From assembly GCA_000092065.1 (NCBI GenBank), contig CP000586.1: DNA of 64,000 bases; one strand, written 5' to 3'. The notes below the pieces were generated by a model. It saw only the letters and a program-made list of their open reading frames with translations, searched no databases and was not told where the DNA came from. Shown here piece after piece: positions 1 to 64,000 of the stretch. Origin of the DNA: Ostreococcus lucimarinus. Its lineage: Eukaryota. Made by a program: the position numbers and the translations under genes. Numbering within the stretch: the first letter of the stretch is position 1; each line of letters begins with the position of its first letter.

Positions 1-6
1 GACACC

Positions 7-573
7 ATGGCGCTCGCGCGCGCGCGAATCGCGCCCGTCGCGCCCGTCGCGCGCGACGCGCGGGCGACGCGCGCGACGACGTCGAGGCGCGAGCTCGCGG
101 GCGCGGTCGCGCTCGTCGCGACGCTCGGGCGATGCGACGGCGCGCGCGCATCGCGCGATGCGATGGATTACGACGCCGACACGCTCGACGCGCTCGACGC
201 GGCGACGCGGGTGGTGCGAGGGAAGGCGAGGGAGGGCGATCGCGCGCGGATCGACGGATGGTACGAGCGGAACAAGCGGCGGTACGATAACGCGACGCGA
301 GGGAAGTCGTTCTTGATGACGACGAAGACGCTGCGATACGCCGCGGGACGCGAGCGGAGCGAGACGTTCGACGAGGCGAAGTTTGATGAATGGGTGAAGC
401 TTTCGCGAGCGCTCACCGATGGGTCGATGAGCGTGAAAGAGCAGCGCGAGGCGTACGGCGCGGCGGTTTGGGCGAATAACGATAAGAGCGACGCGAAGAA
501 TCGAATCGGGCTCTGCGCGTTCGGCGCGACGGGGCCGACGCGAGCGCTCGGTATCGATTGTTCGGGCTTTTAG
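7..573 (+). CDS. Hypothetical protein (188 aa) with Ala/Arg-rich N-terminus resembling an organellar transit peptide; no recognisable domain
   Basis: Single uninterrupted ORF from ATG at 7; codon composition matches neighbouring genes; ends opposite the convergent ABC1K gene. Function not recognisable from sequence. Confidence 0.4.
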   Translation: MALARARIAPVAPVARDARATRATTSRRELAGAVALVATLGRCDGARASRDAMDYDADTLDALDAATRVVRGKAREGDRARIDGWYERNKRRYDNATRGKSFLMTTKTLRYAAGRERSETFDEAKFDEWVKLSRALTDGSMSVKEQREAYGAAVWANNDKSDAKNRIGLCAFGATGPTRALGIDCSGF

Positions 574-641
574 ATTGTGATTGATTTATTGTTTTTGCGA
601 GCTGTGATGCGTGAGATATAAAAAATGTGTGCGCGGTGTAT

Positions 642-3389
642 CTAACGGCCTCTTTGGAGACTCGGAGTTCGTCCCGGGATGGGGAACTTGCTCAAATCGT
701 CTCGCGTGCGCTCGGCGAGACGCTGCTGGAATTTTTCTATAAACTTGTTCGACATGCGTTGAACGCCTGGCGCAACCGTGGGAAGGATGACGCGAATCGA
801 GTCGGTTTCGATTCTCGACACACCGTTCGCCGCACCGGGAAGTTGCGCGAAGATTTTGTCCAAGGACTGAACAGAGCCGCCCGACGGGCCAGCCGCGAGC
901 TCGACGAGCGCCCGCAACAGCGCTAAATTCTTCTTGTCGTCAAACGTGAGCGCGATGGCATCCTTGTTCTGAGACGCGAGGATGGACAGGAAAATAGACG
1001 CGTTCAATCCAGGGACCAAAGCCAAAGGAGTAATCGTTGCCAGCGTCGCGAATGGCGACGCGCTTCCAAGCAACTGCCACGCTTGCGCGGCGCCGTTTCT
1101 GCTAAGACTGTCCGCGGCGCGCACAGCTTCCTCCACGACGAGATCTTGCAAGTAATTGCCCTCGCCAGAGAATACGATGGACAGTGCATCGCGCGTCGCG
1201 GGATCGAGCTCAGAAAGCACCTTGGCGTCTTCAATCGTCAAACTTTCCGTGGCGCCCATCGAGTTCGTGAACTTGGAAAAACCTCCAGCAATGTCCTTCA
1301 CGCGCGACACCTTCAGACGATCGCTTCCACCGTACACAAAAGATCGGAGTGCCGCGCGCATCCTCGGAGAGTCATCCGACAATAAGCGCCGTGCGATGTA
1401 TGGAAAGCATTCGTCGACAATCGCGTAGTTGGAATCGACACTCAGTCCCAACCCTTCGAGCGTTCCGAACGCGCGCAAAATAAGGACAAAGTACGGGGGC
1501 AGCGACAGCGGGTATTGCTTCGCCAAATCGTCGAGCTTCTCTGAAAGTTCGCCGACGCGGGAGCTTTGTTGCGCATTAAGTGCGTCGGTCTTGGCGGTGA
1601 TTCCGCCGCCGGTACCGTAAAGCGTTTCCAACGTCTCCGCAAGGACGGGAACGACGATTGAACGACTCACCGGATCGTTCGCCAATTCTGGCGGAACGAA
1701 ACCGAGGTTGACCAAATCTCCTAGTGTTTTGTCGTATTCTTTCGCACTCAAATGCGCGATGTATTCCACGAAGGCAATTCGCTGTTCTTCGCTGATGGTC
1801 GTCATCATGCCGTAATCCAATATGCACAGGCGTCCGTTGTCTTCGAGCAGAAAATTTCCGGGGTGCGGATCGGCGTGCAAGAAACCTGTTTCCAAGAACT
1901 GCACCATGTAACTGTTGAGTAACGTCTCGACAAGCTTTTCTCGAGTCTCCTTGTTTGTGTTAGATGCCTCGATTTCGGTGAGCTTGCGACCCGCCACCCA
2001 CTCTTGCGTCAAGACTTTGCGAGTCGAGCACGAACGGAACACATGCGGCACCTTGATGGTGCCGCGAACGAAAGGCACGCTGTTCATGTCGGCCTCAAAG
2101 CGCGATGCGTTTGACGCTTCGAGTCCAAAGTCGAGTTCTTCCAAAAATCTCTCCGCCGCGACGTCCAGCACTGGCAGAAAACCCTCCGCGCCTTGCTGAA
2201 TTTGCCCAAGCGGTCCTTCCTTCGGCAAGGAAGCCAAGGACTCTAGCACGGAGCGAATCACCAGCAAGTCCAAAGTGACGACTTCTAAGATCGCCGGTCG
2301 CTGCACTTTGACCGCGACGTCCATACCCCAATCTCCCTGTTCTTTTTCCATGACTTTCGTGGCTTTCAGCCGTGCTTTGTACACTTGACCGATCGATGCT
2401 GCGGCGACCGGTTCCTCGAACGCACTCACGTCTTCAAACACATCCTCGAGCGGTTTTCCAAGCTCTTGTCGAATCAGCTCGCGTGCCTCGACGCTACTGA
2501 ATGGTTTTACGCCATCCAACAGCGTCTGCAGCGCCTCAAGGTACGCCGGAGGCAGCAAGTCTGGGCGAATCGCCACTGCTTGTCCAACCTTGACGAACGC
2601 CGGCCCTTGCTTAGCGATGATATCCTTCAACTGTCGAGCGCGTTCGACGGAGTTTTTTTCCACTTTACCCGTTTGAATATCGAGTAGTAAAGCCAAGACC
2701 CAGCCCATGACGTCGGCGAGCAAGCTGCCCGAACGCTTCGCGATGGCCGCTGGTCTACGACTCCAGTACGCTCGAATCTTCGCGACATCGTACGTCGTCG
2801 GCAAAGCATCGGATTCACCCCCACGCGCGAGACCTATCGCCGCCGCGCTTTCCTCAGCTTCATCGCCACTGTTTGTGATCGCTAATACGCCAGCCATCGA
2901 CACCGCGATCGCTTGTAACGCCGCGCCGACGGCGTCCTCCGGCAAGAGCTCGGCGACGCCAAACGTCTGGAACGCCGCGGTCGCCGCGCCGAACGCCTTG
3001 CTTTCGATAAAACGCCCCCTCGCCGCCTTCAGCGCCTCAACCGCGACATCTGTCGCACCTTGCCACTCGATCGAGCTCACGAGCTCCCCTGTTCCATCCT
3101 CGCGCTGCCCGAACGCTCTCAAGCGAAGCATCGGCTCCAGCGCCTCTCTCGTCGCCGCGTACAACTTCGCCGGCGACATCTCACGCAGGACGTGCAGACC
3201 GCTGTCGTCCAGCGCGCGATTCAAAACCTCCACATCGATGTGCGTCAGCGCGTCGACCGCGGCCGGGAGATCGGGGACGACGCGCGTGATGACTGTTGAT
3301 TTTCGCGTTGCGCGATGCGTCGACGTCGACGGGCGACCGGCGCGGCGCGGCGCGACGCCGCGCGCGAGCGACGCGCCGGCGAGCGACAT
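642..3389 (-). CDS. ABC1/ADCK/UbiB-family atypical protein kinase (ABC1K-like), 915 aa
   Basis: Translation contains ABC1-family motifs (VKVQRPAILEVV..., HADPHPGNFLLEDNGRLCILDYGMM); ATG confirmed at 3389 on minus strand; Ala/Arg-rich N-terminus typical of plastid targeting. Confidence 0.85.
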   Translation of the reverse strand: MSLAGASLARGVAPRRAGRPSTSTHRATRKSTVITRVVPDLPAAVDALTHIDVEVLNRALDDSGLHVLREMSPAKLYAATREALEPMLRLRAFGQREDGTGELVSSIEWQGATDVAVEALKAARGRFIESKAFGAATAAFQTFGVAELLPEDAVGAALQAIAVSMAGVLAITNSGDEAEESAAAIGLARGGESDALPTTYDVAKIRAYWSRRPAAIAKRSGSLLADVMGWVLALLLDIQTGKVEKNSVERARQLKDIIAKQGPAFVKVGQAVAIRPDLLPPAYLEALQTLLDGVKPFSSVEARELIRQELGKPLEDVFEDVSAFEEPVAAASIGQVYKARLKATKVMEKEQGDWGMDVAVKVQRPAILEVVTLDLLVIRSVLESLASLPKEGPLGQIQQGAEGFLPVLDVAAERFLEELDFGLEASNASRFEADMNSVPFVRGTIKVPHVFRSCSTRKVLTQEWVAGRKLTEIEASNTNKETREKLVETLLNSYMVQFLETGFLHADPHPGNFLLEDNGRLCILDYGMMTTISEEQRIAFVEYIAHLSAKEYDKTLGDLVNLGFVPPELANDPVSRSIVVPVLAETLETLYGTGGGITAKTDALNAQQSSRVGELSEKLDDLAKQYPLSLPPYFVLILRAFGTLEGLGLSVDSNYAIVDECFPYIARRLLSDDSPRMRAALRSFVYGGSDRLKVSRVKDIAGGFSKFTNSMGATESLTIEDAKVLSELDPATRDALSIVFSGEGNYLQDLVVEEAVRAADSLSRNGAAQAWQLLGSASPFATLATITPLALVPGLNASIFLSILASQNKDAIALTFDDKKNLALLRALVELAAGPSGGSVQSLDKIFAQLPGAANGVSRIETDSIRVILPTVAPGVQRMSNKFIEKFQQRLAERTRDDLSKFPIPGRTPSLQRGR

Positions 3390-3569
3390 GGCGCGCGCGC
3401 GAGGTGGTCGAGCGTCACTCTCGCGCGCGCGTGCGGTCGGGCGGGCCGTGCGTCACTGTCCCTCGCGCGCGGGCGCGGATAAGTGAGGAGTCCTCTGACA
3501 GGCAAAAAGCGTCCTCTGAGAGCGCGCGGCGATCGCGCGGTGACAACGCGGCTATGCTAATTTCAGGCG

Positions 3570-5681
3570 CTACCTTTTCTTCTTCTTCGTGACGCGAGAT
3601 TGCTTGCTCGCGAGCTTTGCGCGCTGCTTGGGCTTCGCACTCGAGGCGCGCGCGGTCTTTTTGCCGTTCTTCGCGTTGCCGGCGCCGCGCTCGCGAAACG
3701 CGCGCTGCTCGTCGGCGGCGCGGCGACGCTTGGCGCTCGGTGACGCCGGGGTGCCTCCGTAGCCGCGGTGGCCGTCGGAGGCCCACGCGCTAGCACCACG
3801 AGGACGTTTATTGTTACCGTTGCGCGGATCGTCGGTCCAATCGGATTTGTTCGGCGAGAAGCTGTTTTTCGCGTTCGCTTTGCGGAAATACTGATGGTTG
3901 TTCCGCCCGCTCCCCGAGGGCGAGGATTCGCGGCGGACCATAGTGTTCTGGCGAACCTTGATGAGTTGACCGCTCTTTGGGAACGCACCGAAACTGTTTC
4001 TAGGCGGTGGCGCGGCGACCTCGGAGAGTAACGAGAGCTCGCCGCTCACCGAGATGTGCTCCGCGGCGAGTCTAAACAGGTTCTGAACCTCTTTGAATCG
4101 ATACGCCGCCGCGGTAAAGCAACGCAGTCGCTCCTGCGGATCTTCTGCCATGATGTACGGCCGCGTCCCAAACGGTGGACCGGGGAGTTCCGCGGCGGAC
4201 ATCACGCCCGATTCGCGACCGGCGGCGACGGCGTTTGTTCTGTAATCAAACACAGAGCCGAATCGCCGGAGAAAACCGAGTAAGAGCTCGCCCAACAAAC
4301 CGGCTTTATTTACAGCTACCACTGAACCCGTTTGTTTCAAGTGCGAAACCACAAGCGACACGAGCAAGTAGCCCCCACACCCTCCAGTCGCGGCGTCGTT
4401 CAAGTGATGCGTGCTAAGAAGGCGCTTCAAGTAAAAGACCAATGGTTTCAACGCCGTGTACGTCTCGACTTGTTCGCGAATCCAGTACACGGCTTCGAGG
4501 CCGTTTGAAGTTCCTAAGGACAGATCCACGGCGATATATGGCGGCACAGCACTTTTCATTTTAATGATCGGAACCTTCGCCGAGGCGATGATCTCCGCTC
4601 GCGACACAGCGTTCACCTTGCGCAAGAATCGAGCCATTTTTCGCAAGTGGCCGACGATTTCGTCGCGTTCGCTTCGTGTAAACCCACCACCGCCGCCCTT
4701 GCGCGACTGCGGACCGACGCCGAGTAAAACTAAATCTAGATCGGCTCCTGCGAGCGCCAGCCCCGTGGCGCCGCTCCCGAATACGTGCAGAGAGCAATCT
4801 TTGTGATTAGCGTAATGTCGAGCGATGGCGGATTGAATGGCGTCGAAACACTGTTGTCGACGACTCGCTTCGTGCGTAGACATCTCGCTATGCTTCACGA
4901 AATCAATCACTTGCGAATGCAAAGAATCATCGCCGACGACTCGATCGCTCTCGATGTTGTTGAGCTCAGTCTCCTCGACGTTGAACGAAAAGTTATGATC
5001 GTCTTCCTCATCCGTGTATTCGTCGAATGAATCGTCGAAATGATCGTCTTCGGCATCGCTTTCATCGATCGTGTTGTCCTCGGCGCTCACGGAACCATCG
5101 CAACGCGCATCGCTCGCGCTTTCTTCGCTCGTCGCCGCACTCGCGGACGTCTCGATCCCGTTCATCTCGCGCATCGCGTCCGCCACGCCCTTGGCGAGCG
5201 TAAATTTCCTTTTAAACACCAACCGCTCCCTTTGACTCGACGGCAAGCGCTCTTCGCTCTTCGTTTCCACCACCCCTCGTCGCTGTAAATCACGCAGCGT
5301 CTCCAGAACCTCTGACTCAAAATCTACCGCCGTCCCCGTCGCCGCCTTTGTCTCCTCGTCCCAATTCGCCGCCCCCGCGCGAAGCGTCCCCACCAACGTC
5401 TGCGCGTCGCACGCCGTCGGCGCCGCTCGACTCATCGCCTCCACCACCAACTCCCGCCATCGCACGCGTCGATCCTCGTCGTCGTGCCTCTCCCTCCCGC
5501 GTCCCGTCGTCGTCGCCGCGCTCGTCGTCGCCGCGCTCCTCGTCGTCCCGCGCGCGTCGCCCGCCCCTCGCCCGCCGCGTCCGCCTCCCGCGCGCGCCGC
5601 CGTCGCCGGCGTCCCCCGCGACGTCGACGACGCGCCCCACCTCGCGGCGCGTCGCTCTTTCCTTCGCCTCGACGCGCTCAT
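3570..5681 (-). CDS. Non-canonical poly(A) polymerase / terminal nucleotidyltransferase (Cid1/Trf4/GLD2 family, PAP/25A-associated domain)
   Basis: Nucleotidyltransferase motif (HVFGSGATGLALAGADLDLVLLG) followed by a PAP-associated region; acidic central stretch and Lys/Arg-rich C-terminus. Start at 5681 is ATG, but the alternative ATG near 5435 (MSRAAPTAC...) is possible because the first ~80 codons are low-complexity G/R/A/T. Confidence 0.75.
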   Translation of the reverse strand: MSASRRRKERRAARWGASSTSRGTPATAARAGGGRGGRGAGDARGTTRSAATTSAATTTGRGRERHDDEDRRVRWRELVVEAMSRAAPTACDAQTLVGTLRAGAANWDEETKAATGTAVDFESEVLETLRDLQRRGVVETKSEERLPSSQRERLVFKRKFTLAKGVADAMREMNGIETSASAATSEESASDARCDGSVSAEDNTIDESDAEDDHFDDSFDEYTDEEDDHNFSFNVEETELNNIESDRVVGDDSLHSQVIDFVKHSEMSTHEASRRQQCFDAIQSAIARHYANHKDCSLHVFGSGATGLALAGADLDLVLLGVGPQSRKGGGGGFTRSERDEIVGHLRKMARFLRKVNAVSRAEIIASAKVPIIKMKSAVPPYIAVDLSLGTSNGLEAVYWIREQVETYTALKPLVFYLKRLLSTHHLNDAATGGCGGYLLVSLVVSHLKQTGSVVAVNKAGLLGELLLGFLRRFGSVFDYRTNAVAAGRESGVMSAAELPGPPFGTRPYIMAEDPQERLRCFTAAAYRFKEVQNLFRLAAEHISVSGELSLLSEVAAPPPRNSFGAFPKSGQLIKVRQNTMVRRESSPSGSGRNNHQYFRKANAKNSFSPNKSDWTDDPRNGNNKRPRGASAWASDGHRGYGGTPASPSAKRRRAADEQRAFRERGAGNAKNGKKTARASSAKPKQRAKLASKQSRVTKKKKR

Positions 5682-6043
5682 CGCTTTCCGTCGTCCGTCG
5701 CGTCAATCGACCTCGGCGGCGCGCGTCGCGTCGACGCGCGCCCGGCGCGCTCGCGCGCGCGCGCGCGCGGCGTCGACCGGTCGAGGCGCGACCGCGCGCG
5801 CGTCGTCGCGTCGCGTCGGTCGTTCGCGTCGCGCGCGCGCGTGTGGCGCGCCGACCGACGCGACGCGCCGAGACTCGACTCGACGGCGCGCGACGCGCGC
5901 GTTCGCCGCACACGCGCGCGCGGCGGCGCGGCGACGACGCGAGCGGCGACCGCGCGAGCGTCGACGCGCGCTCGGAGCGCGCCGCTCGCGGCGTGAAACG
6001 CCGATCGCGCGCGCGCGGGACGTCGAACGCGCGGGTGGATAAA

Positions 6044-9000
6044 ATGCGCGCGACGACGCGCGCGGACGCGCGCGACGCGCGCCTCGCGACGGCGCGCGCT
6101 CGAGAGGGACTCGCGCGCGCGCGTCGACGCGCGCGCCCCTCGCGCGCGCGCGCGTCGACGCGGACGCGCGCGAGGGCGGCGGTGGAGGGCGACGCGGGCG
6201 AGGACGTCGCGGCGCGAGCGCGCGAGGCGAGACGACGCGCGGAGGCGCGCGCGGAGGCGCGATTGGCGGAGACGTGGGCGCGGCGCGAGGGCGAGAGAGA
6301 CGCGCGGGCGGACGCCGCTGAAGCGCGGGATGGCGCGCTGTCGGAGCTGGAGTCGGCGCGCGAGGCGTTGAGGCGCGCGCGCGAGGACAAGGAAATCGTC
6401 GAGGCGACGTTGGCGCGGACGCGCGAGGACTCGGCGCGGCGCGCGGATGCGGCCGCGACGGAAACGGAAACGCTGCGACGCGAGCTCGAGAAGGTGCTGG
6501 ACGCGCTCGACGGCGAGAAAAAGGAAAAGGCGCTCGTCGAAGAGCGCTTCGCGAGCGAGCGCGAGCGCTTGTCCGACGAGGCGGTCGACGAAGCGAAGCG
6601 CCTCCAAGCGAAGCTTGACGATGCATCCGTCGCAATTGAGCGAGCGACGCAGGCGAGGGACGCCATTAAAGAGCAGATGGCTGACGCTGTGGCTAGCAAC
6701 GCTGCGACAAAGGACGAGACGCTCCAGTTGAAGAAACAACTTGACGACGCAGTTCATGCGCTATCGGATGCCATCATTGAAAAGTCAAGCGCGGAGTCGA
6801 AAATCGCGGAGACGGAGGCCCGAAACCAGGAGTTGGAGAAGGCCAAGGCGTCGATGGTGTCCAAAGCGGAGCTGGATTGCGTGAAAAATGAACTCAAACA
6901 AGCCACACTCGGTCGCACCGCAGCGGTTGAAGACTCGGAACGGCTCGCAGACATGCTCCAAGCAGCAAAACGCGAGCTGGAAATACTTGCGCTTGACAAA
7001 AAAAACCTGCAGCAGGAGCTCGCAGAGGCAGTGGCGAAGCCGCCGCAGGTCTCCGCGGGGGACATTGAGTTGTTTGAACAGCTTGTGGCGTCGCAAAAAG
7101 AAGAACTCGCCACGCTCCGCGATCTCGCGGACACGTCTATGGCGAAAGTGAACGAGTTGGAGGAGGAAATCGACCGACTTTTGGACCAACTGGAAGAGCG
7201 CGACGCCGAGCTCGAAGAAAAGAACCGTGCCACGACGTCGCCACCAGGGCTGATTGAGTCCCCCATCGTGGTCACAGATGGAGTCGTCGTCAACCAAGAA
7301 GCGAGATCCTACGCGGATCTGGTTGAAGAAACCGTTCGAGCGCAATTGATGGACACTATTGAGGTGGAAGCCACGAGTTATATCGACGAGCAAGATAAAC
7401 GTTTGGTGGAACAAGCGTCGGGTGACGCGCGGAAAACAACTGATGGAGTGTATTACTTTGTCGGCGACGTCCGACCTTCAACACGAGTTCGCCTGATATA
7501 TAATCGCGAAACCACATCTCGAATGTCGCGCGATGGTCAAGTATTTGCACACGTTGGATTCAACGGATGGAGTCTGGGTGTGTCCAAAAAAATTGGCATG
7601 ACTCCACTGGCGCACGACGCCAAAGAGCGCGATATCGATCACAGAGTACGCGACCAAGGGAGCTGGTGGATCTGCGAAGTTGAAATTCCACCAGGCGCGA
7701 GCACGGTTGAGTTTGTGTTTAGCGACGCCAACGGTTTTTACGATAACAATAGCGGCAAAGATTACCACTGCCCGGTTGATGTTGAGAATTTACCGCGTGA
7801 ACACAGAATCTCAGCCCGGATCAAAGCGGAGACGGAGCGACGTCGAGACGCGATTGAAAAGTGCGCTAAGAGAGCTGGCAAACGCGCAGCACGCCATGCA
7901 GAAATGCGCGCCACTGCGTTAGTACGAGCAAGTGAGGGGGCAGCACTGATGCGTGTGCACACTGTGCCGTATCAAGGGAAAGCGGGCGGTGAAATGACGA
8001 TCGTTTATCGCGCCGAAGGCGGTCCACTGGGAGATGCACAGAATATCTTCTGCGAGGGCTCGTGGAATAGATGGAACCACGGCGCTTCGTTCGGCCCTAG
8101 TGTCATGCAGCGCGGTGACACCCCGGGGACGCTGGAACTTACAGTGAATGTGCCCGCGGATGCGCACGTCATGGATTTTAAGTTCCTCAACGAAGACGTC
8201 GCATCGCCGCAAACGAGATATGATTCCAACAACGGTGCGGACTACCACGCACCGGTGACTGGTGGCTCAGGAGCGGCTCCGAAGTTGAACGTCGTCCACA
8301 TCGCAGTCGAGATGGCGCCCATTTGCAAAGTTGGCGGCATGGGTGACGTCGTCACCGCCCTCGCGCGTGCGACTCAAGAAGACGGGCACAACGTCGAGGT
8401 CATAGTGCCGCACTACGATTGCATGCTCTTCGATGCGGTGGATGGTTACCATCGCGCTGGCAGCTGCGTTCACCACGATGTTCAAGTTGACGTGTTTAAA
8501 GGATGGGTTGAAGACGTTCCAGTGACGCTACTTCGTCCCAAAAATGGACATTTTGACGTCGGTTGTATATACGGACGCCACGACGATCACGTGAGGTTTG
8601 GCTTTTTCACTGAAGCAGCGTTGACGTGGATGCGATCAAAGAATAAAGAGGTTGATATCATTCACGCGCACGACTGGCAGACCGCACCCGCGACCTGGGG
8701 TAATTATCCAAACGCAGCGACGGCGCTCACGCTTCACAATTTACAGTTTGGAGTCGACCTGATACGCCGTGGAATGGAGTCATGCGACATTGCAACCACG
8801 GTGAGTCCGACGTACGCCGACGAGGTGCGTTCACACCACGCCGTCGCGCCGTCGCAGGACAAATTCGTTGGGATACGAAACGGTATCGATACCGACATTT
8901 GGAACCCATCAGCAGATGAATTCTTGCCGTTAGTGTACGACTCCTCTAACGCGATTGCGGGCAAGGCGGCAGCGGCGGCCGAGCTGTGCAGGCGACTCGG

Positions 9001-9631
9001 TATCCAGCACCCCGAAGGCGCGCCAATCGTTGGTGTCGTTTCACGACTTACGGCGCAAAAGGGAATACATCTCATCAAGCACGCGTGTCATCGCGCGCTT
9101 GAGCGCGGTGCAACGTTTGTTCTGCTAGGAAGCGCGCCTGATCCGGCGCATCAACACGAGTTCAACGCTCTCGCGGACGAGATGAAGCGCAAGTATCCAG
9201 GACGAAGCTGCTTTATGTTCAAGTACGACGAGCCGCTGTCGCACTTGATTTATGCCGGCTGTGATTTCCTTCTCGTGCCATCAATGTTCGAGCCGTGTGG
9301 GTTGACACAAATGATCGCCATGCGTTACGGCACTGTCCCAGTGGTTCGCCGAACCGGCGGCTTGCGCGACACCGTCTTCGACGTCGAAAACGACGGCGAG
9401 CGGAGCGCAATGACCGGAGTTCCCCTAAATGGTTTTGTTTTCGACGGCACCGAAACCCCCGATATCGACTACGCGCTTAATCGTGCCTTGGACGCCTTTT
9501 ACGACCGTCCCCGTTGGCAATCGCTCAACCTCGTCGAGCGCACGCTGAATCTAGATTGGTCTTGGTTCGAGCCAGCCAAGCGATACGAAGACCTGTACTG
9601 GGCATCTCTGCGACACAAACGCGGCCGCTAA
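6044..9631 (+). CDS. Soluble starch synthase III-like protein (GT5): N-terminal coiled-coil, two CBM53-like starch-binding repeats, C-terminal starch/glycogen synthase catalytic domain
   Basis: The GT5 motif KVGGMGDVVTALARA with a GT1-type C-terminal half, and two repeats of the W-containing CBM53-like module (VYYFVGDV...GFNGW ; IVYRAEGG...GSWNRWNH). The ORF is open from 5348 but the first ATG is at 6044; the 5348-6043 portion overlaps the divergent nucleotidyltransferase gene and is CG-tract low-complexity sequence, so I call 6044 as the start. Confidence 0.8.
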   Translation: MRATTRADARDARLATARAREGLARARRRARPSRARASTRTRARAAVEGDAGEDVAARAREARRRAEARAEARLAETWARREGERDARADAAEARDGALSELESAREALRRAREDKEIVEATLARTREDSARRADAAATETETLRRELEKVLDALDGEKKEKALVEERFASERERLSDEAVDEAKRLQAKLDDASVAIERATQARDAIKEQMADAVASNAATKDETLQLKKQLDDAVHALSDAIIEKSSAESKIAETEARNQELEKAKASMVSKAELDCVKNELKQATLGRTAAVEDSERLADMLQAAKRELEILALDKKNLQQELAEAVAKPPQVSAGDIELFEQLVASQKEELATLRDLADTSMAKVNELEEEIDRLLDQLEERDAELEEKNRATTSPPGLIESPIVVTDGVVVNQEARSYADLVEETVRAQLMDTIEVEATSYIDEQDKRLVEQASGDARKTTDGVYYFVGDVRPSTRVRLIYNRETTSRMSRDGQVFAHVGFNGWSLGVSKKIGMTPLAHDAKERDIDHRVRDQGSWWICEVEIPPGASTVEFVFSDANGFYDNNSGKDYHCPVDVENLPREHRISARIKAETERRRDAIEKCAKRAGKRAARHAEMRATALVRASEGAALMRVHTVPYQGKAGGEMTIVYRAEGGPLGDAQNIFCEGSWNRWNHGASFGPSVMQRGDTPGTLELTVNVPADAHVMDFKFLNEDVASPQTRYDSNNGADYHAPVTGGSGAAPKLNVVHIAVEMAPICKVGGMGDVVTALARATQEDGHNVEVIVPHYDCMLFDAVDGYHRAGSCVHHDVQVDVFKGWVEDVPVTLLRPKNGHFDVGCIYGRHDDHVRFGFFTEAALTWMRSKNKEVDIIHAHDWQTAPATWGNYPNAATALTLHNLQFGVDLIRRGMESCDIATTVSPTYADEVRSHHAVAPSQDKFVGIRNGIDTDIWNPSADEFLPLVYDSSNAIAGKAAAAAELCRRLGIQHPEGAPIVGVVSRLTAQKGIHLIKHACHRALERGATFVLLGSAPDPAHQHEFNALADEMKRKYPGRSCFMFKYDEPLSHLIYAGCDFLLVPSMFEPCGLTQMIAMRYGTVPVVRRTGGLRDTVFDVENDGERSAMTGVPLNGFVFDGTETPDIDYALNRALDAFYDRPRWQSLNLVERTLNLDWSWFEPAKRYEDLYWASLRHKRGR

Positions 9632-9764
9632 TACTCGCCGTCATTATAATACGAAATAATACGAAATGTACCATTGAAACCATTAGAACCGTTCTACGTC
9701 ACAGCGCGGGAAGTGCGGCACGCGCCGCTGCACTATCCCCACAGCGCGCCGCGGATCTGTGAAA

Positions 9765-9857
9765 ATGCCCTTGATTTACGCCTTCGTCGCTCGTCGAACG
9801 ACCGTGCTCGCGGAGTTTACGAACTACAGCGGGAACTTTAGCACGATCGCGATCCAG
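9765..9857 (+). CDS. VAMP7-like longin R-SNARE, exon 1 (MPLIYAFVARRTTVLAEFTNYSGNFSTIAIQ)
   Basis: Matches the conserved N-terminus of longin-domain VAMPs (compare MAILFAVVARGTTILAKHAWCGGNF...); followed directly by GTGAGC donor at 9858. Track ORF start at 9759 is a GTG; first ATG is 9765. Confidence 0.6.
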
Positions 9858-10037
9858 GTGAGCGCGCGAGCGAACGATGCGCGACGCGCGCGCGATACCG
9901 TCGCGAGGGGGTCGAACGAGGGCGATGCCCAGTGCGCGTGTGCGCGAATTTCATCGCGTGCGCGCGCGCGATGACGGTGCGAACGCGACGCGAACGCGAG
10001 ACTGATGACGGCGTTGATGGTTTCGCGCGCTACGTAG
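9858..10037 (+). other. Intron (180 nt, GTGAGC...TAG) in VAMP7-like gene
   Basis: Donor GTGAGC after exon 1, branch-like CTGATGAC about 30 nt upstream of acceptor TAG at 10035-10037; joins longin domain in frame (phase 0). Confidence 0.55.
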
Positions 10038-10592
10038 GCGTTGGAGAAGCTTTCAGACGATAACACGCGATTTACGTACACGGCGGATGGGCACACGTTC
10101 AACTACGTCGTCGAAAACGGGTTCACGTATCTCGTCGTGGCCGACTCAGAGCTCGGACGCCACGTCCCATTCGCGTGCTTGGATCGGATCAAGTCCGAGT
10201 TCACGCGCGATCATGCGTCGGAGGCGCAGGATGCCATCGCGCACTCGCTGAATAAATCGTTCGCGCCGAGGTTGAAGGAACACTTGGAGTTTTGCTCGGC
10301 GAACCCAGAGGCGGTGAGTAAAGTGAGCGCGGTGCAGCAACAGGTGAGTCAAGTGAAGGAAATCATGATGGATAACATCGAGAAGGTGCTCGATAGAGGG
10401 GAGAAGATTGAGTTGTTGGTCGATAAAAGCGACGCGTTGCGGTTCGAAGCTGCGAATTTTCACAAGACGGGAAGAGCGTTGAGACGGAATTTGTGGTGCC
10501 AGAACATGAAGATCAAAGTTGCTTTTGGCTTGATCATCTTCGCGCTCCTATTGACGCTCATTTTTACTCTATGCGGGAAGAAGTGTCGTTGA
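10038..10592 (+). CDS. VAMP7-like longin R-SNARE, exon 2 (rest of longin domain, SNARE motif, C-terminal TM anchor)
   Basis: ALEKLSDDNTRFTYTADGHTFNYVVENGFTYLVVAD... longin fold, R-SNARE heptads (VSQVKEIMMDNIEKVLDRGEKIELLVDKSDAL) and a hydrophobic tail (KVAFGLIIFALLLTLIFTLCG); TGTAA motifs follow the stop. Confidence 0.8.
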   Translation, partial: ALEKLSDDNTRFTYTADGHTFNYVVENGFTYLVVADSELGRHVPFACLDRIKSEFTRDHASEAQDAIAHSLNKSFAPRLKEHLEFCSANPEAVSKVSAVQQQVSQVKEIMMDNIEKVLDRGEKIELLVDKSDALRFEAANFHKTGRALRRNLWCQNMKIKVAFGLIIFALLLTLIFTLCGKKCR

Positions 10593-10690
10593 TGAAGTGA
10601 CGATTTTAGTGCTCTCGCCATCTGGTGTAAACGCTTTGTAAAATCATCCATTTCAAACGCAAACAAAAGTACACGCGTGCTAGCAACTTA

Positions 10691-12721
10691 CTACTCATCG
10701 TCGAACTTCAAAGCTTCACGAACGTCTTTCGTAGACGCTCGTCTGAAATCGAGCGACCCTCTACGACTTTTTCGATTCTCAGCTTTGGCGTGCGCCTCCT
10801 TCGCGTCACGCAAAAGTTCACGATGCCATACTTCCATTCTAAATAAAATTTCTCCAGCTCGTGTGGACGAGCAGAAACACAGCGGTTGCCCGTCCATGAT
10901 TTTAATCAAGTTGAAAGTTCCGACCCCGAGGTCTATTTTGTACGACAGGAAGTTGATTTGCGACTGCCAGAAACCAAAAGTCCACACGCGTTCGGTGTCG
11001 AACATCGGCATGTCGGCGAGCCCTTTCTTGCTCTTTCGCAACAGCGCCTTTAAGATTTTCTGTCGTCTGCTTGGGCTCGTACCCGGGGGAAATATGTCGG
11101 ACCTAGCGTCGACGTTTTCGATGATTGAGCCTTCGATATCTTGCACGTCGCCCTCGTATTCGCAACTCATCGCCTGCGCTGCGAGCGCTATGGGTGCCAA
11201 CATGAAGGGGCGCTCGTCCGTCGGCATGGAGAGTTCGATGCCCCATTTCTCACCGAATCCGCGCACGACGCGCGCGCACAGCGCCAACAACCAGCGAGAC
11301 GGGAGGTTTTGCAACGGGCGCGATAAACACTGACCGATGACACAGTCGTTCATGGCGATCGGACGCTTGAACTTGCCCTGTATGGCGAGTTGAATCGTTC
11401 GCGCCTTGCCCTCAAAAATCTCAGGTGGCGTGTTTTCCAAACCACGCAAGTACACAATCATTCTGCCTTTGAAGATATCTGAATCGATTTCGAACGGCAC
11501 TTGCGCGCGAATCATACTGTCTGGAAGCTGATCCTCTTGCGTGATGGCTTGTGAATCCGCTGGCGTGAACCGAAGAGCGCACGGCGAGTCAGGCCACCTG
11601 GCCGGATCGACGCACGGCGGCGGTCCCGCTCTGTCTTCCGGACGGGTCGATTTTCGCTGCATGTTTATCAGCCGCGACGCCGTGCGCTGAATCGAAATCG
11701 CTGATGCTTGCAGAAATGAGGGCGTTCGCTCGAGGTTGATTTCTCCGCCATCATGAAGCGTCGATCGATGTTTCGCCGGCGAATCATCGACAAACGCGTT
11801 CAAGCCCGATTCGGACGACTGTCGCTTTGTGGTGCCCTCGAAGACTGATTGACGAGTCAAATCTGCCACGTAAAAGAACCCCAGTAGACTCGAAATCCCG
11901 ACCGCCACGGCCGCACAGGCTGCGATGACCATCAAAAGTGAATCTAACGACATTCGAACCCCAACGAACGACGTGAGCGCCATCGCATCCGTCTTAAAAA
12001 AAGGCAAAATAGCGTACGCGATGAGCGCCACGACGCTCGCGCGCAACACGCTCAACTCCATTTTCAACGCCGACATCACGTCTTCGACTCTTTCCATCGC
12101 CGACGCGTGTTCACTCGACAGCGCCTCCACCGCTGCCGTGTGCCTATCCACCACCGTCCGCACATTCTTCATCCGCGATTCCATCGCGAGCATCTCCGTC
12201 GACACGTAATACCTCGCCGCCGATATTCCCGGTCCAACCCCCAAATGATAGCTATACAAGTGTGACCGCTTTTCAAACTTGATCTTCGCCGACTTCGTCA
12301 CCCCTACGATCAACTTCGCCGCCATGAGTTCGTTTCCGAGTCTCACCGCCGCGTCGCTGTCCCGCACCGTCCGACTCGCCACGAGCCACTGCACCGCCTC
12401 GCGTCCCGTGAAGCAATTTCTATGTTTGGTAAATCTTCTTCTGTGCTTACCCCCGCCCAGCGACTTTCGCATCTTCACCACGACGTCGAACAATTCATTT
12501 TCGCGCTCGAGCGCGCTCAGCGCGTCGAGCGATCGCGCGTTCGAGTCGAGAAACGCGGCGTCGGCGTCGGCATCTCGCGCGTCGTTGAATTCAGAAAATT
12601 CACTCTCGAGGTCGTCGTCGAGCGTCATGCTGATCACGCTGTCGGTCTCGATCGCGTCCACGGACGCGCGCGCGACGTGCGTCGAGGTCGCGTGCGGCGC
12701 GGCGTCGTTCGCAGCGCGCAT
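10691..12721 (-). CDS. DEP-domain membrane protein with a C-terminal domain resembling plant EDR2-C/DUF1336 (676 aa)
   Basis: DEP-like segment (FTKHRNCFTGREAVQWLVASR...AVRLGNELMAAKLI), internal hydrophobic helices (ALIAYAILPFF..., LLMVIAACAAVAVGISSLLGFFYV) and a conserved ~250 aa C-terminal module. ATG at 12721 confirmed. The DUF1336 assignment is from memory of the family and is tentative. Confidence 0.6.
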   Translation of the reverse strand: MRAANDAAPHATSTHVARASVDAIETDSVISMTLDDDLESEFSEFNDARDADADAAFLDSNARSLDALSALERENELFDVVVKMRKSLGGGKHRRRFTKHRNCFTGREAVQWLVASRTVRDSDAAVRLGNELMAAKLIVGVTKSAKIKFEKRSHLYSYHLGVGPGISAARYYVSTEMLAMESRMKNVRTVVDRHTAAVEALSSEHASAMERVEDVMSALKMELSVLRASVVALIAYAILPFFKTDAMALTSFVGVRMSLDSLLMVIAACAAVAVGISSLLGFFYVADLTRQSVFEGTTKRQSSESGLNAFVDDSPAKHRSTLHDGGEINLERTPSFLQASAISIQRTASRLINMQRKSTRPEDRAGPPPCVDPARWPDSPCALRFTPADSQAITQEDQLPDSMIRAQVPFEIDSDIFKGRMIVYLRGLENTPPEIFEGKARTIQLAIQGKFKRPIAMNDCVIGQCLSRPLQNLPSRWLLALCARVVRGFGEKWGIELSMPTDERPFMLAPIALAAQAMSCEYEGDVQDIEGSIIENVDARSDIFPPGTSPSRRQKILKALLRKSKKGLADMPMFDTERVWTFGFWQSQINFLSYKIDLGVGTFNLIKIMDGQPLCFCSSTRAGEILFRMEVWHRELLRDAKEAHAKAENRKSRRGSLDFRRASTKDVREALKFDDE

Positions 12722-12958
12722 CGCGCGACCGAACGGGCGGCGCCGAGGCGCGGCGGAGTCGCGCTCTGACGACCGGGCGAGCGAAGCGCGAACTCGAAAT
12801 CGACGCGAGTCCTCTCGACGATATTATTAAACGCGCGCGCGATTACTGGGATGTACTTACTGAGGTGTCGTGATCGGGTGTGGTGCGCGCGCCGCGCGCG
12901 CGACAGCCGCGGCTGACTCGCCGCGGCGCTCTCGCGAAGACGTTCGCGCCGAATTCGC

Positions 12959-13615
12959 TCAATCCATATCCATGTCGACGACGTCCGCCGCCGCCGCGTC
13001 CATCATCCCCGCCTGATCGATCGTCGCGTCGATCGGCGCCTCGACGTTCGCGCTCGCGTCTTCCGCCGCGGACGCGCCCCACGCCGCCGCCGCCGCCGCC
13101 GCCTTCATCTCCTCCGTCACCGCATCGACGTCCGTCCCGTCCGACCCCGTCGCGCGCACCGCGGACATGTCGAACGCCACGCTCGCGTCTTCTTTCCCCA
13201 GCGCGCCGTCGCCCGCGGCTTTCGCGCGCTTCGACGGCGTCGCGCCCGTCGCCGCGTCCTCGAGCGGCTTTTCGATCTCGTCGCGCAGCGTGTCCTGAAA
13301 CTCGCGCGACACGTCCTGCAGCTCGCGAATCGTGGGCTGGAACTCGCGCAGCGTCGCGCCGAGCTGCTTGGCGATGTCCGCCAGCCCCTTGGGGCCGAAC
13401 ACGAGCAGCGAGACGACGCCGATGACGAGCGCCTCGGGCGCGCCCACGCCGAAGAGAGAATTCGCGCGCTGAAGCGCACCGCGCCGACGCGCGTCGCGCG
13501 CCGCCAGCGGCGTCGCGCGCGCGGCGCCTTTGCGCGCGCCGCGCGCCGCGCCGGCGCGCCGCAGCGCGACCGGCGGCGTCGTTCGCATCGTCGCGAACGC
13601 CATCGCGCGCGCCAT
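12959..13615 (-). CDS. TATB: Sec-independent (Tat) translocase component Hcf106/TatB-like, plastid-type
   Basis: SLFGVGAPEALVIGVVSLLVFGPKGLADIAKQLGATLREFQPTIRELQDVSREFQDTLRDEIEKP is the hallmark TM plus amphipathic helix of plant Hcf106, followed by an acidic tail. Track ORF start 13711 is GTG; first ATG at 13615 gives an Ala/Arg-rich transit-peptide-like leader. Confidence 0.75.
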   Translation of the reverse strand: MARAMAFATMRTTPPVALRRAGAARGARKGAARATPLAARDARRRGALQRANSLFGVGAPEALVIGVVSLLVFGPKGLADIAKQLGATLREFQPTIRELQDVSREFQDTLRDEIEKPLEDAATGATPSKRAKAAGDGALGKEDASVAFDMSAVRATGSDGTDVDAVTEEMKAAAAAAAWGASAAEDASANVEAPIDATIDQAGMMDAAAADVVDMDMD

Positions 13616-13856
13616 CGAATGCGGCGTCCGAACGCGGCGCGTCGCGTCGCGCATGCGCGTCGACGGCGCGGACGACCGCGCGCGAACGCCCGCGCGCGGG
13701 GCGCTGAGCACGAGCGCGGTCGCGCGCTTCGACGAGCTCGACGAGGACGACGTCGGCGATGTCGATTTTCAACACGACGACGACGAGGACGCGCGCGGCG
13801 ACGGCGCGCGCGACGACGACGGCGCGCGCGACGGCGTGGTCGGACGGTACAGAAAG

Positions 13857-15857
13857 ATGCGCGCGCGGTTCGATTCGTTCAGCGGCGCGCTGAGCGACGC
13901 GCGAGGGGCGTTCGACGCGTTCGCGTTCACGGGCTGGAGCGAAGAGCAGAAGAAAATCGTCGTCAAGCTCGCGTTCCTGGCGACGTTCGCGGTGATGTTT
14001 TACGCGACGATGGCGGTGATATTCGCGCACGTGTGGATCGGGATGGCGAAGGCGATCGGGGTGCGAGTGCTGTGGGGGGTGGGGGTGTCGATCGGGCTGG
14101 CCATGGCGCCGCCGGTGTTTCCGAACGCGGCGGCGCACGCGTTGGCGCTGGTGCTGATGGCGGCGGAGGTGGCGCTGTTGAGCGTGAACGCGATACTGTT
14201 GGGATTGGTGCATTTAGCGATCGTGCTGAACAAGCACGTGCTGCCGTCGTGGTTTCATCGGGCGAAGGTGGCGCTGCGCGAGAGCGCGGGCGGCGTCGAC
14301 CATCGCGGGCGCGCGAACGCGCACTTCGTCGAGCATCGGCAAGAGACGTTGTCCGAGCTCGAGCGGGCGAAGGACTACCGAGAGTGGATCGCGGTGGCGA
14401 ATAAGCTCGACGCGTTTCCCGCGGACGTCGGTGAGGGTGGGTCGCGTTGGAAGGCGGATGAAAAATCGGACGTGTACGACAGGCAGCTCGTCAAGGTATA
14501 TTTGAACACGATGAGGACCGCGCGCGAGCGCGACGATCTCACGGCGCTCGGGTTGTGCTTGCGAACGGTGTTACACCGAAACTTTGCCGGGATCGATAGG
14601 TTGCTCCACCTGAGATTTTCTCGAGTCGGAACGAAGAAACTCGTGCAAGATTTCAACGACGAAATCGTCGCCGTCATCAAGCACATAGCCGAAACCGCAG
14701 ATGACGAGCAGGCGATGGAGATGCTTCAAGTGTTAAAAGAGTCGTACCGTTCGCTCGGACGCACGGCGCTGTGCTTATCTGGCGGCGGCGCACTGGCGAT
14801 GTATCATTTCGGAGTCTTGCGAACGTTGTTGCAAGAGGGACTGTGCCCGCAAGTCATCTCGGGTACGAGTGGTGGCTCGATCGTCGCCGCGTTTTTGAGC
14901 TGTCATTCGCCCGAAGATATCTTGCAAGCGATTCGCCCGGACGTGTCCACTCGTTACGGGCGCCGATGGTTCCCACGTCCGCTGAAAATGGCGCTACACT
15001 TTTTGAAGCACGGCGTTTTGATGGACGCCGAGGGGTTTTCGAAGACCACAAAGGCATACTTTGGCGACACGACGTTTGAGGAAGCGCTAGCGATATCCGG
15101 AAGAGCAGTCTCTATTCAAGTGTCCATTGGCTCACAAACCGGTTACGTTCTCAATCACCTGACTTCTCCCAACGTGCTCATTCGCACCGCGGTGTGCGCG
15201 TCGTGCGCGCTACCTGGTTTGATGCGCCCTGTGGAGATTCTCGCCAAAGACAAGCACGGAAATTTAGTGCCATTTCATCCACCCGATGTGAAGTCGTACG
15301 ATGGCACCATCACCCAAGACATCCCGTCAGCACGCATGACGGAGCTTTTCAACTGCAACAACTTCATCGTTTCGCAGGTGAACCCGCACCTAAACTTCGT
15401 GCTACACCTCGCCGAGGAATCACACGGGCGACGGCAGAAGACCGCGCGTAGTTATCAGCGTCGTAATGCGGTTCAGAAGCTGTTGCGTGTCGCCAACTTC
15501 TTGCTGCTGAACATCAAGTACTCTATTCAAAAACTTCTCGAAGTTGATTTGCTCGACATTCGGTTCGTTCGCACGCTGCAAGGAGTGTTGATGCAAGACT
15601 TCAGAGGCCACATCACCATTCTGCCATCGCTTCGTTGGACGGATTACTCCAGAATCTCCAGCAACCCAACTGAGAAGGATATGGATCGTTACATCTCGCG
15701 AGGCGAGCAATCCACTTGGCCGCATGTCGAGTCGATTCGCTACACGATGAAAATTGAAACCACGCTCGTCGACAGCATCCGCGCTTTGTCCAAGCGCGTC
15801 GACGCTACGGGCGAAAAGATCAAACGAACGAACTCACATGGGTTCTTAGAACATTAA
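13857..15857 (+). CDS. Patatin-like phospholipase domain triacylglycerol lipase (SDP1/TGL4-like)
   Basis: LCLSGGGALAMYHFGVLRTLLQEGLCPQVISGTSGGSIVAAFL (GxSxG patatin nucleophile elbow) with an N-terminal TM region as in SDP1-like lipases. The ORF is open from 13530 but that part overlaps the divergent Hcf106 gene; ATG at 13857 chosen, 13653 also possible. Confidence 0.7.
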   Translation: MRARFDSFSGALSDARGAFDAFAFTGWSEEQKKIVVKLAFLATFAVMFYATMAVIFAHVWIGMAKAIGVRVLWGVGVSIGLAMAPPVFPNAAAHALALVLMAAEVALLSVNAILLGLVHLAIVLNKHVLPSWFHRAKVALRESAGGVDHRGRANAHFVEHRQETLSELERAKDYREWIAVANKLDAFPADVGEGGSRWKADEKSDVYDRQLVKVYLNTMRTARERDDLTALGLCLRTVLHRNFAGIDRLLHLRFSRVGTKKLVQDFNDEIVAVIKHIAETADDEQAMEMLQVLKESYRSLGRTALCLSGGGALAMYHFGVLRTLLQEGLCPQVISGTSGGSIVAAFLSCHSPEDILQAIRPDVSTRYGRRWFPRPLKMALHFLKHGVLMDAEGFSKTTKAYFGDTTFEEALAISGRAVSIQVSIGSQTGYVLNHLTSPNVLIRTAVCASCALPGLMRPVEILAKDKHGNLVPFHPPDVKSYDGTITQDIPSARMTELFNCNNFIVSQVNPHLNFVLHLAEESHGRRQKTARSYQRRNAVQKLLRVANFLLLNIKYSIQKLLEVDLLDIRFVRTLQGVLMQDFRGHITILPSLRWTDYSRISSNPTEKDMDRYISRGEQSTWPHVESIRYTMKIETTLVDSIRALSKRVDATGEKIKRTNSHGFLEH

Positions 15858-15971
15858 TTAAATTCGACGGCGGCGGCGTTACCGCCCGCCGTCTCCGCTA
15901 GACCTGTACAAGTGTATTACGAAACGCAGCTGTTGTCCTTCACTCTCGGTCGGCCTCACTTACCCGCGCCG

Positions 15972-16601
15972 ATGACACGTCTACCCGCGGCGCAAATCAC
16001 CAAGTTCTGGTTCGGGTACGCGAGGCACGAGCTCAGGGCGCTCGCGCGACCGAACAAGGCGCAGATGGCGCTTTGGTTCGGCTCGAGAGAAGAGGACGAC
16101 ATCGTCATCCATCGAACTTTCGGTGCGCATTTGCGCGCCACGAGCGAGCTTTACGCGAGCCAACCCGCAGACGAGACGATCGCGCTCGAGTCGTTCGAGG
16201 ACGTGCTCGCAGATATCATCACGCTCGATCAGTTCTCGCGCGTGATTCATCGCAAAACCGCAAAGGCTTTCAGCAACGACGCCGCCGCCGCGTCTCTGGC
16301 GAGACGAGCGCTGAGCGACGACGCGTTCATGAAACAAGCGGCACCGCTGGAACGTATGTTCATAGAAATGCCGCTCATGCACAGTGAGGATGTCGCCGAC
16401 CACGAGTCGTTGTTGGCGATGCGAGGCATCGACGTGAGCGGGATCGATGTCGACGGTGCGCACGACGACTTCGCGGTGAAACACTACTGCGTCGTGCGAA
16501 AATTCGGAAGGTATCCGTACCGCAACAAAGTATTAGGACGCGTTAACACACCCGAGGAGCAGGTGTACCTAGATAGCAGGCCGAGCACGTACGGCCAATA
16601 G
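15972..16601 (+). CDS. DUF924-family protein (bacterial-type conserved protein of unknown function)
   Basis: C-terminal HYCVVRKFGRYPYRNKVLGRVNTPEEQVYL matches the DUF924 signature; track start 15912 is GTG, first ATG 15972. Only 114 bp downstream of the patatin lipase stop. Confidence 0.55.
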   Translation: MTRLPAAQITKFWFGYARHELRALARPNKAQMALWFGSREEDDIVIHRTFGAHLRATSELYASQPADETIALESFEDVLADIITLDQFSRVIHRKTAKAFSNDAAAASLARRALSDDAFMKQAAPLERMFIEMPLMHSEDVADHESLLAMRGIDVSGIDVDGAHDDFAVKHYCVVRKFGRYPYRNKVLGRVNTPEEQVYLDSRPSTYGQ

Positions 16602-16638
16602 TAGTCATCGTCGATAGCCGTGTATTTGAGGACGCGCC

Positions 16639-16716
16639 GCTCCCCAGTTCACCGCGCGCGAGAGCGTTCACTCGTTCGCTCCCCAGTTCACCGCGCGCGA
16701 GAGCGTTCACTCGTTC
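16639..16716 (+). repeat. Perfect tandem duplication of a 39-nt unit (gctccccagttcaccgcgcgcgagagcgttcactcgttc x2) in the ferredoxin 5' region
   Basis: Two identical adjacent copies read directly from the sequence, about 130 bp upstream of the ferredoxin ATG. Confidence 0.75.
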
Positions 16717-16844
16717 GCGCACACGAAGCGAGTTCAAAACACTCGCACTCGCGAGATCGCTCTCACTTTACGCGCCGTCCTCGTCGCTCCGTGAACGCGT
16801 CGAAACGCCGTCGTCCACGTCACAAGTTTATCCAAAAATTAAAC

Positions 16845-17282
16845 ATGCGAGCTTCCGTGACCGCGCGCTCGAGCGCGTTCGTCGGCGCCAGGGCTTTGGT
16901 TTCGAAGACGCGTGCGACGAAGTTCTCGCGCGCGGCGACGCGGGCGTCCAGAACGTTCCTGCGCGTCGATGCGGTGGCGGTCGAGATTCGCCACGAAGGC
17001 AAGACGTACAATCTGGAGGTGGCGGACGGGGACAACATCCTGGACGTCGCGCTCGACGCTGGGATCGATCTGCGGTACGATTGCAAGATGGGCGTGTGCA
17101 TGATGTGCCCGGCCAAGGTTGTCGCGGGGGCGATCGACCAGTCGGGGTCGATGCTGAGCGACGACGTCGAGGAGAAGGGCTACGCGCTCCTCTGCTGCGC
17201 CGTGCCGCAGGGCGAAGACGTGGTGATTCAGACCGTGAGCGAGGATGAGTTGCTCGAGGAGCAATTGTGCTCGAGCGATTAG
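16845..17282 (+). CDS. Plant-type [2Fe-2S] ferredoxin with plastid transit peptide
   Basis: Cys spacing CKMGVCMMC...CC and the KTYNLEVADGDNILDVALDAGIDLRYDC fold; first ATG at 16845 with MRASVTARSSAFVGARALVSK leader. Confidence 0.8.
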   Translation: MRASVTARSSAFVGARALVSKTRATKFSRAATRASRTFLRVDAVAVEIRHEGKTYNLEVADGDNILDVALDAGIDLRYDCKMGVCMMCPAKVVAGAIDQSGSMLSDDVEEKGYALLCCAVPQGEDVVIQTVSEDELLEEQLCSSD

Positions 17283-17353
17283 GCGATGCGGATGTTAGCA
17301 AGATACACGATAATGTTACTTTACAGAGATACACATTCGTCGTACGATGCGTT

Positions 17354-18595
17354 TCACTTCTTTCCTCGCGACGCCACGCGCTTCGATCGCCGCGACGGCG
17401 TCACCGGATCCTTCGAGCGACCAGACCTTCGCGATGGCGTCGTCGGGTCAACTGCGGATTTCTCGTTGTTCACGACGACCGATTTACGTCGCGAACTTCG
17501 ACGCGACGGCGTCGTCGGCTCCGTGACATTCGTCCGCCGTTCAGGGATTTCGGTGACTGGCACGACGTCGAGCGACGCGCTTATCTCTTCAATTGTATCC
17601 GAAATCACCTTTCCCATCATGCGCGCAAACACGTCTATGTGGCTGACGATGTCATCTGTCAACGACACTGGCGCCGCCGCCGTTGCTGCGTCTTCATCGT
17701 TCAACATCGCGCTCGCGTCGAATCCGGGAGGCAACGACGGTTGCGACGTCACCTCTTCGTCGCACGCGGCGTCATCCGTCATCACTTGGTTTTCTTGAAC
17801 CAACATACTTTCAGTCGCCGTCGAATCTGCGAGTATAGACATCGGGACGCCGGGAACGACTCGGTCCATCTGCACTGGCGCCGGGGACCGCAACGGCGAT
17901 CGAAGTGCCTTTTTCGGCGTCGCCAACTTCTTCGCCGAACGAAGCAGCATCTCCGTTGCTTCGCGCGCCGCTTCCCTATCCAACGAAGATGTCGTCGCAC
18001 TCACCGTCGGTGACGGCGCGCTCTTTCGTACCACCGGACTCTCCGCGGCGCCTGCGTCGCTAAAATTCAGCCCACGACCGTGACTCTTGACCAATTCCTC
18101 CAGCCTCGATCGCCCCTTCGTGAGCGACGTCATCGCATTCTTCACCAACGTGCGCACGTGTTTCGACATCGGCGTCGTCGCTGCGAAGTCGGGCGTCGTT
18201 TTCGTCGGCGTCGTGTTCGTCGCCGCTTCGTCTCGCGGCGACGGCGGTGACGCCAGCGCGCTCGACGCGAACGTCCGGTGCGTCGTCGCTCGCAGCATGC
18301 GTGACGCCTGCTCCACGGGCGAAATGGGGGCGTTAGCGCGCGGTGACGCCGTCGTCGACGGGAAAAGCGCTCGTTTCGCGCGCGTCGGCGCGAGGCGCGA
18401 CGACCCATCTTCGTCGGACTTCGACATTTTCTTGGGCGTCGCCGAACGCCGCGGCGAGCGCACGAGCGCGCGTCGGTCGGCCGAGGACATGCGCGGGGAT
18501 ACGGTCGACGCGTGCGTCGTGCGCGCGGGGTCCATTGCGTTCGGGACGAGGACGGGGCGCGTTGGACTGCGGACGTGGCGGAATCGACGATTCAT
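17354..18595 (-). CDS. Ser/Thr/Pro-rich low-complexity protein with repeated TPSRRS motifs (possible proline-directed kinase substrate); function unknown
   Basis: Long ORF, track start is TTG; first ATG at 18595. C-terminal TPSRRSSRRKS / TPSRRSGRSKD / TPSRRSKR triple. Ends 71 bp from the convergent ferredoxin stop. Confidence 0.45.
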   Translation of the reverse strand: MNRRFRHVRSPTRPVLVPNAMDPARTTHASTVSPRMSSADRRALVRSPRRSATPKKMSKSDEDGSSRLAPTRAKRALFPSTTASPRANAPISPVEQASRMLRATTHRTFASSALASPPSPRDEAATNTTPTKTTPDFAATTPMSKHVRTLVKNAMTSLTKGRSRLEELVKSHGRGLNFSDAGAAESPVVRKSAPSPTVSATTSSLDREAAREATEMLLRSAKKLATPKKALRSPLRSPAPVQMDRVVPGVPMSILADSTATESMLVQENQVMTDDAACDEEVTSQPSLPPGFDASAMLNDEDAATAAAPVSLTDDIVSHIDVFARMMGKVISDTIEEISASLDVVPVTEIPERRTNVTEPTTPSRRSSRRKSVVVNNEKSAVDPTTPSRRSGRSKDPVTPSRRSKRVASRGKK

Positions 18596-18679
18596 CTTAC
18601 CCCTCTTGGGGACGCGCGAAGCGTGTGATTCGTTTGAATGCGAATACAACGCGCTAATGAGCTAATACGCGAGTGAATG

Positions 18680-20686
18680 CTAAACGTCGAACGCGTCGTC
18701 GGAGTCGTCGTCGAGCCACTCGGCGTCGTCGGCGTCGACGGCGCCGAGGAGGTCGGTAAGACCAGTGGCGTCTTCGAGCGTTTTGGGATCGTCGAAGACG
18801 GCGGTGAGAAATCCGTCGCGATCGTCGCGGTATTTCGCGACGACAGCGGTGGAGCACGCGGTGCATCGAGGGAAGCACGGGGCGTCAAATAGGGTTTGAG
18901 TAAACCCGGCGACGCTGCCACGAATTTGATGCGGGACGACGCCCAAGGGCGAGGAGTCGGCTTCGCGCTCCGCGCTCACGTCTTGTTCGCGAGTCGGAGG
19001 CGACGTCGTGACGCCATTTTCGGCGTGAAGTAAGGCCACCATGAGTTCGGCGGCGAGCGCACTTGCGATGGGAGCAAGACCTGGGCGTGTCACCGTGCAT
19101 TGCTGATCTAGCGTGCGGTCCTTTGTGCTATTCGCCGGAGCCATGACGTCGTTGCAGAAGTAGCATCCAAGCCGCGATGACGACGCATGGTCGACGCCGC
19201 ATCCGTGCCGCATAACGAGATAAGTGTTGAAACCGAGCGCGGTATTAATGCAAAGCTTCCCCTTATCGGCGCAAATCAACGTTGGAAGCCATCTCGATTC
19301 GCGTGTGTCCGTGAGCACGTACACGACGTCGTGCGCGTCGATCAACGCCTCGATATCGTCGACGTCTTTGAACACCGATGCTTTCAGTTTCTCGCTGACG
19401 CTGTGTCCGGGCATGGGAATACTCATCAGAACTCCTTTGGCAAACATGCCCGGGAAAATTTCTGTGAGCTTTTTCGCCGCCGCCGCAGCCTTGGGCGCGC
19501 CGCCGTCGAGACAGTCTTCGAACTCAAACAGCGACTGTCGAACTGGGTTAGAATACGAAACTCGCCCCGAGTCGACGAACGTGATGTGTTTGACACCCCA
19601 GCCCATGAGCGTGCGAGCGACTGCGCACCCTAGCGTTCCCGCGCCGATGAGCAAGCACTTAGTGGCTGCGAGTTTTTCTTGGTCCAGTTCCGGAAGCAAA
19701 CGCCATCGCATGAGTTTTAGATTCAGATCCACTGCCTGCGACGCGAGTTGATTTGGATCCATGCTCGCCCCGAGATCGACCGTGCGCGGGCCCATCTTTC
19801 CGCGTGCGTTACGCTCCCAGCCAACCACTTTCATCGTCTCCACATCGAACTTTGGAAAAGACATCGTAAACTTCACACATGCCTCGGCGGCGACCCGCCC
19901 TTTGCGCGCTCGTACGCATACCACGTCCAACGCGCTCGCACCCCAACGTGCTGACGCCAACACTGCCAAGTTGCGCAAAGTCCAGCCCGGATGCGTCATC
20001 GCGCAGCACGCATCCGCGAACGCGAGCCGCGGCTTCGCACCAGCTCGCGTCCTCGCCTCGTACTCCGTCAAAGCGTACGCCTCGCGGCCGTCCTCGCTCA
20101 CCAACCACGCAGACGCCCCCCCGCTCGCGATCCATCGCTCACACGTCGCCGCGATGTCGCCATCCACGCCCTCGTTCGTCATTCCCGTGACGGCTGACGA
20201 CATAATCTTAAACTCCGCGCTCGCGAGCGCCGGAAACGCGAACCAATACGTAAACGACCAACTCTTCAAACACGCGTACGCCACCACCGCGAACGCCCTC
20301 AATCGTTCGGGCTCGCGTTCGGCGTCGCCATTCATCACGCTCTCGAGCATCTCTCGTCCCATCGCGCGCATCGCACCGTCGCGATCGAACGTCGCCAACG
20401 CCTCGCGCGTGTTCGCGCACGTCAACCGCCCGCGCGTCGTCCACGTCCCTCGTCCTCCCGCCGCCTCCTCGCCCTCGCTCGTCGCGTCGTCGAACGCGAG
20501 CGCATCCAACGACACCGCGCTCGACACCTCGGCGTTCTGCGCGCAGCACACGCGCGCGCGGACGTCGATGGGCGTTTCATCCAGTTTCGCCTCGTGCAGC
20601 TTCACGCGCGCCGCCTCGCGCCAGAACCCCCCGTCCGGCGCGCTGCACGGCGGTTCGAACATCAGCGGCGTCGTCGCGTCCGCCAT
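18680..20686 (-). CDS. ATG7: Autophagy E1-like enzyme ATG7
   Basis: ThiF/MoeB-type fold LLIGAGTLGCAVARTLMGWGVKHITFVDSGRVSYSNPVRQSLF, catalytic-Cys region GCYFCNDVMAPANS, ATG7 N-terminal domain. First ATG (MADATTPLMFEPP) at 20686. Confidence 0.85.
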   Translation of the reverse strand: MADATTPLMFEPPCSAPDGGFWREAARVKLHEAKLDETPIDVRARVCCAQNAEVSSAVSLDALAFDDATSEGEEAAGGRGTWTTRGRLTCANTREALATFDRDGAMRAMGREMLESVMNGDAEREPERLRAFAVVAYACLKSWSFTYWFAFPALASAEFKIMSSAVTGMTNEGVDGDIAATCERWIASGGASAWLVSEDGREAYALTEYEARTRAGAKPRLAFADACCAMTHPGWTLRNLAVLASARWGASALDVVCVRARKGRVAAEACVKFTMSFPKFDVETMKVVGWERNARGKMGPRTVDLGASMDPNQLASQAVDLNLKLMRWRLLPELDQEKLAATKCLLIGAGTLGCAVARTLMGWGVKHITFVDSGRVSYSNPVRQSLFEFEDCLDGGAPKAAAAAKKLTEIFPGMFAKGVLMSIPMPGHSVSEKLKASVFKDVDDIEALIDAHDVVYVLTDTRESRWLPTLICADKGKLCINTALGFNTYLVMRHGCGVDHASSSRLGCYFCNDVMAPANSTKDRTLDQQCTVTRPGLAPIASALAAELMVALLHAENGVTTSPPTREQDVSAEREADSSPLGVVPHQIRGSVAGFTQTLFDAPCFPRCTACSTAVVAKYRDDRDGFLTAVFDDPKTLEDATGLTDLLGAVDADDAEWLDDDSDDAFDV

Positions 20687-20751
20687 CGCGTCCGTCGCCG
20701 CGCGCGGTCGCCCCGCGTCCGCGCGCGCGCGTGTGCCGTCACTTCGCGACG

Positions 20752-21771
20752 ATGTTTCGTCTCGCGCGCGCGCTCTCATCGCGCGCCGCCGCGCCCGCGC
20801 GCGCGCATCGCGCCGGGTCCGTCAGGCGCGCCAAGGCGCGCGCGTCGGTCGTCGCGCGCGCCGCGGCGAGCGCGCCGGACGAGGTGTATCGCGTCATGAG
20901 CGCGAACCAAGAGGTCGCCGTCATCGCCGTCGTCGGCACGTCGCTCGTGCGCGACGCCGCGACGCGGCATCGCACGGCGCCCACGGCGACGGCGGCGCTT
21001 GGACGGTCGCTCATGTGCGCGCTCCTGCTCGGGACGTTCAAGGGAGAGGACGAGACGACGCAGCTGACGTTCAAGGGCGACGGGCCGCTCGGGCAAATCG
21101 TCGCCGTCGCGACGCACGACGGACGAGCGAAAGGGTTCTGTTCGAACCCGAACGCGGATCCGCCGCTGCGGAGCGATGGAAAATTGAACGTGGGGGCGGC
21201 GGTCGGGAGAGGGGTGCTCACGGTGAGCCGGGCGCATCCTTCGATGAAGACGCCGTTTAGCGGGTCGGTGGCTATTAGAACCGGGGAAATCGCGGAGGAC
21301 GTGGCGGGGTACCTGAGCGAGAGCGAACAGGTCGGGTCTGCCATCGCCGTGGGCGTCGCGATCGATCGCGAGTGCGAGGTGATCGCGGCGGGGGGGTTCA
21401 TGGTGCAAATTTTGCCGTTCGCGAGCGACGAGACGATTGAGATTTTGGAGCGAATCATACCGTCGCTGCCGTCGTCGACGGCGCTCGTGCAGGAGGGGTT
21501 GACGGCGGAACAGATCGCGCAGCGCGTGCTGGGCGAGCTCGGCGAGCAGAAGGATCTCATCACGAGGATGACGCCCGAGTACGGACCGTGCGAACCGACC
21601 GAGTTGCGCGGACGAATGTTGCGCGCGGTGGCTTCTCTGGGTAAGGAAGAGGTGGCTAAAATTTTAGCCGAAGACGGCCAAATCGAAATCACGTGCGAGT
21701 TTTGCAAGGTGACTAGCGTGCTGAAGGAAGCAGATTTAGCCAAGGCCCAGGGCGAGGTGGACGCAAGGTGA
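20752..21771 (+). CDS. HSP33: Hsp33-family redox-regulated chaperone (HslO-like), probably plastid-targeted
   Basis: N-terminal Hsp33 core (VIAVVGTSLVRDAATRHRTAPTATAALGRSLMCALLLGTFKGEDETTQLTFKGDGPLGQIV) and C-terminal Cys-containing tail (ITCEFCKVTS). Track start 20731 is GTG; first ATG 20752 lies only 65 bp from the divergent ATG7 start. Confidence 0.7.
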   Translation: MFRLARALSSRAAAPARAHRAGSVRRAKARASVVARAAASAPDEVYRVMSANQEVAVIAVVGTSLVRDAATRHRTAPTATAALGRSLMCALLLGTFKGEDETTQLTFKGDGPLGQIVAVATHDGRAKGFCSNPNADPPLRSDGKLNVGAAVGRGVLTVSRAHPSMKTPFSGSVAIRTGEIAEDVAGYLSESEQVGSAIAVGVAIDRECEVIAAGGFMVQILPFASDETIEILERIIPSLPSSTALVQEGLTAEQIAQRVLGELGEQKDLITRMTPEYGPCEPTELRGRMLRAVASLGKEEVAKILAEDGQIEITCEFCKVTSVLKEADLAKAQGEVDAR

Positions 21772-21872
21772 CGGGAAAGCGATCTGGCTTCATTGGATTT
21801 TTAATGAACAATAACAATTTATTTTTGCGACATTACTTTACAAAGTGGCAGAGCGCCACACTAAATCACCCT

Positions 21873-23402
21873 CTAACGAGAGCGAATGGAAAGAATTGCT
21901 TTGGAAAGTTGCGGTATCGGCGTTTCCCTCGACTTTTTTGGAGAAGTTGAGGGTTCGTAGATATCCGCTAATGGTACACGCGTGGGCTGGTTCTCGATCG
22001 TATCGCGAATGATGGCGACGTAGCGATACATGCGATGACTGTCGAGTCGTTCAACGCGCTCCTCTGGAGAGTACTGACGAAGCGCCCAGAGGCGTTCGAA
22101 AATCGTCGGCCCTATTCGCTGCGTCGCGGTTTCGTTTTGATCTTCAAAAACCCCGGGCGATGCCGAGCTGGCATCGAATTCTTCTTGAATCGACAAGAAA
22201 GACTCTTTCGATTCGGTTGCGGCGATTAAGTCCTTCACCTCCGCTTCGAGTTCAATTTCGTTCGTTGGCATGCTAAACGCCGCAAGGAAAGACGTCCTCG
22301 CCCGCTTCGCAGCCGTGATAGGCTTGGAAAGCCCCTTGGCCACGCCTTTGGCGACGTTCGAGACTTGCCTCGTAACCTGACTCGCCTCCATCGTCGACAT
22401 CGTCGTGGTGTTCATCACGCTTTCAATCGACACACGCTGGCGCCATAGAATTCCAGCTGCACCCCACTCGCGCGGTAAGTCCGCAAACACCCCGGGTCGA
22501 TCGTTGTCGAGAACCAAGCCTTCGCCGACGTGGCAATATGGTCTGCGAACCAACGGACGCGACATCGGCAGCAAAGGGATGATGTCATCCTTTTGTACGA
22601 CGCGCAAGATATCAATTTCCTCGATAGCTTGCGCGGTCTCCTTCGGTCCGAGTTTTGGTGAGCCAAACGTGACGACGCGACGAATCTTCGTCTTCTTCTT
22701 TTGATGCAGCAACAAAGCGAGCGCGACCGCTGCGGCGCCTCCGAGCGAGTGGCCCGTGAGTTGAAGCTCGTAGCCATCCAATAGCAAAGGCTCGATCGCC
22801 TCCAAGCATCGTTGCGCAATGTTTCGGTACCCTCTGTGCATCGGCACCGGCACATCTTCCGCTCTTCCAGTCGGCGCCGTGCCCAATCGCAAGTTTTGCG
22901 CCACATTCTTGATATTCTTTGTTCCGCGAAGCGACACGGTGTGCGTACGGTTTCTATGATCCGTCGTCACGATGGCTCTCTGCTCGCACGAACTCAACTC
23001 TAACACGCGCACGTCCTCTTTACCCCTGAAAAACTCTTCAATCTCCTCTAATGGTTGCCCATTCAAGCAAGCGATCTGCGCTATTCTGTACAACTCCTCG
23101 AACGACCCCACGACTGGTATCACGCTTCCGGGTGACGTCCCCGGCGGCATCTGTATCTGCTTCAACCAACTCGGCGCGAAGCGCATCGCCTCCACCGCTC
23201 GATTTCTCAGCTCCCCCAACCGTCGCTGCGATACCCCGTTCACAGCGTCCACGTCAACGCTCGCCTCCGCGTCACTCTCAGTCGTCGCTCGCGCCGTCGA
23301 CGACGGCCGGCCGAAACGCGCTCTTCTCGCATCTTGCGCGCGTATCCCGCGTTCAATCGCCTGTTCATCCGTCGACCGCGTCGCGTCGTCAGTCATAATC
23401 AT
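21873..23402 (-). CDS. Class-3 (fungal-type) lipase / alpha-beta hydrolase
   Basis: Nucleophile elbow LTGHSLGGAAAVALALLL inside a Lipase_3-like region; track start 23453 is GTG, first ATG (MIMTDDATR) at 23402. Confidence 0.65.
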   Translation of the reverse strand: MIMTDDATRSTDEQAIERGIRAQDARRARFGRPSSTARATTESDAEASVDVDAVNGVSQRRLGELRNRAVEAMRFAPSWLKQIQMPPGTSPGSVIPVVGSFEELYRIAQIACLNGQPLEEIEEFFRGKEDVRVLELSSCEQRAIVTTDHRNRTHTVSLRGTKNIKNVAQNLRLGTAPTGRAEDVPVPMHRGYRNIAQRCLEAIEPLLLDGYELQLTGHSLGGAAAVALALLLHQKKKTKIRRVVTFGSPKLGPKETAQAIEEIDILRVVQKDDIIPLLPMSRPLVRRPYCHVGEGLVLDNDRPGVFADLPREWGAAGILWRQRVSIESVMNTTTMSTMEASQVTRQVSNVAKGVAKGLSKPITAAKRARTSFLAAFSMPTNEIELEAEVKDLIAATESKESFLSIQEEFDASSASPGVFEDQNETATQRIGPTIFERLWALRQYSPEERVERLDSHRMYRYVAIIRDTIENQPTRVPLADIYEPSTSPKKSRETPIPQLSKAILSIRSR

Positions 23403-23769
23403 CGCCGTCGTCGTGGACGGCGGATGCCGCGGTCCATCGCGCGTCGCCGACACCGCGCGCGCGAGAACACGCGACGATCAGACGTCATCGTGGCTCCAGC
23501 ACTCGACACGTTTTCGTTCGGTTCGTCGCGCGCACGTCGTGCGAACGCACCGTGAACCGAGAAACGAGCGCGCGCGTCGTCGGCGCGTGCATGGCTCGCG
23601 CCGTCGCGAGCCGCCGCCGCGCACCGCGTCTGTGTCTGAAGCTCTCGCGCGGCGGCGGTTGTGTATTCAGGAAACGAATGAAACTCGCGCGGCGTTGCAA
23701 TTGAAAAGTGCGTAAAACAAGGGCGAAAATGTGCGTAAAGCGCTAACTCGCGCGCTGACTCGTGATCGA

Positions 23770-24369
23770 TTAAGCCGCCGCGGATTGCGCGGCGACGTCT
23801 TCGCTCGCGTGGTGCGAGACGTACACTTCGCGTATTCGATCGAGCGAGACGGCGCGGCGAACCTCGGCGATGGCTTCGTGAAGCTCCGAGTCCTTTCCGA
23901 TGAGCGGAACTTCGCCCTGGGACCACTCGAACTCGCCCATCACCACCTCGATGAGGCGTAACATCATGCGACGCGCCGTCATCGTCGTCGGGTTGTCCAA
24001 TCGGTTCTCGCCGCGTTCGACGGTCTGGGTCGCCATCGTCCCGAGAAGTCTCCAGAGCTCGTCGTGCTCCGCGCTCGTGGTGCTCCATTTCCGCAACTCG
24101 AAGAAGTGCCCCTTCTCCAACGATGGGTGTGGATCGCGTTGATTGCGCTGCAAGAAGTTGAAGAGTCGGTAACTCGCGCAAACGTTCAACGCGTCTTGGT
24201 CCAGAGTTTCGTCAAACTTTAACGCGCCTCGTTCCTCGAGCTGAACCGCAAAGGCCTCGACGAAGTCTTCACCGAACGCCAAGTCGAGATCTTTTCTCGA
24301 CACACTGGGCTGCCGCGATTCGGCGAGGAGTTTTTGTAAGTTTTCGGTGTATTCTTTTGCGTCCGTCAT
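23770..24369 (-). CDS. Hypothetical conserved protein (199 aa), no domain recognised
   Basis: Clean ORF with the same codon bias as neighbouring genes; track start 24477 is TTG, first ATG (MTDAKEYTENLQ) at 24369. Confidence 0.4.
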   Translation of the reverse strand: MTDAKEYTENLQKLLAESRQPSVSRKDLDLAFGEDFVEAFAVQLEERGALKFDETLDQDALNVCASYRLFNFLQRNQRDPHPSLEKGHFFELRKWSTTSAEHDELWRLLGTMATQTVERGENRLDNPTTMTARRMMLRLIEVVMGEFEWSQGEVPLIGKDSELHEAIAEVRRAVSLDRIREVYVSHHASEDVAAQSAAA

Positions 24370-24664
24370 GATCGGGTCGCGAGCTGGGATGTGACGTTCG
24401 GTTCTGCGTCGTTGCGCGCGGCGACGCCGTCGAGCGTCGTGGACGGAAACAAAGAGAGTGTCAAATCGCGCGGACAAATGTGAGTCATGCTAATCATGTG
24501 TGTATTATTACGTCGCACGACGCTCGAGGAGACGTACGTCACCTCTCGCGCGCGTACGGGCAAGAATGGAGCTACAAATGCAAGTGCGTGCGAATGCGAA
24601 ACCGCGTCGGCGAGTGCGCGATGGAAGATCGCGCGTCCAGAGGACGCGCGATTATCGGATGCAG

Positions 24665-26158
24665 TTATTGCGCCGCGCGGCGACGACGCATATCGTTCAA
24701 CTCGCTAGCCATCAAAAACGCAAGCTCGATGGCTTGGCTCGCGTTCAAGCGCGGATCACAATGGGTGAGGTAGCGCTTTTCCAAATCAGACACCGAAACG
24801 TCCATGATGCCGCCCGTGCACTCGGTGACGTTTTGCCCCGTCATCTCTAAGTGAACCCCACCAGGATAAGTACCCATCTTTTCGTGCACTTCAAAGAATG
24901 CCATAATTTCGTCGCGCACCGCCTCGAACGGACGCGTCTTGAAACCGTTATCAGTCTTGATGGTGTTCCCGTGCATGGGATCCGTAACCCACAACACGTT
25001 GAGCCCGGCGTCTTCAATGGCGGTGATGAGACGCGGAAGATGCTCGCGCAACTTGGCAGCACCCATGCGAGAGATGAGGGTGATGCGACCCGGGACGTTG
25101 TCCGGGTTCAACTTCTTCACCAAGCTCACCACACCCTCGCCGTCGCTCTTGTCGGAAATCTTGATGCCGATCGGGTTGGAAATACCGCGGAAGTATTCCA
25201 TGTGTGCGCCTTCGGGTTGGCGCGTGCGCTCACCACACCACAAGAAATGCGCGGAACAGCCGTAATGCTCCTCGGTCGTGGAGTCCAAACGCGTGAGCGA
25301 TTCTTCATAACCCAGGTGAAGAGCTTCGTGCGCCGTGAAGAAGGATGTCTCTTGCATCGACGGATGAGTTTCGTCGATGCCGCACGCCGCCATAAAGTCA
25401 ATCGCGGCGTCGACGCGCTGCGCAAGATCCTCATATTGACTGCCTCGTTCGGTGTTTTCCATAAAATCCAAATTCCAATCGCTCACGCGCGTCATCGCGG
25501 CGTACCCTCCGTTACTGAAAGCTCGCAGCAAGTTGAGCGTGGCGCACGACTGATCGTACGCCTTGACCAAACGCGAAGGGTCCGGCCGACGCGCTTCCGG
25601 GGTGAACTCACAGCTGTTGATGTTATCGCCTCTGTACGACGGCAACGAGAGCCCATCGATCGTTTCCAAGTCTTCGGAACGGGGTTTGGCGAACTGGCCA
25701 GCCATTCGTCCCAGCTTCACCACGGGCACGCCCGAGCCGTACATCAACACGACGGACATTTGCAGCAAAACCCGGTACGTATCCCGCACGTTATCCGACG
25801 TGAAATCTCTAAAACTTTCCGCACAATCACCACCGAACAAGACGAACGCGTTACCAGCCGCCGCGTTCGCGAGCTTTTCCTGCAAGTCGCGCGCTTCTCC
25901 CGCGAACACGAGCGGCGGCCGGTTGGCGATCACCTTCAGCGCCTCCTCCAGCTCAGCCTGATTTTCATAGTTCGGTTGTTGCAGCGCCTCGCGCTGTCGC
26001 CAAGACTTCGGGTTCCACTCCTTCAAATTCGCCCCCGTCGCGCTGACGTCCGCGCTCCTCGCCTTCGACTTGCTCGCCGTCGCCTGCGCCCTGCTCGCGT
26101 CGCGCGCGCCGCGCTCCGGGTTAGTCCTCGCGTTCGTCGTCGTTCGCCCTCGTCCCAT
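24665..26158 (-). CDS. 3-deoxy-D-arabino-heptulosonate-7-phosphate synthase, class II (plant/AroAII type), shikimate pathway entry enzyme
   Basis: [51 protein letters not shown]... and the rest of the class II DAHPS core through the C-terminus; track start is GTG, first ATG at 26158 gives a short basic leader. Confidence 0.85.
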
Positions 26159-26569
26159 CCGCGCGTCCCTCGCGCGCGTCGCCTCGAACGATCCACCATC
26201 CCTCCCCACCGATCCGCGCGTCTCGCGCTCGCGCGCGCGCGTCGCGCGCGTCTCGCGCCGTCGTCGCGTAACCCTCGACTCGATCGTCCGCCGTCGTCAT
26301 CCACCCGATCGCGCGCGCGCGTCGTCGTTCGCGCCGCGCCGCGCACCTCGTCACCGTCGTCACCGATCGTCGCGCGCCCGCGCGCGTCGTTCGCGCGCGC
26401 GTCGGCGTCGCCGCGCGTCGGACGCACGCCATGTCGAGCGATCGATTGTGCCGCCGCCGACGGCGCGCGCGTCCCAAGCGCGCGTGGTTCCGAATGTCCG
26501 AACTTTCCCATCGCGATCGCGTTCTGATGGCATCGCGAGGCTTACTGTACGGCACTCGCGCGTTCGACG

Positions 26570-26600
26570 TATTCTGTGTGCGCACTGTTTGCGCACACAG
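26570..26600. promoter_or_regulatory. 12-bp perfect inverted repeat ttctgtgtgcgc / gcgcacacagaa with 7-nt spacer in the DAHPS-Ycf45 divergent intergenic region
   Basis: Read directly: ttctgtgtgcgcactgtttgcgcacacagaa. Sits about 400 bp upstream of the DAHPS ATG in an otherwise CG/G-run-rich spacer. Confidence 0.4.
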
Positions 26601-27195
26601 AACGGGTGGTTTTTATGCGTCGCGCATCGGTGTGGATAGAATGTCCGGTGTGAAGGTTTGAATCGCGACGCTTCGCGCGATGGATGAAACGACGCGCGAC
26701 CGCAGAGCGACGCGCGACGCGCGGCGCGACGCGGCGACGCGCGGAGCCGCGCATAAGAATTATCGTCGACCGCGGCGCGAGGCGCGAGGCGCGCGCGACG
26801 CGGGATGACGACGATGGGACGGGGGATGACGACGACGTCGACGACGACGGCCGTTAACGGCGCGCGCGCGCGCGCGGGACGACGCGCGCGAGCGACGCGC
26901 GCGGTGACGTCGAGAGGTGCGCGCGACGCGGGATGACGGGGAGGGGAGGTGGACGCGACGGGCGGGGGGGGGGACGCGCGGCGCGGACGGAGGGGGGGAC
27001 GCGAGCGACGCGAGCGATGACATCGAAATCGAAACGGCACGATTTTTTTTGAAATGTCGCGGCGCGCGGCGCGACGGGTCGGTCGGACGCGTTCGGCGCG
27101 CGCGCGACGATCGGGGGAGGGTGGACTGACGTGTATTCGTTCGACGCGGCGCAGCGGTGGAGATCGATGACGATGGGTACGACGTCGACGATGGG

Positions 27196-28482
27196 ATGAT
27201 TTCGAGCACGGAGTTTGAAGACGACGACGAGCAAGTCACCGTGCGAGACGACTTGACGCGTTTGTACGGCGTCTTGCCCGCGGACGTTCGGGACGCGGTG
27301 AAGAATCATCCGGAACGGAAACATCTGTTGGAGGTGGTGTTGGATCTCGGTCGAGCGCCCGAGGCGAGATTTCTGGGGGAAATTGGGTCGATGTTCCTGC
27401 GCGAGGCGCCAGTGGTGGAAGCTGAGCTCGTCGCGGCGGCGAAGGCGGTGGGGGAGTTTGGTGGGGATAACCGAGCGGGCATCGAAGGCACGTTACATCG
27501 CATTTCGTGCATTCGAAACAGGCGTGGTCACATCGTCGGCATGACGTGTCGCGTTGGACGAGCTGTGACGGGGCATATCGATATGATTCGAGATATTTTA
27601 CCGAGCGGCGAGAGCGTGTTGTTTTTGGGACGTCCGGGTGTCGGAAAGACGACGGTCATCCGCGAAATGGCGCGTGTGTTGAGCGATGAGCTCAAAAAAC
27701 GCGTGGTGATCATCGACACCAGCAACGAGATCGGCGGTGATGGCGACATCCCGCACCCCGCCATCGGGGGCGCGCGGCGAATGCAAGTTCCGGATCCGTC
27801 CATGCAACACCGCGTCATGATCGAAGCCGTGGAGAATCACATGCCCGAGGTGATCATCGTCGATGAAATCGGTACCGAAGCCGAAGCGCTGGCGTGTCGA
27901 ACGATCGCCGAGCGTGGTGTTCAGCTCATTGGTACCGCGCACGGGCAGTTGCTGGAGAACTTGATCAAGAACCCGACGCTGACCGATTTGGTCGGCGGCG
28001 TCCAGACTGTCACGCTCGGCGACGACGAAGCGCGCGCGAGAGGGTGCCAAAAGTCCATCCTCGAGCGTCAAGGTCCGCCGACGTTTCCAATTTTGATCGA
28101 AATGCACGAACGCAACATGTGGGTCGCGCACAACGTCGCTGAAAGCGTCGATGAAGTGCTCAGCGGGGCGCGACCAGTCGTGCAGCTTCGCACTCGCGAT
28201 GGCGAAGGCGAAGTGACGGTGCATCGCACCGTTTACGATATGGACGTCAGTCTTGGCACTGCGAACGTGAGCCATACGCTCGGGGCCATGGGTGGCATAA
28301 TCGCCCCCACGAGTCGTCTGAACAACCGAGCAGATAGCTCGGTCGATGACCCATATGCTTGGGCCCAAACCATCGGCAACGTTCCGGACAAGGACGCTTT
28401 GGACAACGTTTACGGAGGCACGGCGTTCAAGGAAAACAAGAAGCGCGGCAAAAAGACGCGTGCGAACGCCTCCAAGCGTTGA
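27196..28482 (+). CDS. Ycf45-like P-loop ATPase with an R3H-like N-terminal region (nuclear copy of a plastid/cyanobacterial gene; SpoIIIAA-like)
   Basis: Walker A (LFLGRPGVGKTT) and Walker B (VIIVDEIGT) with the conserved ycf45 core (HGQLLENLIKNPTLTDLVGG...). The frame is open from 27157 (GTG) and the first ATG is 27196; a branch-like GGACTGACG plus CGCAG acceptor at 27126-27154 suggests a possible upstream exon that I could not place. Confidence 0.7.
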   Translation: MISSTEFEDDDEQVTVRDDLTRLYGVLPADVRDAVKNHPERKHLLEVVLDLGRAPEARFLGEIGSMFLREAPVVEAELVAAAKAVGEFGGDNRAGIEGTLHRISCIRNRRGHIVGMTCRVGRAVTGHIDMIRDILPSGESVLFLGRPGVGKTTVIREMARVLSDELKKRVVIIDTSNEIGGDGDIPHPAIGGARRMQVPDPSMQHRVMIEAVENHMPEVIIVDEIGTEAEALACRTIAERGVQLIGTAHGQLLENLIKNPTLTDLVGGVQTVTLGDDEARARGCQKSILERQGPPTFPILIEMHERNMWVAHNVAESVDEVLSGARPVVQLRTRDGEGEVTVHRTVYDMDVSLGTANVSHTLGAMGGIIAPTSRLNNRADSSVDDPYAWAQTIGNVPDKDALDNVYGGTAFKENKKRGKKTRANASKR

Positions 28483-28731
28483 TTCAGGTCAGCGCACCAC
28501 TTTCTACACTAGTACCATCAGAGTATTACCGCACATTACGCTATCATCGCCCGCGACTTACTCATTGCGGGTTTGTATCATATTCAAGATCTCGAGCCGT
28601 CGACATCGACGGCTTCCGCTGTTGTACTTGGAGGCTGTACTATCACGCGGCGCGACACATGCAATGTTATAAAATACGAGATATGTCGTTAAGTTATTAC
28701 ACGTACGAGCGGCCGCCGCTCCATTACTAAA

Positions 28732-30435
28732 TTATCCGCGACCAAACGCGCGTAAAGATTCCGTACCACCGCCGCCGCTCGCTCGAGCGGACGCGGTGAC
28801 GACGTTCTCCTCGGGCGCTGTCACGGGTACTTCTTCTTCAAGCGGAATGTACGCGGGAACTTGCACCGGGATTTTCGACCGACCAACTTTCGTCGGCGTT
28901 CGATGTCTCTGTTCCGCCGGTGTGGTGGACAGTTTCGCGCTCACCGCCGCCCAGCGCACGGCGAAGGCCGACCATCCCTTGGCGACGTGTACTCGGACGT
29001 TTTCGTAGACGCTCGTAACGATTTGACGCGTCTTTAGCGCACGATCTCCCGGTCCGACGCTCAAGGAGATCACCGCCGTAAAGCATCCGAGCTGAATAAG
29101 GCGCGCGAGCGCCCGGATGAGGTGTCTACGCTCCTTACCATCGGGGTCGATCTTGAACTCGTCTTCCTCGTCTTCATCCGAGGCGTACTCGACATTGGAA
29201 TAAATGGTGTGACGCGTGATCGCGGATCGCACCGAGCCCGCGATACTGTAGCGCTTGTGCGCGCCGTGCGCACGCTGCGTAGTCGCGCCCAGCGGCCACC
29301 GGCGATTGGAGTGAAAGGATGAAACATCGGACTTGGCGTCTGGGGAAAACGGCGCCGCGGCGACGGACGCAGGCCCTCGTCGAGGTGGCTTCGTCGGCGA
29401 GGTTATCTTGAACTCGCGGTACTCCTCGACCGTTTGCTCTGCAGTGTGCTTCCTCTTTTGTCTGAAAACCGTACGACCGACGCGATTGATGATGAAGAAC
29501 GGCGAACCTAAAGTAAAGTTCACCGTCTTCCACGCTGCGCCAAACGTATTCGCGAACAATCCCACGATTGGTGCCGCTAGCTTCTTCCCGCCTCGCGGCC
29601 CGATCGAAAGCGTCATGTCGATGCCATTTTCGTTCGCCTCCTCGTACTTCTCAACAAAATCTTCCCCGTACTCCGCACACATCATCTCGCGCGCCGTCGA
29701 CGACATCGTCACCCTCGACACCAACTCTCGATCCGCCGCTTCGATGACTTCCTCAAACGCTCGCGACTGCCTCGTCAACGCGCGTCTCGCCCGCGCTCGA
29801 AACTCCTCCTCCGCCTCCGCGCTCAATCCCGCGCTTTCCAACGCATCGTGCAACCTTCGCGCCACGAATTCATCCGAATTCCGCTCAAACGCCATGACTT
29901 TCGCCTCCACCCTCTCCACCGTCTTGCGCGCGCTATCCTCCAGCGTCCTCGCGCGCGCCCCCGCGCGTTCGCTCGCGTACGCCACCGCGCTCAGCGCTCG
30001 CTCCCCGTCCCGCCGCACCACCGATTCCGCGTGTTCAAACGATTCAAAATTCACGTAATCTTCCATCATCAGCGCTCTGCTCGCCTTACTCGTCGTCTTC
30101 GGTCGTCGTCTCGTCGCCCGATCGAGTCGCGGCGACATCACCCCCGCGCGCATCGCCCGCCAATCTCTCGCCTCTTCGTCCTCGCTCTCCCCCGTCCCGT
30201 CGCCCTCGCGCGCGATCGCCGCGTCATCGACGTTGTTTTCTTTCCCATCGTCGCTCGCGTCGTCGTCCTCGTCGTCGTCGTCGTCCTCGTCGTCGTCGGA
30301 TTCCATCCGTCGCGCGTACGCCCTCGCGAACGCGTCGAGTCGTCCGCGCTTCGCCCGCTGCGCCCGCGCCGGCGACGGGTCCTCGCCGCGCGCGTCGTCG
30401 TATCCTCGCAGCACCGCCGCCGCGACGGTCGCCAT
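28732..30435 (-). CDS. Hypothetical protein with long Asp/Glu-rich tract and conserved C-terminal region; no recognisable domain
   Basis: The ORF is open to 31080, but that extension runs antisense through the DUF212 gene; first plausible ATG (MATVAAAVLRGYDD) at 30435. Confidence 0.45.
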   Translation of the reverse strand: MATVAAAVLRGYDDARGEDPSPARAQRAKRGRLDAFARAYARRMESDDDEDDDDDEDDDASDDGKENNVDDAAIAREGDGTGESEDEEARDWRAMRAGVMSPRLDRATRRRPKTTSKASRALMMEDYVNFESFEHAESVVRRDGERALSAVAYASERAGARARTLEDSARKTVERVEAKVMAFERNSDEFVARRLHDALESAGLSAEAEEEFRARARRALTRQSRAFEEVIEAADRELVSRVTMSSTAREMMCAEYGEDFVEKYEEANENGIDMTLSIGPRGGKKLAAPIVGLFANTFGAAWKTVNFTLGSPFFIINRVGRTVFRQKRKHTAEQTVEEYREFKITSPTKPPRRGPASVAAAPFSPDAKSDVSSFHSNRRWPLGATTQRAHGAHKRYSIAGSVRSAITRHTIYSNVEYASDEDEEDEFKIDPDGKERRHLIRALARLIQLGCFTAVISLSVGPGDRALKTRQIVTSVYENVRVHVAKGWSAFAVRWAAVSAKLSTTPAEQRHRTPTKVGRSKIPVQVPAYIPLEEEVPVTAPEENVVTASARASGGGGTESLRAFGRG

Positions 30436-30547
30436 CGCGCGCGCGTCGCGTTCGGCCGCGGCGAACGGCTCGCGCGCGCGGTTTAAATTTAAATTCAAAA
30501 TCGTTCGCGACGGCGCGTCGGGTCGGCGCACGCGCGCGCGCGCCGCG

Positions 30548-31162
30548 ATGCCGCGCGTCGCGTCCGCGCTGGACAACTGCGGTCTCATCGCCGCGTTCGT
30601 CGCCGTCGTCGCGGCGCAGGCGCTGAAGCCGCTGACGGCGCGCGTCGCCGGCGGCGCGTGGAGGCCCGCGCTCGCGCTCGCGAGCGGTGGATTTCCGAGC
30701 TCGCACAGCGCGTTCGTCACCGCGCTCGCCGCGGGCGTGGGCGCGCAGTGGGGATACGACTCGGGATCGTTCGCGTGCGCGTGCGCGGTGAGCGCGGTGG
30801 TGATGTACGACGCGATGGGGGTGCGAAGACAGGCTGGATTCCACGCGACGGCGATCAACACGCTGGTGGCGAACGCGTACGGGACGCGAGGCGAAGGCGC
30901 GACGACGACGGGGACGACGCGCGAGGAGATGGACGAGGACGGAGGAAGGTATCGAGGCGACGCGGAGAGCGGGGCGCCGCAGGCGGGGGAGTCGCTCACG
31001 GACACGCTGTTCGACGAAGGATTCGACGCGTTCGTCGGGCGGTTGCAAGAGCGACCGCTGCGAGAGCACATCGGGCACACGCCCGTGCAGGTCGTCGCGG
31101 GGGCGGTGACGGGGATCGTGATAGGGATCGCCGTCAGTTTTAGCGTGGTGGGCCCGGAGTGA
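30548..31162 (+). CDS. DUF212 / acid phosphatase-vanadium-dependent haloperoxidase-related membrane protein (plastid envelope/thylakoid family)
   Basis: LDNCGLIAAFVAVVAAQALKPLTAR...SGGFPSSHSAFVTALAAGVG...VVMYDAMGVRRQAGFHA...LREHIGHTPVQVVAGAVTGIVIGIAV matches the DUF212 core; contains a Gly/Thr/Glu-rich insertion. Confidence 0.7.
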   Translation: MPRVASALDNCGLIAAFVAVVAAQALKPLTARVAGGAWRPALALASGGFPSSHSAFVTALAAGVGAQWGYDSGSFACACAVSAVVMYDAMGVRRQAGFHATAINTLVANAYGTRGEGATTTGTTREEMDEDGGRYRGDAESGAPQAGESLTDTLFDEGFDAFVGRLQERPLREHIGHTPVQVVAGAVTGIVIGIAVSFSVVGPE

Positions 31163-31273
31163 GGCGTTCGGGGGCGGGGAGTCGCTTCTATGTATTGGAA
31201 TCTTATTTTACTAGCCGTCGCGGAAACTGGACAGCTGTCGAATCGCGTCTTCGTCGAATCGAAGACGATCGCA

Positions 31274-32257
31274 CTAAGCCTTCATGCCGATGACGACGAA
31301 CGTCATGAAAATCACCATGACGAGCAAAATGTAAATGCACACGATGGCGACGCTGTGCTTTTGCGACTTCTCGGCTTGTACCAACTCTTTTCGTCCTTGC
31401 TCGACGGACGCCGCCACCTCTTGACAGTTATAGTCGATGCGGTCTAAAATCGTCCCTTGGTCGATGATCAGGGCGGATAAGTCCTTCATCACCGCCCCGA
31501 GGTCTTGCACGGACTCCAAAATTTTCATCACCTCGCGATCGCGCTCGATGCTCACCGTCTCGGCGCGATTCAACATCTCCATACGCAGCATCGACTCGCC
31601 GCCGCCGCCCGCGCTCGCGCCCGCGCCGGCGCCGCTGAACTGCGCGTACGAGTCCAGACCCGCCGCTCCCGGTCCTCGATCTTGCTGCGACTTCAATTTG
31701 GCTAAATAATCCTTCTGCTGTTTCCTAAAATCCTGCGAAAGCTTGTTCAACTCCATCGCCAACTTTCTCTGCGCGTTGACGCGCACGCGCTCCTCCCCAT
31801 CTCCTTCCCCCGTCTCGCTCACGCTCCGTATTGCGACATCGCACCGCTTAAACAGTTTCGTCACTTCCTTCGTCAGCGCCTCCGCGACGACGTCCTCGCC
31901 CGCGACGTCGTCGAAATTTGGCAGCAACGCCTTGGCGTGCGCCTCGCGCAACCCGCGCAGGCTCGTCCGTATCGCCTCCACGTCCCTCGCCGCGTCATCG
32001 CACCGCTCGACCCATCGCGGGACGACGCCCGCGCGTTCCGGCACCCCCACGCGCACGTCATCGCTCGCGTCGTCGCTCCGCGCGCCCAGCGCGGCGTCCA
32101 GCAGTCTCGACGTGCCGCGCGCGTCCCCGACCGTCGTCGCGAGCGACGCGTGCGCGTCGCCTCGCTGCGCGCGCGCGACGTCGCGCGCGCGCGCGTACGC
32201 GTGCGTGAGGTTTCTGTGCGCGCCGAACGCGCTCGCGGCGCGCGCGCGCGCCACCAT
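31274..32257 (-). CDS. Qa-SNARE syntaxin (syntaxin-16/Tlg2/SYP4-like)
   Basis: Habc region, SNARE motif (ALIIDQGTILDRIDYNCQEVAASVEQGRKEL) and C-terminal TM (VAIVCIYILLVMVIFMTFVVIGM). My own base counting places the ATG and stop 1 bp lower than the ORF track. Confidence 0.75.
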   Translation of the reverse strand: MVARARAASAFGAHRNLTHAYARARDVARAQRGDAHASLATTVGDARGTSRLLDAALGARSDDASDDVRVGVPERAGVVPRWVERCDDAARDVEAIRTSLRGLREAHAKALLPNFDDVAGEDVVAEALTKEVTKLFKRCDVAIRSVSETGEGDGEERVRVNAQRKLAMELNKLSQDFRKQQKDYLAKLKSQQDRGPGAAGLDSYAQFSGAGAGASAGGGGESMLRMEMLNRAETVSIERDREVMKILESVQDLGAVMKDLSALIIDQGTILDRIDYNCQEVAASVEQGRKELVQAEKSQKHSVAIVCIYILLVMVIFMTFVVIGMKA

Positions 32258-32409
32258 CGCGCGTCGTCGAATGCGGTCGCGTCCGTTCGGAGTCGTTGCT
32301 TTGGAGTCGTCGCTTCGGCGCGTTTGGAGTCAAAACGACGCGCGTCGCGCGCGCGCGAACGCGAGACGGGCGTCGGAGACGGGCGGTCGCGCGCGTCGAC
32401 GAACGCGCG

Positions 32410-35400
32410 ATGGTCGACGCGCGAGACGCGCTCGTAGCGCTCGCGATCGGCGCCGAGGTGTGGATTACGAGCGATGGAAAAGATGGCGACGCGGCGACGC
32501 ATCTGCCGGGCGTCGTCGCGTCCGTGCGAGACGATGGACGCGCGTGCGGCGTGAAGGTTGAGGGCGAAGACGGCGAGCGCGAGTGCGACGCGGGAGAGGT
32601 GCTGATGCGCGAACGCGCGACGGCGGAGGATATGGTGAAGCTGAACCATCTGCACGAACCGGGCGTGCTCGAAAATTTGCGCGCGCGGTACGCGACGGAT
32701 GACATCTACACCTACACCGGGTCGATCCTGATCGCGGTGAACCCGTTCAAGGACGTCGGACACTTGTATGATGAACACATGATGTCGATGTATCGAGGGG
32801 CGCGATTGGGAGATCTGAGTCCGCACGTGTACGCCACGGCGGACGCCGCGTACGAGGCGCTGCGGACGGAGGGCGTGTCGCAGAGCGTGCTGGTGAGCGG
32901 GGAATCTGGGGCGGGGAAGACAGAGACGGCGAAGTTATTGATGCGGTACATCGCGCACAGATCGTCGTCCGATGAAGACGCGGGTGGAGGTAGGACGACG
33001 CAGGATAAAGTGTTGGAAAGTAATCCGTTGTTGGAAGCGTTTGGGAACGCGAAAACGGTTCGAAACGACAACAGTAGTCGATTTGGAAAGTACGTGGAGC
33101 TTCAATTCGATTCGAAATATCGTATCAGTGGGGCGGCGATCCGTACGTACCTCCTCGAGCGAAGTCGCGTCGTGAAGACGAGCGATCCCGAGCGGAATTT
33201 TCACATCTTTTATCAGCTGTGTGCTGGAGCAGAAGAGAGCGATCGAGAGACTTGGCGATTGAAGGACGCATCTGCTTATAATTACACCAACCAGAGCGCG
33301 TGTTTCGACTTAGATGGCTTGGACAACTCGGAGGAGTACAGACGCACTACGAACGCCATGGACGTGGTCGGCATTACCAAGGCGGAGCAGAAGAGCATCA
33401 TGAGCGTCGTCGCGGGTATTTTGCACTTGGGCAATATTTGTTTCATCGACAATACCGACGACGAAGGCTGTGATTTCGCCAGCGATGCCGCTAAGGGCGC
33501 GTTGGTAGATTGCGCCGCGGTTTTAAAGCTCGATGCCGAAAAGCTCGAGCGCTCCCTTCGCACGAGAAGAATCGTCCTCGCTGATGAAGTCATTCACAAG
33601 CCCCTCTCCGCCGCCGCCGCGACGCACTCGCGCGATGCGCTCGCGAAGAGTCTGTACTCCAAGTTATTCGATTCGCTCGTCGATCGAATCAACATCAGTA
33701 TCGGTCAAGATGCGACGAGCAAAGCGTTCATCGGAGTCCTCGATATCTACGGTTTTGAGAGCTTCGCCGTGAATTCGTTTGAGCAATTCTGCATCAACTT
33801 CGCCAACGAGAAGCTTCAGCAACATTTCAATCAGCACGTCTTCAAGATGGAGCAAGAAGAGTACGAAAGAGAAGGTATCGATTGGTCTTACATCGAATTC
33901 ATCGATAATCAGGACATGCTCGACGTGATCGAGCGGCGTTCGAACGGAATCATATCGTTGCTTGACGAATCGTGCATGCTGGCGTCGAGTACGGATGAGC
34001 AGTTTGCTCAAAAGTTGTACACTGGTCTCAAGGACGAGCAACGCCTCAGCAAGCCCAAGTTGTCTCAAACTGCGTTCACACTTTCTCATTATGCGGGTGA
34101 TGTGACGTATGAGAGTAATACCTTCCTCGACAAGAATAAAGACTTCGTAATCCAAGAGCATGAAGAAATTTTGGCAAGCGGATCCCACGAAGAACTCGTT
34201 AGAATGTTCGCGCTTGGTGATGACTCTTCGGAAACGTCTGGACGAGGAAAGTCGTCTACAAAGTTTAGTTCCGTGAGTACGCGCTTCAAGAAGCAGCTCG
34301 GTGAGCTCATGTCAAAGCTTAACGCGACGGAACCCCATTACATAAGATGCATCAAGCCAAACGCAGCGTCCAAGGCGTCGAGCTTTGAAGGCGCAAACGT
34401 TCTTCAGCAGCTTCGCTGCGGGGGTGTATTGGAGGCCATTCGCATCAGCTGTGCGGGATATCCATCGCGAAAGCCTATCGAGATTTTTCTCGCGCGTTTT
34501 GGTCTCCTTGCTCCGCAAGCAGCCGCGCTGTATTTCGAAGGTCGTGAACGCGAAGCACTCGAAGGGATTTTGCAAGCCGCCAACGTCGATGGATGGCAAA
34601 TCGGCAAAACACAGGTCTTCCTAAGGTCGGGTCAGATGGCTATTTTGGACGTTCTACGCCTGAATAAGCTGAACAAGGCGGCCATCGAGATTCAAAGCAG
34701 GGCGCGCGCGTTCGTCAAACGTAAGCAGTTCACCGAGCTGAGATCGGCTTCGATCAAGGTTGCCGCAGCCGCTCGTGGAATGCTTGCTCGCAAGAGGGTT
34801 CGCAGCATACGGGAGCAAATTGCAGCCGTTCGAATTCAGACTGCATTCAGGGCCATACGTGCGCGAGTTCAATTCGAGCGGACCAAAGACGCGGTGCAAA
34901 AGATTCAGGCAATCGTTCGAGGTGCGAGAGCACGACGAATTCTCCGGCAGACTCGGGCGACAGAAATAACCACGAACAAAGCGGCCACGTGCATCCAGTC
35001 TCACTGGAAAGCTAAGGTTGCTCGCAAGGAATTCAAAGTCGCGAAGGCCAGGGCACGGGAAACTGGTGCGCTTCTCGAAGCGAAGTCGTCGCTTGAGCAG
35101 CAGCTCGAATCTGAGCGAGCCCGCACTGCCATGGAGCAACGCGCCCGTCAAGATGAAAACGCTCGCCACGCCTCGATGGAACAAGAGCTTCGCGCGCGCA
35201 TGGAGACATTGGAAAAGGAACTTGCTATCGCGAGAGAAAGTGTGCACGGAATCGTTGAGTCTCGAGTGTCTGAAGTTACGTCGCAGAAAGATGGCGAAAT
35301 CAACGTGCTCAGGCAATCGTTGGTCGAGCGCGATGCCAAACTCGCAGAGCTGCAAGAGTGGAAAGCAACGAGAGAGGCGCAGTTCGCAGAGCTGAACTCG

Positions 35401-37107
35401 AAACTAGAAGCGATACATCTCGACTCGCTTGCGTCGCCGGCTAAACATTCAATCGCAACCGGTGAAGCGACCATCGCGTCCGCGTCCTCGAGTGCGCTCG
35501 GGGATTTGAACACACGAATCAGCGAAAAGATTGAACTCAACTCAAAATTGCGCCAAGAAAACGACTCGCTTCAGCAAGAGCGTACCGATCTTGAAAGAGT
35601 AGTGAATCAGTTGCGCACAGAGATGAGCGAAATGGAGAAGGAAAACGCAACGATGAAGTCGCAATGTTCGCCTTCGCCGGTGAGGACTGGCGGACGATTC
35701 GCTTCAATTCTCAGCCCGATGTCGCCCATGGACGGGTTGGACACTCTGGAGTCCCCGCGGACTCCAGATACGCCGAATAGCGAAGACGTAGAGGCAGCCC
35801 TCGAACGAGAACAAGCTGAACTGGACGCGCGGAAATTGAAGCTCGAACAAGTCCGCTCGCACATGGAGTACGCAGTCTTGTTGAACTTCATCGAGAAGGA
35901 CGCGAGGGATGCGGGATTCATGGAGAATGGGACTCCAGTGCTCGCGTGCATTATTTTTAGATGCTTACTCAAATGGGGAACGTTTGAGTTGGATAGAACG
36001 AGTCTGTTCGACAAGATCATGGATGCTATCAACATAAGTTTGGAGGACGCAGGCGAAGATTACGCGGCGCTGACTTACTGGCTCACTAATGCGTTTATTC
36101 TCCTGCAGCTCTTGCAGCGAACGCTCAAGACGACCGCGTCGGGTAGCAAAGAAAACCGAAGGAAAAGTGGCGGTCTATTCGATCGGCTGAACTCTCGGTT
36201 TGTGCGCGCTACGACGCCGGTGTCGACATCGTCTCCTGGCGTGAAAGGTGTCTCGCACATCGACGCCAAATATCCGGCGTTTCTGTTCAAGCAGCAGCTG
36301 GCGGCGCTCGTGGAAAAGATTTATGGCACTCTACGAGACCGTGTGAAAAAGGACGTAACTCCACAGTTTGCTACTTGCATTCAAGCCCCGAGACAGCGTT
36401 CAGGTACGGCAACTCTTGCACGCAGTGCGTCGGGCGTCCTTCGCCCCGAGTTGGGTCAAGGCTGGATGCGAATCTTGGACACGTTGGACGAAACCGTCAA
36501 GGCGATGGCTTTAAATAATGTCCCCCAGGCACTCAGCAAACGTTTCTTCGTTCAAGTATTTTGTTTTATAAACGTTCAAATGTTCAACGCCCTTCTTCTC
36601 CGGCGCGAATGTTGCTCGTTTTCGAACGGTGAGTACATCAAGATGGGTCTATCTCTTTTCGATTCATGGGCTCGCAAGCCCCAAAACGAAGCCGTCGGCG
36701 AAGACTCCTTGGATGAATTGAGATTTATTCGCCAGGCTGTCAATCTACTAGTGATCCACCAAAAGCCGCAGAAGACTTTGAATGAAATAACCTTGGAGCT
36801 ATGCCCTCAACTCAGCATTCAGCAGCTTTACAGAATCAGCACGATGTACTGGGACGACAAGTACGGCACGGAATCCGTCAACGCCGAGGTTTTGAGCGAA
36901 ATGCGAATTAGAATGAAGGAAGATAACAGTTCGCATGCGAGTAACTCATTTCTACTCGACGATGATAGTAGTGTACAGTTCAGCATCGACGAAAATCTCG
37001 ATGCGCAAGCGATCAGTATACAGCTCGACGGCGGTTTCGGCCTTCCGGGAACTTTTCTCGAGAATCCGTCCTTCGCGTTTCTACTTGCACGACCGAGCGA
37101 ACAGTGA
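32410..37107 (+). CDS. Class XI (myosin V-like) myosin heavy chain: motor domain, 5-6 IQ motifs, coiled-coil, C-terminal DIL cargo-binding domain
   Basis: P-loop GESGAGKTE, switch regions, IQ repeats (IQSRARAFVKRKQF, IQTAFRAIRARVQF ...), long heptad region, DIL-like tail. First ATG 32410, in frame with the track ORF. Confidence 0.85.
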   Translation: MVDARDALVALAIGAEVWITSDGKDGDAATHLPGVVASVRDDGRACGVKVEGEDGERECDAGEVLMRERATAEDMVKLNHLHEPGVLENLRARYATDDIYTYTGSILIAVNPFKDVGHLYDEHMMSMYRGARLGDLSPHVYATADAAYEALRTEGVSQSVLVSGESGAGKTETAKLLMRYIAHRSSSDEDAGGGRTTQDKVLESNPLLEAFGNAKTVRNDNSSRFGKYVELQFDSKYRISGAAIRTYLLERSRVVKTSDPERNFHIFYQLCAGAEESDRETWRLKDASAYNYTNQSACFDLDGLDNSEEYRRTTNAMDVVGITKAEQKSIMSVVAGILHLGNICFIDNTDDEGCDFASDAAKGALVDCAAVLKLDAEKLERSLRTRRIVLADEVIHKPLSAAAATHSRDALAKSLYSKLFDSLVDRINISIGQDATSKAFIGVLDIYGFESFAVNSFEQFCINFANEKLQQHFNQHVFKMEQEEYEREGIDWSYIEFIDNQDMLDVIERRSNGIISLLDESCMLASSTDEQFAQKLYTGLKDEQRLSKPKLSQTAFTLSHYAGDVTYESNTFLDKNKDFVIQEHEEILASGSHEELVRMFALGDDSSETSGRGKSSTKFSSVSTRFKKQLGELMSKLNATEPHYIRCIKPNAASKASSFEGANVLQQLRCGGVLEAIRISCAGYPSRKPIEIFLARFGLLAPQAAALYFEGREREALEGILQAANVDGWQIGKTQVFLRSGQMAILDVLRLNKLNKAAIEIQSRARAFVKRKQFTELRSASIKVAAAARGMLARKRVRSIREQIAAVRIQTAFRAIRARVQFERTKDAVQKIQAIVRGARARRILRQTRATEITTNKAATCIQSHWKAKVARKEFKVAKARARETGALLEAKSSLEQQLESERARTAMEQRARQDENARHASMEQELRARMETLEKELAIARESVHGIVESRVSEVTSQKDGEINVLRQSLVERDAKLAELQEWKATREAQFAELNSKLEAIHLDSLASPAKHSIATGEATIASASSSALGDLNTRISEKIELNSKLRQENDSLQQERTDLERVVNQLRTEMSEMEKENATMKSQCSPSPVRTGGRFASILSPMSPMDGLDTLESPRTPDTPNSEDVEAALEREQAELDARKLKLEQVRSHMEYAVLLNFIEKDARDAGFMENGTPVLACIIFRCLLKWGTFELDRTSLFDKIMDAINISLEDAGEDYAALTYWLTNAFILLQLLQRTLKTTASGSKENRRKSGGLFDRLNSRFVRATTPVSTSSPGVKGVSHIDAKYPAFLFKQQLAALVEKIYGTLRDRVKKDVTPQFATCIQAPRQRSGTATLARSASGVLRPELGQGWMRILDTLDETVKAMALNNVPQALSKRFFVQVFCFINVQMFNALLLRRECCSFSNGEYIKMGLSLFDSWARKPQNEAVGEDSLDELRFIRQAVNLLVIHQKPQKTLNEITLELCPQLSIQQLYRISTMYWDDKYGTESVNAEVLSEMRIRMKEDNSSHASNSFLLDDDSSVQFSIDENLDAQAISIQLDGGFGLPGTFLENPSFAFLLARPSEQ

Positions 37108-37177
37108 CGAAGAATTTAGCTTGTAATGACAACGATACACTAGATTAACGGATACAAAAATTTACTCGAGAGCAGGT

Positions 37178-38785
37178 TCATTCCTCGGTGATGGTCAACT
37201 TGGCTTCGCCGAGACTTCCTAAGTCTCCAGGAAGCAACGGAGCACTGGAGCGCCCTGGACTTTGCGATGGAGATGGAGTTAGGCTGCCGTCACTAGTCGA
37301 CGACCGCCGACTAGTCGCGACGGAAGTAGGCTTCGCGTCGGTTTCCATGATTTCGCTGAGCACCATGGCAAATCGAGCCGCATCGCCAGCGCGAACGCGC
37401 ATTTCCATTTGACTCTCGCTGCCCGACTTGTCTTTGAACCTGAAAATCGTCGTTTGGAACTCGGTGTACGATGAACCGCCGTGCATGGACCTGTCGAGCC
37501 CATTACATTCTCTGTCGGCCGACACTCGGAGTGCATTGAAGTACTTGAGTACAGCGAGCACGGCCAGCGCCGTGACGGACACCCAAGCGCATAAGGCGAG
37601 TAGGAACACCAAGGCTGCGCCGAAGACGGCGCCGCCGTGCGAGCATCCGTACAACAACCCGCAACCCTTGTAAGAATCGCCGTAAAAGTGCTTGAGGAAC
37701 TTCGGCGCACTGAAAAGCGCGGAGGCGACGATGCCCCAAATACCGCCAAAAAAGTGTACGGCGACGGCGTCGACGACATCATCGAGCTTCTTGCGCACCA
37801 TAAAGTCCGACGCCCAGACGTATAAAACTCCGGCGACGACGCCGATGACGAGGGACACGCCAATCTCTACGAACGCCGCGCCCCCGGAAGAGCTCACGAG
37901 AGCGGTGAGGATACCGTTGATCATTCGAGCCGGACGAACGCGACTGCGATCGCGATACATATCGATACAGACCACGGTGATACCGCCGAGGCAACCCGAG
38001 AGCGCGGTGACGAGACCGACGCGCGCAACCGTGATCAAATGCTCTTCGGCGAGCGTCCGCACGCTGCCGCAATTGAACCCGAACCACCCGTACCACATGA
38101 GCATGCCTCCGATCACCTGATACACCGGGTTCTGCTGAGGCATATCGTTCGCCCGTCGTCCGTGAGAGAACCGCCCCGCGCGCGCGCCGACGACGTACAC
38201 CGCCCAGAGCGCGCACAGTCCCCCCGTCACGTGCACCACGCCCGATCCCGCGTAATCCAGCACCCCGACGTCGAACAACACCCTCCCACCCCCCCTGACC
38301 GGATTCGCCCACCCGTTCTCCGCCCACGCCCAGTGCGAGACGATCGGAAAGATGACCCCCGCCACCACGCTCGACAAAACCGCGTACGACTGAAACGGAA
38401 ACCGCTCCGCCACCGCCCCCGACACGATCGTCGCGCTCGTCGCCGCGAAGCACGCCGAAAAGAACGCGTTCGCGTGCGCCCCCGCCGCCGTCGCGTGATT
38501 CGCGCTGTCAAACTTCGCCGACCGCATCCCGAACCCGTCCCTGCCCGCGAACCCGTCCTCGCCCGCGCCCCACGCCAGCCCGTACCCGACCGCGTAATAC
38601 GCCACCCCGCTCGCGCACAGGTCCAAGACGTTCTTCACCAGCACGCTCTTCGTGTTCCGGATCGACACGCTCCCGACCTCGAGCAGCGCGAACCCGATCG
38701 ACATCGCGAACACCAGCGTGGCGCAGTACATGAAGAAGACCGCGTCCACCTTTTGCACGTCCAGCGTCACCTGCATCCCCGCCAT
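37178..38785 (-). CDS. Ammonium transporter, AMT1 subfamily
   Basis: Eleven hydrophobic segments with AMT signatures (FAMSIGFALLEVGSVSIRNTKSVLVKNVLD, GAVAERFPFQSYA, HFFGGIWGIVASALF). The track ORF runs on to 39841 through Arg-rich non-coding GC sequence; the real ATG (MAGMQVTLD) is at 38785. Confidence 0.85.
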   Translation of the reverse strand: MAGMQVTLDVQKVDAVFFMYCATLVFAMSIGFALLEVGSVSIRNTKSVLVKNVLDLCASGVAYYAVGYGLAWGAGEDGFAGRDGFGMRSAKFDSANHATAAGAHANAFFSACFAATSATIVSGAVAERFPFQSYAVLSSVVAGVIFPIVSHWAWAENGWANPVRGGGRVLFDVGVLDYAGSGVVHVTGGLCALWAVYVVGARAGRFSHGRRANDMPQQNPVYQVIGGMLMWYGWFGFNCGSVRTLAEEHLITVARVGLVTALSGCLGGITVVCIDMYRDRSRVRPARMINGILTALVSSSGGAAFVEIGVSLVIGVVAGVLYVWASDFMVRKKLDDVVDAVAVHFFGGIWGIVASALFSAPKFLKHFYGDSYKGCGLLYGCSHGGAVFGAALVFLLALCAWVSVTALAVLAVLKYFNALRVSADRECNGLDRSMHGGSSYTEFQTTIFRFKDKSGSESQMEMRVRAGDAARFAMVLSEIMETDAKPTSVATSRRSSTSDGSLTPSPSQSPGRSSAPLLPGDLGSLGEAKLTITEE

Positions 38786-39091
38786 CGCGCGCGATCGTTC
38801 GTCGCGCGTCCGCGTCGGCGTCCGACGCGGCGCGCGGCGCGCGGCGGCGTCTGACGCGTCGCGCGGCGCGTCGCGACGTCGCGCGCCGAGGCGTCGCGTC
38901 GACCCGAGACACCCGCGTGTGCGGGCGCCACGGATTCGACGCGACCGACCGCGACCGCGCACGACGACGCGCGTCGACGCGCGCGCGACGCCATGCGCGC
39001 GGCGACGCGACGGTGACGACCACACGCGCGTCGCGCCCGACGACGACGCGAGACGACGCGCCGAACGCGGCGCGGCGAAGCCGAACGCGGG

Positions 39092-41683
39092 ATGCCGACG
39101 CGAATCCTGTGCGTCGCGGAGAAACCGTCGCTGGCGAGCGCGATCGCGAGGACGCTCGCGCGCGGAGGCGATGGAGGCGATCGCGGCGTCGTCGCGCGGC
39201 GAGGGCTGGCGACGGAGGTGCACGAGTTCGCGACGGCGCGAGAGGGGTCGTGGGCGTTCGCGAGCGGGACGCGGGACGGACGCGCGGAGTGGCGGGTGAC
39301 GTCGACGACTGGGCACGTCGCGAGCGTGGAGTTTTCGGCGCGGTATCAGGCGTGGGAGGGGTGCGAACCGGGGGAGCTGTTCGCGGCGGACGTGGTGAAG
39401 CGCGCGGACGGGCGAATGGTGGGGCATCTGGAACGCGAGGCGAGAGGGTGCGATTATCTCGTGTTGTTTCTCGATTGCGACCGGGAGGGGGAGAATATAT
39501 GCTTCGAGGTGATGGAGGCGTGCGCGGGGGGGTTGAAAACGGGAGCGACCGAACCCGGGGCGCCGTCGGCGCGGATTCTGCGCGCCAAGTTTAGCGCGGT
39601 GACGCGAGAGAGCATCGAGCGCGCCATGAGGACGCTCGGCGAACCGAACAGAAACGAGGCGCTCGCCGTGGACGCGAGGCAAGAGTTGGATTTGAAGATG
39701 GGCGTCGCGTTCACGCGATTCCAAACGCAGTATTTTTTGAACAAGTACGATCGCTTGGATGCGCGCGTGGTGTCGTACGGGCCGTGTCAAACCCCCACGC
39801 TCGGTTTCGCCGTGCAGAGACACTTGGAGATTATTCGTCACGTTCCCGAACCGTATTGGGCGCTGGACGCCTCGTTTGACGACGCGGCGACGGGGGACAC
39901 CATCGCGCCGGCGTGGCGACGGACGAGATTGTTTGACGAAGAAACCACGCGCGCGTTTCTCCAGCTCGTGAACGACGCCAACGAGTTCCGAGTCACCTCG
40001 ATTGAGGTCAACGCGGAAAAGCGCGGGCGCCCGAGCGGGCTAAACACGGTCGAGATGCTCAAGGCGGCGTCGGCGGGTTTGGGCATGGGCGCCCACCGTG
40101 CGATGCAAGTCGCCGAGCGTCTGTACATGGCTGGTCATATATCGTACCCACGCACCGAAAGCACGGCGTACCCTCGCGGTTTCGAGTTGAAGCAGACGCT
40201 GACGATTCAAAAGTCCCATCCGACGTGGGGCGCGTTCGTCTCGCGCTTGCTCGACGAAAGTTCGATGACGTCGCCCAAGCGAGGCGTGGACGCGGGTGAT
40301 CACCCACCGATAACGCCGATGCGTGCGAGTACGGAAGACCAAGTGGGAGGCGGTGAGGCGTGGCGGCTGTACGACTTCATATCGCGACATTTCATCGCGA
40401 GCGTATCGCCCGACTGCGAATACGAGACGCAAACCGCGACGTTGGACGCCGGCGGCGAAGAGTTTACGCTGCAGGGTAAGCGCGTTATCGAGCACGGGTG
40501 GACGGAGATCATGCCGCACAGGATGATCGAAGATAGTTCATTGCCCGTCTGCGTCGTCCAAGGCGCGAGAATACCTCTCAAGTCGGTACGATTGCGAAGC
40601 GAATCAACATCTCCGCCAGAGTACTTGACGGAGAGCGAACTCATCGGCTTGATGGAGAAGAACGGCATCGGCACGGATGCGTCAATACCGACGCACATCA
40701 ACAACATCCAAGTGCGCAAGTACGTCGATGTCGCAAAAGGCCGTCGAATAGTGCCGAGCCAGCTCGGGATCACGCTCGTTCAAGGATATCACGCCATTGA
40801 CTCCGAGCTCGTGTTGCCCACGGTGCGTCGGCACGTCGAGCGACAGCTGGATCTCGTCGCCAAAGGTCAGGCCCCGTACGAGGGTGTGGTCGCTCATATT
40901 CTCGCCCAGATGTTCGACAAGTTCAACTACTTCACCACAAACATCGCCGCCATGGATGCGCTCTTCGAAGCGTCATTTTCGCACACGACGACGGAGTCTA
41001 CGCCGTACTCCAAGTGCGGTCGGTGTTCGAGATATCTCAAACTCGTCGGCGCGACCGGGCGCATTCAGCGTCTCTACTGTCCGACCGAGGAGGTGGTTTA
41101 CGAACTCCCGATCGGCGGCGTGTTCAAACAACACAACGGTCGCACGTGCGCGATATGTGGCTTCGAACTGTTGATAGTTTCCCAAAAAGGCACGGGGCGC
41201 GCGTATCCGCTGTGTCCGTTTTGTTTCAACCATCCCCCGTTCGAGGGCGCGCCTCGAATTAAGGCTTTACTCCGAGGCTCACCGCACCCGCGCGAGCACC
41301 CAGTCGCGGACGACGTGAGCGTATCAACGTGTCCCGAGTGCGCGGCGTCGAATAGACCGGGCGTGTTGATGCTCGATCCCGCGGCGACGTCGCCCGGAAA
41401 GCTGTACTGCTCGAGCGCGGCGTGCGACGTCCTCGTTCGACTGCCGCCTAGCGTGAAACGAAGCGCCGTGAGCCACGACGCCGAGTGCGCAGCGTGCGAG
41501 GCGAAGTGTTTAGATCTCGAGATGTTCAACGGGGATAAGGCAACGGTGTGTCTGAGATGTGAGGATGAGTTGAGCGAATCCGTTCGCGTCGTCCGAGTCA
41601 AGCCGCCGAGCTCGGGTCGCGGCGGAAGAGGTCGCGGCGGAAGAGGCGGCCGGGGACGGGACGACGAACGGCGACGCGAGTGA
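39092..41683 (+). CDS. TOP3: DNA topoisomerase III (type IA), with C-terminal zinc-ribbon modules and RGG tail
   Basis: Toprim start MPTRILCVAEKPSLASAIA, type IA core (GHISYPRTEST...), several C4 zinc-finger-like Cys quartets in the C-terminal third, terminal GRGGRGRGGRGGRGR. Confidence 0.85.
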   Translation: MPTRILCVAEKPSLASAIARTLARGGDGGDRGVVARRGLATEVHEFATAREGSWAFASGTRDGRAEWRVTSTTGHVASVEFSARYQAWEGCEPGELFAADVVKRADGRMVGHLEREARGCDYLVLFLDCDREGENICFEVMEACAGGLKTGATEPGAPSARILRAKFSAVTRESIERAMRTLGEPNRNEALAVDARQELDLKMGVAFTRFQTQYFLNKYDRLDARVVSYGPCQTPTLGFAVQRHLEIIRHVPEPYWALDASFDDAATGDTIAPAWRRTRLFDEETTRAFLQLVNDANEFRVTSIEVNAEKRGRPSGLNTVEMLKAASAGLGMGAHRAMQVAERLYMAGHISYPRTESTAYPRGFELKQTLTIQKSHPTWGAFVSRLLDESSMTSPKRGVDAGDHPPITPMRASTEDQVGGGEAWRLYDFISRHFIASVSPDCEYETQTATLDAGGEEFTLQGKRVIEHGWTEIMPHRMIEDSSLPVCVVQGARIPLKSVRLRSESTSPPEYLTESELIGLMEKNGIGTDASIPTHINNIQVRKYVDVAKGRRIVPSQLGITLVQGYHAIDSELVLPTVRRHVERQLDLVAKGQAPYEGVVAHILAQMFDKFNYFTTNIAAMDALFEASFSHTTTESTPYSKCGRCSRYLKLVGATGRIQRLYCPTEEVVYELPIGGVFKQHNGRTCAICGFELLIVSQKGTGRAYPLCPFCFNHPPFEGAPRIKALLRGSPHPREHPVADDVSVSTCPECAASNRPGVLMLDPAATSPGKLYCSSAACDVLVRLPPSVKRSAVSHDAECAACEAKCLDLEMFNGDKATVCLRCEDELSESVRVVRVKPPSSGRGGRGRGGRGGRGRDDERRRE

Positions 41684-41694
41684 CATGTAGGCAG

Positions 41695-41750
41695 TAGCTC
41701 AGTAGCTCTAACGAGAACAGAGGCAATAGCTCAGTAGCTCTAACGAGAAC
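41695..41750 (+). repeat. Two copies of tagctcagtagctctaacgagaac (period 32 nt) immediately after the TOP3 stop, in its 3' UTR; TGTAA follows at about 41757
   Basis: Read directly; copy 1 at about 41695-41718, copy 2 at about 41727-41750. Confidence 0.6.
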
Positions 41751-41865
41751 GATTGAATGTAAAATATTTCAAAGCCCGCGAGCTCATCGTCCGTCGCCGG
41801 TTTATCTTCTAGTATTGTAGCTACGACGTCTGGCGAGGCTCATCTAACGAGCGCCTCCATTCGAT

Positions 41866-42144
41866 TTACGCAGCGAGCGCCTTCTTGATGAGAGCGCTGC
41901 GCTTCGTGCGCGCGAGCGCAACCTTGAATCGTTCAAAGTCCGTGAGATTCGCGCGCGCGTTTTGTCGCGCAATCTTCTTGCCCCACGCGCTCTTCGCCCA
42001 AGAGCCCTCGACGTCGGCGCTCTTCCACGCCGCCGCGAGCGCCGCCTCGTCGCACTTTCGCTCGACGTCAACCTTCATGTCCGTGATCGCCACTCGACGA
42101 AGGCTGATCACGTCGCGCTTGACACCCGGAGCCGCGACGAGCAC
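41866..42144 (-). CDS. RPL14: 60S ribosomal protein eL14 (RPL14), exon 3
   Basis: VLVAAPGVKRDVISLRRVAITDMKVDVERK...WAKSAWGKKIARQNARANLTDFERFKVALARTKRS aligns with the eL14 C-terminal two-thirds ([28 protein letters not shown]...ALNDFDRFK). Confidence 0.8.
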   Translation of the reverse strand: MLVAAPGVKRDVISLRRVAITDMKVDVERKCDEAALAAAWKSADVEGSWAKSAWGKKIARQNARANLTDFERFKVALARTKRSALIKKALAA

Positions 42145-42297
42145 CTACGACCATTCACGAAACCGCACATCATCGTCAGTCATCCATCCCCCGTCCCGTT
42201 CGCGGCGCGCGCTGTTTAGGGTCTGCCCTCGCGTTAGGGTCATCCCCATCGCGCGTCTCCTCGACCCCGTTCGCGTACGCGCGGCGCTCGCACGCAC
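42145..42297 (-). other. RPL14 intron 2 (153 nt, GTGCGT...TAG), introner-like
   Basis: Donor GTGCGTGCGAGC after ...DMNR, branch GACTGACG about 30 nt from acceptor CGTAG; joins exons in phase 0. Confidence 0.65.
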
Positions 42298-42396
42298 CCT
42301 GTTCATGTCCACGATATCGACGATCACCAAAAGCTTCCCATATCGGGCGTCCGCCTTGAGGTTGCACAGCGCGACGCGGCCGATCTCGACGTTTCT
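42298..42396 (-). CDS. RPL14: RPL14 exon 2 (RNVEIGRVALCNLKADARYGKLLVIVDIVDMNR)
   Basis: Matches eL14 N-terminal KOW-like block (FVEIGRVALVNYG..GKLVVIVDVIDQNRALV). Confidence 0.7.
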
Positions 42397-42525
42397 CTGT
42401 TCGCGTCGCGATGCGCGTGCGGGGCGCGATCGTTCGTCAGTCTTCCCTTCGTCGCGATGCGCGTTCGATCGCGTCGGTGGCGCGCGCGGTTCGACGGCGG
42501 TGATTTCGATTCGCGTCGCGCGTAC
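42397..42525 (-). other. RPL14 intron 1 (129 nt, GTACGC...ACAG)
   Basis: Donor GTACGCGCG immediately after codon 4, branch-like GACTGACG about 40 nt upstream of the ACAG acceptor. Confidence 0.5.
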
Positions 42526-42537
42526 GTTGAAGGGCAT
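42526..42537 (-). CDS. RPL14: RPL14 exon 1, a 12-nt mini-exon (ATGCCCTTCAAC, MPFN)
   Basis: ATG followed after four codons by GTACGC donor; joining to exon 2 gives MPFNRNVEIGRVAL, compared with plant MGFKRFVEIGRVAL. Confidence 0.5.
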
Positions 42538-42706
42538 GTCGTCGTTCGCGCGTCGGTGAGAGACGGCGACGCGCCGTCGTCGGCGCGATGCGGCCCCGCG
42601 CGACGGCGGTTTATTTACATGTAGGGTTTTCATTGATGGAGCGTTTTGTAGTTTTGTATGTGCGTCGTAACGACATCGCGTACACCGCGGCACACGCGCG
42701 CGCGCG

Positions 42707-44749
42707 ATGCCCGCCGACGCGCGGCGCGCGCGGCGACGCGCGCTCGACGCGCTCTTCTTCGTCGCCTGCGCGTCCTGCGTCGCCGGTCGCGCCGCGGCGC
42801 GCGCGAGCGCGGAAGATGTGCGCGCGATGGCGCGGCCCGCGGACGCGCGCGACGCGGTCTCGAGCGCGGTGCTCGCGGTGCTGCGCGCGCCGTGCGACGC
42901 GTACGCGAAATCGTTCGACGATGAAACCGCGGCGTCGCTGCGCGCGGGAGCGCGACGAGCGCTCGAGGCGCAGTGCGCGCGCGCAGGCGGGGACGAGACG
43001 CGGAGCGACGCGTGCGGGACGCTCGCGACGGTGGCGGACGGCGCGCGCGCGATGACGCGAGGAGAGGCGATGGGACACTTTAAGCAAGCGATGCACGAGA
43101 GCTGTCAATCGGGGGCGGCGGCGATGTCGGATCCGGAGAAGCGGGACGCGAGTGAGGCGACGCGGTACGTGCGCGAGGCGGTGACGCGCGCGGCGGAGGA
43201 GGAAGCGGTGGCGGGACGCACGGCGAGCGCGGGGAGATGGGAGGACGACGGGGGCGAGGGAACGTCGCCGGCGACGTCGGTGACGGAGGAAGGCGGCGAC
43301 GGGCGCACGGGTGATCGTGGAATGTGGGGATGGGATCGAGACGCGCCGACTCAAACGTCGGCGGAGGACGCGTTCGGGGCGGCGTCGAGCGTGGATTCGA
43401 TCAAGCATCGCGAGCGACAGGCGTTGGGTGACATGTACAGGCGTACGAACGGTGCGAAATGGCGCAGACGGGACGGTTGGATGTCCAGCAAGTCTTACTG
43501 CGAGTGGTACGGGGTGACGTGTCTCGAAAAGGATTTCGGCGTCGCCTTTGTGGATTTGCGAGACAACGGCATGGAGGGCGACATGCCGCAAGCGATCGAT
43601 GAATTGAAGCTTTTACAAGGACTGGACCTGTCGTATAATCGGCTCGAAGGACGTTTGAGCGCGATGCTCGGTGAGCTGAAGACGCTGCGGTACCTCTTGG
43701 TACGATCGAACGCGCTGTATTCCGACATTCCCGCCGGCTTGTTTAGGAAAGGCTCGCCGTTGACGCAGCTGGACCTGAGCGACAATTCTTTGTCTGGGGC
43801 GATTCCTGGACGCGAGTTTGTGTACTTGACAAGCTTGCGTATGTTCAATGTGTCAAACAACGCGCTCACGGGTACGATTCCGAACATCGCCTCGCTCCCA
43901 GCGTTGGAGATATTTTCGGCATCCACCAACGCGCTGCGTGGCGCTGTGCCTCACTTTGACGACGCCGCCAAGATTCGTTTCTTCGACGTGAGCAAGAATG
44001 CATTACATGGTTCGATTCCATCGCTTTCATCCGTACCGTCCTGGGTGTTGTTTGACGTCTCCCACAACTCCCTCACCGGCGAGCTCCCGCGGACAGCGCT
44101 TCCGCGAACGCTTCGCGTGTTCTCGTGCGCCAACAACAACCTGAATGGCACCGTGCCGCAAACGTTCGCTCAGCTGCCCAAGGTGGAGCACTTGGACTTT
44201 TCGGCGAATCAATTCACCGGCGCGTTACCCGCGAGCGTGTTGCAAAAAAAGACGCTGCGATACTTCAACGTCTCGCGGAACGCGTTCGAAGGCGAACTTC
44301 CGCGCTCGGTGTACCAAGGCGAACTCGAGCGTCAATCCATGAGACTGGAGGAATTTGACGTCAGTCACAACAAACTCACGGGTGCGCTGCCGCAGTCAAT
44401 CGTCGAGTTGGACCGCCTTCGTGTCATCGACGTCGCGCACAACGCGCTGAGCGGCGATTTACCTTCGCGTTGGGCCGTCGACCGCCTCGAGCGTCTCGAC
44501 GTCAAAGCCAACGCGTTCACGGGCGCCATCCCCACCATCCTCGCCAGAGCCACGCGCCTGCGCCACCTCGATTTGAGTCAAAACGCCCTCAGATCTCGCG
44601 CCAACTTAGCCGTGCTCACGATCCCCACCCTCGAGCACTTGGACGTCTCCGGAAACTCGCTCGATTGGAACGAAGCCGCCGCCGCGCCGGCGCCGAAAAT
44701 CGACCGAGCGCGCGCCATCGAACCCCCTTCGCTTCACGACGACCTCTGA
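42707..44749 (+). CDS. Secreted plant-type leucine-rich-repeat protein (about 20 LRRs, signal peptide, no TM or kinase)
   Basis: N-terminal hydrophobic signal (LDALFFVACASCVAG), then an LRR N-cap-like segment (W..SSKSYCEWYGVTC) and tandem LxxLxLSxNxLxGxIP repeats to the C-terminus. Confidence 0.7.
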   Translation: MPADARRARRRALDALFFVACASCVAGRAAARASAEDVRAMARPADARDAVSSAVLAVLRAPCDAYAKSFDDETAASLRAGARRALEAQCARAGGDETRSDACGTLATVADGARAMTRGEAMGHFKQAMHESCQSGAAAMSDPEKRDASEATRYVREAVTRAAEEEAVAGRTASAGRWEDDGGEGTSPATSVTEEGGDGRTGDRGMWGWDRDAPTQTSAEDAFGAASSVDSIKHRERQALGDMYRRTNGAKWRRRDGWMSSKSYCEWYGVTCLEKDFGVAFVDLRDNGMEGDMPQAIDELKLLQGLDLSYNRLEGRLSAMLGELKTLRYLLVRSNALYSDIPAGLFRKGSPLTQLDLSDNSLSGAIPGREFVYLTSLRMFNVSNNALTGTIPNIASLPALEIFSASTNALRGAVPHFDDAAKIRFFDVSKNALHGSIPSLSSVPSWVLFDVSHNSLTGELPRTALPRTLRVFSCANNNLNGTVPQTFAQLPKVEHLDFSANQFTGALPASVLQKKTLRYFNVSRNAFEGELPRSVYQGELERQSMRLEEFDVSHNKLTGALPQSIVELDRLRVIDVAHNALSGDLPSRWAVDRLERLDVKANAFTGAIPTILARATRLRHLDLSQNALRSRANLAVLTIPTLEHLDVSGNSLDWNEAAAAPAPKIDRARAIEPPSLHDDL

Positions 44750-45021
44750 CGCTCGAACCGCCTAGACATCGATTTGTACCACTCGCCGCTATCATCGTAT
44801 TTCAACCTAATCTGTCCACCGCGCCAAGTCTCGCGCGAACGATCCATCGAACGCCGCGCGTCTTCGCGTTCGCGAAGCCCCGCGCCCGCCGCGGCTGGGA
44901 TTCGCTTTCAGATCGCGCACATTCCTCATTGCCTCGCGCGCGCGCGACCGAACCACGGCTCAGGCGCGCACGACGCGAACGATCACATCGCGTCGCACGT
45001 CACGCGCCGTCGCTCGGGGTC

Positions 45022-48000
45022 ATGGTGCGCGAGATCGTTCCGCAGTACACGAAAGTCTCGGCGAAGAAGCTGCGCGCAGCCATCGATGCGGGGGAAGATC
45101 TGTCCGACGACGACGCCGTGAGCGACGATCGCGACGCGAGCGACGAAGAGGGCGGTCGCGTGGGCGCGTTGGACGATCCCACGGCGAACGAGGACGACGA
45201 TCACGGCGATGAGGACGAACAGGACGAGGTTGAGGACGACGAGGATGAAGATTTCGACGAGGAAGACGAAGAAGACGAAGACGAAGGCGCGAAAGTCTCA
45301 AAGAAGAAAGGGAAACGGAAGAATCCGTTCGTGGATGACGTTGCGGAGGAAGACGATGACGACGATGAGGGCTCTGGGCGGAAGAAAACGTCGAAGAAGA
45401 AGAGGGGTGGGGCGAGATTCATCGACGACGTCGCCGACGTCGCCGACGCGGACGAAGACGAGGACGAGGACGAGGGTGAGGAGGATGAACCGTTGGATGA
45501 GGAGGAGCGCGATGCGTTGAGGAGAGACATGGACACGCGTCTGCACGCGCGGATGGAGAATCAAGGACAGTTTGAACGCATGGAGAACGAGGAGGAGTTG
45601 GAGCGCATGATCAAGGAGCGGTACGCGGCGCCGAGGTACGAAGCGGGGACGGGGCAGTTGGACGCCAACGTCGATCAGCAGGCGCTGCATCCGACGGTGC
45701 GTGATCCCAAGCTTTGGCTTGTCACGGTGAAGCTCGGGAAAGAGCGCGAGACCGTCGTGTGCTTGATGCAAAAGACGATCAACCTGGCCAAGCAAGGGAA
45801 ACCCCCCATGCAAATCTTGTCGTGCATCGCGCAGGATCACCTCAAGGGATACATCTACGTCGAAGCCGAGCGTGAAGATCATGTGCGAAAAGCGTTACAA
45901 GGAATGAGACACGTGTACCACGGTAAACCTGTTCGATTGGTGCCGATTAACGAAATGGTCGACTCGATCAGCGTCACAACAAAGGAAGTCTCCGTGGTCA
46001 AGGTGGATTCGTGGGTTCGCATGCGCACCGGCGTGTACAAGGGAGACTTGGCGCAGGTCGTCGACGTGAACTACGCCGATAACCAGTGTACGGTCAAATT
46101 GGTCCCGCGCATAGACTACCAGCACCTCGCCGATAAGGAATCAGGCAAGGCGAAGGGCAAGACAAAATCTCAAGTCCGCCCACCAGCGCGTCTTTTCGCG
46201 GAAGCCGAAGCCAAGCGATTGAATTTGTCTTTCGAAAGAGGCCGATACGATCGCAGCTTGGGTGCGAGCGTGGACGTATTGTGCAGCACGACGAAGCTCT
46301 TGGATGGGTATCACATGAAGACGTGCTCTTTAGCCACAGTCAAGCTCGCCGATGCGCCGACGTTGGATGAACTTCAAAAGTTCGCCATCGGTGACGACGA
46401 GGACGGTGAGAAGGGCGGTAACTCCAGCGGCGCGTTGGCCGCGCTGTCCAAAGCCGTCGGTACTCGCAAGACTGATTTGAAGTTCATGCCGGGCGACCAA
46501 GTAATCATCGTCGAGGGCGATTTGAGAAACCTTGAGGGCGTCGTCGAGCGAATCGACCCCGACGGACGCGTCGTCGTCAATCCGTCGCATAAAGAGCTGA
46601 ACGAGTTACTGACGTTCAAGTCCGAACAACTGCGAAAGCACTTCAAGACTGGTTCCACTGTGCGCGTGTTGCACGGAAAGCACGAGGGCGTGGTCGGTAT
46701 GGTGGTGAAGGTGGAACGCGACGTAGCGCACATCTTCTCGACGGTGAGTAACGAAGAGTTCCAAGTCTTCATGCACGATCTTGCCGATAGCGAAGAAACC
46801 ACGCAGCGTATCGACACGATTGGTGAGTACGCTTTGCATGATTTGGCGATGCTCGAAGGCTCTGAAGTCGGTTGCATCATTCGTGTCGAGAAGGATGTCG
46901 CCTTCGTCATGACCAATGCCGGCACCCCAGACCGACCCGAGATCAGGCCCGTAAAGCTTCATGAGTTGAAAAAGAAGCTGCTGAGTAGGAACATTTCCGC
47001 ACAAGACGCTCACATGGACACCATCGATCAAGGGTCGATGGTTCGCATCATAGACGGCAAGTACAAGGACACCACGGGTACGGTAGAGCACATCTTCAAG
47101 GGTACGCTCTGGATTCGAGCTCGGCACGTACAAGAACACGGCGGTATCGTTTGCATTCGCGCTCGAAATTGCGTGGCACACGGCGGTAACAAGGGTTCCC
47201 AAATTGGTGGTGGTCTGGCTGCCCAAATGATGGGCGCGCATGGCATGCCGCCGAAGTCTCCAGGTCATGCTCTCTTGCAGAGTTCGTACACTTCTGGTTT
47301 GCGTGGTGATTTGATGTCTCAAAGTCTTCAAGCTCCGAGAGCTGCACCACCACGTGCTTTTGGTGGACCTGGTCGCCGCGGCCAGGATCCGCTCATCGGT
47401 CAAACGAAGAAGGTTCGCGCTGGTGTGTACAAGGGATACATCGGACGCATCGTCGACGTCACCGACACGTCCGTCCGTCTCGAGCTTCAAGCGCAGGCAC
47501 GCACTGTTACGGTCAATCGCGAGCACTTAGACGTCCCACAAGTTGCCCCGAGTCGTGACTCTTTCTTGGCTCCTCGCGCGACGAGCATGTACGATGCTCC
47601 TGGCTCGAGAACTCCGGCGCACTACCCGATGACACCGGCTCACGGCGGCGGTATGACGCCAATGCACGGCGGTATGACGCCCGCGCGCGAGGCCGCTTGG
47701 AACCCCACCGCGACACCGGCGCACATCCAGGACAACTGGGAGCCGACGTCTACTGCAGGCACCGGGTGGGGTGCTGGAAATGTCGGTTACACGCCAGGCG
47801 GGTACGGCGACTCCAGCGCCCTGGCGGGTCCGACACCGAACGCATACGGCGTCGGCGCCACGCCAGGTGCCGCCTACGGTCAAACGCCCGGTGGATACGG
47901 TCAAACGCCTGGTGGGTACGAAGCAGATGAATACGTCGCCCCACCGGCGGCAGCGTCGTGGCCGGAAGATTACAAGGGTCGTTTCCTACCGGGTGTCGTC

Positions 48001-48345
48001 GTGCGTTTGACGAGTGGCGCGCAAGGTTACATCACCTCTGTCGCGCCGGCGGGTTCTAGTTTCAAGGTGAAAATCGGTACCTCGCGCCCGCGTGACGGTG
48101 TGGAGGTCTTAGAGACCGTGCCGAAGTCAGCACCCGAAGAGACCGTCACAGAACAAGAGCTCGAGATCGTGCGACCGGGAAAGAAGACGTCAGTCATCAT
48201 CGTCACCGATTCTGGAGACGCGTCCCGCGGCGACACCGGCGAGCTCATCACCATCGATGGTGTCGACGGTGTCGTGCGTTTAAGTAGCACGAATGACGTC
48301 GTACTCTTAGACATGTCGTGCCTGGCTCGTCGCTGGGTCGAATAA
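45022..48345 (+). CDS. SPT5: Transcription elongation factor SPT5 (acidic N-terminus, NGN domain, multiple KOW motifs, C-terminal repeat region)
   Basis: NGN (LWLVTVKLGKERETVVCLMQK...GYIYVEAE), five or more KOW-like segments (G..VRV..G.YKGD.G.V), CTR with TPxxGG-type repeats (GGMTPMHGGMTP, GQTPGGYGQTPGGY). First ATG 45022; the track ORF start 44470 runs through the upstream gene end. Confidence 0.85.
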   Translation: MVREIVPQYTKVSAKKLRAAIDAGEDLSDDDAVSDDRDASDEEGGRVGALDDPTANEDDDHGDEDEQDEVEDDEDEDFDEEDEEDEDEGAKVSKKKGKRKNPFVDDVAEEDDDDDEGSGRKKTSKKKRGGARFIDDVADVADADEDEDEDEGEEDEPLDEEERDALRRDMDTRLHARMENQGQFERMENEEELERMIKERYAAPRYEAGTGQLDANVDQQALHPTVRDPKLWLVTVKLGKERETVVCLMQKTINLAKQGKPPMQILSCIAQDHLKGYIYVEAEREDHVRKALQGMRHVYHGKPVRLVPINEMVDSISVTTKEVSVVKVDSWVRMRTGVYKGDLAQVVDVNYADNQCTVKLVPRIDYQHLADKESGKAKGKTKSQVRPPARLFAEAEAKRLNLSFERGRYDRSLGASVDVLCSTTKLLDGYHMKTCSLATVKLADAPTLDELQKFAIGDDEDGEKGGNSSGALAALSKAVGTRKTDLKFMPGDQVIIVEGDLRNLEGVVERIDPDGRVVVNPSHKELNELLTFKSEQLRKHFKTGSTVRVLHGKHEGVVGMVVKVERDVAHIFSTVSNEEFQVFMHDLADSEETTQRIDTIGEYALHDLAMLEGSEVGCIIRVEKDVAFVMTNAGTPDRPEIRPVKLHELKKKLLSRNISAQDAHMDTIDQGSMVRIIDGKYKDTTGTVEHIFKGTLWIRARHVQEHGGIVCIRARNCVAHGGNKGSQIGGGLAAQMMGAHGMPPKSPGHALLQSSYTSGLRGDLMSQSLQAPRAAPPRAFGGPGRRGQDPLIGQTKKVRAGVYKGYIGRIVDVTDTSVRLELQAQARTVTVNREHLDVPQVAPSRDSFLAPRATSMYDAPGSRTPAHYPMTPAHGGGMTPMHGGMTPAREAAWNPTATPAHIQDNWEPTSTAGTGWGAGNVGYTPGGYGDSSALAGPTPNAYGVGATPGAAYGQTPGGYGQTPGGYEADEYVAPPAAASWPEDYKGRFLPGVVVRLTSGAQGYITSVAPAGSSFKVKIGTSRPRDGVEVLETVPKSAPEETVTEQELEIVRPGKKTSVIIVTDSGDASRGDTGELITIDGVDGVVRLSSTNDVVLLDMSCLARRWVE

Positions 48346-48394
48346 TAGTGCTGTTGAAATACGTTTACTACACAAGTCCGATTGAGCCTAAATT

Positions 48395-49285
48395 CTATTT
48401 CGCTTCCACTCCGCCGACGTCGTTTTCGTTTTCGACGCCCCCTAAAACTTTTGCGCACCCGAAGTCGGTTTGCATACACGAAGTGTACGTTTGACGCTGG
48501 AGTTTCACCAAAGGTCCGACTATAGGAGCGTTTTCCCAAATCGGGCCGTCCGGAAGGTAGTCCCGATGGTAAACAATCTTCCGCGATTCCGGATTGGCGT
48601 TGAACTTTAAAACGCTTATCCCGGATATGTTTCGAAGCGGCCCCGTCCCGAGCAACATATCTAACCTCCACGTCGCGACGTAAGAGTCCGCTTGGCACAC
48701 TTCCTCGTCGACTGTCAAATACTGCCTCGAAAAATCGAATTGATTCCTCAAATATCGCTCCATATTTCTCTTTCCGTGAATCTTCGTCAAGCCAGGGCCG
48801 TCGACGTAATCAAACGCCTCGTCGTCGTAATTCGCCAAGCATCCCGTCTCCCAATTATCTTGATTACACATCATCACGCTCCTCGCCGCTTCCAATCGCT
48901 CGGTCGACATCGTCCCACACTGCCCAGTAGGCGCGCCGACGCTTCCTCCGAATTTCTCCGCGCTCGCCGCGTCCCGCGCCGCGAACGCGCTCGCCACGAG
49001 CGCCATCGCGCACACCGATTTCCCGATCGCCGCGAACGCCTCGTCGACGAACGACGCGGTCGACGTCGACGCGTCGCGTCCATCGCGTCCGCGTCCGCCA
49101 TCGTCGCGCGTCGTCGCCGGTTCCGTCGACGTCTGCACCGGTTCCTTCGCCTCGACCGCGTTTCGCGCGACGTCGCGGACGCGCGCGCGCGGCGCCCGCG
49201 ACCGAACCGGCCGTCCGACCGTCGCGCGCGCGCGTCCGCGACCACACGCGCGCGTCGCCGGCGCGAGAGAGGCGGCGCGCGTCAT
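48395..49285 (-). CDS. NTF2-like/SnoaL-like fold protein with a bipartite (stromal plus lumenal-type) presequence; function unknown
   Basis: ATG at 49285 gives an Ala/Arg-rich leader, then a hydrophobic core ending ASAFAA-RD (AxA-like), then a ~200 aa conserved domain (YDDEAFDYVDGPGLTKIHG...ATWRLDMLLGTGPL...). Alternative start 49006. Fold assignment is tentative. Confidence 0.45.
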   Translation of the reverse strand: MTRAASLAPATRACGRGRARATVGRPVRSRAPRARVRDVARNAVEAKEPVQTSTEPATTRDDGGRGRDGRDASTSTASFVDEAFAAIGKSVCAMALVASAFAARDAASAEKFGGSVGAPTGQCGTMSTERLEAARSVMMCNQDNWETGCLANYDDEAFDYVDGPGLTKIHGKRNMERYLRNQFDFSRQYLTVDEEVCQADSYVATWRLDMLLGTGPLRNISGISVLKFNANPESRKIVYHRDYLPDGPIWENAPIVGPLVKLQRQTYTSCMQTDFGCAKVLGGVENENDVGGVEAK

Positions 49286-49424
49286 CGCGCGCTGCTCTGC
49301 CGTCGCGCGCCGCTTTCGGCGGTGCCGATTGTGGATAGAGTGTCCCGCGCGCGCGCGATCGGCCGCACAGGGACGCGCGCGCGCGACGCGAGCGACTGGA
49401 ACCGGCGTAGAAACACCGCGAACA

Positions 49425-51098
49425 ATGTCCGTGACGCCCAGCGCGCGCGTGTGCGCGATGCTGAGCTCGAGGCTGACGCACGCGACGCTCGAAAGACGCG
49501 CGTCGAGCTTGAGGTTTTCCAAAGCCGCGAACGCGCGAAGAAACGCGCGCGGTGCGACGATCACGGCGAGCGGGTTGAACATCACGCCGCCGGTGAGCGA
49601 TGGGACGGTGCGCGTGCGGTTTGCGCCATCGCCGACGGGGTCTTTACACGTCGGTGGCGCGCGCACGGCGTTGTTTAATTACCTGTACGCGAAGAAGATG
49701 GGTGGTAAATTCGTGCTTCGAGTCGAGGATACGGATCAAGCGCGATCGACGCGCGCGAGCGAAGATAGCATGGTTGCCGATTTGAAATGGCTTGGGCTGG
49801 ATTGGGACGAAGGACCCGACGTCGGTGGGCCGTGTGGGCCGTACAGGCAGAGCGAGAGAGGTGAAATTTACAAGGCGCTCGCCGAGAAGCTCGTGGCGAG
49901 CGGACACGTGTACCCGTGCTTTTGCACGGATGAAGAGTTGGAAGCGATGAAGGCTGAGGCAGAGGAGAAGAAGCTTCCGCCGAAGTACATGGGGAAGTGG
50001 GCCACGGCGAGTGAGGCGGAGGTGAAGGAAATGATGGACAAGGGAGTTCCGTTTACGTATCGCTTCCGCGTGCCGGAGGGCGAACGCATTGAAATCGACG
50101 ACATGGTGCGGGGTAAGGTTGGTTGGGATACGAACACGCTCGGCGATTTCGTGGTGTTGCGCTCCAACGGTATGCCCGTGTACAACTTTTGCGTCGCCGT
50201 GGACGACGCCACCATGGGAATCACCCACGTGTTGCGCGCCGAGGAGCACTTGCCGAACACGCTTCGCCAGGCGCTCGTGTACAACGCCCTCGGCTTCCCG
50301 CTTCCGACGTTCGCGCACATGTCCCTCATTCTCGCCCCGGATCGTTCCAAGCTTTCCAAGCGCCACGGTGCGACATCGGTCGGGCAATTCAAGGATGAAG
50401 GCTACCTGAGCAAGACCATGGTCAACTATCTCTCACTCTTGGGTTGGAACGACGGCACCGAGCAAGAAATTTATGAGAAGGCAGAGCTCGAGAAGCTCTT
50501 TAGCGTCGAACGCATCAACAAATCGCCCGCGGTGTTCGACAAGGTGAAGTTGAACTGGATGAATGGTCAGCATCTTCGCTTGCTTCCGGACGCCGACGTA
50601 GAGGCACTCGTTGGTGAGGCGCTGGTGGCTTCGGACTTGTTGAAGGAATCCTCCGGCGCGACGGTGCAAGCCATCATTCCTCTCATCAAAGAATCCATCG
50701 AACTCGTCGAGGACGCCGTTCCGCAGGTGCAAGCCATGTTTGAGTTCCCATTGAAGGAAAACATGGGCGATGATGCGATGAAGAAGGTGCTTGATGACGA
50801 TTTTGAACCTATCGTCGACGCCATTGTCAAGGCGCACGCGAGCGGCGAACTCGCCGCGGCGGTGAAGGAAGGCACGGTGAAGCAATTCATCAACGCCACG
50901 GGCAAGGCCCTCGATCGTAAGGGAAAGAGACTTTTTATGCCTTTCCGCATTGCGCTTACCGGTCGTATGCAAGGTCCGGATGTCGGTGAAGTGCTCACGC
51001 TTCTCGACAAAGCTGCCGGCTCGAGCGACAAGATTGTGTCGCTCGACGACAGAGTCGCCGCCCTCAAGGCGGCTTTCCCAGCCGCTGTCGCAAACTAA
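49425..51098 (+). CDS. Glutamyl-tRNA synthetase, bacterial/organellar (discriminating or non-discriminating GluRS)
   Basis: Class I motifs (HIGH-type PSPTGSLHVGGARTALFNY; KMSKS-type LSKRHGATSV) and GluRS catalytic core; organellar leader before VRVRFAPSPTG. First ATG 49425. Confidence 0.85.
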   Translation: MSVTPSARVCAMLSSRLTHATLERRASSLRFSKAANARRNARGATITASGLNITPPVSDGTVRVRFAPSPTGSLHVGGARTALFNYLYAKKMGGKFVLRVEDTDQARSTRASEDSMVADLKWLGLDWDEGPDVGGPCGPYRQSERGEIYKALAEKLVASGHVYPCFCTDEELEAMKAEAEEKKLPPKYMGKWATASEAEVKEMMDKGVPFTYRFRVPEGERIEIDDMVRGKVGWDTNTLGDFVVLRSNGMPVYNFCVAVDDATMGITHVLRAEEHLPNTLRQALVYNALGFPLPTFAHMSLILAPDRSKLSKRHGATSVGQFKDEGYLSKTMVNYLSLLGWNDGTEQEIYEKAELEKLFSVERINKSPAVFDKVKLNWMNGQHLRLLPDADVEALVGEALVASDLLKESSGATVQAIIPLIKESIELVEDAVPQVQAMFEFPLKENMGDDAMKKVLDDDFEPIVDAIVKAHASGELAAAVKEGTVKQFINATGKALDRKGKRLFMPFRIALTGRMQGPDVGEVLTLLDKAAGSSDKIVSLDDRVAALKAAFPAAVAN

Positions 51099-51197
51099 TT
51101 CGTTTTAATAACCAAGATCTTCTTAGGCAGAAAGGTTGTGTGCGTTGATGCTTGCTGTTTCGTCCCTACAAGAGCTAAATGTGGTCGGAAACGGCTC

Positions 51198-51992
51198 TCA
51201 TTCTACCGAGAAAGAGTCGTCTTGAGAGAGTTCGGTATCGGTGGGGGTAGGATCGGCGACTGGCGTCGGTGCCGGATCCTTCTTGGGGTAAGCTCGGGGC
51301 TGGTTCGACGATTGCACTTTACTCGTGATATCGGTCAAAGCACCGATCGTGCTGTCGAAGATGGACGGGATATCAATGCCCGTGCCGCTTTCGATGTTTT
51401 CGAGAGTGTTCTTGAACTTTTCTCGGCTCTCCTCGAACGCCAAGTAGTTGTAGGTGAAGTAGAGCGTGTAAGCGATACCAATGGTTTCCAGCGCGACATC
51501 CGCGATACCCGGCAAGATGGCCACGGATAACAAAAAGGAGCCGGCGATGATGGCGTAGAAGCCAAGATCGGCTGTTTCCTTGAGCGACTTTGAGCTCGCC
51601 GAGCGTCGCACCGGGCGTTGAGCCGGCTTGCGCGCGAAAGGTTTCGGTTTCGGTTTGCTCGCTACCATTGGTTTGCGTCGCACGATCGGCTTCTTCGCCG
51701 CGATCGGCTTCTTCGCCGCGATCGGCTTCTTCGCCGCGATCGGCTTCTTCGCCGCGATCGGCTTCTTCGCCGCGAACGACGGCTTCTTCGCCGCGACGGG
51801 CTTCTTGACGAGCGGTTTCGCCTTGGCCGCGAACAGTGGCTTCTTCGTCGCGACGGGTTTCTTCGCGACGACCTTCGGCTTAGGCTTCGCCTTGGGCTTA
51901 GGCTTCGCCTTGGGCTTAGGTTTCGCCGCAACCTTCTTGGGCAACACGAACGTCGGCTTCTTCTTCTTCTGCGTGCCCGATCCCGCGTCCAT
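51198..51992 (-). CDS. CURT1: CURT1-like (CAAD-domain) thylakoid curvature protein with a long Lys/Pro/Ala-rich repetitive N-terminal extension
   Basis: C-terminal FYAIIAGSFLLSVAILPGIADVALETIGIAYTLYFTYNYLAFEESREKFKNTLENIES matches CURT1A-D (VPLLPKVMELVGLGYTGWFVYRYLLFKSSRKELAEDIESLKKKI). The N-terminal ~170 aa is (AAKKPI)n and KPKPKAKPK repeats. First ATG 51992. Confidence 0.7.
   Translation of the reverse strand: MDAGSGTQKKKKPTFVLPKKVAAKPKPKAKPKPKAKPKPKVVAKKPVATKKPLFAAKAKPLVKKPVAAKKPSFAAKKPIAAKKPIAAKKPIAAKKPIAAKKPIVRRKPMVASKPKPKPFARKPAQRPVRRSASSKSLKETADLGFYAIIAGSFLLSVAILPGIADVALETIGIAYTLYFTYNYLAFEESREKFKNTLENIESGTGIDIPSIFDSTIGALTDITSKVQSSNQPRAYPKKDPAPTPVADPTPTDTELSQDDSFSVE
51683..51790 (-). 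repeat. Perfect 18-nt tandem array (cgatcggcttcttcgccg on plus strand, encoding KKPIAA on minus strand), about 5 identical copies flanked by degenerate copies to about 51940
   Basis: Read directly from the plus strand; period 18 preserves the reading frame of the CURT1-like gene. Confidence 0.8.
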
Positions 51993-52379
51993 GTACCCCC
52001 GCACCGCCGCCTTCCTCTCCTCCGCCGCGGGACCGCCAAAGTTAAATACCGCGCTCGTCTGTCATCGCGCGCGTCCATCGTCAGTCCATCGTCTCATCGA
52101 ACGCGCGCGCCCTTCCCATCATCGCGTCTCCGCGTTCGTCCCGCCGCGTCCGCGTCCGATCCGTCCAACCGAATCGACGCATTCGCGATTCGCGCGCCCG
52201 CCTCGCCCGCGTCGAACCATCGAACGCGTTCGCGTCCTCGCGCGCGCGTCGCCGCCGCATCGCGCGCACCATCACGCCCCCCGCGCGTCGCGCGACGCGC
52301 TCGCGCGTCGCGCGCGGTCGTCGCGCGAGCGCATCCGTCGCCCGCGCGCGTCCGATGATTCCCATCGAACGCGTCGTCG

Positions 52380-52760
52380 TCGTCGTCGTCGTCATCGCCT
52401 CGCGTCCGTTCGCGTCGCGTCCGTCGAGATCTCGTCGCTCGCTCGATCGTCGATCGTCGTCGTCGGTCGACGCGAAGTCAGACGTCGTCGACGCGTCGCG
52501 CCGTCGCGTCGACGATCGACGATCGATCGAATTGAATTGAATCGTCGGTCGGTCGGTCGGTCGATCGATGTTCGCGTCGTCGAAAAATAAATCGACGCGT
52601 CGTCGATCGATTTTCGTATCGATCGACGCGTCGTCGATCGTTTCGAATCGACGTCGTCGATCGACGTCGTCGATCGAGCCATCGCGAGGGGGACCATCGC
52701 GCGTCGCGCGCGAATCCGCGACGACGACGACGCATCGCGCGGCGCGGATTCGCCGACGCG
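52380..52760. repeat. TCGA/CGTCG-rich low-complexity and short-repeat region upstream of the Myb gene, including (gtcg)5, repeated atcgacgcgtcgtcgatcg units and an 11-bp inverted repeat gcgaatccgcg/cgcggattcgc just before the ATG
   Basis: Read directly. Every long ORF across it (e.g. 52081..53586 minus) is Arg/Asp/Ser homopolymer-like and not credible coding. Confidence 0.5.
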
Positions 52761-52767
52761 GACAACG

Positions 52768-52854
52768 ATGGCGAAGAAAAACGTCAAGGCGGGGATGAAC
52801 GCGCGGAAGGACGCGCTGGTGGACATGCAGACGGTGTCGGCGCGACAGACGACG
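52768..52854 (+). CDS. Telomere-type double-Myb protein, exon 1 (MAKKNVKAGMNARKDALVDMQTVSARQTT)
   Basis: Exon 2 has no in-frame ATG, so an upstream exon is required. This ATG-initiated frame runs exactly to a GTGCGCGAGCGC donor at 52855, with an in-frame stop soon after if unspliced; the intron carries an ACTGACG branch about 30 nt before the acceptor. Confidence 0.45.
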
Positions 52855-52969
52855 GTGCGCGAGCGCGCGGACCCCTACGAAAGAGAAAACCCCTAGTAGG
52901 GGACGACGACGACGGAGAATCGCGAACGAATGACTGACGACGCGAGCGACCGGACGACCGAACGCGCAG
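52855..52969 (+). other. Myb gene intron 1 (115 nt, GTGCGC...CGCAG)
   Basis: Donor, ATGACTGACGACG branch and CAG acceptor at 52967-52969; phase 0 on both sides. Confidence 0.45.
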
Positions 52970-53060
52970 AATAATAAGAAGAGGACGCGAAGAAAGAATG
53001 CGTTTTGGACGGACGAGGAGAAGGACGCGCTCGCGCTCGGGGTCGGGAAGTATGGGACGG
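52970..53060 (+). CDS. Myb gene exon 2 (NNKKRTRRKNAFWTDEEKDALALGVGKYGTG), first half of Myb repeat 1
   Basis: WT.EE..L..GV.KYG.G is the start of a TRF/TRB-type Myb (telobox-like) domain; ends in phase 1 at the GTACGG donor. Confidence 0.65.
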
Positions 53061-53168
53061 GTACGGGACGCGAGGACGACGCGTACGCGAGCGCGAGGGG
53101 GAGACGAGGCGCGAGAGTAGGGGACGGGGGACTGACGCGAACGGCGCGCGCGCGCGATGATTTCGTAG
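53061..53168 (+). other. Myb gene intron 2 (108 nt, GTACGG...CGTAG), introner-like, splits the first Myb domain
   Basis: Joining gives ...[35 protein letters not shown], a canonical Myb repeat; contains GGGACGGGGGACTGACG branch region shared with RPL14 intron 2. Confidence 0.65.
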
Positions 53169-53725
53169 GGCGTTGGAGCATGATTTTGAAGGATCCGGAA
53201 TTCGGTCGCGCGCTCGCGGCGCGTTCGAACGTTGATTTGAAGGATAAGTGGCGCGCGTCGACGACGCCGACGAAGACGAGGGCGCACAAACCGGGGCTCA
53301 CGCCGCCGTTGTCGCCGTTGGCGAAGTCTGTGGTTTTGAGTCCGCAAGCGCACAAGCAGGGTAAGCGCAAGTGGACGGACGCGGAAAACGCGGCGTTAGA
53401 AGCGGGTGTGCAAGAACACGGCGTCGGACAGTGGGCCGCAATCTTGAAAAATCCAAAGTACGCCCGCGCGCTCAGCGCGCGCTCAAACGTCGATTTGAAG
53501 GACAGGTACCGCTCGGCGAACACGCCCACGAAGTCTGGACGCCCGACATCGCCGATCGCTCCTGATGCGATTAAAACGTACCGCACGCCGGGTTACAAGC
53601 CGACCTCGCCTCGCTTCGCGTCGTCGCCGTACTCTTCGCCCCAGGTACGGTCTCCGCACGATCGCGTACGATCGCCGCCCATCGGTGAACTCCGAGACGA
53701 TAATAAAAGTTGCAGCATCATGTGA
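53169..53725 (+). CDS. Myb gene exon 3: end of Myb repeat 1, complete Myb repeat 2 ([51 protein letters not shown]), Pro/Ser-rich tail
   Basis: Two TRF/TRB-like Myb repeats with LKDKWR/LKDRYR ends; stop at 53725. Confidence 0.75.
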
Positions 53726-53768
53726 TTTACGTCTAGTCGTTGTACTACAATCGCTAATTTTGTCTGTG

Positions 53769-56700
53769 TTAATCGTGACTCGTCGCCATTTCGAACCACT
53801 GTCGCAACAAATCGCTTATCGTCGCCGGGAGCTGCGACACGTCTTGCACGAGGACGTAGAATGGAAACGGAAACGAGTCCAAATACTTTTTCATCACCGG
53901 TTTGCCTCCCGTGAATGACACACTTTGCATGTTCAGTAGACTGTTTTGGGGATTATCGAGCACGATGAACGCGACGAGTAACCCGCGCTGCGCACCAACT
54001 TCTCGCATGCACCTTCGCAAGGCTTCCTTTTCGTGAAATCGACCGTCGGCGATGATGAGCACGAGCTGCTGGAGCTTCGTGCCGCCGCCGCGAATTTGTT
54101 CTCGCGCGACGCTCAGTCGCGCAGCCATGGTTTCGAGGAGTTGAACCATTGGTCGATCGGCCAAGGTGTTGTCTTCCGCGAACGACAGCTTGCTCACGAG
54201 CGATGGGCCCTCTTGGTCGGTAAACGGCGCGCCGAGCGGATGCAGCGTGCGCACCGCGTTGGCCCCGGCGCCGAAGCCTACGACACCGATCTCTCCGACC
54301 TCTAAACGAGCCATGGCGCGCGCCAGGAGAACCATTGACTCAAGAGCGATGTGGCCGCAGTGGTTTTCTGCCATAGATCGCGAGTCATCGATGGCAAGCA
54401 TCACTTGATACTTGCGAGCCGAAGGTCTCGAACGTCTGAGCCAAATTTTGTCCTTTCTGAAATCGCTGGCAATGTAAGGAATAATCTTCCGCATGTTTAG
54501 TCGCTTGCCGGTTTTGTAATCCCCTTGAAGTCGACTTGCAAGCGTTGGCTCGAGAATCAGTCGAAGTTTCTCTGCAAGTTCAGCCGAAAGCGCGGTGGTG
54601 AGCTGCTCCAACTTCCGCCACAAGTTTTGCGCGTTGGCCTCGTTGCCCCGCTCTTTGGCTGACTTTTCACGCCATTGCGTAAGACTTTGCTCAGCCTCGA
54701 TGCGCGCGAGTTCGACGTCTTCCGGCGTGAGCTCGTGCACAACTTCACCTGCTCCACCTAGAGAAGTGTGTTCGAGCTGTAAAGCGATCGTCGACTCTTC
54801 ACCAGTTTCGCCTTCACCGCCGGCGACGAGCTCTCGCTCGGTCATCGTTTCATCTTCGTCGGCCTCTTCGCCATCGATCGCAGCAGTTTGTGCATCCGTC
54901 GATGCAATGTCTTTCTTCGGTTCGCTACTTTTACGCTGTCTCTTCATCGCGGCGCTAGCGCCGTCGTCTTCGCGCTCGTCGTCGTTGCCGGGACCTTGAT
55001 CGCCTTCATCAGTCGCGTCGACCCGAGAGTCTTGACGCATCTCCATGGGCTCGAGGCCTTCTTCGTCTTCATCCTCCGATTCTTCTGGCACGTCATTCAA
55101 ACTGTTCTTCGTTGCTTGTTCCTCCGTCGCGTTACCAAGCGTCTGAATACCCTTATTGTCTTTACCGTCTTCGTCATCCACTCCGCCTTTTTCCGCAGCT
55201 CGCTCGAACTCGTACTCGTCGCCTTCGCCACCGCCGTCGTCCCCGCCTTGGTCTCCTGCGGTATCGTTCTCAGCAGCGTCCCCAACGACATTCAAACGTT
55301 CGCGCCAGCTCTTCAACGCGTCACCGAGCGAACGATGCGGGTTCGCATCTTGCTGACGTTGCGGCGGGGGAGGCGTCTTCTTATCTCCATCGCTCGCGGG
55401 ACCGCCCGTCATCGGCGCGACCGTGCCTTCACCGCCGCTCGCGCCCGCACCAGTGCCTTCACCATCCGCACCGGCGCTCGGTATGTCGGTCGATGACTGT
55501 GGTAGGGGCAACTGTCTTCCATCGTTGCCTTCGTTGACGTCGGTATCCATCGCGCCATGCGCCTGTTGCTTCGTTTCTTCTTCTCCTTGACCATCAGATC
55601 CTTGCGCGTTGGCGCCCGCTTCACCGCCTTGACCTTGGGTTTCGTTGACGTCTTGATCGCCACCTCCCCCGTCACCTTGACCTTGCAGGCCGCCTTCTTC
55701 GCCGTCTTCGTCCATTGCGTCGTCCGCGGCGATGGCATCATCCTGGAGATGATCGGTGGCGCCTTCTTCTTCGTCGTCGGCTTGGGCGACCTCGTCGTCG
55801 TCCACGTCCATGACGTCGTCCGTGAGACCACCGTCGCCGTCTTCGTTCATCTCCCCATCCGCGTTTTCGTTTTGTTCATCGGCATTCACATCTTCAGGCG
55901 GTGCACCATCGAGTTCCTCGGCGTCTTCGTTTTGCATCGACTCATCGTTGGCGTCGTCTTCCGCGTCCTCGCCTTGTTCGTCTTCCTCTTCGAGTTTCAA
56001 GTCGTCGAGCTCAAACTCCTCAGGCTCGGGTAACGACGGGTTTTTTCCGTGATTCTCTTCGACTTCCTCCTCATTCTGCTTACCGTCATCGTTGGCGTCA
56101 GGAGCACCGGATTGATCGTTTTCTTTCGGTCGATCCTTCTCGTCTTCGCCGCTTTCTTCGCCTTGATCTGGATCTTTCGGCGGTCCGTCGTCGTCCTCCT
56201 CCGCCGCGCGCGTCTCAGTCTCCTGCTTTTCGTCCTGCTTCACGCTCGACCCTTTTTCGTACTTCTCCGGAGCCTCATTCTTCTCGTCATCTTTATCGTC
56301 TTCGTCGTTCCACATGCGTTCGTCGATGACGTCGCCGTCGTCGCCATCCTCACCCATTTCCTTCTCCATGTCCTCCCTGGGATCGTCTTCGTCTTCGTCG
56401 TCACCGCCCGCGTCGACGTCTTCCATGACACCCTCGAAGTCATTTTGCATCTCTATCCCGCCGTCCTCCTCTTCTTCGCCGCCGCCCTTGTCTTTATGCT
56501 CTTCCTCTTCCTTCTCGAGATCCTCCATGCCCAGGATTTGATCTTCGTTTTCAATTTCATCCGCGACGTCCTTCTCGCCTTCGCCCGCGCCCATGCCGGT
56601 ACCAGATTGATCGTCCATCATGCCACCACCGGCTTCACCGTCGGCTTCTTCAGGTGGAATACAGAACCCCTCCACGGATAAACCAAGGAATAGTGCGGTG

Positions 56701-59700
56701 AGTACGGACTCGAGCTTGCAGGAAGACTTGTGAAAGTTGATGTACTCAAAGAGAACGGTTCGCACGGCGCTTCGTAACAGGCCCAAAAGCGGAGCGACGG
56801 TACCCGCGCGCGCTGCGACAAAGTTTGACACATCTCGATCATCGATGGCGTGCGCTTCGTCGACAACAGATTTGACATCATTGACGACATTACGTACGGC
56901 GTGTACGATGTGCTCGAGTCGTTTCGGGTTCATAGCACCGCCCACCGCAGCTTCGTACGTCGTCATAGAGCCTTCGGCTTCTTCCTCCTCGTCTTCACCT
57001 TCTGCGACGATTTCACGTTTGATCATGATTGGTTTCGACGAAGCATCGACGCCTTGAACCCAAATCAAAGTCGATTGTACGACAGTTTCGATGTTTTCAC
57101 TCAGTTTTCCGATGCGCTTTGAAATAGACACGACGTCTCCGGCGACGTTTTCGCCCCCTGGCGAGACGCCGTTCGTGAAGTCCTTTTCAAATCTGGTAAC
57201 GTCCAAGTCCACAATGGAACGCAAGAAATCCCAGCCAGGCACCGCATTTGCACCATGCATTCCGATATCACCAGTGGTCAATCGTACTTCGGCTTCGACT
57301 TGCGCACTCGCAAGTAACTTCTTTACGCGCTTGAAGTCGTCGAAATTTGCCTGGATGGCGGCCACAGCGTCACTCGATGCGACGGCGTTCAATCGCCAAG
57401 GTTCCAATGACGGACGATCGTTGCCCACACGTATATCTACACTTTCTAGTGTACACGCGAGGAATGGCTCGAGACGCGCCCGGGCGCGGTGCGCCAGATC
57501 TTTGCATTCAGTTAAAGCCGTCACAACCGCGGCCGTAGTGGGTTTTACCTGCGACAGAGGCTCTGCCGCGGAAATCGCCCTGTTGAGTAAACTCACGTCG
57601 ACACACGCCGTCGCAAAACGATCGATGATATCGCGCTGTTCAATCAGCCATGATTCTGCAAACCGCTGGGATGGAAGATTTCCGTGCGCACTCAATGCGT
57701 TGAGCGACGAGTAAGCGATATCGATATCCGCCTCTGCTCCAGCGGCGGCGGAAATCGTAGACCTTTGCGTGCGCAAAATGTGTAACAAATGCTCACACGA
57801 TAGTGTCGCAATCTCCACTTCGCGACTCGTCAAGTCTGGATTCTGCGCCCCGCGCATAAGCCAGAGACGCTGAATTCGAGCCATTGAACGATAGTAGTAC
57901 TTGTCCGCCGCTCTAAAAGCATTGGTCGCGTCCTCGCCGAGGATGGCGAGGCATCGAGGTTCCTTCATTGCTTTCTCCATGAACCACATCGTCGCAGCGC
58001 GATACTCTACCGGCACAGCGCCTCGAGAGTGTTTAATTCCCATGGCTGGCAAAGTTTTGAGCAAGTCCTGAAAAGCCTTCTTCTTGATTGCCTTCTTCGC
58101 TGCCTTGTCGTCTCGAAGCGCATTCGCGCGCTTTGCGATTGTCACGGCAAAGTCATCGAGAGATTCAGCTCCGGCGGTACGCACGTCGTAACCATCTTCG
58201 CCGTTCAACGCTCGATCTAGAATAGTTCCCATGCGTTTCACCAGTGATGGAAGGCGCGCGCGGTAAGAGGTTTCATCGACATCAATCGCGGCTGGATGGT
58301 ATTCCTTTCGGATTTGTTGCGCCACTCGCGAAGACGTTTCGACCGCATTCTTCGTGCGAGCGCTCGCTTTAGCGCACGCTCCGTTCCATGCATCCCGCTG
58401 TAATCGTAACGATTCTAGTTCTGCTTGTCGCATGGTGTCGATTTCAGCTTGACGAGCGAGCTTGACGGCTTCGAGCTCCTCTTTCGATGGTTTCGCCGCA
58501 TTCGGAAGTATCGGAGTCTGAGTTTGTGTACCATCGTCGACAGACAACTCCTTGAAACCTGTTTGTGATGCAGCGGTCTCCAAGACTGGTAGTACTAGTC
58601 CATTGAGAGCGGTGTCAAACGCTCGAACGAACTTGTGCAATGATCGCTGATTCGCTTCGCCCTGGACCTTCATCGCGTGATAGCCTCGATCTTCCCATTT
58701 CGCGAGCTTGGCGTGATCTCGAAGTTTAATCTCGCATGGTTTGCGAATCGTCTCAATATGTTTATCGACGACGCTCGAAAACTGAGAGTAGTATCGCCAA
58801 ATGTTGTACAGAACTGCGCAAAGTGCGTCATCGTGGCTGCTGGTACTTGCACCTCGCGCCTTGCACGCGCGCGTTTCGACTTCCAACTCGGCGAAAAAGC
58901 ACCAAATCAATTCCAATCGCGTTTCAAACTCACCGATTGTCGAACCTTGAAGATATTCTTCCAGTGCAACGGTAAGACTTCGAATCTTCTCAACGTCAAC
59001 GTTGTGGATTTCATCTTCCGGAGCATCATCGCCAGACAAAGCGCGCGACTTCATCGAGCTGAGTAAACGATAAATGGCAAACCATGTTCGCTTGGCTCGA
59101 GATGCGTGTCTCTCGCTACAACGAGCGAGAAGCCGCGGCCAAGTACGAACTTCGCGCGCACGCCAACGAAGTGCGAGCTTTGCACATTCGTTGAGCTCAT
59201 TCTTAAGCGATGTGTGCTCTGCCGAAGACTCCTCCCAAATCTGCGCTCGAGCGAGAAGGAGCTCGATACCTGTCAAACCAGCCTTCACTGGGCCCAATAG
59301 CGGCAAAGAGAGCATTCGATCGCATAATTCGGCGAGTTGCGTCAAAAGAGGGTGTTCTGGCCATTCGTCGAGCAGTTGCGTCAGCCTTCGTCGCGCCGCC
59401 GCCACGGGAGGAACGATAAGCGCCATTTCTCCTGGGCATCCGCCGACGGTGAGCTCGTCGTCGAGCGCATCTGCCGCTGCGTCTTCATCTAGCTCGGCTT
59501 GACTTCTCTTCGTTCTCGCTCTCAGCGCTTCTTCTTCCTCTGGCGTCGCTTGCGATTCGTACGGTGACGTGCCAAGCGTATCAACCGAAAGCGCTGGGCG
59601 CGACACGGCGGAATACTCCAACGCCACGCGGAGGGAGTGCCCGAAGCGCGACGCATAATCGACGGCTACTGGAAGCGATAATTGACTCGCTTTCAAGACA

Positions 59701-62700
59701 GATATTCCTGTGTCATACGACCGCGCAAACTCGGACGCGCGTAATGCTTCATCGGTGTTTAAATTTCGCACGTATTTGCCATACTTGGTCAAACGCATTG
59801 ATTGAACAATCTTCTCCTGGGCGCTCAATGATTCCTCAGTCGAGTGCGCAGGCGCACCGCGAAGAGTGGCAAGAGCCGCGTAGTGAACGTTCACAAGCTC
59901 TTCAGCGAGTTCGCCTTCGAGGATGCCGGCTAAGCGTGCTGCGCGGGTGATGTCCACTTCGTCATCAACCTCTTGAGATTTTGGCTCATCTTCCACGCAA
60001 TCGTGCTCGAGCATCAGGGGCGCATCCGGCGCATCCTTGAAATCGGCGAAACCTGCGGCAAAATCCTTGAAAGCGATGCGATATGCGCGCTCCTCCGTCT
60101 CTTGGTCGTTCGCTTCCGTAGATTCATAGGAGCTTGGACCCTTGGTGGCTTGTTTGAATATTTCGGTGGCGAGCCTATCGGCCTCTGCGTCTTCTTCTCG
60201 ACAACTGTCGTAGAGCGCAGAAAACGCTGCAAAGCATTTGCTCAAACGTTGCCAACTCTTCATGCTCAGCGCACCTCCGCGACGAGCTTCGGACAGAGCA
60301 CTCGTAAGCGCAACGCGTAGCGCACCTAGCTCTAAATCGCCCGATTTCGGGTTGGACGGAAGATGCGCTGCCGCCGCATTCTCCGCACTACTGAGTGCTC
60401 GTAGCACTCGATCTTCGCTAAGCATCAGCGCTGCTGAACCTTCGTAGGCGGCGTTGACGACCGTCGGGAACGAAAACAATGCGACCGCGGCGGAAACTAT
60501 TTCGCCGTTATTTTTCATGCGCGCACGCGCGGCTTCGGCGGCGAGAGCGACACCACGGCGAATCTCGTACACCGCAAGTTGAAGCGGTTGCGTCATATCG
60601 CGGTACGACGAATACTCATCATCCAATAGCGAGCTCCACTGCGCGCTCGATCCGAGCCACGTCTCAGCTTCCATGATCGTGGTTTCATCTGGCTTGAGTG
60701 CAGAACACTTTTGCAGCAGCTGAAGCAGCCTCTGCGCAGAGGCCAAACCTTCGCGGAACTGTACGACGACACGGCGAAGCGCGGCCCATCGTGACGGCGT
60801 CGGGCGCGGAAGGGCTAGAGTCCTTAATCTCTCGCGCTCAGACGAAAGACGTTCATCAAGTTGTACGCAGTCAACTAAACTCTGAGCGTCGCCGCTCGGC
60901 GCGGATGGCGTGCGTTGATGCCAAGTAATTACACCGATGAGTGGCTGGACTTCGCGCTCGAGCGTCGTGTCCAAATGCCAGAGCTCTGTCCGCACGGTGA
61001 CAGCTGGATCGGATAACCCGGCTGGAAGCAGAAGATTGAGACGAAGCACACCAAGAAGCGCCCACGCAGCGCCGCGACGCCCCTTGTCGCGCGCGCCAGA
61101 ATCACCGGAAAGGGTTGCACTTTTCACAACATCTTTGTGCGATGCTCCCTCGCACACCGCGACAATCAAAGGCTCGAGTACGGCTTCACGCATAGCTGCG
61201 AGCGGCGAGTACGCATCACACAGATGTGCGCATGCTGTTTTAAGCATTTTAATTGTGCGCGCAGCTTCGTTCGCCGTTTGCATCGCACCATCGCTGACCA
61301 ACTTCATCATCGCATCGACGGCATTCACCAGTGCGGTAGCGCTTTCGCCACCGTCTTCGAGCAACGTCACATGGCTGAGCAGCATTTGTGCGGTTAGCCC
61401 TGCAAGCGAAATCCAATCTTCGATTGATGCATGCACGGGGTTTGCGCGCTCGAAGCGTAAAAGCCTTGATGCCATGCGCAACTGTACCATACGAGGCAAA
61501 CGCTCGGCGCAGCCAATATTGGCGTCCGTCACAATGCCGGACACGAACGCCGTCGCCGTGGCGCGTTCAAATCGAATCGGTCCCGAAGCGGATGCCCAAA
61601 ACGATGACATTGTACTTTCGGACGACGCGTCAGCCTTAGCTTTGGGTAACAGCGCGCGAGGAACGCCGTCAATGGCGTTATCCCATTGCGATGCGTGCCA
61701 ACGAAGCCACATATCGTGCAGATGTTCAGCTAGCCCTTGTGACTTTTCAGACGCGTTGGCGCCGGACGCATCACCGTATAACCAGAGCAAATGACGATGC
61801 GCTACAAAGTCAGCGGGTGATCTTGGGGATGCTGCGATACCGAACGTGACTCCTTGTGCTGCGAGCATCGCTTCGCTTTTACTCATGACCTTTCCATCAC
61901 GTTCGGTCATTAATCGTGCGGTCAGTTGGCTGAGAAGCTTTGACTGCGATGAAATTGACCAAAGCTCGGCGATTGGATTCAGCGTGGAGTGTAGCCGCGC
62001 AACAGCTTCCCACTTTAACGCCCAGGCAGGAAAACCAAGCGCTGGGTATGCCGGTACGGCTACGTCAGCGATTGCCCCGAGTTTCCATGGCTCATCTTTA
62101 TCGATAGACTTCAAAAGCTCTTGCGCCGGTAAATCAGAGATATGCCGTCGCTCGCGCAACTCGCTGTTTTCGTCGTCCATTGATATTTCCATGGCAACAC
62201 CGGATGTTTTCGCTCGATCAGCGCATTTCAAACCTAGTAGCCTCGGGATTTCACCGGCTTCGACTTCCATTTCGGAGCTCGTCGAGATATCTGCGTTTGC
62301 CTGGATGTGCGTCCACGCGAAGAAGCATAGTCCTTCCAATGCAGCAGATCGTAAGCCTACTCCGGCACCGAGTGCCGCGCACGACGCCGCAAATGTAGAT
62401 TCGCTCAGAGACGTTTCACCTCCGAATCTTTGCCTCGTCAATAAATGATCAAGATCTGATGCAAACGTCGAGCGCACTTGCAAGGCGTGACAAATATCAC
62501 GTACGTTCTTTTCCATATCGAATAGTGTCGACGTCTTAGGCAGGGACGGTCTGCCGGCGTACTTCCACAAAAGAGGATCGATGGGTTTACCGGGTGGGAT
62601 TTCCAGCGCTTCATCCATAATTGCGGCAGCGCTTTGCAGTTGCTCCGTGATTAGGCTGCACGAGTCAACACCGACGCTCCAATTTTCCAACACGACGGCA

Positions 62701-64000
62701 AACGCTTCGCGAACTTTAGTCCACGCCACGGCGATGGTTTCCACGACATCTGCCGACGCCACGCATCCAGAAGCCGGATCAATCTTGAAACTGTCACCTC
62801 TCGTGGTCATGGTAAGCTGTTCCAAACGAATACGCCAATCTTGAAATTCTCGAAGCAGATTGAAATGCTCGCGAGGAAGCGATTCGCCGATTGTGCATAC
62901 AAGTCGAAGAAGGTCGTCTTCAAAGCGAGCGCAACTGCCCAAGAGCACACTCGCAACGTCAACGCAGGCGTGTACGGGCGCCGCACGCGCACGCGCCACT
63001 TGATCTTGACTGCGCCAAATAGACAATTGCAGACACGAAGGCGCGCCGAGGTTGACAGTCTCGTTCACGTGCCGCACGTGGAGCTCTGTTTTTGCCTTTT
63101 GCAACACGCCTCTTACGATGAGCGACCGCAATGATGAATCAGCGACATGAACGGACTTGACAAATGAATGTTTAGCGACGATATCCAAGGCGTTTAAAAC
63201 GGCCGAGAGTTCGTCGCTAACGGTAGTCATAGAACTTACGTTGCTCACCCGTGCGAATGCAGAAAGTCTCGCAACAATTCCGTTGAAGTTTTGCGAATCA
63301 TCATTCGCTATGGCGACATCCAAAATTCGTTGCGCGCTCGCGTTGAGCGTGACACTTAATTCAGAGATACACTCGGCGTCGGTTTCGTCCAAAGTTGAGT
63401 CGAATCCAATGCGTCGCATCGATGAAGCCACTGGTAACGCGCCAGCGATTAGCGGCGAAAGTGAATGCACGTCACCCGTGCTCGCCAATTGACCTGCAAC
63501 CTGAGCAATCACACCCTCGAACAATGCGGTTTGCGCACGATGCTTACTCTCAACATCGTGTGCATTGTAGCTCAGAGTCTCGTTCATGATGCTGATATTT
63601 GGCCAGCACATTGGTTGCAACATGACGGAACGCGCCGTAGCATCGTCTGCAGCGTGCGCCCCGGTTGAGATGTTGTGCAAAGATGAAAACGCGTGTTCAC
63701 ACGCAGCCTTGAATGCATCGCGCGCGGCTTCGCGTATGACTGCACTTGATTCACCTCTCATGTATACTTGACTCCAACTCGTCGACAATGCAACTCGCAC
63801 ATCGTGCCCACGTGATAGAAGTTCGAGCGTCAACGTTGCCCATTCCACAATGTCTCGAGAAGAAATCCCCTTCATACCAGGTTTGGATACAAAATTCCCG
63901 AGATTCACGTGCGCAGCTATCATGATTGTTTGAACAAACCCACCTGGAATTCCGATAGATTCGAGAATTTTGGCGATATCGTTCTCTACCGTTGGCGTTG
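53769..64000 (-). CDS. MDN1: Midasin (MDN1/Rea1), C-terminal ~3400 codons: helical linker, long Asp/Glu-rich region, C-terminal VWA/MIDAS domain; N-terminal AAA ring lies beyond the window end
   Basis: C-terminal MIDAS (YQVMLAIDDSRSMAENHCG ... LVLIIADGRFHEKEALRRCMRE), about 600-residue D/E-rich segment, enormous single ORF. The frame remains open upstream of the track M at 63923 through position 64000, so the gene continues off-window. Confidence 0.85.
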   Translation of the reverse strand, partial: TPTVENDIAKILESIGIPGGFVQTIMIAAHVNLGNFVSKPGMKGISSRDIVEWATLTLELLSRGHDVRVALSTSWSQVYMRGESSAVIREAARDAFKAACEHAFSSLHNISTGAHAADDATARSVMLQPMCWPNISIMNETLSYNAHDVESKHRAQTALFEGVIAQVAGQLASTGDVHSLSPLIAGALPVASSMRRIGFDSTLDETDAECISELSVTLNASAQRILDVAIANDDSQNFNGIVARLSAFARVSNVSSMTTVSDELSAVLNALDIVAKHSFVKSVHVADSSLRSLIVRGVLQKAKTELHVRHVNETVNLGAPSCLQLSIWRSQDQVARARAAPVHACVDVASVLLGSCARFEDDLLRLVCTIGESLPREHFNLLREFQDWRIRLEQLTMTTRGDSFKIDPASGCVASADVVETIAVAWTKVREAFAVVLENWSVGVDSCSLITEQLQSAAAIMDEALEIPPGKPIDPLLWKYAGRPSLPKTSTLFDMEKNVRDICHALQVRSTFASDLDHLLTRQRFGGETSLSESTFAASCAALGAGVGLRSAALEGLCFFAWTHIQANADISTSSEMEVEAGEIPRLLGLKCADRAKTSGVAMEISMDDENSELRERRHISDLPAQELLKSIDKDEPWKLGAIADVAVPAYPALGFPAWALKWEAVARLHSTLNPIAELWSISSQSKLLSQLTARLMTERDGKVMSKSEAMLAAQGVTFGIAASPRSPADFVAHRHLLWLYGDASGANASEKSQGLAEHLHDMWLRWHASQWDNAIDGVPRALLPKAKADASSESTMSSFWASASGPIRFERATATAFVSGIVTDANIGCAERLPRMVQLRMASRLLRFERANPVHASIEDWISLAGLTAQMLLSHVTLLEDGGESATALVNAVDAMMKLVSDGAMQTANEAARTIKMLKTACAHLCDAYSPLAAMREAVLEPLIVAVCEGASHKDVVKSATLSGDSGARDKGRRGAAWALLGVLRLNLLLPAGLSDPAVTVRTELWHLDTTLEREVQPLIGVITWHQRTPSAPSGDAQSLVDCVQLDERLSSERERLRTLALPRPTPSRWAALRRVVVQFREGLASAQRLLQLLQKCSALKPDETTIMEAETWLGSSAQWSSLLDDEYSSYRDMTQPLQLAVYEIRRGVALAAEAARARMKNNGEIVSAAVALFSFPTVVNAAYEGSAALMLSEDRVLRALSSAENAAAAHLPSNPKSGDLELGALRVALTSALSEARRGGALSMKSWQRLSKCFAAFSALYDSCREEDAEADRLATEIFKQATKGPSSYESTEANDQETEERAYRIAFKDFAAGFADFKDAPDAPLMLEHDCVEDEPKSQEVDDEVDITRAARLAGILEGELAEELVNVHYAALATLRGAPAHSTEESLSAQEKIVQSMRLTKYGKYVRNLNTDEALRASEFARSYDTGISVLKASQLSLPVAVDYASRFGHSLRVALEYSAVSRPALSVDTLGTSPYESQATPEEEEALRARTKRSQAELDEDAAADALDDELTVGGCPGEMALIVPPVAAARRRLTQLLDEWPEHPLLTQLAELCDRMLSLPLLGPVKAGLTGIELLLARAQIWEESSAEHTSLKNELNECAKLALRWRAREVRTWPRLLARCSERHASRAKRTWFAIYRLLSSMKSRALSGDDAPEDEIHNVDVEKIRSLTVALEEYLQGSTIGEFETRLELIWCFFAELEVETRACKARGASTSSHDDALCAVLYNIWRYYSQFSSVVDKHIETIRKPCEIKLRDHAKLAKWEDRGYHAMKVQGEANQRSLHKFVRAFDTALNGLVLPVLETAASQTGFKELSVDDGTQTQTPILPNAAKPSKEELEAVKLARQAEIDTMRQAELESLRLQRDAWNGACAKASARTKNAVETSSRVAQQIRKEYHPAAIDVDETSYRARLPSLVKRMGTILDRALNGEDGYDVRTAGAESLDDFAVTIAKRANALRDDKAAKKAIKKKAFQDLLKTLPAMGIKHSRGAVPVEYRAATMWFMEKAMKEPRCLAILGEDATNAFRAADKYYYRSMARIQRLWLMRGAQNPDLTSREVEIATLSCEHLLHILRTQRSTISAAAGAEADIDIAYSSLNALSAHGNLPSQRFAESWLIEQRDIIDRFATACVDVSLLNRAISAAEPLSQVKPTTAAVVTALTECKDLAHRARARLEPFLACTLESVDIRVGNDRPSLEPWRLNAVASSDAVAAIQANFDDFKRVKKLLASAQVEAEVRLTTGDIGMHGANAVPGWDFLRSIVDLDVTRFEKDFTNGVSPGGENVAGDVVSISKRIGKLSENIETVVQSTLIWVQGVDASSKPIMIKREIVAEGEDEEEEAEGSMTTYEAAVGGAMNPKRLEHIVHAVRNVVNDVKSVVDEAHAIDDRDVSNFVAARAGTVAPLLGLLRSAVRTVLFEYINFHKSSCKLESVLTALFLGLSVEGFCIPPEEADGEAGGGMMDDQSGTGMGAGEGEKDVADEIENEDQILGMEDLEKEEEEHKDKGGGEEEEDGGIEMQNDFEGVMEDVDAGGDDEDEDDPREDMEKEMGEDGDDGDVIDERMWNDEDDKDDEKNEAPEKYEKGSSVKQDEKQETETRAAEEDDDGPPKDPDQGEESGEDEKDRPKENDQSGAPDANDDGKQNEEEVEENHGKNPSLPEPEEFELDDLKLEEEDEQGEDAEDDANDESMQNEDAEELDGAPPEDVNADEQNENADGEMNEDGDGGLTDDVMDVDDDEVAQADDEEEGATDHLQDDAIAADDAMDEDGEEGGLQGQGDGGGGDQDVNETQGQGGEAGANAQGSDGQGEEETKQQAHGAMDTDVNEGNDGRQLPLPQSSTDIPSAGADGEGTGAGASGGEGTVAPMTGGPASDGDKKTPPPPQRQQDANPHRSLGDALKSWRERLNVVGDAAENDTAGDQGGDDGGGEGDEYEFERAAEKGGVDDEDGKDNKGIQTLGNATEEQATKNSLNDVPEESEDEDEEGLEPMEMRQDSRVDATDEGDQGPGNDDEREDDGASAAMKRQRKSSEPKKDIASTDAQTAAIDGEEADEDETMTERELVAGGEGETGEESTIALQLEHTSLGGAGEVVHELTPEDVELARIEAEQSLTQWREKSAKERGNEANAQNLWRKLEQLTTALSAELAEKLRLILEPTLASRLQGDYKTGKRLNMRKIIPYIASDFRKDKIWLRRSRPSARKYQVMLAIDDSRSMAENHCGHIALESMVLLARAMARLEVGEIGVVGFGAGANAVRTLHPLGAPFTDQEGPSLVSKLSFAEDNTLADRPMVQLLETMAARLSVAREQIRGGGTKLQQLVLIIADGRFHEKEALRRCMREVGAQRGLLVAFIVLDNPQNSLLNMQSVSFTGGKPVMKKYLDSFPFPFYVLVQDVSQLPATISDLLRQWFEMATSHD

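What the first reader, a model, noticed from the sequence alone, without database searches (positions are those of the whole stretch)
26210..27195. Unusually long, structured divergent spacer between DAHP synthase and Ycf45-like ATPase: perfect 12-bp dyad, G-runs, duplicated GCGCGCGACGCGGGATGACG, and a probable hidden 5' exon
Most intergenic spacers here are under 300 bp; this one is nearly 1 kb. It contains four features. First, a perfect inverted repeat ttctgtgtgcgc-N7-gcgcacacagaa at 26570-26600. Second, two copies of gcgcgcgacgcgggatgacg about 125 bp apart (about 26793 and 26918). Third, G9/G7 runs (cgggcggggggggggacgcgcggcgcggacggagggggggacg, about 26965-27010), which are capable of G-quadruplex formation. 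Fourth, directly before the Ycf45 frame, GGACTGACG followed 25 nt later by CGCAG, which is the same branch/acceptor architecture as the bona fide introns. The Ycf45 frame is open 39 nt upstream of its first ATG (GTG at 27157). A short upstream exon carrying the start codon and transit peptide probably exists inside this spacer. A plastid-derived ATPase would otherwise lack a targeting peptide.
Basis: partly seen in the sequence, partly recalled or inferred. Interest (0 to 1): 0.5.

Follow-up and report, generated by a model that had tools for sequence, protein, structure and literature searches.

The report
Hidden first exons, not a spacer
The apparent 1-kb gap between two Ostreococcus lucimarinus genes is mostly unannotated first exons and ordinary first introns of those genes, which corrects the public gene models but is otherwise ordinary, leaving a short promoter with one unexplained palindrome.

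Summary
All four sequence features exist, with small coordinate offsets. The window is Ostreococcus lucimarinus CCE9901. Ten independent RNA-derived contigs join 26916 directly to 27155, removing a 238-nt intron (GTGCGCG ... GACTGACG ... CAG). Two contigs carry template-switch-oligo remnants that place the cap site at 26704. Four end in non-templated poly(A) after 28692. The Ycf45-like CDS is 26805-26916 + 27155-28482 (479 aa), with a transit-peptide-like N-terminus.

The DAHP synthase very probably has a mirror-image structure: exon 1 at 26432-26347 and an intron at 26346-26091. This rests on comparison with other Ostreococcus lineages, not on transcripts.

The real ATG-to-ATG spacer is therefore about 372 bp. 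The first 20-mer copy spans the start codon and the second spans the 5' splice site. Only the first is invariant in wild genomes. The G10/G7 runs are intronic, polymorphic and do not form a canonical G4 motif.

The dyad is really 13+5+13 nt (26572-26602), about 100 nt upstream of the cap site. It is retained imperfectly in a diverged haplotype and absent in other species. Its function is unknown. Overall this is an ordinary gene-model correction of low interest.

The parts
24665..26090 (-). DAHP synthase (class II) exon 2, CDS including the stop codon
   Evidence: PF01474, 664 bits. Nucleotide conservation with other species ends at 26083/84. It is 97-100% identical in the diverged haplotypes L035 and L036.
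26091..26346 (-). DAHP synthase intron 1 (inferred, 256 nt): 5'ss GTGCGCG at 26346, branch GACTAACC at 26126-26119, acceptor CAG at 26093-26091. It contains the RefSeq-annotated start ATG at 26158.
   Evidence: The in-frame phase-2 model is reproduced in L001, L003, L007 and L035. The GACTAACC branch motif is shared by the window, L035, L001 and L007, where it cannot be coding. No transcript evidence was obtained.
26347..26432 (-). DAHP synthase exon 1 CDS (inferred): MACVRRAATPTRARTTRAGARRSVTTVT(R)
   Evidence: No variable sites in 10 wild genomes. L035 encodes MACARRGPAPTSARARATSARTRRSATVVTR with a 6-nt in-frame indel.
26433..26703 (.). Divergent promoter core plus the DAHPS 5'UTR, whose extent is unknown
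   Evidence: It holds 32 of the 50 variable positions seen among wild genomes and is only 46-50% alignable to haplotype L035.
26492..26503 (+). Conserved island GAATGTCCGAAC, possibly a DAHPS TSS or 5'UTR element. A second copy, GAATGTCCGG, lies at 26639-26648.
   Evidence: It is identical in L035 and L036 and invariant in the population. Its function is not tested.
26572..26602 (.). Perfect dyad 13+5+13: TTCTGTGTGCGCA CTGTT TGCGCACACAGAA
   Evidence: One SNP in 10 wild genomes. Weaker hairpins are kept in L035 and L036. It is absent from the L001, L003 and L007 spacers.
26704..26804 (+). Ycf45-like gene 5'UTR, with the cap site at 26704 and no upstream ATG
   Evidence: L017 begins with the template-switch-oligo remnant GTGGTATCAACGCAGAGTACGGG followed by window 26704. 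L016 begins with GGG followed by 26704.
26791..26810 (+). 20-mer copy 1, which spans the start codon at 26805
   Evidence: It is invariant in wild genomes.
26805..26916 (+). Ycf45-like exon 1 CDS: MTTMGRGMTTTSTTTAVNGARARAGRRARATRAVTSR(A)
   Evidence: The contiguous product P0145 is present on 15 RNA-sized contigs. The junction is exact in 10 of 10 fetched contigs. No variable sites.
26917..27154 (+). Ycf45-like intron 1 (238 nt, phase 1): 5'ss GTGCGCG, branch GACTGACG at 27124-27131, acceptor CAG at 27152-27154. It contains 20-mer copy 2 (26919-26938), G10 (26964-26973) and G7 (26992-26998).
   Evidence: It is absent from all 10 transcript contigs. Its signals match the published O. lucimarinus consensus (PMC2483917).
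27155..28482 (+). Ycf45/SpoIIIAA-like P-loop ATPase exon 2 CDS. The 3'UTR continues to the poly(A) site at 28692.
   Evidence: PF19568, 53 bits against a cutoff of 27. Non-templated poly(A) follows 28692 in L016, L019, L020 and L022.

Best explanation
The interval is the shared 5' region of two head-to-head nuclear genes of Ostreococcus lucimarinus that encode plastid-type proteins. It is not a 1-kb spacer.

Shown: the Ycf45-like mRNA starts at 26704. Translation begins at ATG 26805 (or at the in-frame ATG 26814). A 112-nt coding exon 1 gives a basic, Ser/Thr/Ala/Arg-rich, acid-free presequence. A 238-nt G-rich intron with the species' standard signals (GTGCGCG, GACTGACG, CAG) is removed. The reading frame continues at 27155.

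Inferred: the DAHP synthase has a mirror-image structure on the minus strand. ATG 26432 opens an 86-nt exon 1 that encodes a transit-peptide-like sequence. A 256-nt intron (GTGCGCG ... GACTAACC ... CAG) follows, and exon 2 starts at 26090. The RefSeq start at 26158 then lies inside that intron.

What remains is a spacer of about 372 bp between the two ATGs. It is the fast-evolving bidirectional promoter. The 31-nt dyad sits in its centre, about 100 nt upstream of the Ycf45 cap site. The dyad is either a lineage-specific promoter element or a neutral quasi-palindrome. The 20-mer duplication and the G runs are by-products of the G/CG-rich composition of 5'UTR and intron sequence on the sense strand.
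For: Organism and public models: XP_001418270.1 (Ycf45-like, 'partial', 335 aa) and XP_001418517.1 (DAHPS, 497 aa, starting at 26158) are both O. lucimarinus CCE9901.

Ycf45 splicing:
- P0145 (476 aa) reads MGRGMTTTSTTTAVNGARARAGRRARATRAVTSRAVEIDDDGY... It lies on 15 contigs, all under 5 kb.
- The 10 fetched contigs align to 26xxx-26916 and then 27153/55 onward at 99-100% identity.
- All 10 carry the identical junction GTCGAGAG|CGGTGGAG.
- TSO remnants mark 26704 as the cap site, and poly(A) tails follow 28692.
- The published consensus for non-chromosome-2 introns of this species is GTGCGTG / GACTGACG, with ACTGAC in 87% of confirmed introns (PMC2483917).
- A phase-1 intron of 238-304 nt sits at the same position in five other lineages. 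L003 and L007 have no in-frame ATG without it.

DAHPS splicing:
- Phase-2 models fit L001, L003, L007 and L035. Exon 1 always ends in GAG|GT.
- The less common branch GACTAACC is shared by the window, L035, L001 and L007.
- L001 has no in-frame ATG at all upstream of the conserved core. L007 has a stop codon right after the branch motif.
- In haplotype L034/L035 the counterpart of the annotated ATG is out of frame.

Polymorphism in 10 wild genomes (variable sites):
- both exon 1 CDS: 0
- DAHPS intron: 3
- Ycf45 intron: 9
- Ycf45 5'UTR: 6
- core 26433-26703: 32
Against: No transcript spanning the predicted DAHPS junction was found. Exact look-ups of eight candidate spliced products failed. A junction scan of JGI contigs gave 0 hits. 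A peptide-based locus search and a protein search returned nothing useful.

The annotated single-exon DAHPS ORF from 26158 is open and also looks mildly transit-peptide-like.

The frameshift that disables that ORF in L034/L035 is a single extra base. Those assemblies look like long-read assemblies, in which DAHPS is split into several ORFs, so the extra base could be an error.

Two RNA contigs extend upstream of 26704, to 26608 and 26443. Minor upstream starts or read-through across the dyad therefore exist.

Plastid targeting of either protein was not tested.
Confidence: 0.85

Rival explanations
1. DAHP synthase is a single-exon gene that starts at ATG 26158, as in RefSeq XP_001418517.1. Only the Ycf45 side then hides an exon. 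The non-coding stretch between the start codons is 646 bp, and 26159-26462 is 5'UTR or promoter.
For: The ORF from 26158 is open and its product (497 aa) is the annotated protein. Its N-terminus [26 protein letters not shown] lacks acidic residues until position 15. A similar ATG-led peptide ([21 protein letters not shown]) exists in haplotype L035, though it is 1 nt out of frame. No spliced DAHPS product was found in the public collections.
Against: Relatives cannot use such a model. L001 has no in-frame ATG, and in L007 a stop codon follows the conserved GACTAACC motif. A complete set of splice signals is conserved, together with an ATG-led, acid-free exon 1. The interval 26291-26462 has no polymorphism, whereas the true spacer has 32 variable sites.
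Confidence: 0.18
2. The dyad at 26572-26602 is a functional element of the bidirectional promoter. It could be a palindromic site for a dimeric factor, with two TGCGCAC cores 11 bp apart. It could also be a DNA or RNA hairpin that serves both genes.
For: It is central in the spacer and about 100 nt upstream of the Ycf45 cap site. It is the only non-CG long perfect inverted repeat in 64 kb. It carries 1 SNP against about 0.12 variable sites per bp in the surrounding spacer. Its alignment to L035 is 74% identical against 46-50% for the flanks. The loop and core CACTGTTTGCGC are identical in L035 and L036, and both still fold into hairpins. The L035 hairpin is no stronger than shuffled sequence, with z = -0.8.
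Against: There is no counterpart in the orthologous spacers of L001, L003 or L007, and no shared k-mers of 8 nt or more. Neither the half-site nor the dyad recurs in the window above chance. The one population SNP breaks a pair without compensation. No factor is known.
Confidence: 0.35
3. The dyad is a neutral quasi-palindrome. It was made perfect by a template-switch (intra-strand copying) mutation in a CG-rich ancestral sequence of the GCGCGC type, and it has no function.
For: The related haplotypes carry imperfect, more CG-rich versions (TTGCGCGCTCA...TGCGCGCGCA). The window version differs by paired changes on both arms, which is what a single templated event produces (established mechanism, from my own knowledge). 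CG-type inverted repeats are common in this genome's non-coding DNA: 12 of the 14 repeats.
Against: Its relative conservation inside a fast-evolving spacer is not expected for a neutral sequence. Linkage and the short length make this argument weak.
Confidence: 0.4
4. The G10/G7 runs form a regulatory G-quadruplex.
For: G10 is the longest G run in the window, and the intron is G-rich on the sense strand, with G/(G+C) = 0.67.
Against: No motif of four G3+ tracts with loops of 12 nt or less exists at 26930-27000. G10 is interrupted (26972 G>C) in 7 of 10 wild genomes. The G7 run is not conserved in L035/L036 (GAGGGGGGGA aligns to GCGAGGACGA), although a long G run persists at the G10 position there. 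The runs lie in a spliced-out intron.
Confidence: 0.04

Closest known systems
Canonical non-chromosome-2 spliceosomal introns of Ostreococcus lucimarinus (Irimia & Roy 2008, PMC2483917)
   Same: The 5' splice site is GTGCGCG against the consensus GTGCGTG. The extended branch GACTGACG matches exactly. The branch A lies 25 nt from the AG. The intron is GT-AG and is removed in mRNA. Similar introns occur elsewhere in the window.
   Different: Nothing essential differs for the Ycf45 intron. The inferred DAHPS intron uses the rarer ACTAAC branch, the 'actrac' class that adds about 3% beyond ACTGAC in the published table.
Head-to-head gene pairs with a short bidirectional promoter in compact genomes
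   Same: The two start codons diverge about 372 bp apart. The Ycf45 cap site is mapped at 26704. The spacer between the genes is the least constrained sequence in the interval.
   Different: The DAHPS cap site is not mapped, co-regulation has not been shown, and no shared cis-element is conserved across species.
Ycf45 / SpoIIIAA-like P-loop ATPases. These are plastid-encoded ycf45 in red-lineage algae and nuclear genes in the green lineage. Arabidopsis SPD1 is, from my memory only, a member.
   Same: PF19568 is matched above its cutoff. Full-length green-lineage homologues from transcripts carry N-terminal extensions of 100-130 aa (P0011, P0039, P0041).
   Different: The Ostreococcus presequence is much shorter, about 38 aa. 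Function and localisation were not tested here. The SPD1 link was not verified in the papers I could read.
Canonical G-quadruplex motif (G3+N1-7)x4
   Same: The sense strand is G-rich and has G10 and G7 runs.
   Different: The motif definition is not met, even with loops up to 12 nt.

Membership tests
O. lucimarinus canonical spliceosomal intron (Ycf45 intron 26917-27154) | The sequence is absent from mature mRNA and has GT...AG ends | tested here: met
   All 10 RNA contigs join 26916 to 27155. Four of them are polyadenylated.
O. lucimarinus canonical spliceosomal intron (Ycf45 intron 26917-27154) | Species consensus: 5'ss GTGCGTG and branch GACTGACG close to the 3'ss | tested here: met
   The 5'ss is GTGCGCG (6 of 7). 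GACTGACG matches exactly at 27124-27131. The branch A is 25 nt from the AG. The consensus is from PMC2483917.
O. lucimarinus canonical spliceosomal intron (DAHPS intron 26346-26091) | The sequence is absent from mature mRNA | tested here: inconclusive
   No spliced or unspliced transcript could be retrieved. L033 is collinear with the genome but is probably a metagenomic fragment that breaks at a SNP.
O. lucimarinus canonical spliceosomal intron (DAHPS intron 26346-26091) | Splice signals, phase and position are conserved in relatives | tested here: met
   The 5'ss is GTGCGCG, the branch GACTAACC and the acceptor CAG. A phase-2 model fits L001, L003, L007 and L035. The branch motif is shared by four lineages.
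Chloroplast transit peptide | N-terminal presequence rich in Ser/Thr/Ala/Arg and lacking acidic residues | tested here: met
   Ycf45 residues 1-38 contain 0 Asp/Glu, 8 Arg and 13 Ser+Thr, and are followed by an acidic stretch. DAHPS residues 1-29 also contain 0 Asp/Glu.
Chloroplast transit peptide | Directs import into the plastid and is cleaved | not testable with these tools
   No targeting predictor or experiment was available.
Ycf45/SpoIIIAA-like ATPase | Match to the family profile above the curated cutoff | tested here: met
   PF19568: 53.3 bits against a cutoff of 27.
Bidirectional promoter | Two divergent transcription starts less than 1 kb apart | tested here: inconclusive
   The Ycf45 cap site at 26704 is shown. 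The DAHPS start is not mapped. Its ATG is at 26432 (inferred) or 26158 (annotated).
Canonical G-quadruplex motif | Four tracts of at least 3 G separated by loops of 1-7 nt (relaxed: 1-12 nt) | tested here: not met
   A regex scan finds no hit at 26930-27000 under either definition.
Recurrent palindromic promoter motif | The same dyad or half-site occurs in other promoters or in orthologous promoters | tested here: not met
   The window shows only chance-level near-matches. The dyad is absent from L001, L003 and L007. Only diverged haplotypes of the same or a sister lineage keep a weaker version. The whole genome could not be scanned.

The most novel reading that the evidence does not exclude
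The 31-nt dyad is a lineage-specific palindromic or hairpin control element in the middle of a bidirectional promoter. It would co-ordinate expression of the first shikimate-pathway enzyme with a plastid Ycf45-type ATPase in O. lucimarinus.
Probability: 0.15. Interest if true: 0.35.

Novelty: new member of a known kind. Interest (0 to 1): 0.18.

Why it matters
The result corrects two public gene models in a reference picoalga. The Ycf45-like gene is annotated only as a partial 335-aa fragment, and it now has a full mRNA definition: cap site, 479-aa CDS, intron and poly(A) site. DAHP synthase probably starts 274 bp further upstream than annotated, so its annotated N-terminus would be intronic. 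Both changes affect predictions of plastid targeting. The case also shows that unusually long gaps between ORFs in Ostreococcus can flag a missed short first exon followed by a GC-rich first intron. Beyond that, the biology is ordinary.

Tried and rejected
Searches for DAHPS transcript evidence, all without a useful result:
- Exact look-up of the predicted 503-aa spliced product and of seven other candidate DAHPS products: the GTG-26209 ORF and six spliced variants with alternative starts, donors or acceptors. None is in the collection.
- A junction pattern scan of JGI contigs gave 0 hits.
- A peptide-based locus search matched 600 patterns but confirmed none, because it was swamped by GC-rich low complexity.
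- Two protein searches were uninformative. One returned only proteins of 149-417 aa, many of them partial, and the other returned 3 hits with no spliced form.
- Contig L033 is collinear with the genome but begins 2 nt from a polymorphic site, so it is probably a metagenomic fragment.

Other checks on the interval:
- Rfam found no family in 26000-27300.
- There are no tRNAs in the window.
- Bacterial promoter and terminator scans found nothing. I considered the hairpin plus T5 as a Pol III or intrinsic-type terminator. I dropped this because the T run is not kept in L035/L036.
- A viral-collection scan for the dyad gave 0 hits.
- Orthologous spacers share no k-mers of 8 nt or more.
- Micromonas-type 'introner' repeats were considered. 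The only similarity between these introns and other window regions is about 68-70% and low-complexity, so I did not pursue this.
- I first read the L035 alignment as loss of the annotated DAHPS ATG. On re-inspection the ATG is shifted by 6 nt and is 1 nt out of frame, so I downgraded that argument.
- L036 is a mosaic of the two haplotypes and has 1-nt indels, so it was not used for reading-frame arguments.

Full report
OBSERVATION.
- The dyad lies at 26572-26602 and is longer than described: 13-nt arms around a 5-nt loop. It folds at -17.5 kcal/mol as DNA, z = -4.7.
- The 20-mer GCGCGCGACGCGGGATGACG occurs at 26791-26810 and 26919-26938.
- The G runs are G10 (26964-26973) and G7 (26992-26998).
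- GGACTGACG is at 27123-27131 and CGCAG at 27150-27154. The Ycf45 frame is open from 27130, with GTG at 27157 and ATG at 27196.
- The flanking ORFs are a class II DAHP synthase (PF01474, minus strand) and a SpoIIIAA/Ycf45-like P-loop ATPase (PF19568, plus strand).

ORGANISM AND PUBLIC MODELS. Cluster look-ups identify the window as Ostreococcus lucimarinus CCE9901. The Ycf45-like gene is annotated only as 'predicted protein, partial' (XP_001418270.1, 335 aa). DAHP synthase is annotated as XP_001418517.1, 497 aa, starting at ATG 26158.

YCF45 SIDE: SHOWN. The 90%-identity cluster of the ORF product contains a 476-aa member, P0145. Its N-terminus is MGRGMTTTSTTTAVNGARARAGRRARATRAVTSRAVEIDDDGY. 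That is exactly the product I had predicted from the sequence: ATG 26805/26814, donor GTGCGC at 26917 and acceptor CAG at 27154, in frame.

P0145 is encoded contiguously on 15 contigs, all shorter than 5 kb. The ten I fetched come from different sequencing runs. Each aligns to the window as 26xxx-26916 and then 27153/55 onward. All carry the identical junction GTCGAGAG|CGGTGGAG.

L017 begins with GTGGTATCAACGCAGAGTACGGG, which I recognise as a SMART template-switch-oligo remnant (my own knowledge). It is followed by window 26704. L016 begins with non-templated GGG followed by 26704. Four contigs end in non-templated poly(A) after 28692.

The mRNA is therefore 26704-26916 + 27155-28692. The 5'UTR is 101 nt with no upstream ATG. 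The CDS encodes 479 aa. Two contigs reach further upstream, to 26608 and 26443, so minor longer 5' forms exist.

The intron matches the published signals of O. lucimarinus introns outside chromosome 2. Those are 5'ss GTGCGTG and branch GACTGACG, with ACTGAC in 87% of EST-confirmed introns (PMC2483917).

Syntenic loci from five other Ostreococcus lineages (L001, L002, L003, L007/8, L011) all have a phase-1 intron of 238-304 nt at the same place, with a ...GCGCAG acceptor and a GACTGAC-type branch. L003 and L007 have no usable in-frame ATG without it.

Exon 1 encodes 38 residues with no Asp/Glu, 8 Arg and 13 Ser+Thr, followed by a strongly acidic stretch. This composition is transit-peptide-like. 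Targeting itself was not tested.

DAHP SYNTHASE SIDE: INFERRED. On the minus strand, ATG 26432 opens MACVRRAATPTRARTTRAGARRSVTTVT. A donor GTGCGCG follows at 26346. A branch GACTAACC lies at 26126-26119 and an acceptor CAG at 26093-26091. Splicing joins in frame to [16 protein letters not shown]....

Support for this model:
- Nucleotide conservation with other species stops at 26083/84, beside the acceptor.
- The same phase-2 model fits L001, L003, L007 and haplotype L035. Exon 1 always ends in GAG|GT.
- The less common branch GACTAACC(C/T)G(G/A)AG is shared by the window, L035, L001 and L007.
- In L001 there is no in-frame ATG upstream of the conserved core. In L007 a stop codon follows the branch motif. 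The motif is therefore conserved as non-coding sequence.
- Exon 1 in L035 differs by a 6-nt in-frame indel and keeps MAC.RR...T.VTR.
- Among 10 wild genomic contigs there is no variable site in either exon 1.

Against this model:
- I could not find any transcript for it.
- The annotated ORF from 26158 is open.
- Its counterpart in L034/L035 is out of frame by only one base, in assemblies that may contain indel errors.

I put the two-exon model at about 0.8.

WHAT IS LEFT OF THE SPACER. With both first exons, the ATG-to-ATG distance is 372 bp (26433-26804).

Variable positions in wild genomes, by feature:
- core 26433-26703: 32
- Ycf45 5'UTR: 6
- Ycf45 intron: 9
- DAHPS intron: 3
- coding parts: 0

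Identity to haplotype L035, by feature:
- DAHPS exon 2: 97%
- Ycf45 exon 1: 82%
- DAHPS exon 1: 76%
- Ycf45 5'UTR: 77%
- introns: 68-71%
- promoter core: 46-50%
- dyad: 74%

THE FOUR FEATURES IN THAT LIGHT.
- The 20-mer. Copy 1 spans the start codon and is invariant. Copy 2 begins 2 nt into the intron, so its GCGCG forms positions +3 to +7 of the 5' splice site. It carries three SNPs in wild genomes and is disrupted by a 6-nt insertion in L035/L036. About ten other 20-mers recur in the window. I read the pair as compositional or a small local duplication without joint function.
- The G runs. They lie in the intron. G10 is interrupted in 7 of 10 wild genomes. No four-tract G4 motif exists there, even with 12-nt loops.
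- The branch and acceptor. This is the genuine 3' splice region.
- The dyad. This remains unexplained. It sits 102-132 nt upstream of the cap site. It is the only non-CG long perfect inverted repeat in the window and has one uncompensated SNP in one wild genome. It persists as a weaker hairpin around an identical CACTGTTTGCGC core in L035 and L036. There is no counterpart in more distant species. It does not recur in the window, matches no Rfam family and has no viral match. A lineage-specific promoter element and a neutral quasi-palindrome perfected by template switching are about equally likely.

VERDICT. The long structured spacer is mostly two ordinary first exons and two ordinary first introns. 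This is a useful annotation correction. It adds a new member to a well-described intron class and is of low general interest. The only open item is the dyad.

Noticed in passing
window 23361-23624 (-): The neighbouring Lipase_3 gene seems to have the same layout. A short ATG-led first exon (MHAPTTRALVSRFT) is followed by a GTGCGT donor, a GACTGACG branch and a CAG acceptor at 23361.
   Followed up: partly
window 52855-52969 (+), 52269-52059 (-), 44440-44345 (-), 42297-42145 (-): Four more candidate introns carry the GTGCG(C/T)G donor and the exact GACTGACG branch. They were not checked against transcripts.
   Followed up: no
window 24628-24652: A perfect 11-bp inverted repeat, ATCGCGCGTCC-AGA-GGACGCGCGAT, lies 13-37 nt downstream of the DAHP synthase stop codon. 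It is probably in the 3'UTR.
   Followed up: no
window 26492-26503 and 26639-26648: GAATGTCCGAAC is identical in the diverged haplotypes and invariant in the population. A second copy, GAATGTCCGG, lies on the other side of the dyad. It could mark the DAHPS transcription start or a promoter element.
   Followed up: partly
window 51683-51775; 16638-16718; 41695-41750: Three sets of tandem or near-tandem repeats: an 18-nt unit CGATCGGCTTCTTCGCCG in about 5 copies, a 42-nt sequence repeated with a 39-nt period, and a 24-nt repeat TAGCTCAGTAGCTCTAACGAGAAC with a 32-nt period.
   Followed up: no
L003 about 5200-5320: The orthologous spacer of another Ostreococcus lineage holds about five tandem copies of a 23-25-nt unit, CACCACACGCGGGTCTTTTTTGA. 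It has no counterpart in the window.
   Followed up: no
L002 1-125: The contig begins with a roughly 50-nt perfect inverted repeat of its own sequence. This is most likely an assembly artefact at the contig end.
   Followed up: no
L036 versus window 25990-27270: L036 is identical to the window up to about 26290. Beyond that it follows the diverged L035 haplotype, with a window-like patch at 26600-26640. It is either a natural recombinant between co-occurring haplotypes or a chimeric metagenome assembly.
   Followed up: partly
window 26427 (-): A second consensus-like donor, GTGCGTC, sits 5 nt after the DAHPS ATG at 26432. It would also splice in frame to 26090 and give a protein without a presequence, MAAQATASK.... 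The donor is also present in L035.
   Followed up: no
L013 and L014: Two Ycf45 RNA contigs run on to window 30268 and 29705, across the convergent downstream gene. This suggests overlapping 3' ends or read-through.
   Followed up: no

What the first reader, a model, noticed from the sequence alone, without database searches (positions are those of the whole stretch)
51198..51992. CURT1-type thylakoid curvature protein fused to a perfectly repeated Lys-rich, histone-H1-tail-like N-terminal extension
The C-terminal 90 residues are an unmistakable CURT1/CAAD membrane module (two TM helices plus amphipathic helix). The preceding ~170 residues are (AAKKPI)n and KPKPKAKPK repeats. At least five 18-nt units (cgatcggcttcttcgccg on the plus strand) are identical at the nucleotide level, which implies very recent expansion or ongoing concerted evolution. 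Canonical CURT1 proteins have short N-termini. A poly-cationic tail of this kind resembles DNA- or RNA-binding histone H1/AKP tails. It could tether thylakoid margins to the nucleoid or to acidic lipids, or tune grana curvature electrostatically.
Basis: partly seen in the sequence, partly recalled or inferred. Interest (0 to 1): 0.6.

Follow-up and report, generated by a model that had tools for sequence, protein, structure and literature searches.

The report
Thylakoid-anchor protein with a polylysine tail

Summary
The repeats and the CAAD-like module are real, but the gene model and the family assignment need correcting.

**Gene model.** The ATG at 51992 is an internal Met. The gene has two exons: exon 1 at 52395..52270, a 211-nt intron, and exon 2 at 52058..51198, giving a 328-aa precursor. 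Exon 1 encodes an Arg/Thr/Ala-rich presequence that looks like a transit peptide. Transcripts of three related species show the same junction.

**Family.** The membrane module is homologous to CAAD/CURT1 only from the inter-helix loop through TM2 and the following helix. Pfam scores it 30.5 bits against a cutoff of 30.7, whereas canonical CURT1 proteins score about 98 bits. It lacks the N-terminal amphipathic helix of CURT1. The protein belongs to a small family, 33 hits among 1.84 billion representatives, with two paralog groups. One group includes Micromonas pusilla XP_003061946.1.

**Tail.** Every full-length member examined has a basic tail of 100–210 residues (net +28 to +50; no Asp/Glu at all in most type-1 tails) and a conserved N-terminal motif. 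The tail is therefore ancestral, not a new fusion.

**Repeats.** The repeats turn over quickly. The window has five exact 18-nt units, while environmental contigs of the same species have 3, 5 or at least 7. Sister species use different repeat units.

**Function (inferred).** A stromal polycation tethered to the thylakoid, most likely binding plastid nucleic acid. Binding to acidic membrane surfaces is a close rival.

The parts
52270..52395 (-). Exon 1: 42 codons, MTTTTTTTRSMGIIGRARATDALARRPRATRERVARRAGGVM. A chloroplast-transit-peptide-like presequence (24% R, 21% T, 17% A, no K).
   Evidence: Translation is. It is in phase with a GTGCGC donor at 52269. Equivalent exon-1 peptides in six orthologs all end at GT donors. 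The junction is confirmed in relatives by transcript-derived sequences P0096 (MMETSP), P0042 (Tara metatranscriptome) and L016/P0024. In haplotype L015 the second ATG is GTG, so the upstream ATG at 52395 is the likely start.
52059..52269 (-). Intron, 211 nt, phase 0: GTGCGC ... branch-point-like GGACTGAC ... GACAG.
   Evidence: Sequence is. The branch point ACTGAC/ACTAAC plus a CAG acceptor sits at the same codon position in all 7 orthologous loci. The homologous intron is absent from transcript contig L016 when aligned to genomic L009.
51198..52058 (-). Exon 2: 286 codons plus stop. It holds the mature N-terminal motif, the Lys-rich tail, the CAAD-like hairpin, two further helices and an acidic C-tail.
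   Evidence: Translation is.
51966..52058 (-). Conserved N-terminal module of the mature protein: TSAVFNFGG...KAAVRGYMDAGSGTQ. The pattern is A-x-F-x-F/K ... K-x-x-V-[KR]-x-[YFLM].
   Evidence: It aligns across type-1 orthologs and the type-2 paralog group, including M. pusilla XP_003061946.1.
51588..51971 (-). Polycationic tail: 128 aa, 32% K, 19.5% A, 19% P, 0 D/E, net +47, predicted coil.
   Evidence: Composition is. AlphaFold2 predicts coil, at low confidence. Tail length, charge and near-absence of acidic residues are conserved in 15 family members.
51683..51772 (-). Five nucleotide-identical 18-nt units encoding (AAKKPI)5. The degenerate array extends to about 51866.
   Evidence: Copy number is 3, 5 or at least 7 in environmental contigs of the same species.
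51872..51927 (-). Second 18-nt array encoding (KPKPKA)3.
   Evidence: The array is 11 or 17 residues long in conspecific contigs.
51279..51587 (-). CAAD-like membrane module, precursor residues 200-302. It comprises TM1 (about 205-227, LGFYAIIAGSFLLSVAILPGI), a short loop, TM2 (about 231-250, ALETIGIAYTLYFTYNYLAF), the helix EESREKFKNTLENIES, the helix IPSIFDSTIGALTDITSKV and a conserved YPKK.
   Evidence: Pfam CAAD scores 30.5 bits, E 3.3e-7. hhalign to canonical CURT1-like sequences gives 98.1% and to the type-2 paralogs 99.9% over 100 columns. Four helices appear in both AlphaFold2 models, at low pLDDT.
51198..51278 (-). Acidic Pro/Thr/Asp-rich C-terminal tail (26 aa, net -7) plus the stop codon.

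Best explanation
This is a nuclear, two-exon gene for a plastid-targeted thylakoid membrane protein. It belongs to a small family of green picoalgae (prasinophytes) that branches off the CAAD/CURT1 superfamily.

Shown here:
- Exon 1 encodes an Arg/Thr/Ala-rich presequence.
- The mature protein starts with a conserved roughly 30-residue motif.
- A 128-residue acid-free Lys/Ala/Pro tail follows, then a two-helix CAAD-type hairpin, two further helices and a short acidic end.
- The tail's length and charge are conserved across two paralog groups, while its repeat units are replaced quickly.
- Repeat copy number differs between environmental contigs of the same species.

Inferred:
- The presequence directs plastid import, and the hairpin inserts in the thylakoid as in CURT1/CurT, with both ends in the stroma. 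A +47 segment would also be retained on the stromal side by the positive-inside rule.
- The tail is a disordered polycation up to about 40 nm long that works through charge and length rather than a fold. Slippage can therefore remodel it freely.
- Its most likely ligand is plastid nucleic acid: nucleoid DNA, or RNA and ribosomes. The protein would then tether nucleic acid to the thylakoid membrane.
- The conserved N-terminal motif at the far end of the tail is probably a separate docking site for an unknown partner.
For: Gene model:
- The open frame and the conserved QT[KRS]A.F[NG]F motif follow a branch point and CAG acceptor in 7 loci.
- Phase-0 exon-1 candidates with GT donors exist in six of them; L008 is too short upstream.
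- The junction is seen in transcript-derived sequences of relatives: L016 versus L009, MMETSP P0096 and Tara metatranscriptome P0042.

Membrane anchor:
- Pfam CAAD hit and hhalign 98.1% to CURT1-like sequences.
- One strongly hydrophobic segment (TM1) precedes a less hydrophobic TM2 candidate that aligns to the TM2 region of canonical CURT1.
- PMC12462475 describes the CurT/CURT1 architecture.
- PMC4893482 concerns CAAD as the membrane anchor of cyanobacterial aminoacyl-tRNA synthetases.

Tail under selection for charge and length:
- Tails are 103-209 aa with net +28 to +50.
- They have 0 D/E in 7 of 9 type-1 tails and 8 or fewer in all others.
- Repeat units differ even between sister species whose membrane domains are 93% identical: AAKKPI, AAKKPLI and a 17-aa unit.

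Nucleic-acid ligand (analogy only):
- The K/A/P composition and AAKKP/KPKAKPK motifs match histone H1 C-terminal domains and bacterial H1-like DNA-binding proteins. This comparison rests on my own knowledge.
Against: - No localisation, binding or expression data exist for any family member. No paper on it was found.
- No spliced transcript of the window's own species was found.
- Transit-peptide character is judged from composition and from homologous transcripts, not from a predictor.
- Type-1 tails contain 18-31% Ile/Leu/Met/Val/Phe and F-x-F or FSFG-like motifs. H1 tails have few such residues. The pattern fits basic-hydrophobic membrane-binding segments at least as well.
- Both structure models have pLDDT of about 47, so topology rests on homology and hydropathy.
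Confidence: 0.4

Rival explanations
1. Membrane adhesive or curvature amplifier. The stromal polycation, with its regularly spaced hydrophobic residues and N-terminal Phe-rich tip, binds the acidic (SQDG/PG) surface of the same or a neighbouring thylakoid, or of the envelope. It would glue membranes together as myelin basic protein or the MARCKS effector domain do. Alternatively, crowding and charge repulsion would add convex curvature at the margins next to a CURT1-type hairpin.
For: - The K-K-P-hydrophobic periodicity gives 18-31% ILMVF in type-1 tails.
- F-x-F, LFSFG and FFGKK motifs occur in lysine-rich context in both paralog groups.
- The anchor is homologous to a known curvature protein.
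- An acidic C-tail on the same protein could pair with neighbouring tails.
- Cation-driven thylakoid stacking is established biophysics (my own knowledge).
Against: - The Pro content of 10-19% and the Ala-rich AAKKP motifs are typical of DNA-binding H1-like tails rather than of known lipid-binding polybasic segments, which are much shorter.
- There is no direct test.
- A net charge of +47 is far more than membrane adsorption needs.
Confidence: 0.3
2. Ribosome or mRNA docking site. The basic tail recruits plastid ribosomes or mRNAs to thylakoid biogenesis zones. The analogy is with the basic tails of Oxa1/YidC/Alb3 and the basic repeats of ER p180, and it echoes CAAD-anchored aminoacyl-tRNA synthetases in cyanobacteria.
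For: - CAAD is a modular thylakoid anchor for translation factors in cyanobacteria (PMC4893482; PMC11500504 was listed).
- The tail is a tethered polycation.
- The gene lies next to the organellar GluRS gene, and this arrangement is conserved. That is only suggestive.
Against: - Known ribosome-binding tails are short (about 30-90 aa), helical and contain acidic residues. This tail is Pro-rich and acid-free.
- Synteny in compact genomes is weak evidence.
- This is a sub-case of nucleic-acid binding and cannot be separated from it in silico.
Confidence: 0.12
3. Ordinary CURT1 paralog whose N-terminus has filled with neutral low-complexity repeats that have no function of their own.
For: - Repeats are nucleotide-identical, differ in copy number between contigs and are replaced between sister species. 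Neutral minisatellites behave this way.
Against: - Tail length, net charge and near-total exclusion of Asp/Glu are maintained across two paralog groups and many species.
- A conserved motif sits at the tail's distal end.
- The membrane module itself is divergent from CURT1 and lacks its amphipathic helix.
Confidence: 0.1
4. The first reader's gene model, or the prokaryote-style models. Either translation starts at ATG 51992 with no presequence, or it starts downstream of the repeats as in the database entry P0001 (GTG-initiated, 161 aa), so the tail is not part of the protein.
For: - ATG 51992 is the first ATG of the contiguous ORF.
- Automated callers produced short models such as P0001, P0002 and P0008.
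Against: - The short models begin right after 100-N scaffold gaps inside the repeat array, or at internal Met/Val codons.
- The frame and motif are conserved upstream of ATG 51992, ending at a conserved acceptor.
- Transcript-derived full-length ORFs of relatives include the presequence, the motif and the tail.
Confidence: 0.03

Closest known systems
CURT1 / CurT (CURVATURE THYLAKOID 1; Pfam CAAD PF14159)
   Same: - Homologous loop, TM2 and following helix...PGIADVALETIGIAYTLYFTYNYLAFEESREKFKNTLE here versus ...PLVPNLLELVGIAYSLWFVYRYLLFKPDREELKKNL in P0047. hhalign gives 98.1%.
- Two-helix hairpin followed by a soluble helix.
- A plastid presequence.
   Different: - Only about half of the CAAD model matches, at about 30 bits against about 98 bits for canonical members.
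- The N-terminal amphipathic helix described for CurT/CURT1 (PMC12462475) is missing.
- The mature protein is about 30 kDa, not about 11-15 kDa.
- It has a 128-aa polycationic tail, an extra C-terminal helix with a TG[IL][DN] motif, YPKK and an acidic end.
- Canonical CURT1 genes exist separately in Micromonas (PMC10735309).
Type-2 Lys-rich CAAD paralogs, e.g. Micromonas pusilla CCMP1545 MICPUCDRAFT_51674 (XP_003061946.1) and UniRef100_A0A7S0SD70 ('CAAD domain-containing protein')
   Same: - Same architecture: presequence, FFGKK-type start, K-x-x-V-K/R-x-Y/L motif, a 120-160-aa K/A/P tail and the same hairpin plus TG[IL][ND] helix.
- hhalign 99.9%, E 8e-31 over 100 columns.
   Different: - The type-2 C-terminus is a long Ala/Glu/Lys helix-like region instead of YPKK plus an acidic tail.
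- Type-2 tails carry LFSFG and KYTIKKTAG motifs.
- Type-2 proteins are also uncharacterised.
Histone H1 C-terminal domain and bacterial H1-like proteins (Pseudomonas AlgP, Chlamydia Hc2, mycobacterial HupB tail)
   Same: K/A/P-dominated, acid-poor, repeat-built disordered polycations with AAKKP/KPKAKPK-type motifs. Repeat number evolves fast. This comparison is from my own knowledge; composition is.
   Different: - No winged-helix or HU globular domain. Pfam finds only CAAD.
- The protein is membrane-anchored.
- Type-1 tails contain more Ile/Val/Met/Leu/Phe.
- DNA binding is untested.
Plastid nucleoid-membrane anchors of land plants (PEND, MFP1, TCP34, pTAC16; reviewed in PMC4154389)
   Same: The proposed role is the same: a membrane-anchored protein holding plastid DNA at a membrane.
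   Different: There is no sequence relationship, and those proteins use bZIP-like, coiled-coil or TPR modules. The analogy is functional and hypothetical.
Cyanobacterial CAAD-bearing aminoacyl-tRNA synthetases (PMC4893482)
   Same: CAAD is used as a modular thylakoid anchor carrying a soluble cargo on the cytoplasmic or stromal side.
   Different: The cargo there is an enzyme and the CAAD is inserted or appended. Here the cargo is a low-complexity polycation.
Polybasic membrane binders (MARCKS effector domain, myelin basic protein)
   Same: Lys-rich disordered segments with interspersed Phe or other hydrophobic residues. FSF-type motifs occur in the paralogs.
   Different: Those segments are shorter or less Pro/Ala-rich and lack a transmembrane anchor. 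No homology.

Membership tests
CURT1/CurT (canonical) | Full-length match to Pfam CAAD (PF14159) above the gathering score | tested here: inconclusive
   The window protein scores 30.5 bits against a cutoff of 30.7, over model positions 30-80 of 85. Other family members score 15.9-34.2 bits over partial stretches of the model. Canonical P0041 and P0047 score 97.7 and 98.1 bits over positions 2-85. Homology of the matched half is solid: hhalign 98.1%, E 7.5e-14.
CURT1/CurT (canonical) | [quoted passage not shown] | tested here: not met
   CAAD model positions 1-29 are unmatched. The hhalign alignment starts at the loop before TM2. The sequence before TM1 is Lys/Pro/Arg-rich and predicted coil.
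CURT1/CurT (canonical) | Two transmembrane helices forming a hairpin, followed by a soluble C-terminal helix | tested here: met
   A hydrophobic segment spans precursor residues 205-233, with the TM2 homolog at 231-250. Both AlphaFold2 models contain four helices, but at pLDDT of about 47.
CURT1/CurT (canonical) | Small protein with a short stromal N-terminus | tested here: not met
   About 157 residues lie between the exon junction and the membrane module. Canonical P0041 and P0047 are 159 and 166 aa in total, including the transit peptide.
CURT1/CurT (canonical) | Localisation to curved thylakoid margins, oligomerisation and membrane tubulation | not testable with these tools
   Requires microscopy and biochemistry.
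Lys-rich CAAD family of green picoalgae (defined here; types 1 and 2) | Presequence, then the A-x-F-x-[FK] ... K-x-x-V-[KR]-x-[YFLM] motif, then an acid-poor K/A/P tail of at least 100 aa, then the hairpin with AG.FLL...LP and [YF]..Y motifs and the TG[IL][DN] helix | tested here: met
   Conserved synteny with GluRS and the midasin-like gene marks the type-1 loci as orthologs.
Linker histone H1 | Globular winged-helix domain (Pfam Linker_histone) | tested here: not met
   The Pfam scan at E up to 1 returns only CAAD.
Linker histone H1 | K/A/P-rich, acid-poor C-terminal-domain-like composition | tested here: met
   32% K, 19.5% A, 19% P and 0 D/E over 128 aa. This is resemblance in composition only. 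No PDB sequence matches the tail.
Nuclear-encoded plastid protein | N-terminal transit peptide | tested here: inconclusive
   Exon 1 peptides in six of the seven orthologous loci are Met/Ser/Thr/Ala/Arg-rich with few acidic residues and no Lys, and they are present in transcripts of relatives. No targeting predictor or experiment was available.

The most novel reading that the evidence does not exclude
Green picoalgae, which lack the land-plant nucleoid anchors, use a dedicated CURT1-derived membrane hairpin with a histone-H1-like tail to fasten plastid DNA to thylakoid membranes. Given the reported link between CurT/CURT1 and FtsZ, this could couple nucleoid partition to thylakoid and chloroplast division in cells that have a single chloroplast. 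The fast-evolving repeat number would set tether length and charge and may be a target of selection in natural populations.
Probability: 0.25. Interest if true: 0.7.

Novelty: new variant of a known kind. Interest (0 to 1): 0.45.

Why it matters
How plastid nucleoids and the translation machinery are attached to thylakoids in green algae is unknown, because the known anchors (PEND, MFP1, TCP34) are land-plant proteins. How picoalgae without grana organise their few thylakoids is equally open. This family offers a concrete candidate in genetically tractable organisms, namely a thylakoid anchor carrying a net charge of about +30 to +50.

It also shows that the CAAD hairpin has been reused in eukaryotes as a modular anchor, as it was in cyanobacterial tRNA synthetases.

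There are practical consequences too:
- The gene is easily mis-annotated. The first exon is missed and starts get called inside or after the repeats.
- The repeat array breaks short-read assemblies.
- The array would be a useful length-polymorphic population marker.

Tried and rejected
- **TATA box.** I first read TATTTAA at about 52045 as a TATA box supporting ATG 51992. It is coding sequence (V-F-N of the conserved motif), so I rejected that reading.
- **Intron-less start.** P0006's 'MSAQTRAF' start suggested an intron-less gene. That ATG lies in the polypyrimidine/acceptor region of the homologous intron, so it is a gene-caller artefact.
- **Exact look-up.** Neither the 264-aa nor the 268-aa ORF is in the protein collection.
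- **Word-indexed profile search.** It returned only orthologs. The exhaustive search was needed to reach the paralogs.
- **Spliced junction of this species.** A search of JGI contigs for the exact spliced junction gave 0 hits. The second scan returned only genomic contigs, which were useful for repeat counts.
- **Structure prediction.** Models of exon 2 and of the membrane module alone both had pLDDT of about 47. I did not run a fold search because the matches would be meaningless.
- **PDB sequence searches.** Neither the tail nor the domain profile gave a significant hit.
- **Literature.** Searches for CURT1 with Ostreococcus, CURT1 with lysine-rich, CAAD in green algae, and thylakoid-nucleoid anchors found nothing on this family. 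The Micromonas paper that names CURT1 genes does not discuss tails.
- **Organism.** Source names do not give a species for the window. It looks like a Mamiellophyceae-type genome (about 60% GC, compact, ACTGAC branch points), but this was not established.
- **Plus-strand ORFs.** The ORFs across the repeats (for example 51628..52590) are by-products of GC-rich repeats. Only the minus-strand product is conserved.
Full report
**1. The observation**

On the minus strand an open frame runs from ATG 51992 to the stop at 51198-51200, giving 264 aa.
- Tandem Repeats Finder reports an 18-nt array at 51683-51806, 6.7 copies at 91% match, with degenerate continuation to 51866. A second 18-nt array lies at 51872-51927.
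- Exactly five tandem copies of CGATCGGCTTCTTCGCCG occupy 51683-51772. About 0.06 matches are expected by chance.
- On the coding strand the two arrays encode (AAKKPI)5 and (KPKPKA)3.
- The only Pfam family found is CAAD (PF14159). It scores 30.5 bits, just under the 30.7-bit gathering cutoff, and covers only model positions 30-80 of 85.

The repeats and a CAAD-like module are therefore real. 'Unmistakable CURT1', 'C-terminal 90 residues' and '~170 residues' are imprecise. The basic extension is about 135 residues.

**2. The gene model is different**

Homologs from metagenomes lie in the same gene neighbourhood. They are convergent with an organellar GluRS gene, and a midasin-like AAA gene lies upstream in the loci with enough upstream sequence; an Spt5 gene was identified beyond GluRS in L001-L003. 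They are therefore orthologs.

In the window and six orthologous loci the frame stays open upstream of the 'MDAG' methionine. It runs through a conserved peptide, QT[KRS]A.F[NG]F. That peptide is immediately preceded by a branch-point-like ACTGAC/ACTAAC, a pyrimidine stretch and CAG, always at the same codon boundary.

Upstream, six of the seven loci have an ATG-initiated exon ending in phase 0 at a GT[AG][CA]G donor; L008 has too little upstream sequence. Introns are 211-369 nt. Each exon encodes 33-46 residues rich in Met, Thr, Ser, Ala and Arg.

Three independent transcript-derived sequences from relatives show exactly the predicted junctions:
- The JGI contig L016 (= P0024) aligns to genomic L009 in two blocks and skips 2272-2640.
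- The MMETSP transcript ORF P0096 reads ...ARPQRNVM|TKAIFGFG, as predicted for L001.
- The Tara metatranscriptome ORF P0042 reads ...GRDVE|TKAMFNF, as predicted for L004.

For the window the resulting model is:

| Feature | Coordinates (minus strand) | Note |
|---|---|---|
| Exon 1 | 52395..52270 | MTTTTTTTRSMGIIGRARATDALARRPRATRERVARRAGGVM |
| Intron | 52269..52059 | 211 nt, GTGCGC...GGACTGAC...GACAG |
| Exon 2 | 52058..51198 | 286 codons plus stop |
| Precursor | — | 328 aa |

A conspecific haplotype (L015) has GTG in place of the second in-frame ATG, which favours the ATG at 52395 as the start.

I did not find a spliced contig from this exact species, so for the window the model rests on comparative evidence.

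The presequence has 24% Arg and no Lys, whereas the tail has 32% Lys and 5% Arg. That sharp switch fits a cleavable targeting peptide followed by a functionally different domain.

**3. What the protein looks like**

After the presequence come five regions:

| Region | Description |
|---|---|
| N-terminal module | About 30 residues, TSAVFNFGG...KAAVRGYMDAGSGTQ |
| Tail | 128 residues; 32% K, 19.5% A, 19% P, no Asp/Glu, net +47 |
| Hairpin | TM1 LGFYAIIAGSFLLSVAILPGI and TM2 ALETIGIAYTLYFTYNYLAF |
| Two helices | EESREKFKNTLENIES and IPSIFDSTIGALTDITSKV, then a conserved YPKK |
| C-terminal end | 26 residues, Pro/Thr/Asp-rich, net -7 |

AlphaFold2 models were low-confidence, with pLDDT of about 47. 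They agree on a coil for the tail and four helices for the C-terminal module. I did not run fold searches on such models.

**4. Family placement**

An exhaustive profile search with the membrane module found only 33 proteins at E ≤ 1e-3 among 1.84 billion representatives. They fall into three sets.

- **Type 1.** These are the window's orthologs. Tails are built from different units: KKPIV, SKKKPVV, KKVVAKKPMMAT and others.
- **Type 2.** This paralog group has the same overall architecture but an Ala/Glu/Lys-rich C-terminus. It includes Micromonas pusilla CCMP1545 MICPUCDRAFT_51674 (XP_003061946.1, 'predicted protein') and UniRef100_A0A7S0SD70 ('CAAD domain-containing protein').
- **Canonical CURT1-like proteins.** A few short proteins of 159-215 aa appear at E of about 1e-5 to 1e-3.

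The key comparisons are:

| Comparison | Result |
|---|---|
| Type 1 vs type 2 (hhalign) | 99.9%, 100 columns |
| Type 1 vs canonical CURT1-like (hhalign) | 98.1%, 43 columns only (loop, TM2, next helix) |
| Pfam CAAD, canonical proteins | about 98 bits, full length |
| Pfam CAAD, Lys-rich family | 16-34 bits, partial model only |

The N-terminal amphipathic helix that characterises CurT/CURT1 (PMC12462475) has no counterpart here. Micromonas also has separately named CURT1A-C genes (PMC10735309).

The protein is thus a member of the CAAD superfamily and a relative of CURT1, but not a canonical CURT1.

**5. The tail is ancestral; its repeats are not**

Across 15 full-length family members the tail is 103-209 residues with 21-31% Lys and net +28 to +50. 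It has 0 Asp/Glu in seven of nine type-1 proteins. The N-terminal motif aligns across both paralog groups. The extension therefore predates the type-1/type-2 split.

The repeat units, in contrast, are young.
- In 12 further environmental contigs, conspecific sequences carry 3 AAKKPI units (7 contigs) or 5 (L023, as in the window).
- The KPK array is 11 or 17 residues long.
- Four of five other scaffolds have 100-N gaps exactly inside the AAKKPI array, two of them with at least 7 exact units on the two sides of the gap; the fifth (L012) is gapped further upstream.
- A sister species with a 93% identical membrane module uses a 21-nt AAKKPLI unit 4-5 times. A third uses a 17-residue unit three times.

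One caveat applies. Short-read assemblers can collapse such arrays, so some of the 3-versus-5 differences may be technical. The accompanying substitutions in the KPK array argue that several real haplotypes exist.

**6. Mechanism**

Shown here:
- the architecture of the protein;
- conservation of tail charge and length despite sequence turnover;
- a conserved motif at the distal end of the tail.

Inferred:
- The presequence directs plastid import.
- The hairpin inserts in the thylakoid as in CURT1/CurT. In cyanobacterial synthetases the CAAD is a thylakoid anchor (PMC4893482).
- The tail stays on the stromal side.

Such a tethered, acid-free polycation has to interact with polyanions. Its K/A/P make-up and AAKKP/KPKAKPK motifs are those of histone H1 C-terminal domains and bacterial H1-like DNA-binding proteins (my own knowledge). 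My preferred reading is therefore a thylakoid-nucleic-acid tether, binding nucleoid DNA or possibly RNA and ribosomes.

The main rival is binding to acidic thylakoid lipids or surfaces, giving membrane adhesion or crowding-driven curvature. It is favoured by two observations:
- the regular hydrophobic residues, 18-31% ILMVF in type-1 tails;
- the F-x-F and FSFG-like motifs.

A purely neutral low-complexity expansion is unlikely given the conservation. None of these readings can be decided in silico.

**7. Novelty**

No paper on this family was found. Database entries are 'hypothetical', 'predicted' or 'CAAD domain-containing'.

It is a new variant of a known kind: a CURT1-related thylakoid anchor carrying a polycationic disordered domain. 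Interest is moderate. It gives a testable candidate for thylakoid-nucleoid attachment or membrane adhesion in the smallest green algae, but the function is so far only inferred.

Noticed in passing
window 49329..51098 (+): The convergent neighbour is an organellar, bacterial-type glutamyl-tRNA synthetase with its own presequence. The CAAD-gene/GluRS pairing is conserved in the orthologous loci with enough downstream sequence to tell. This is curious because CAAD was first defined as a domain appended to cyanobacterial aminoacyl-tRNA synthetases. It is probably plain synteny.
   Followed up: partly
window 53769..63923 (-) and 53180..53725 (+): Upstream lie a very large ORF (at least 3384 aa) and a 181-aa ORF. 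In the conspecific loci the large one is a 4648-aa midasin-like AAA protein (AAA_5, AAA_lid_7), and the small one has a weak Myb DNA-binding hit.
   Followed up: no
L011-L015 (conspecific marine metagenome scaffolds): All five scaffolds carry a 100-N gap. In four it falls inside the AAKKPI repeat array, and in L012 it removes the promoter, exon 1 and the start of exon 2. These gaps explain the truncated database protein P0001, which a gene caller started at an internal GTG.
   Followed up: yes
window 52368..52392 (-), exon 1: An (ACG)n microsatellite encodes a poly-Thr run (TTTTTTT) in the presequence. Relatives have comparable Thr runs of different length, for example nine Thr in L009. This may be a second length-variable coding repeat in the same gene.
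   Followed up: no
P0027 (338 aa): Its first roughly 240 residues look bacterial, while its last roughly 100 are identical to the C-terminus of the type-1 protein P0017, starting in mid-hairpin. This is most likely a chimeric metagenome contig or gene call, not a real fusion.
   Followed up: no
P0039 (413 aa): This is a more divergent type-1-like member. It has a Ser-rich presequence, an Asp run just before the KPKVKSYLDAGKK motif, and a 209-residue tail containing 8 acidic residues. It may represent a lower-GC genus.
   Followed up: no
window 51618..52590 (+): Long plus-strand ORFs of 246 and 320 aa run antisense through the repeats and the intron. Their products are Arg/Ser- or Phe/Gly/Ala-rich repeats, and they look like by-products of GC-rich repetitive sequence.
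   Followed up: partly
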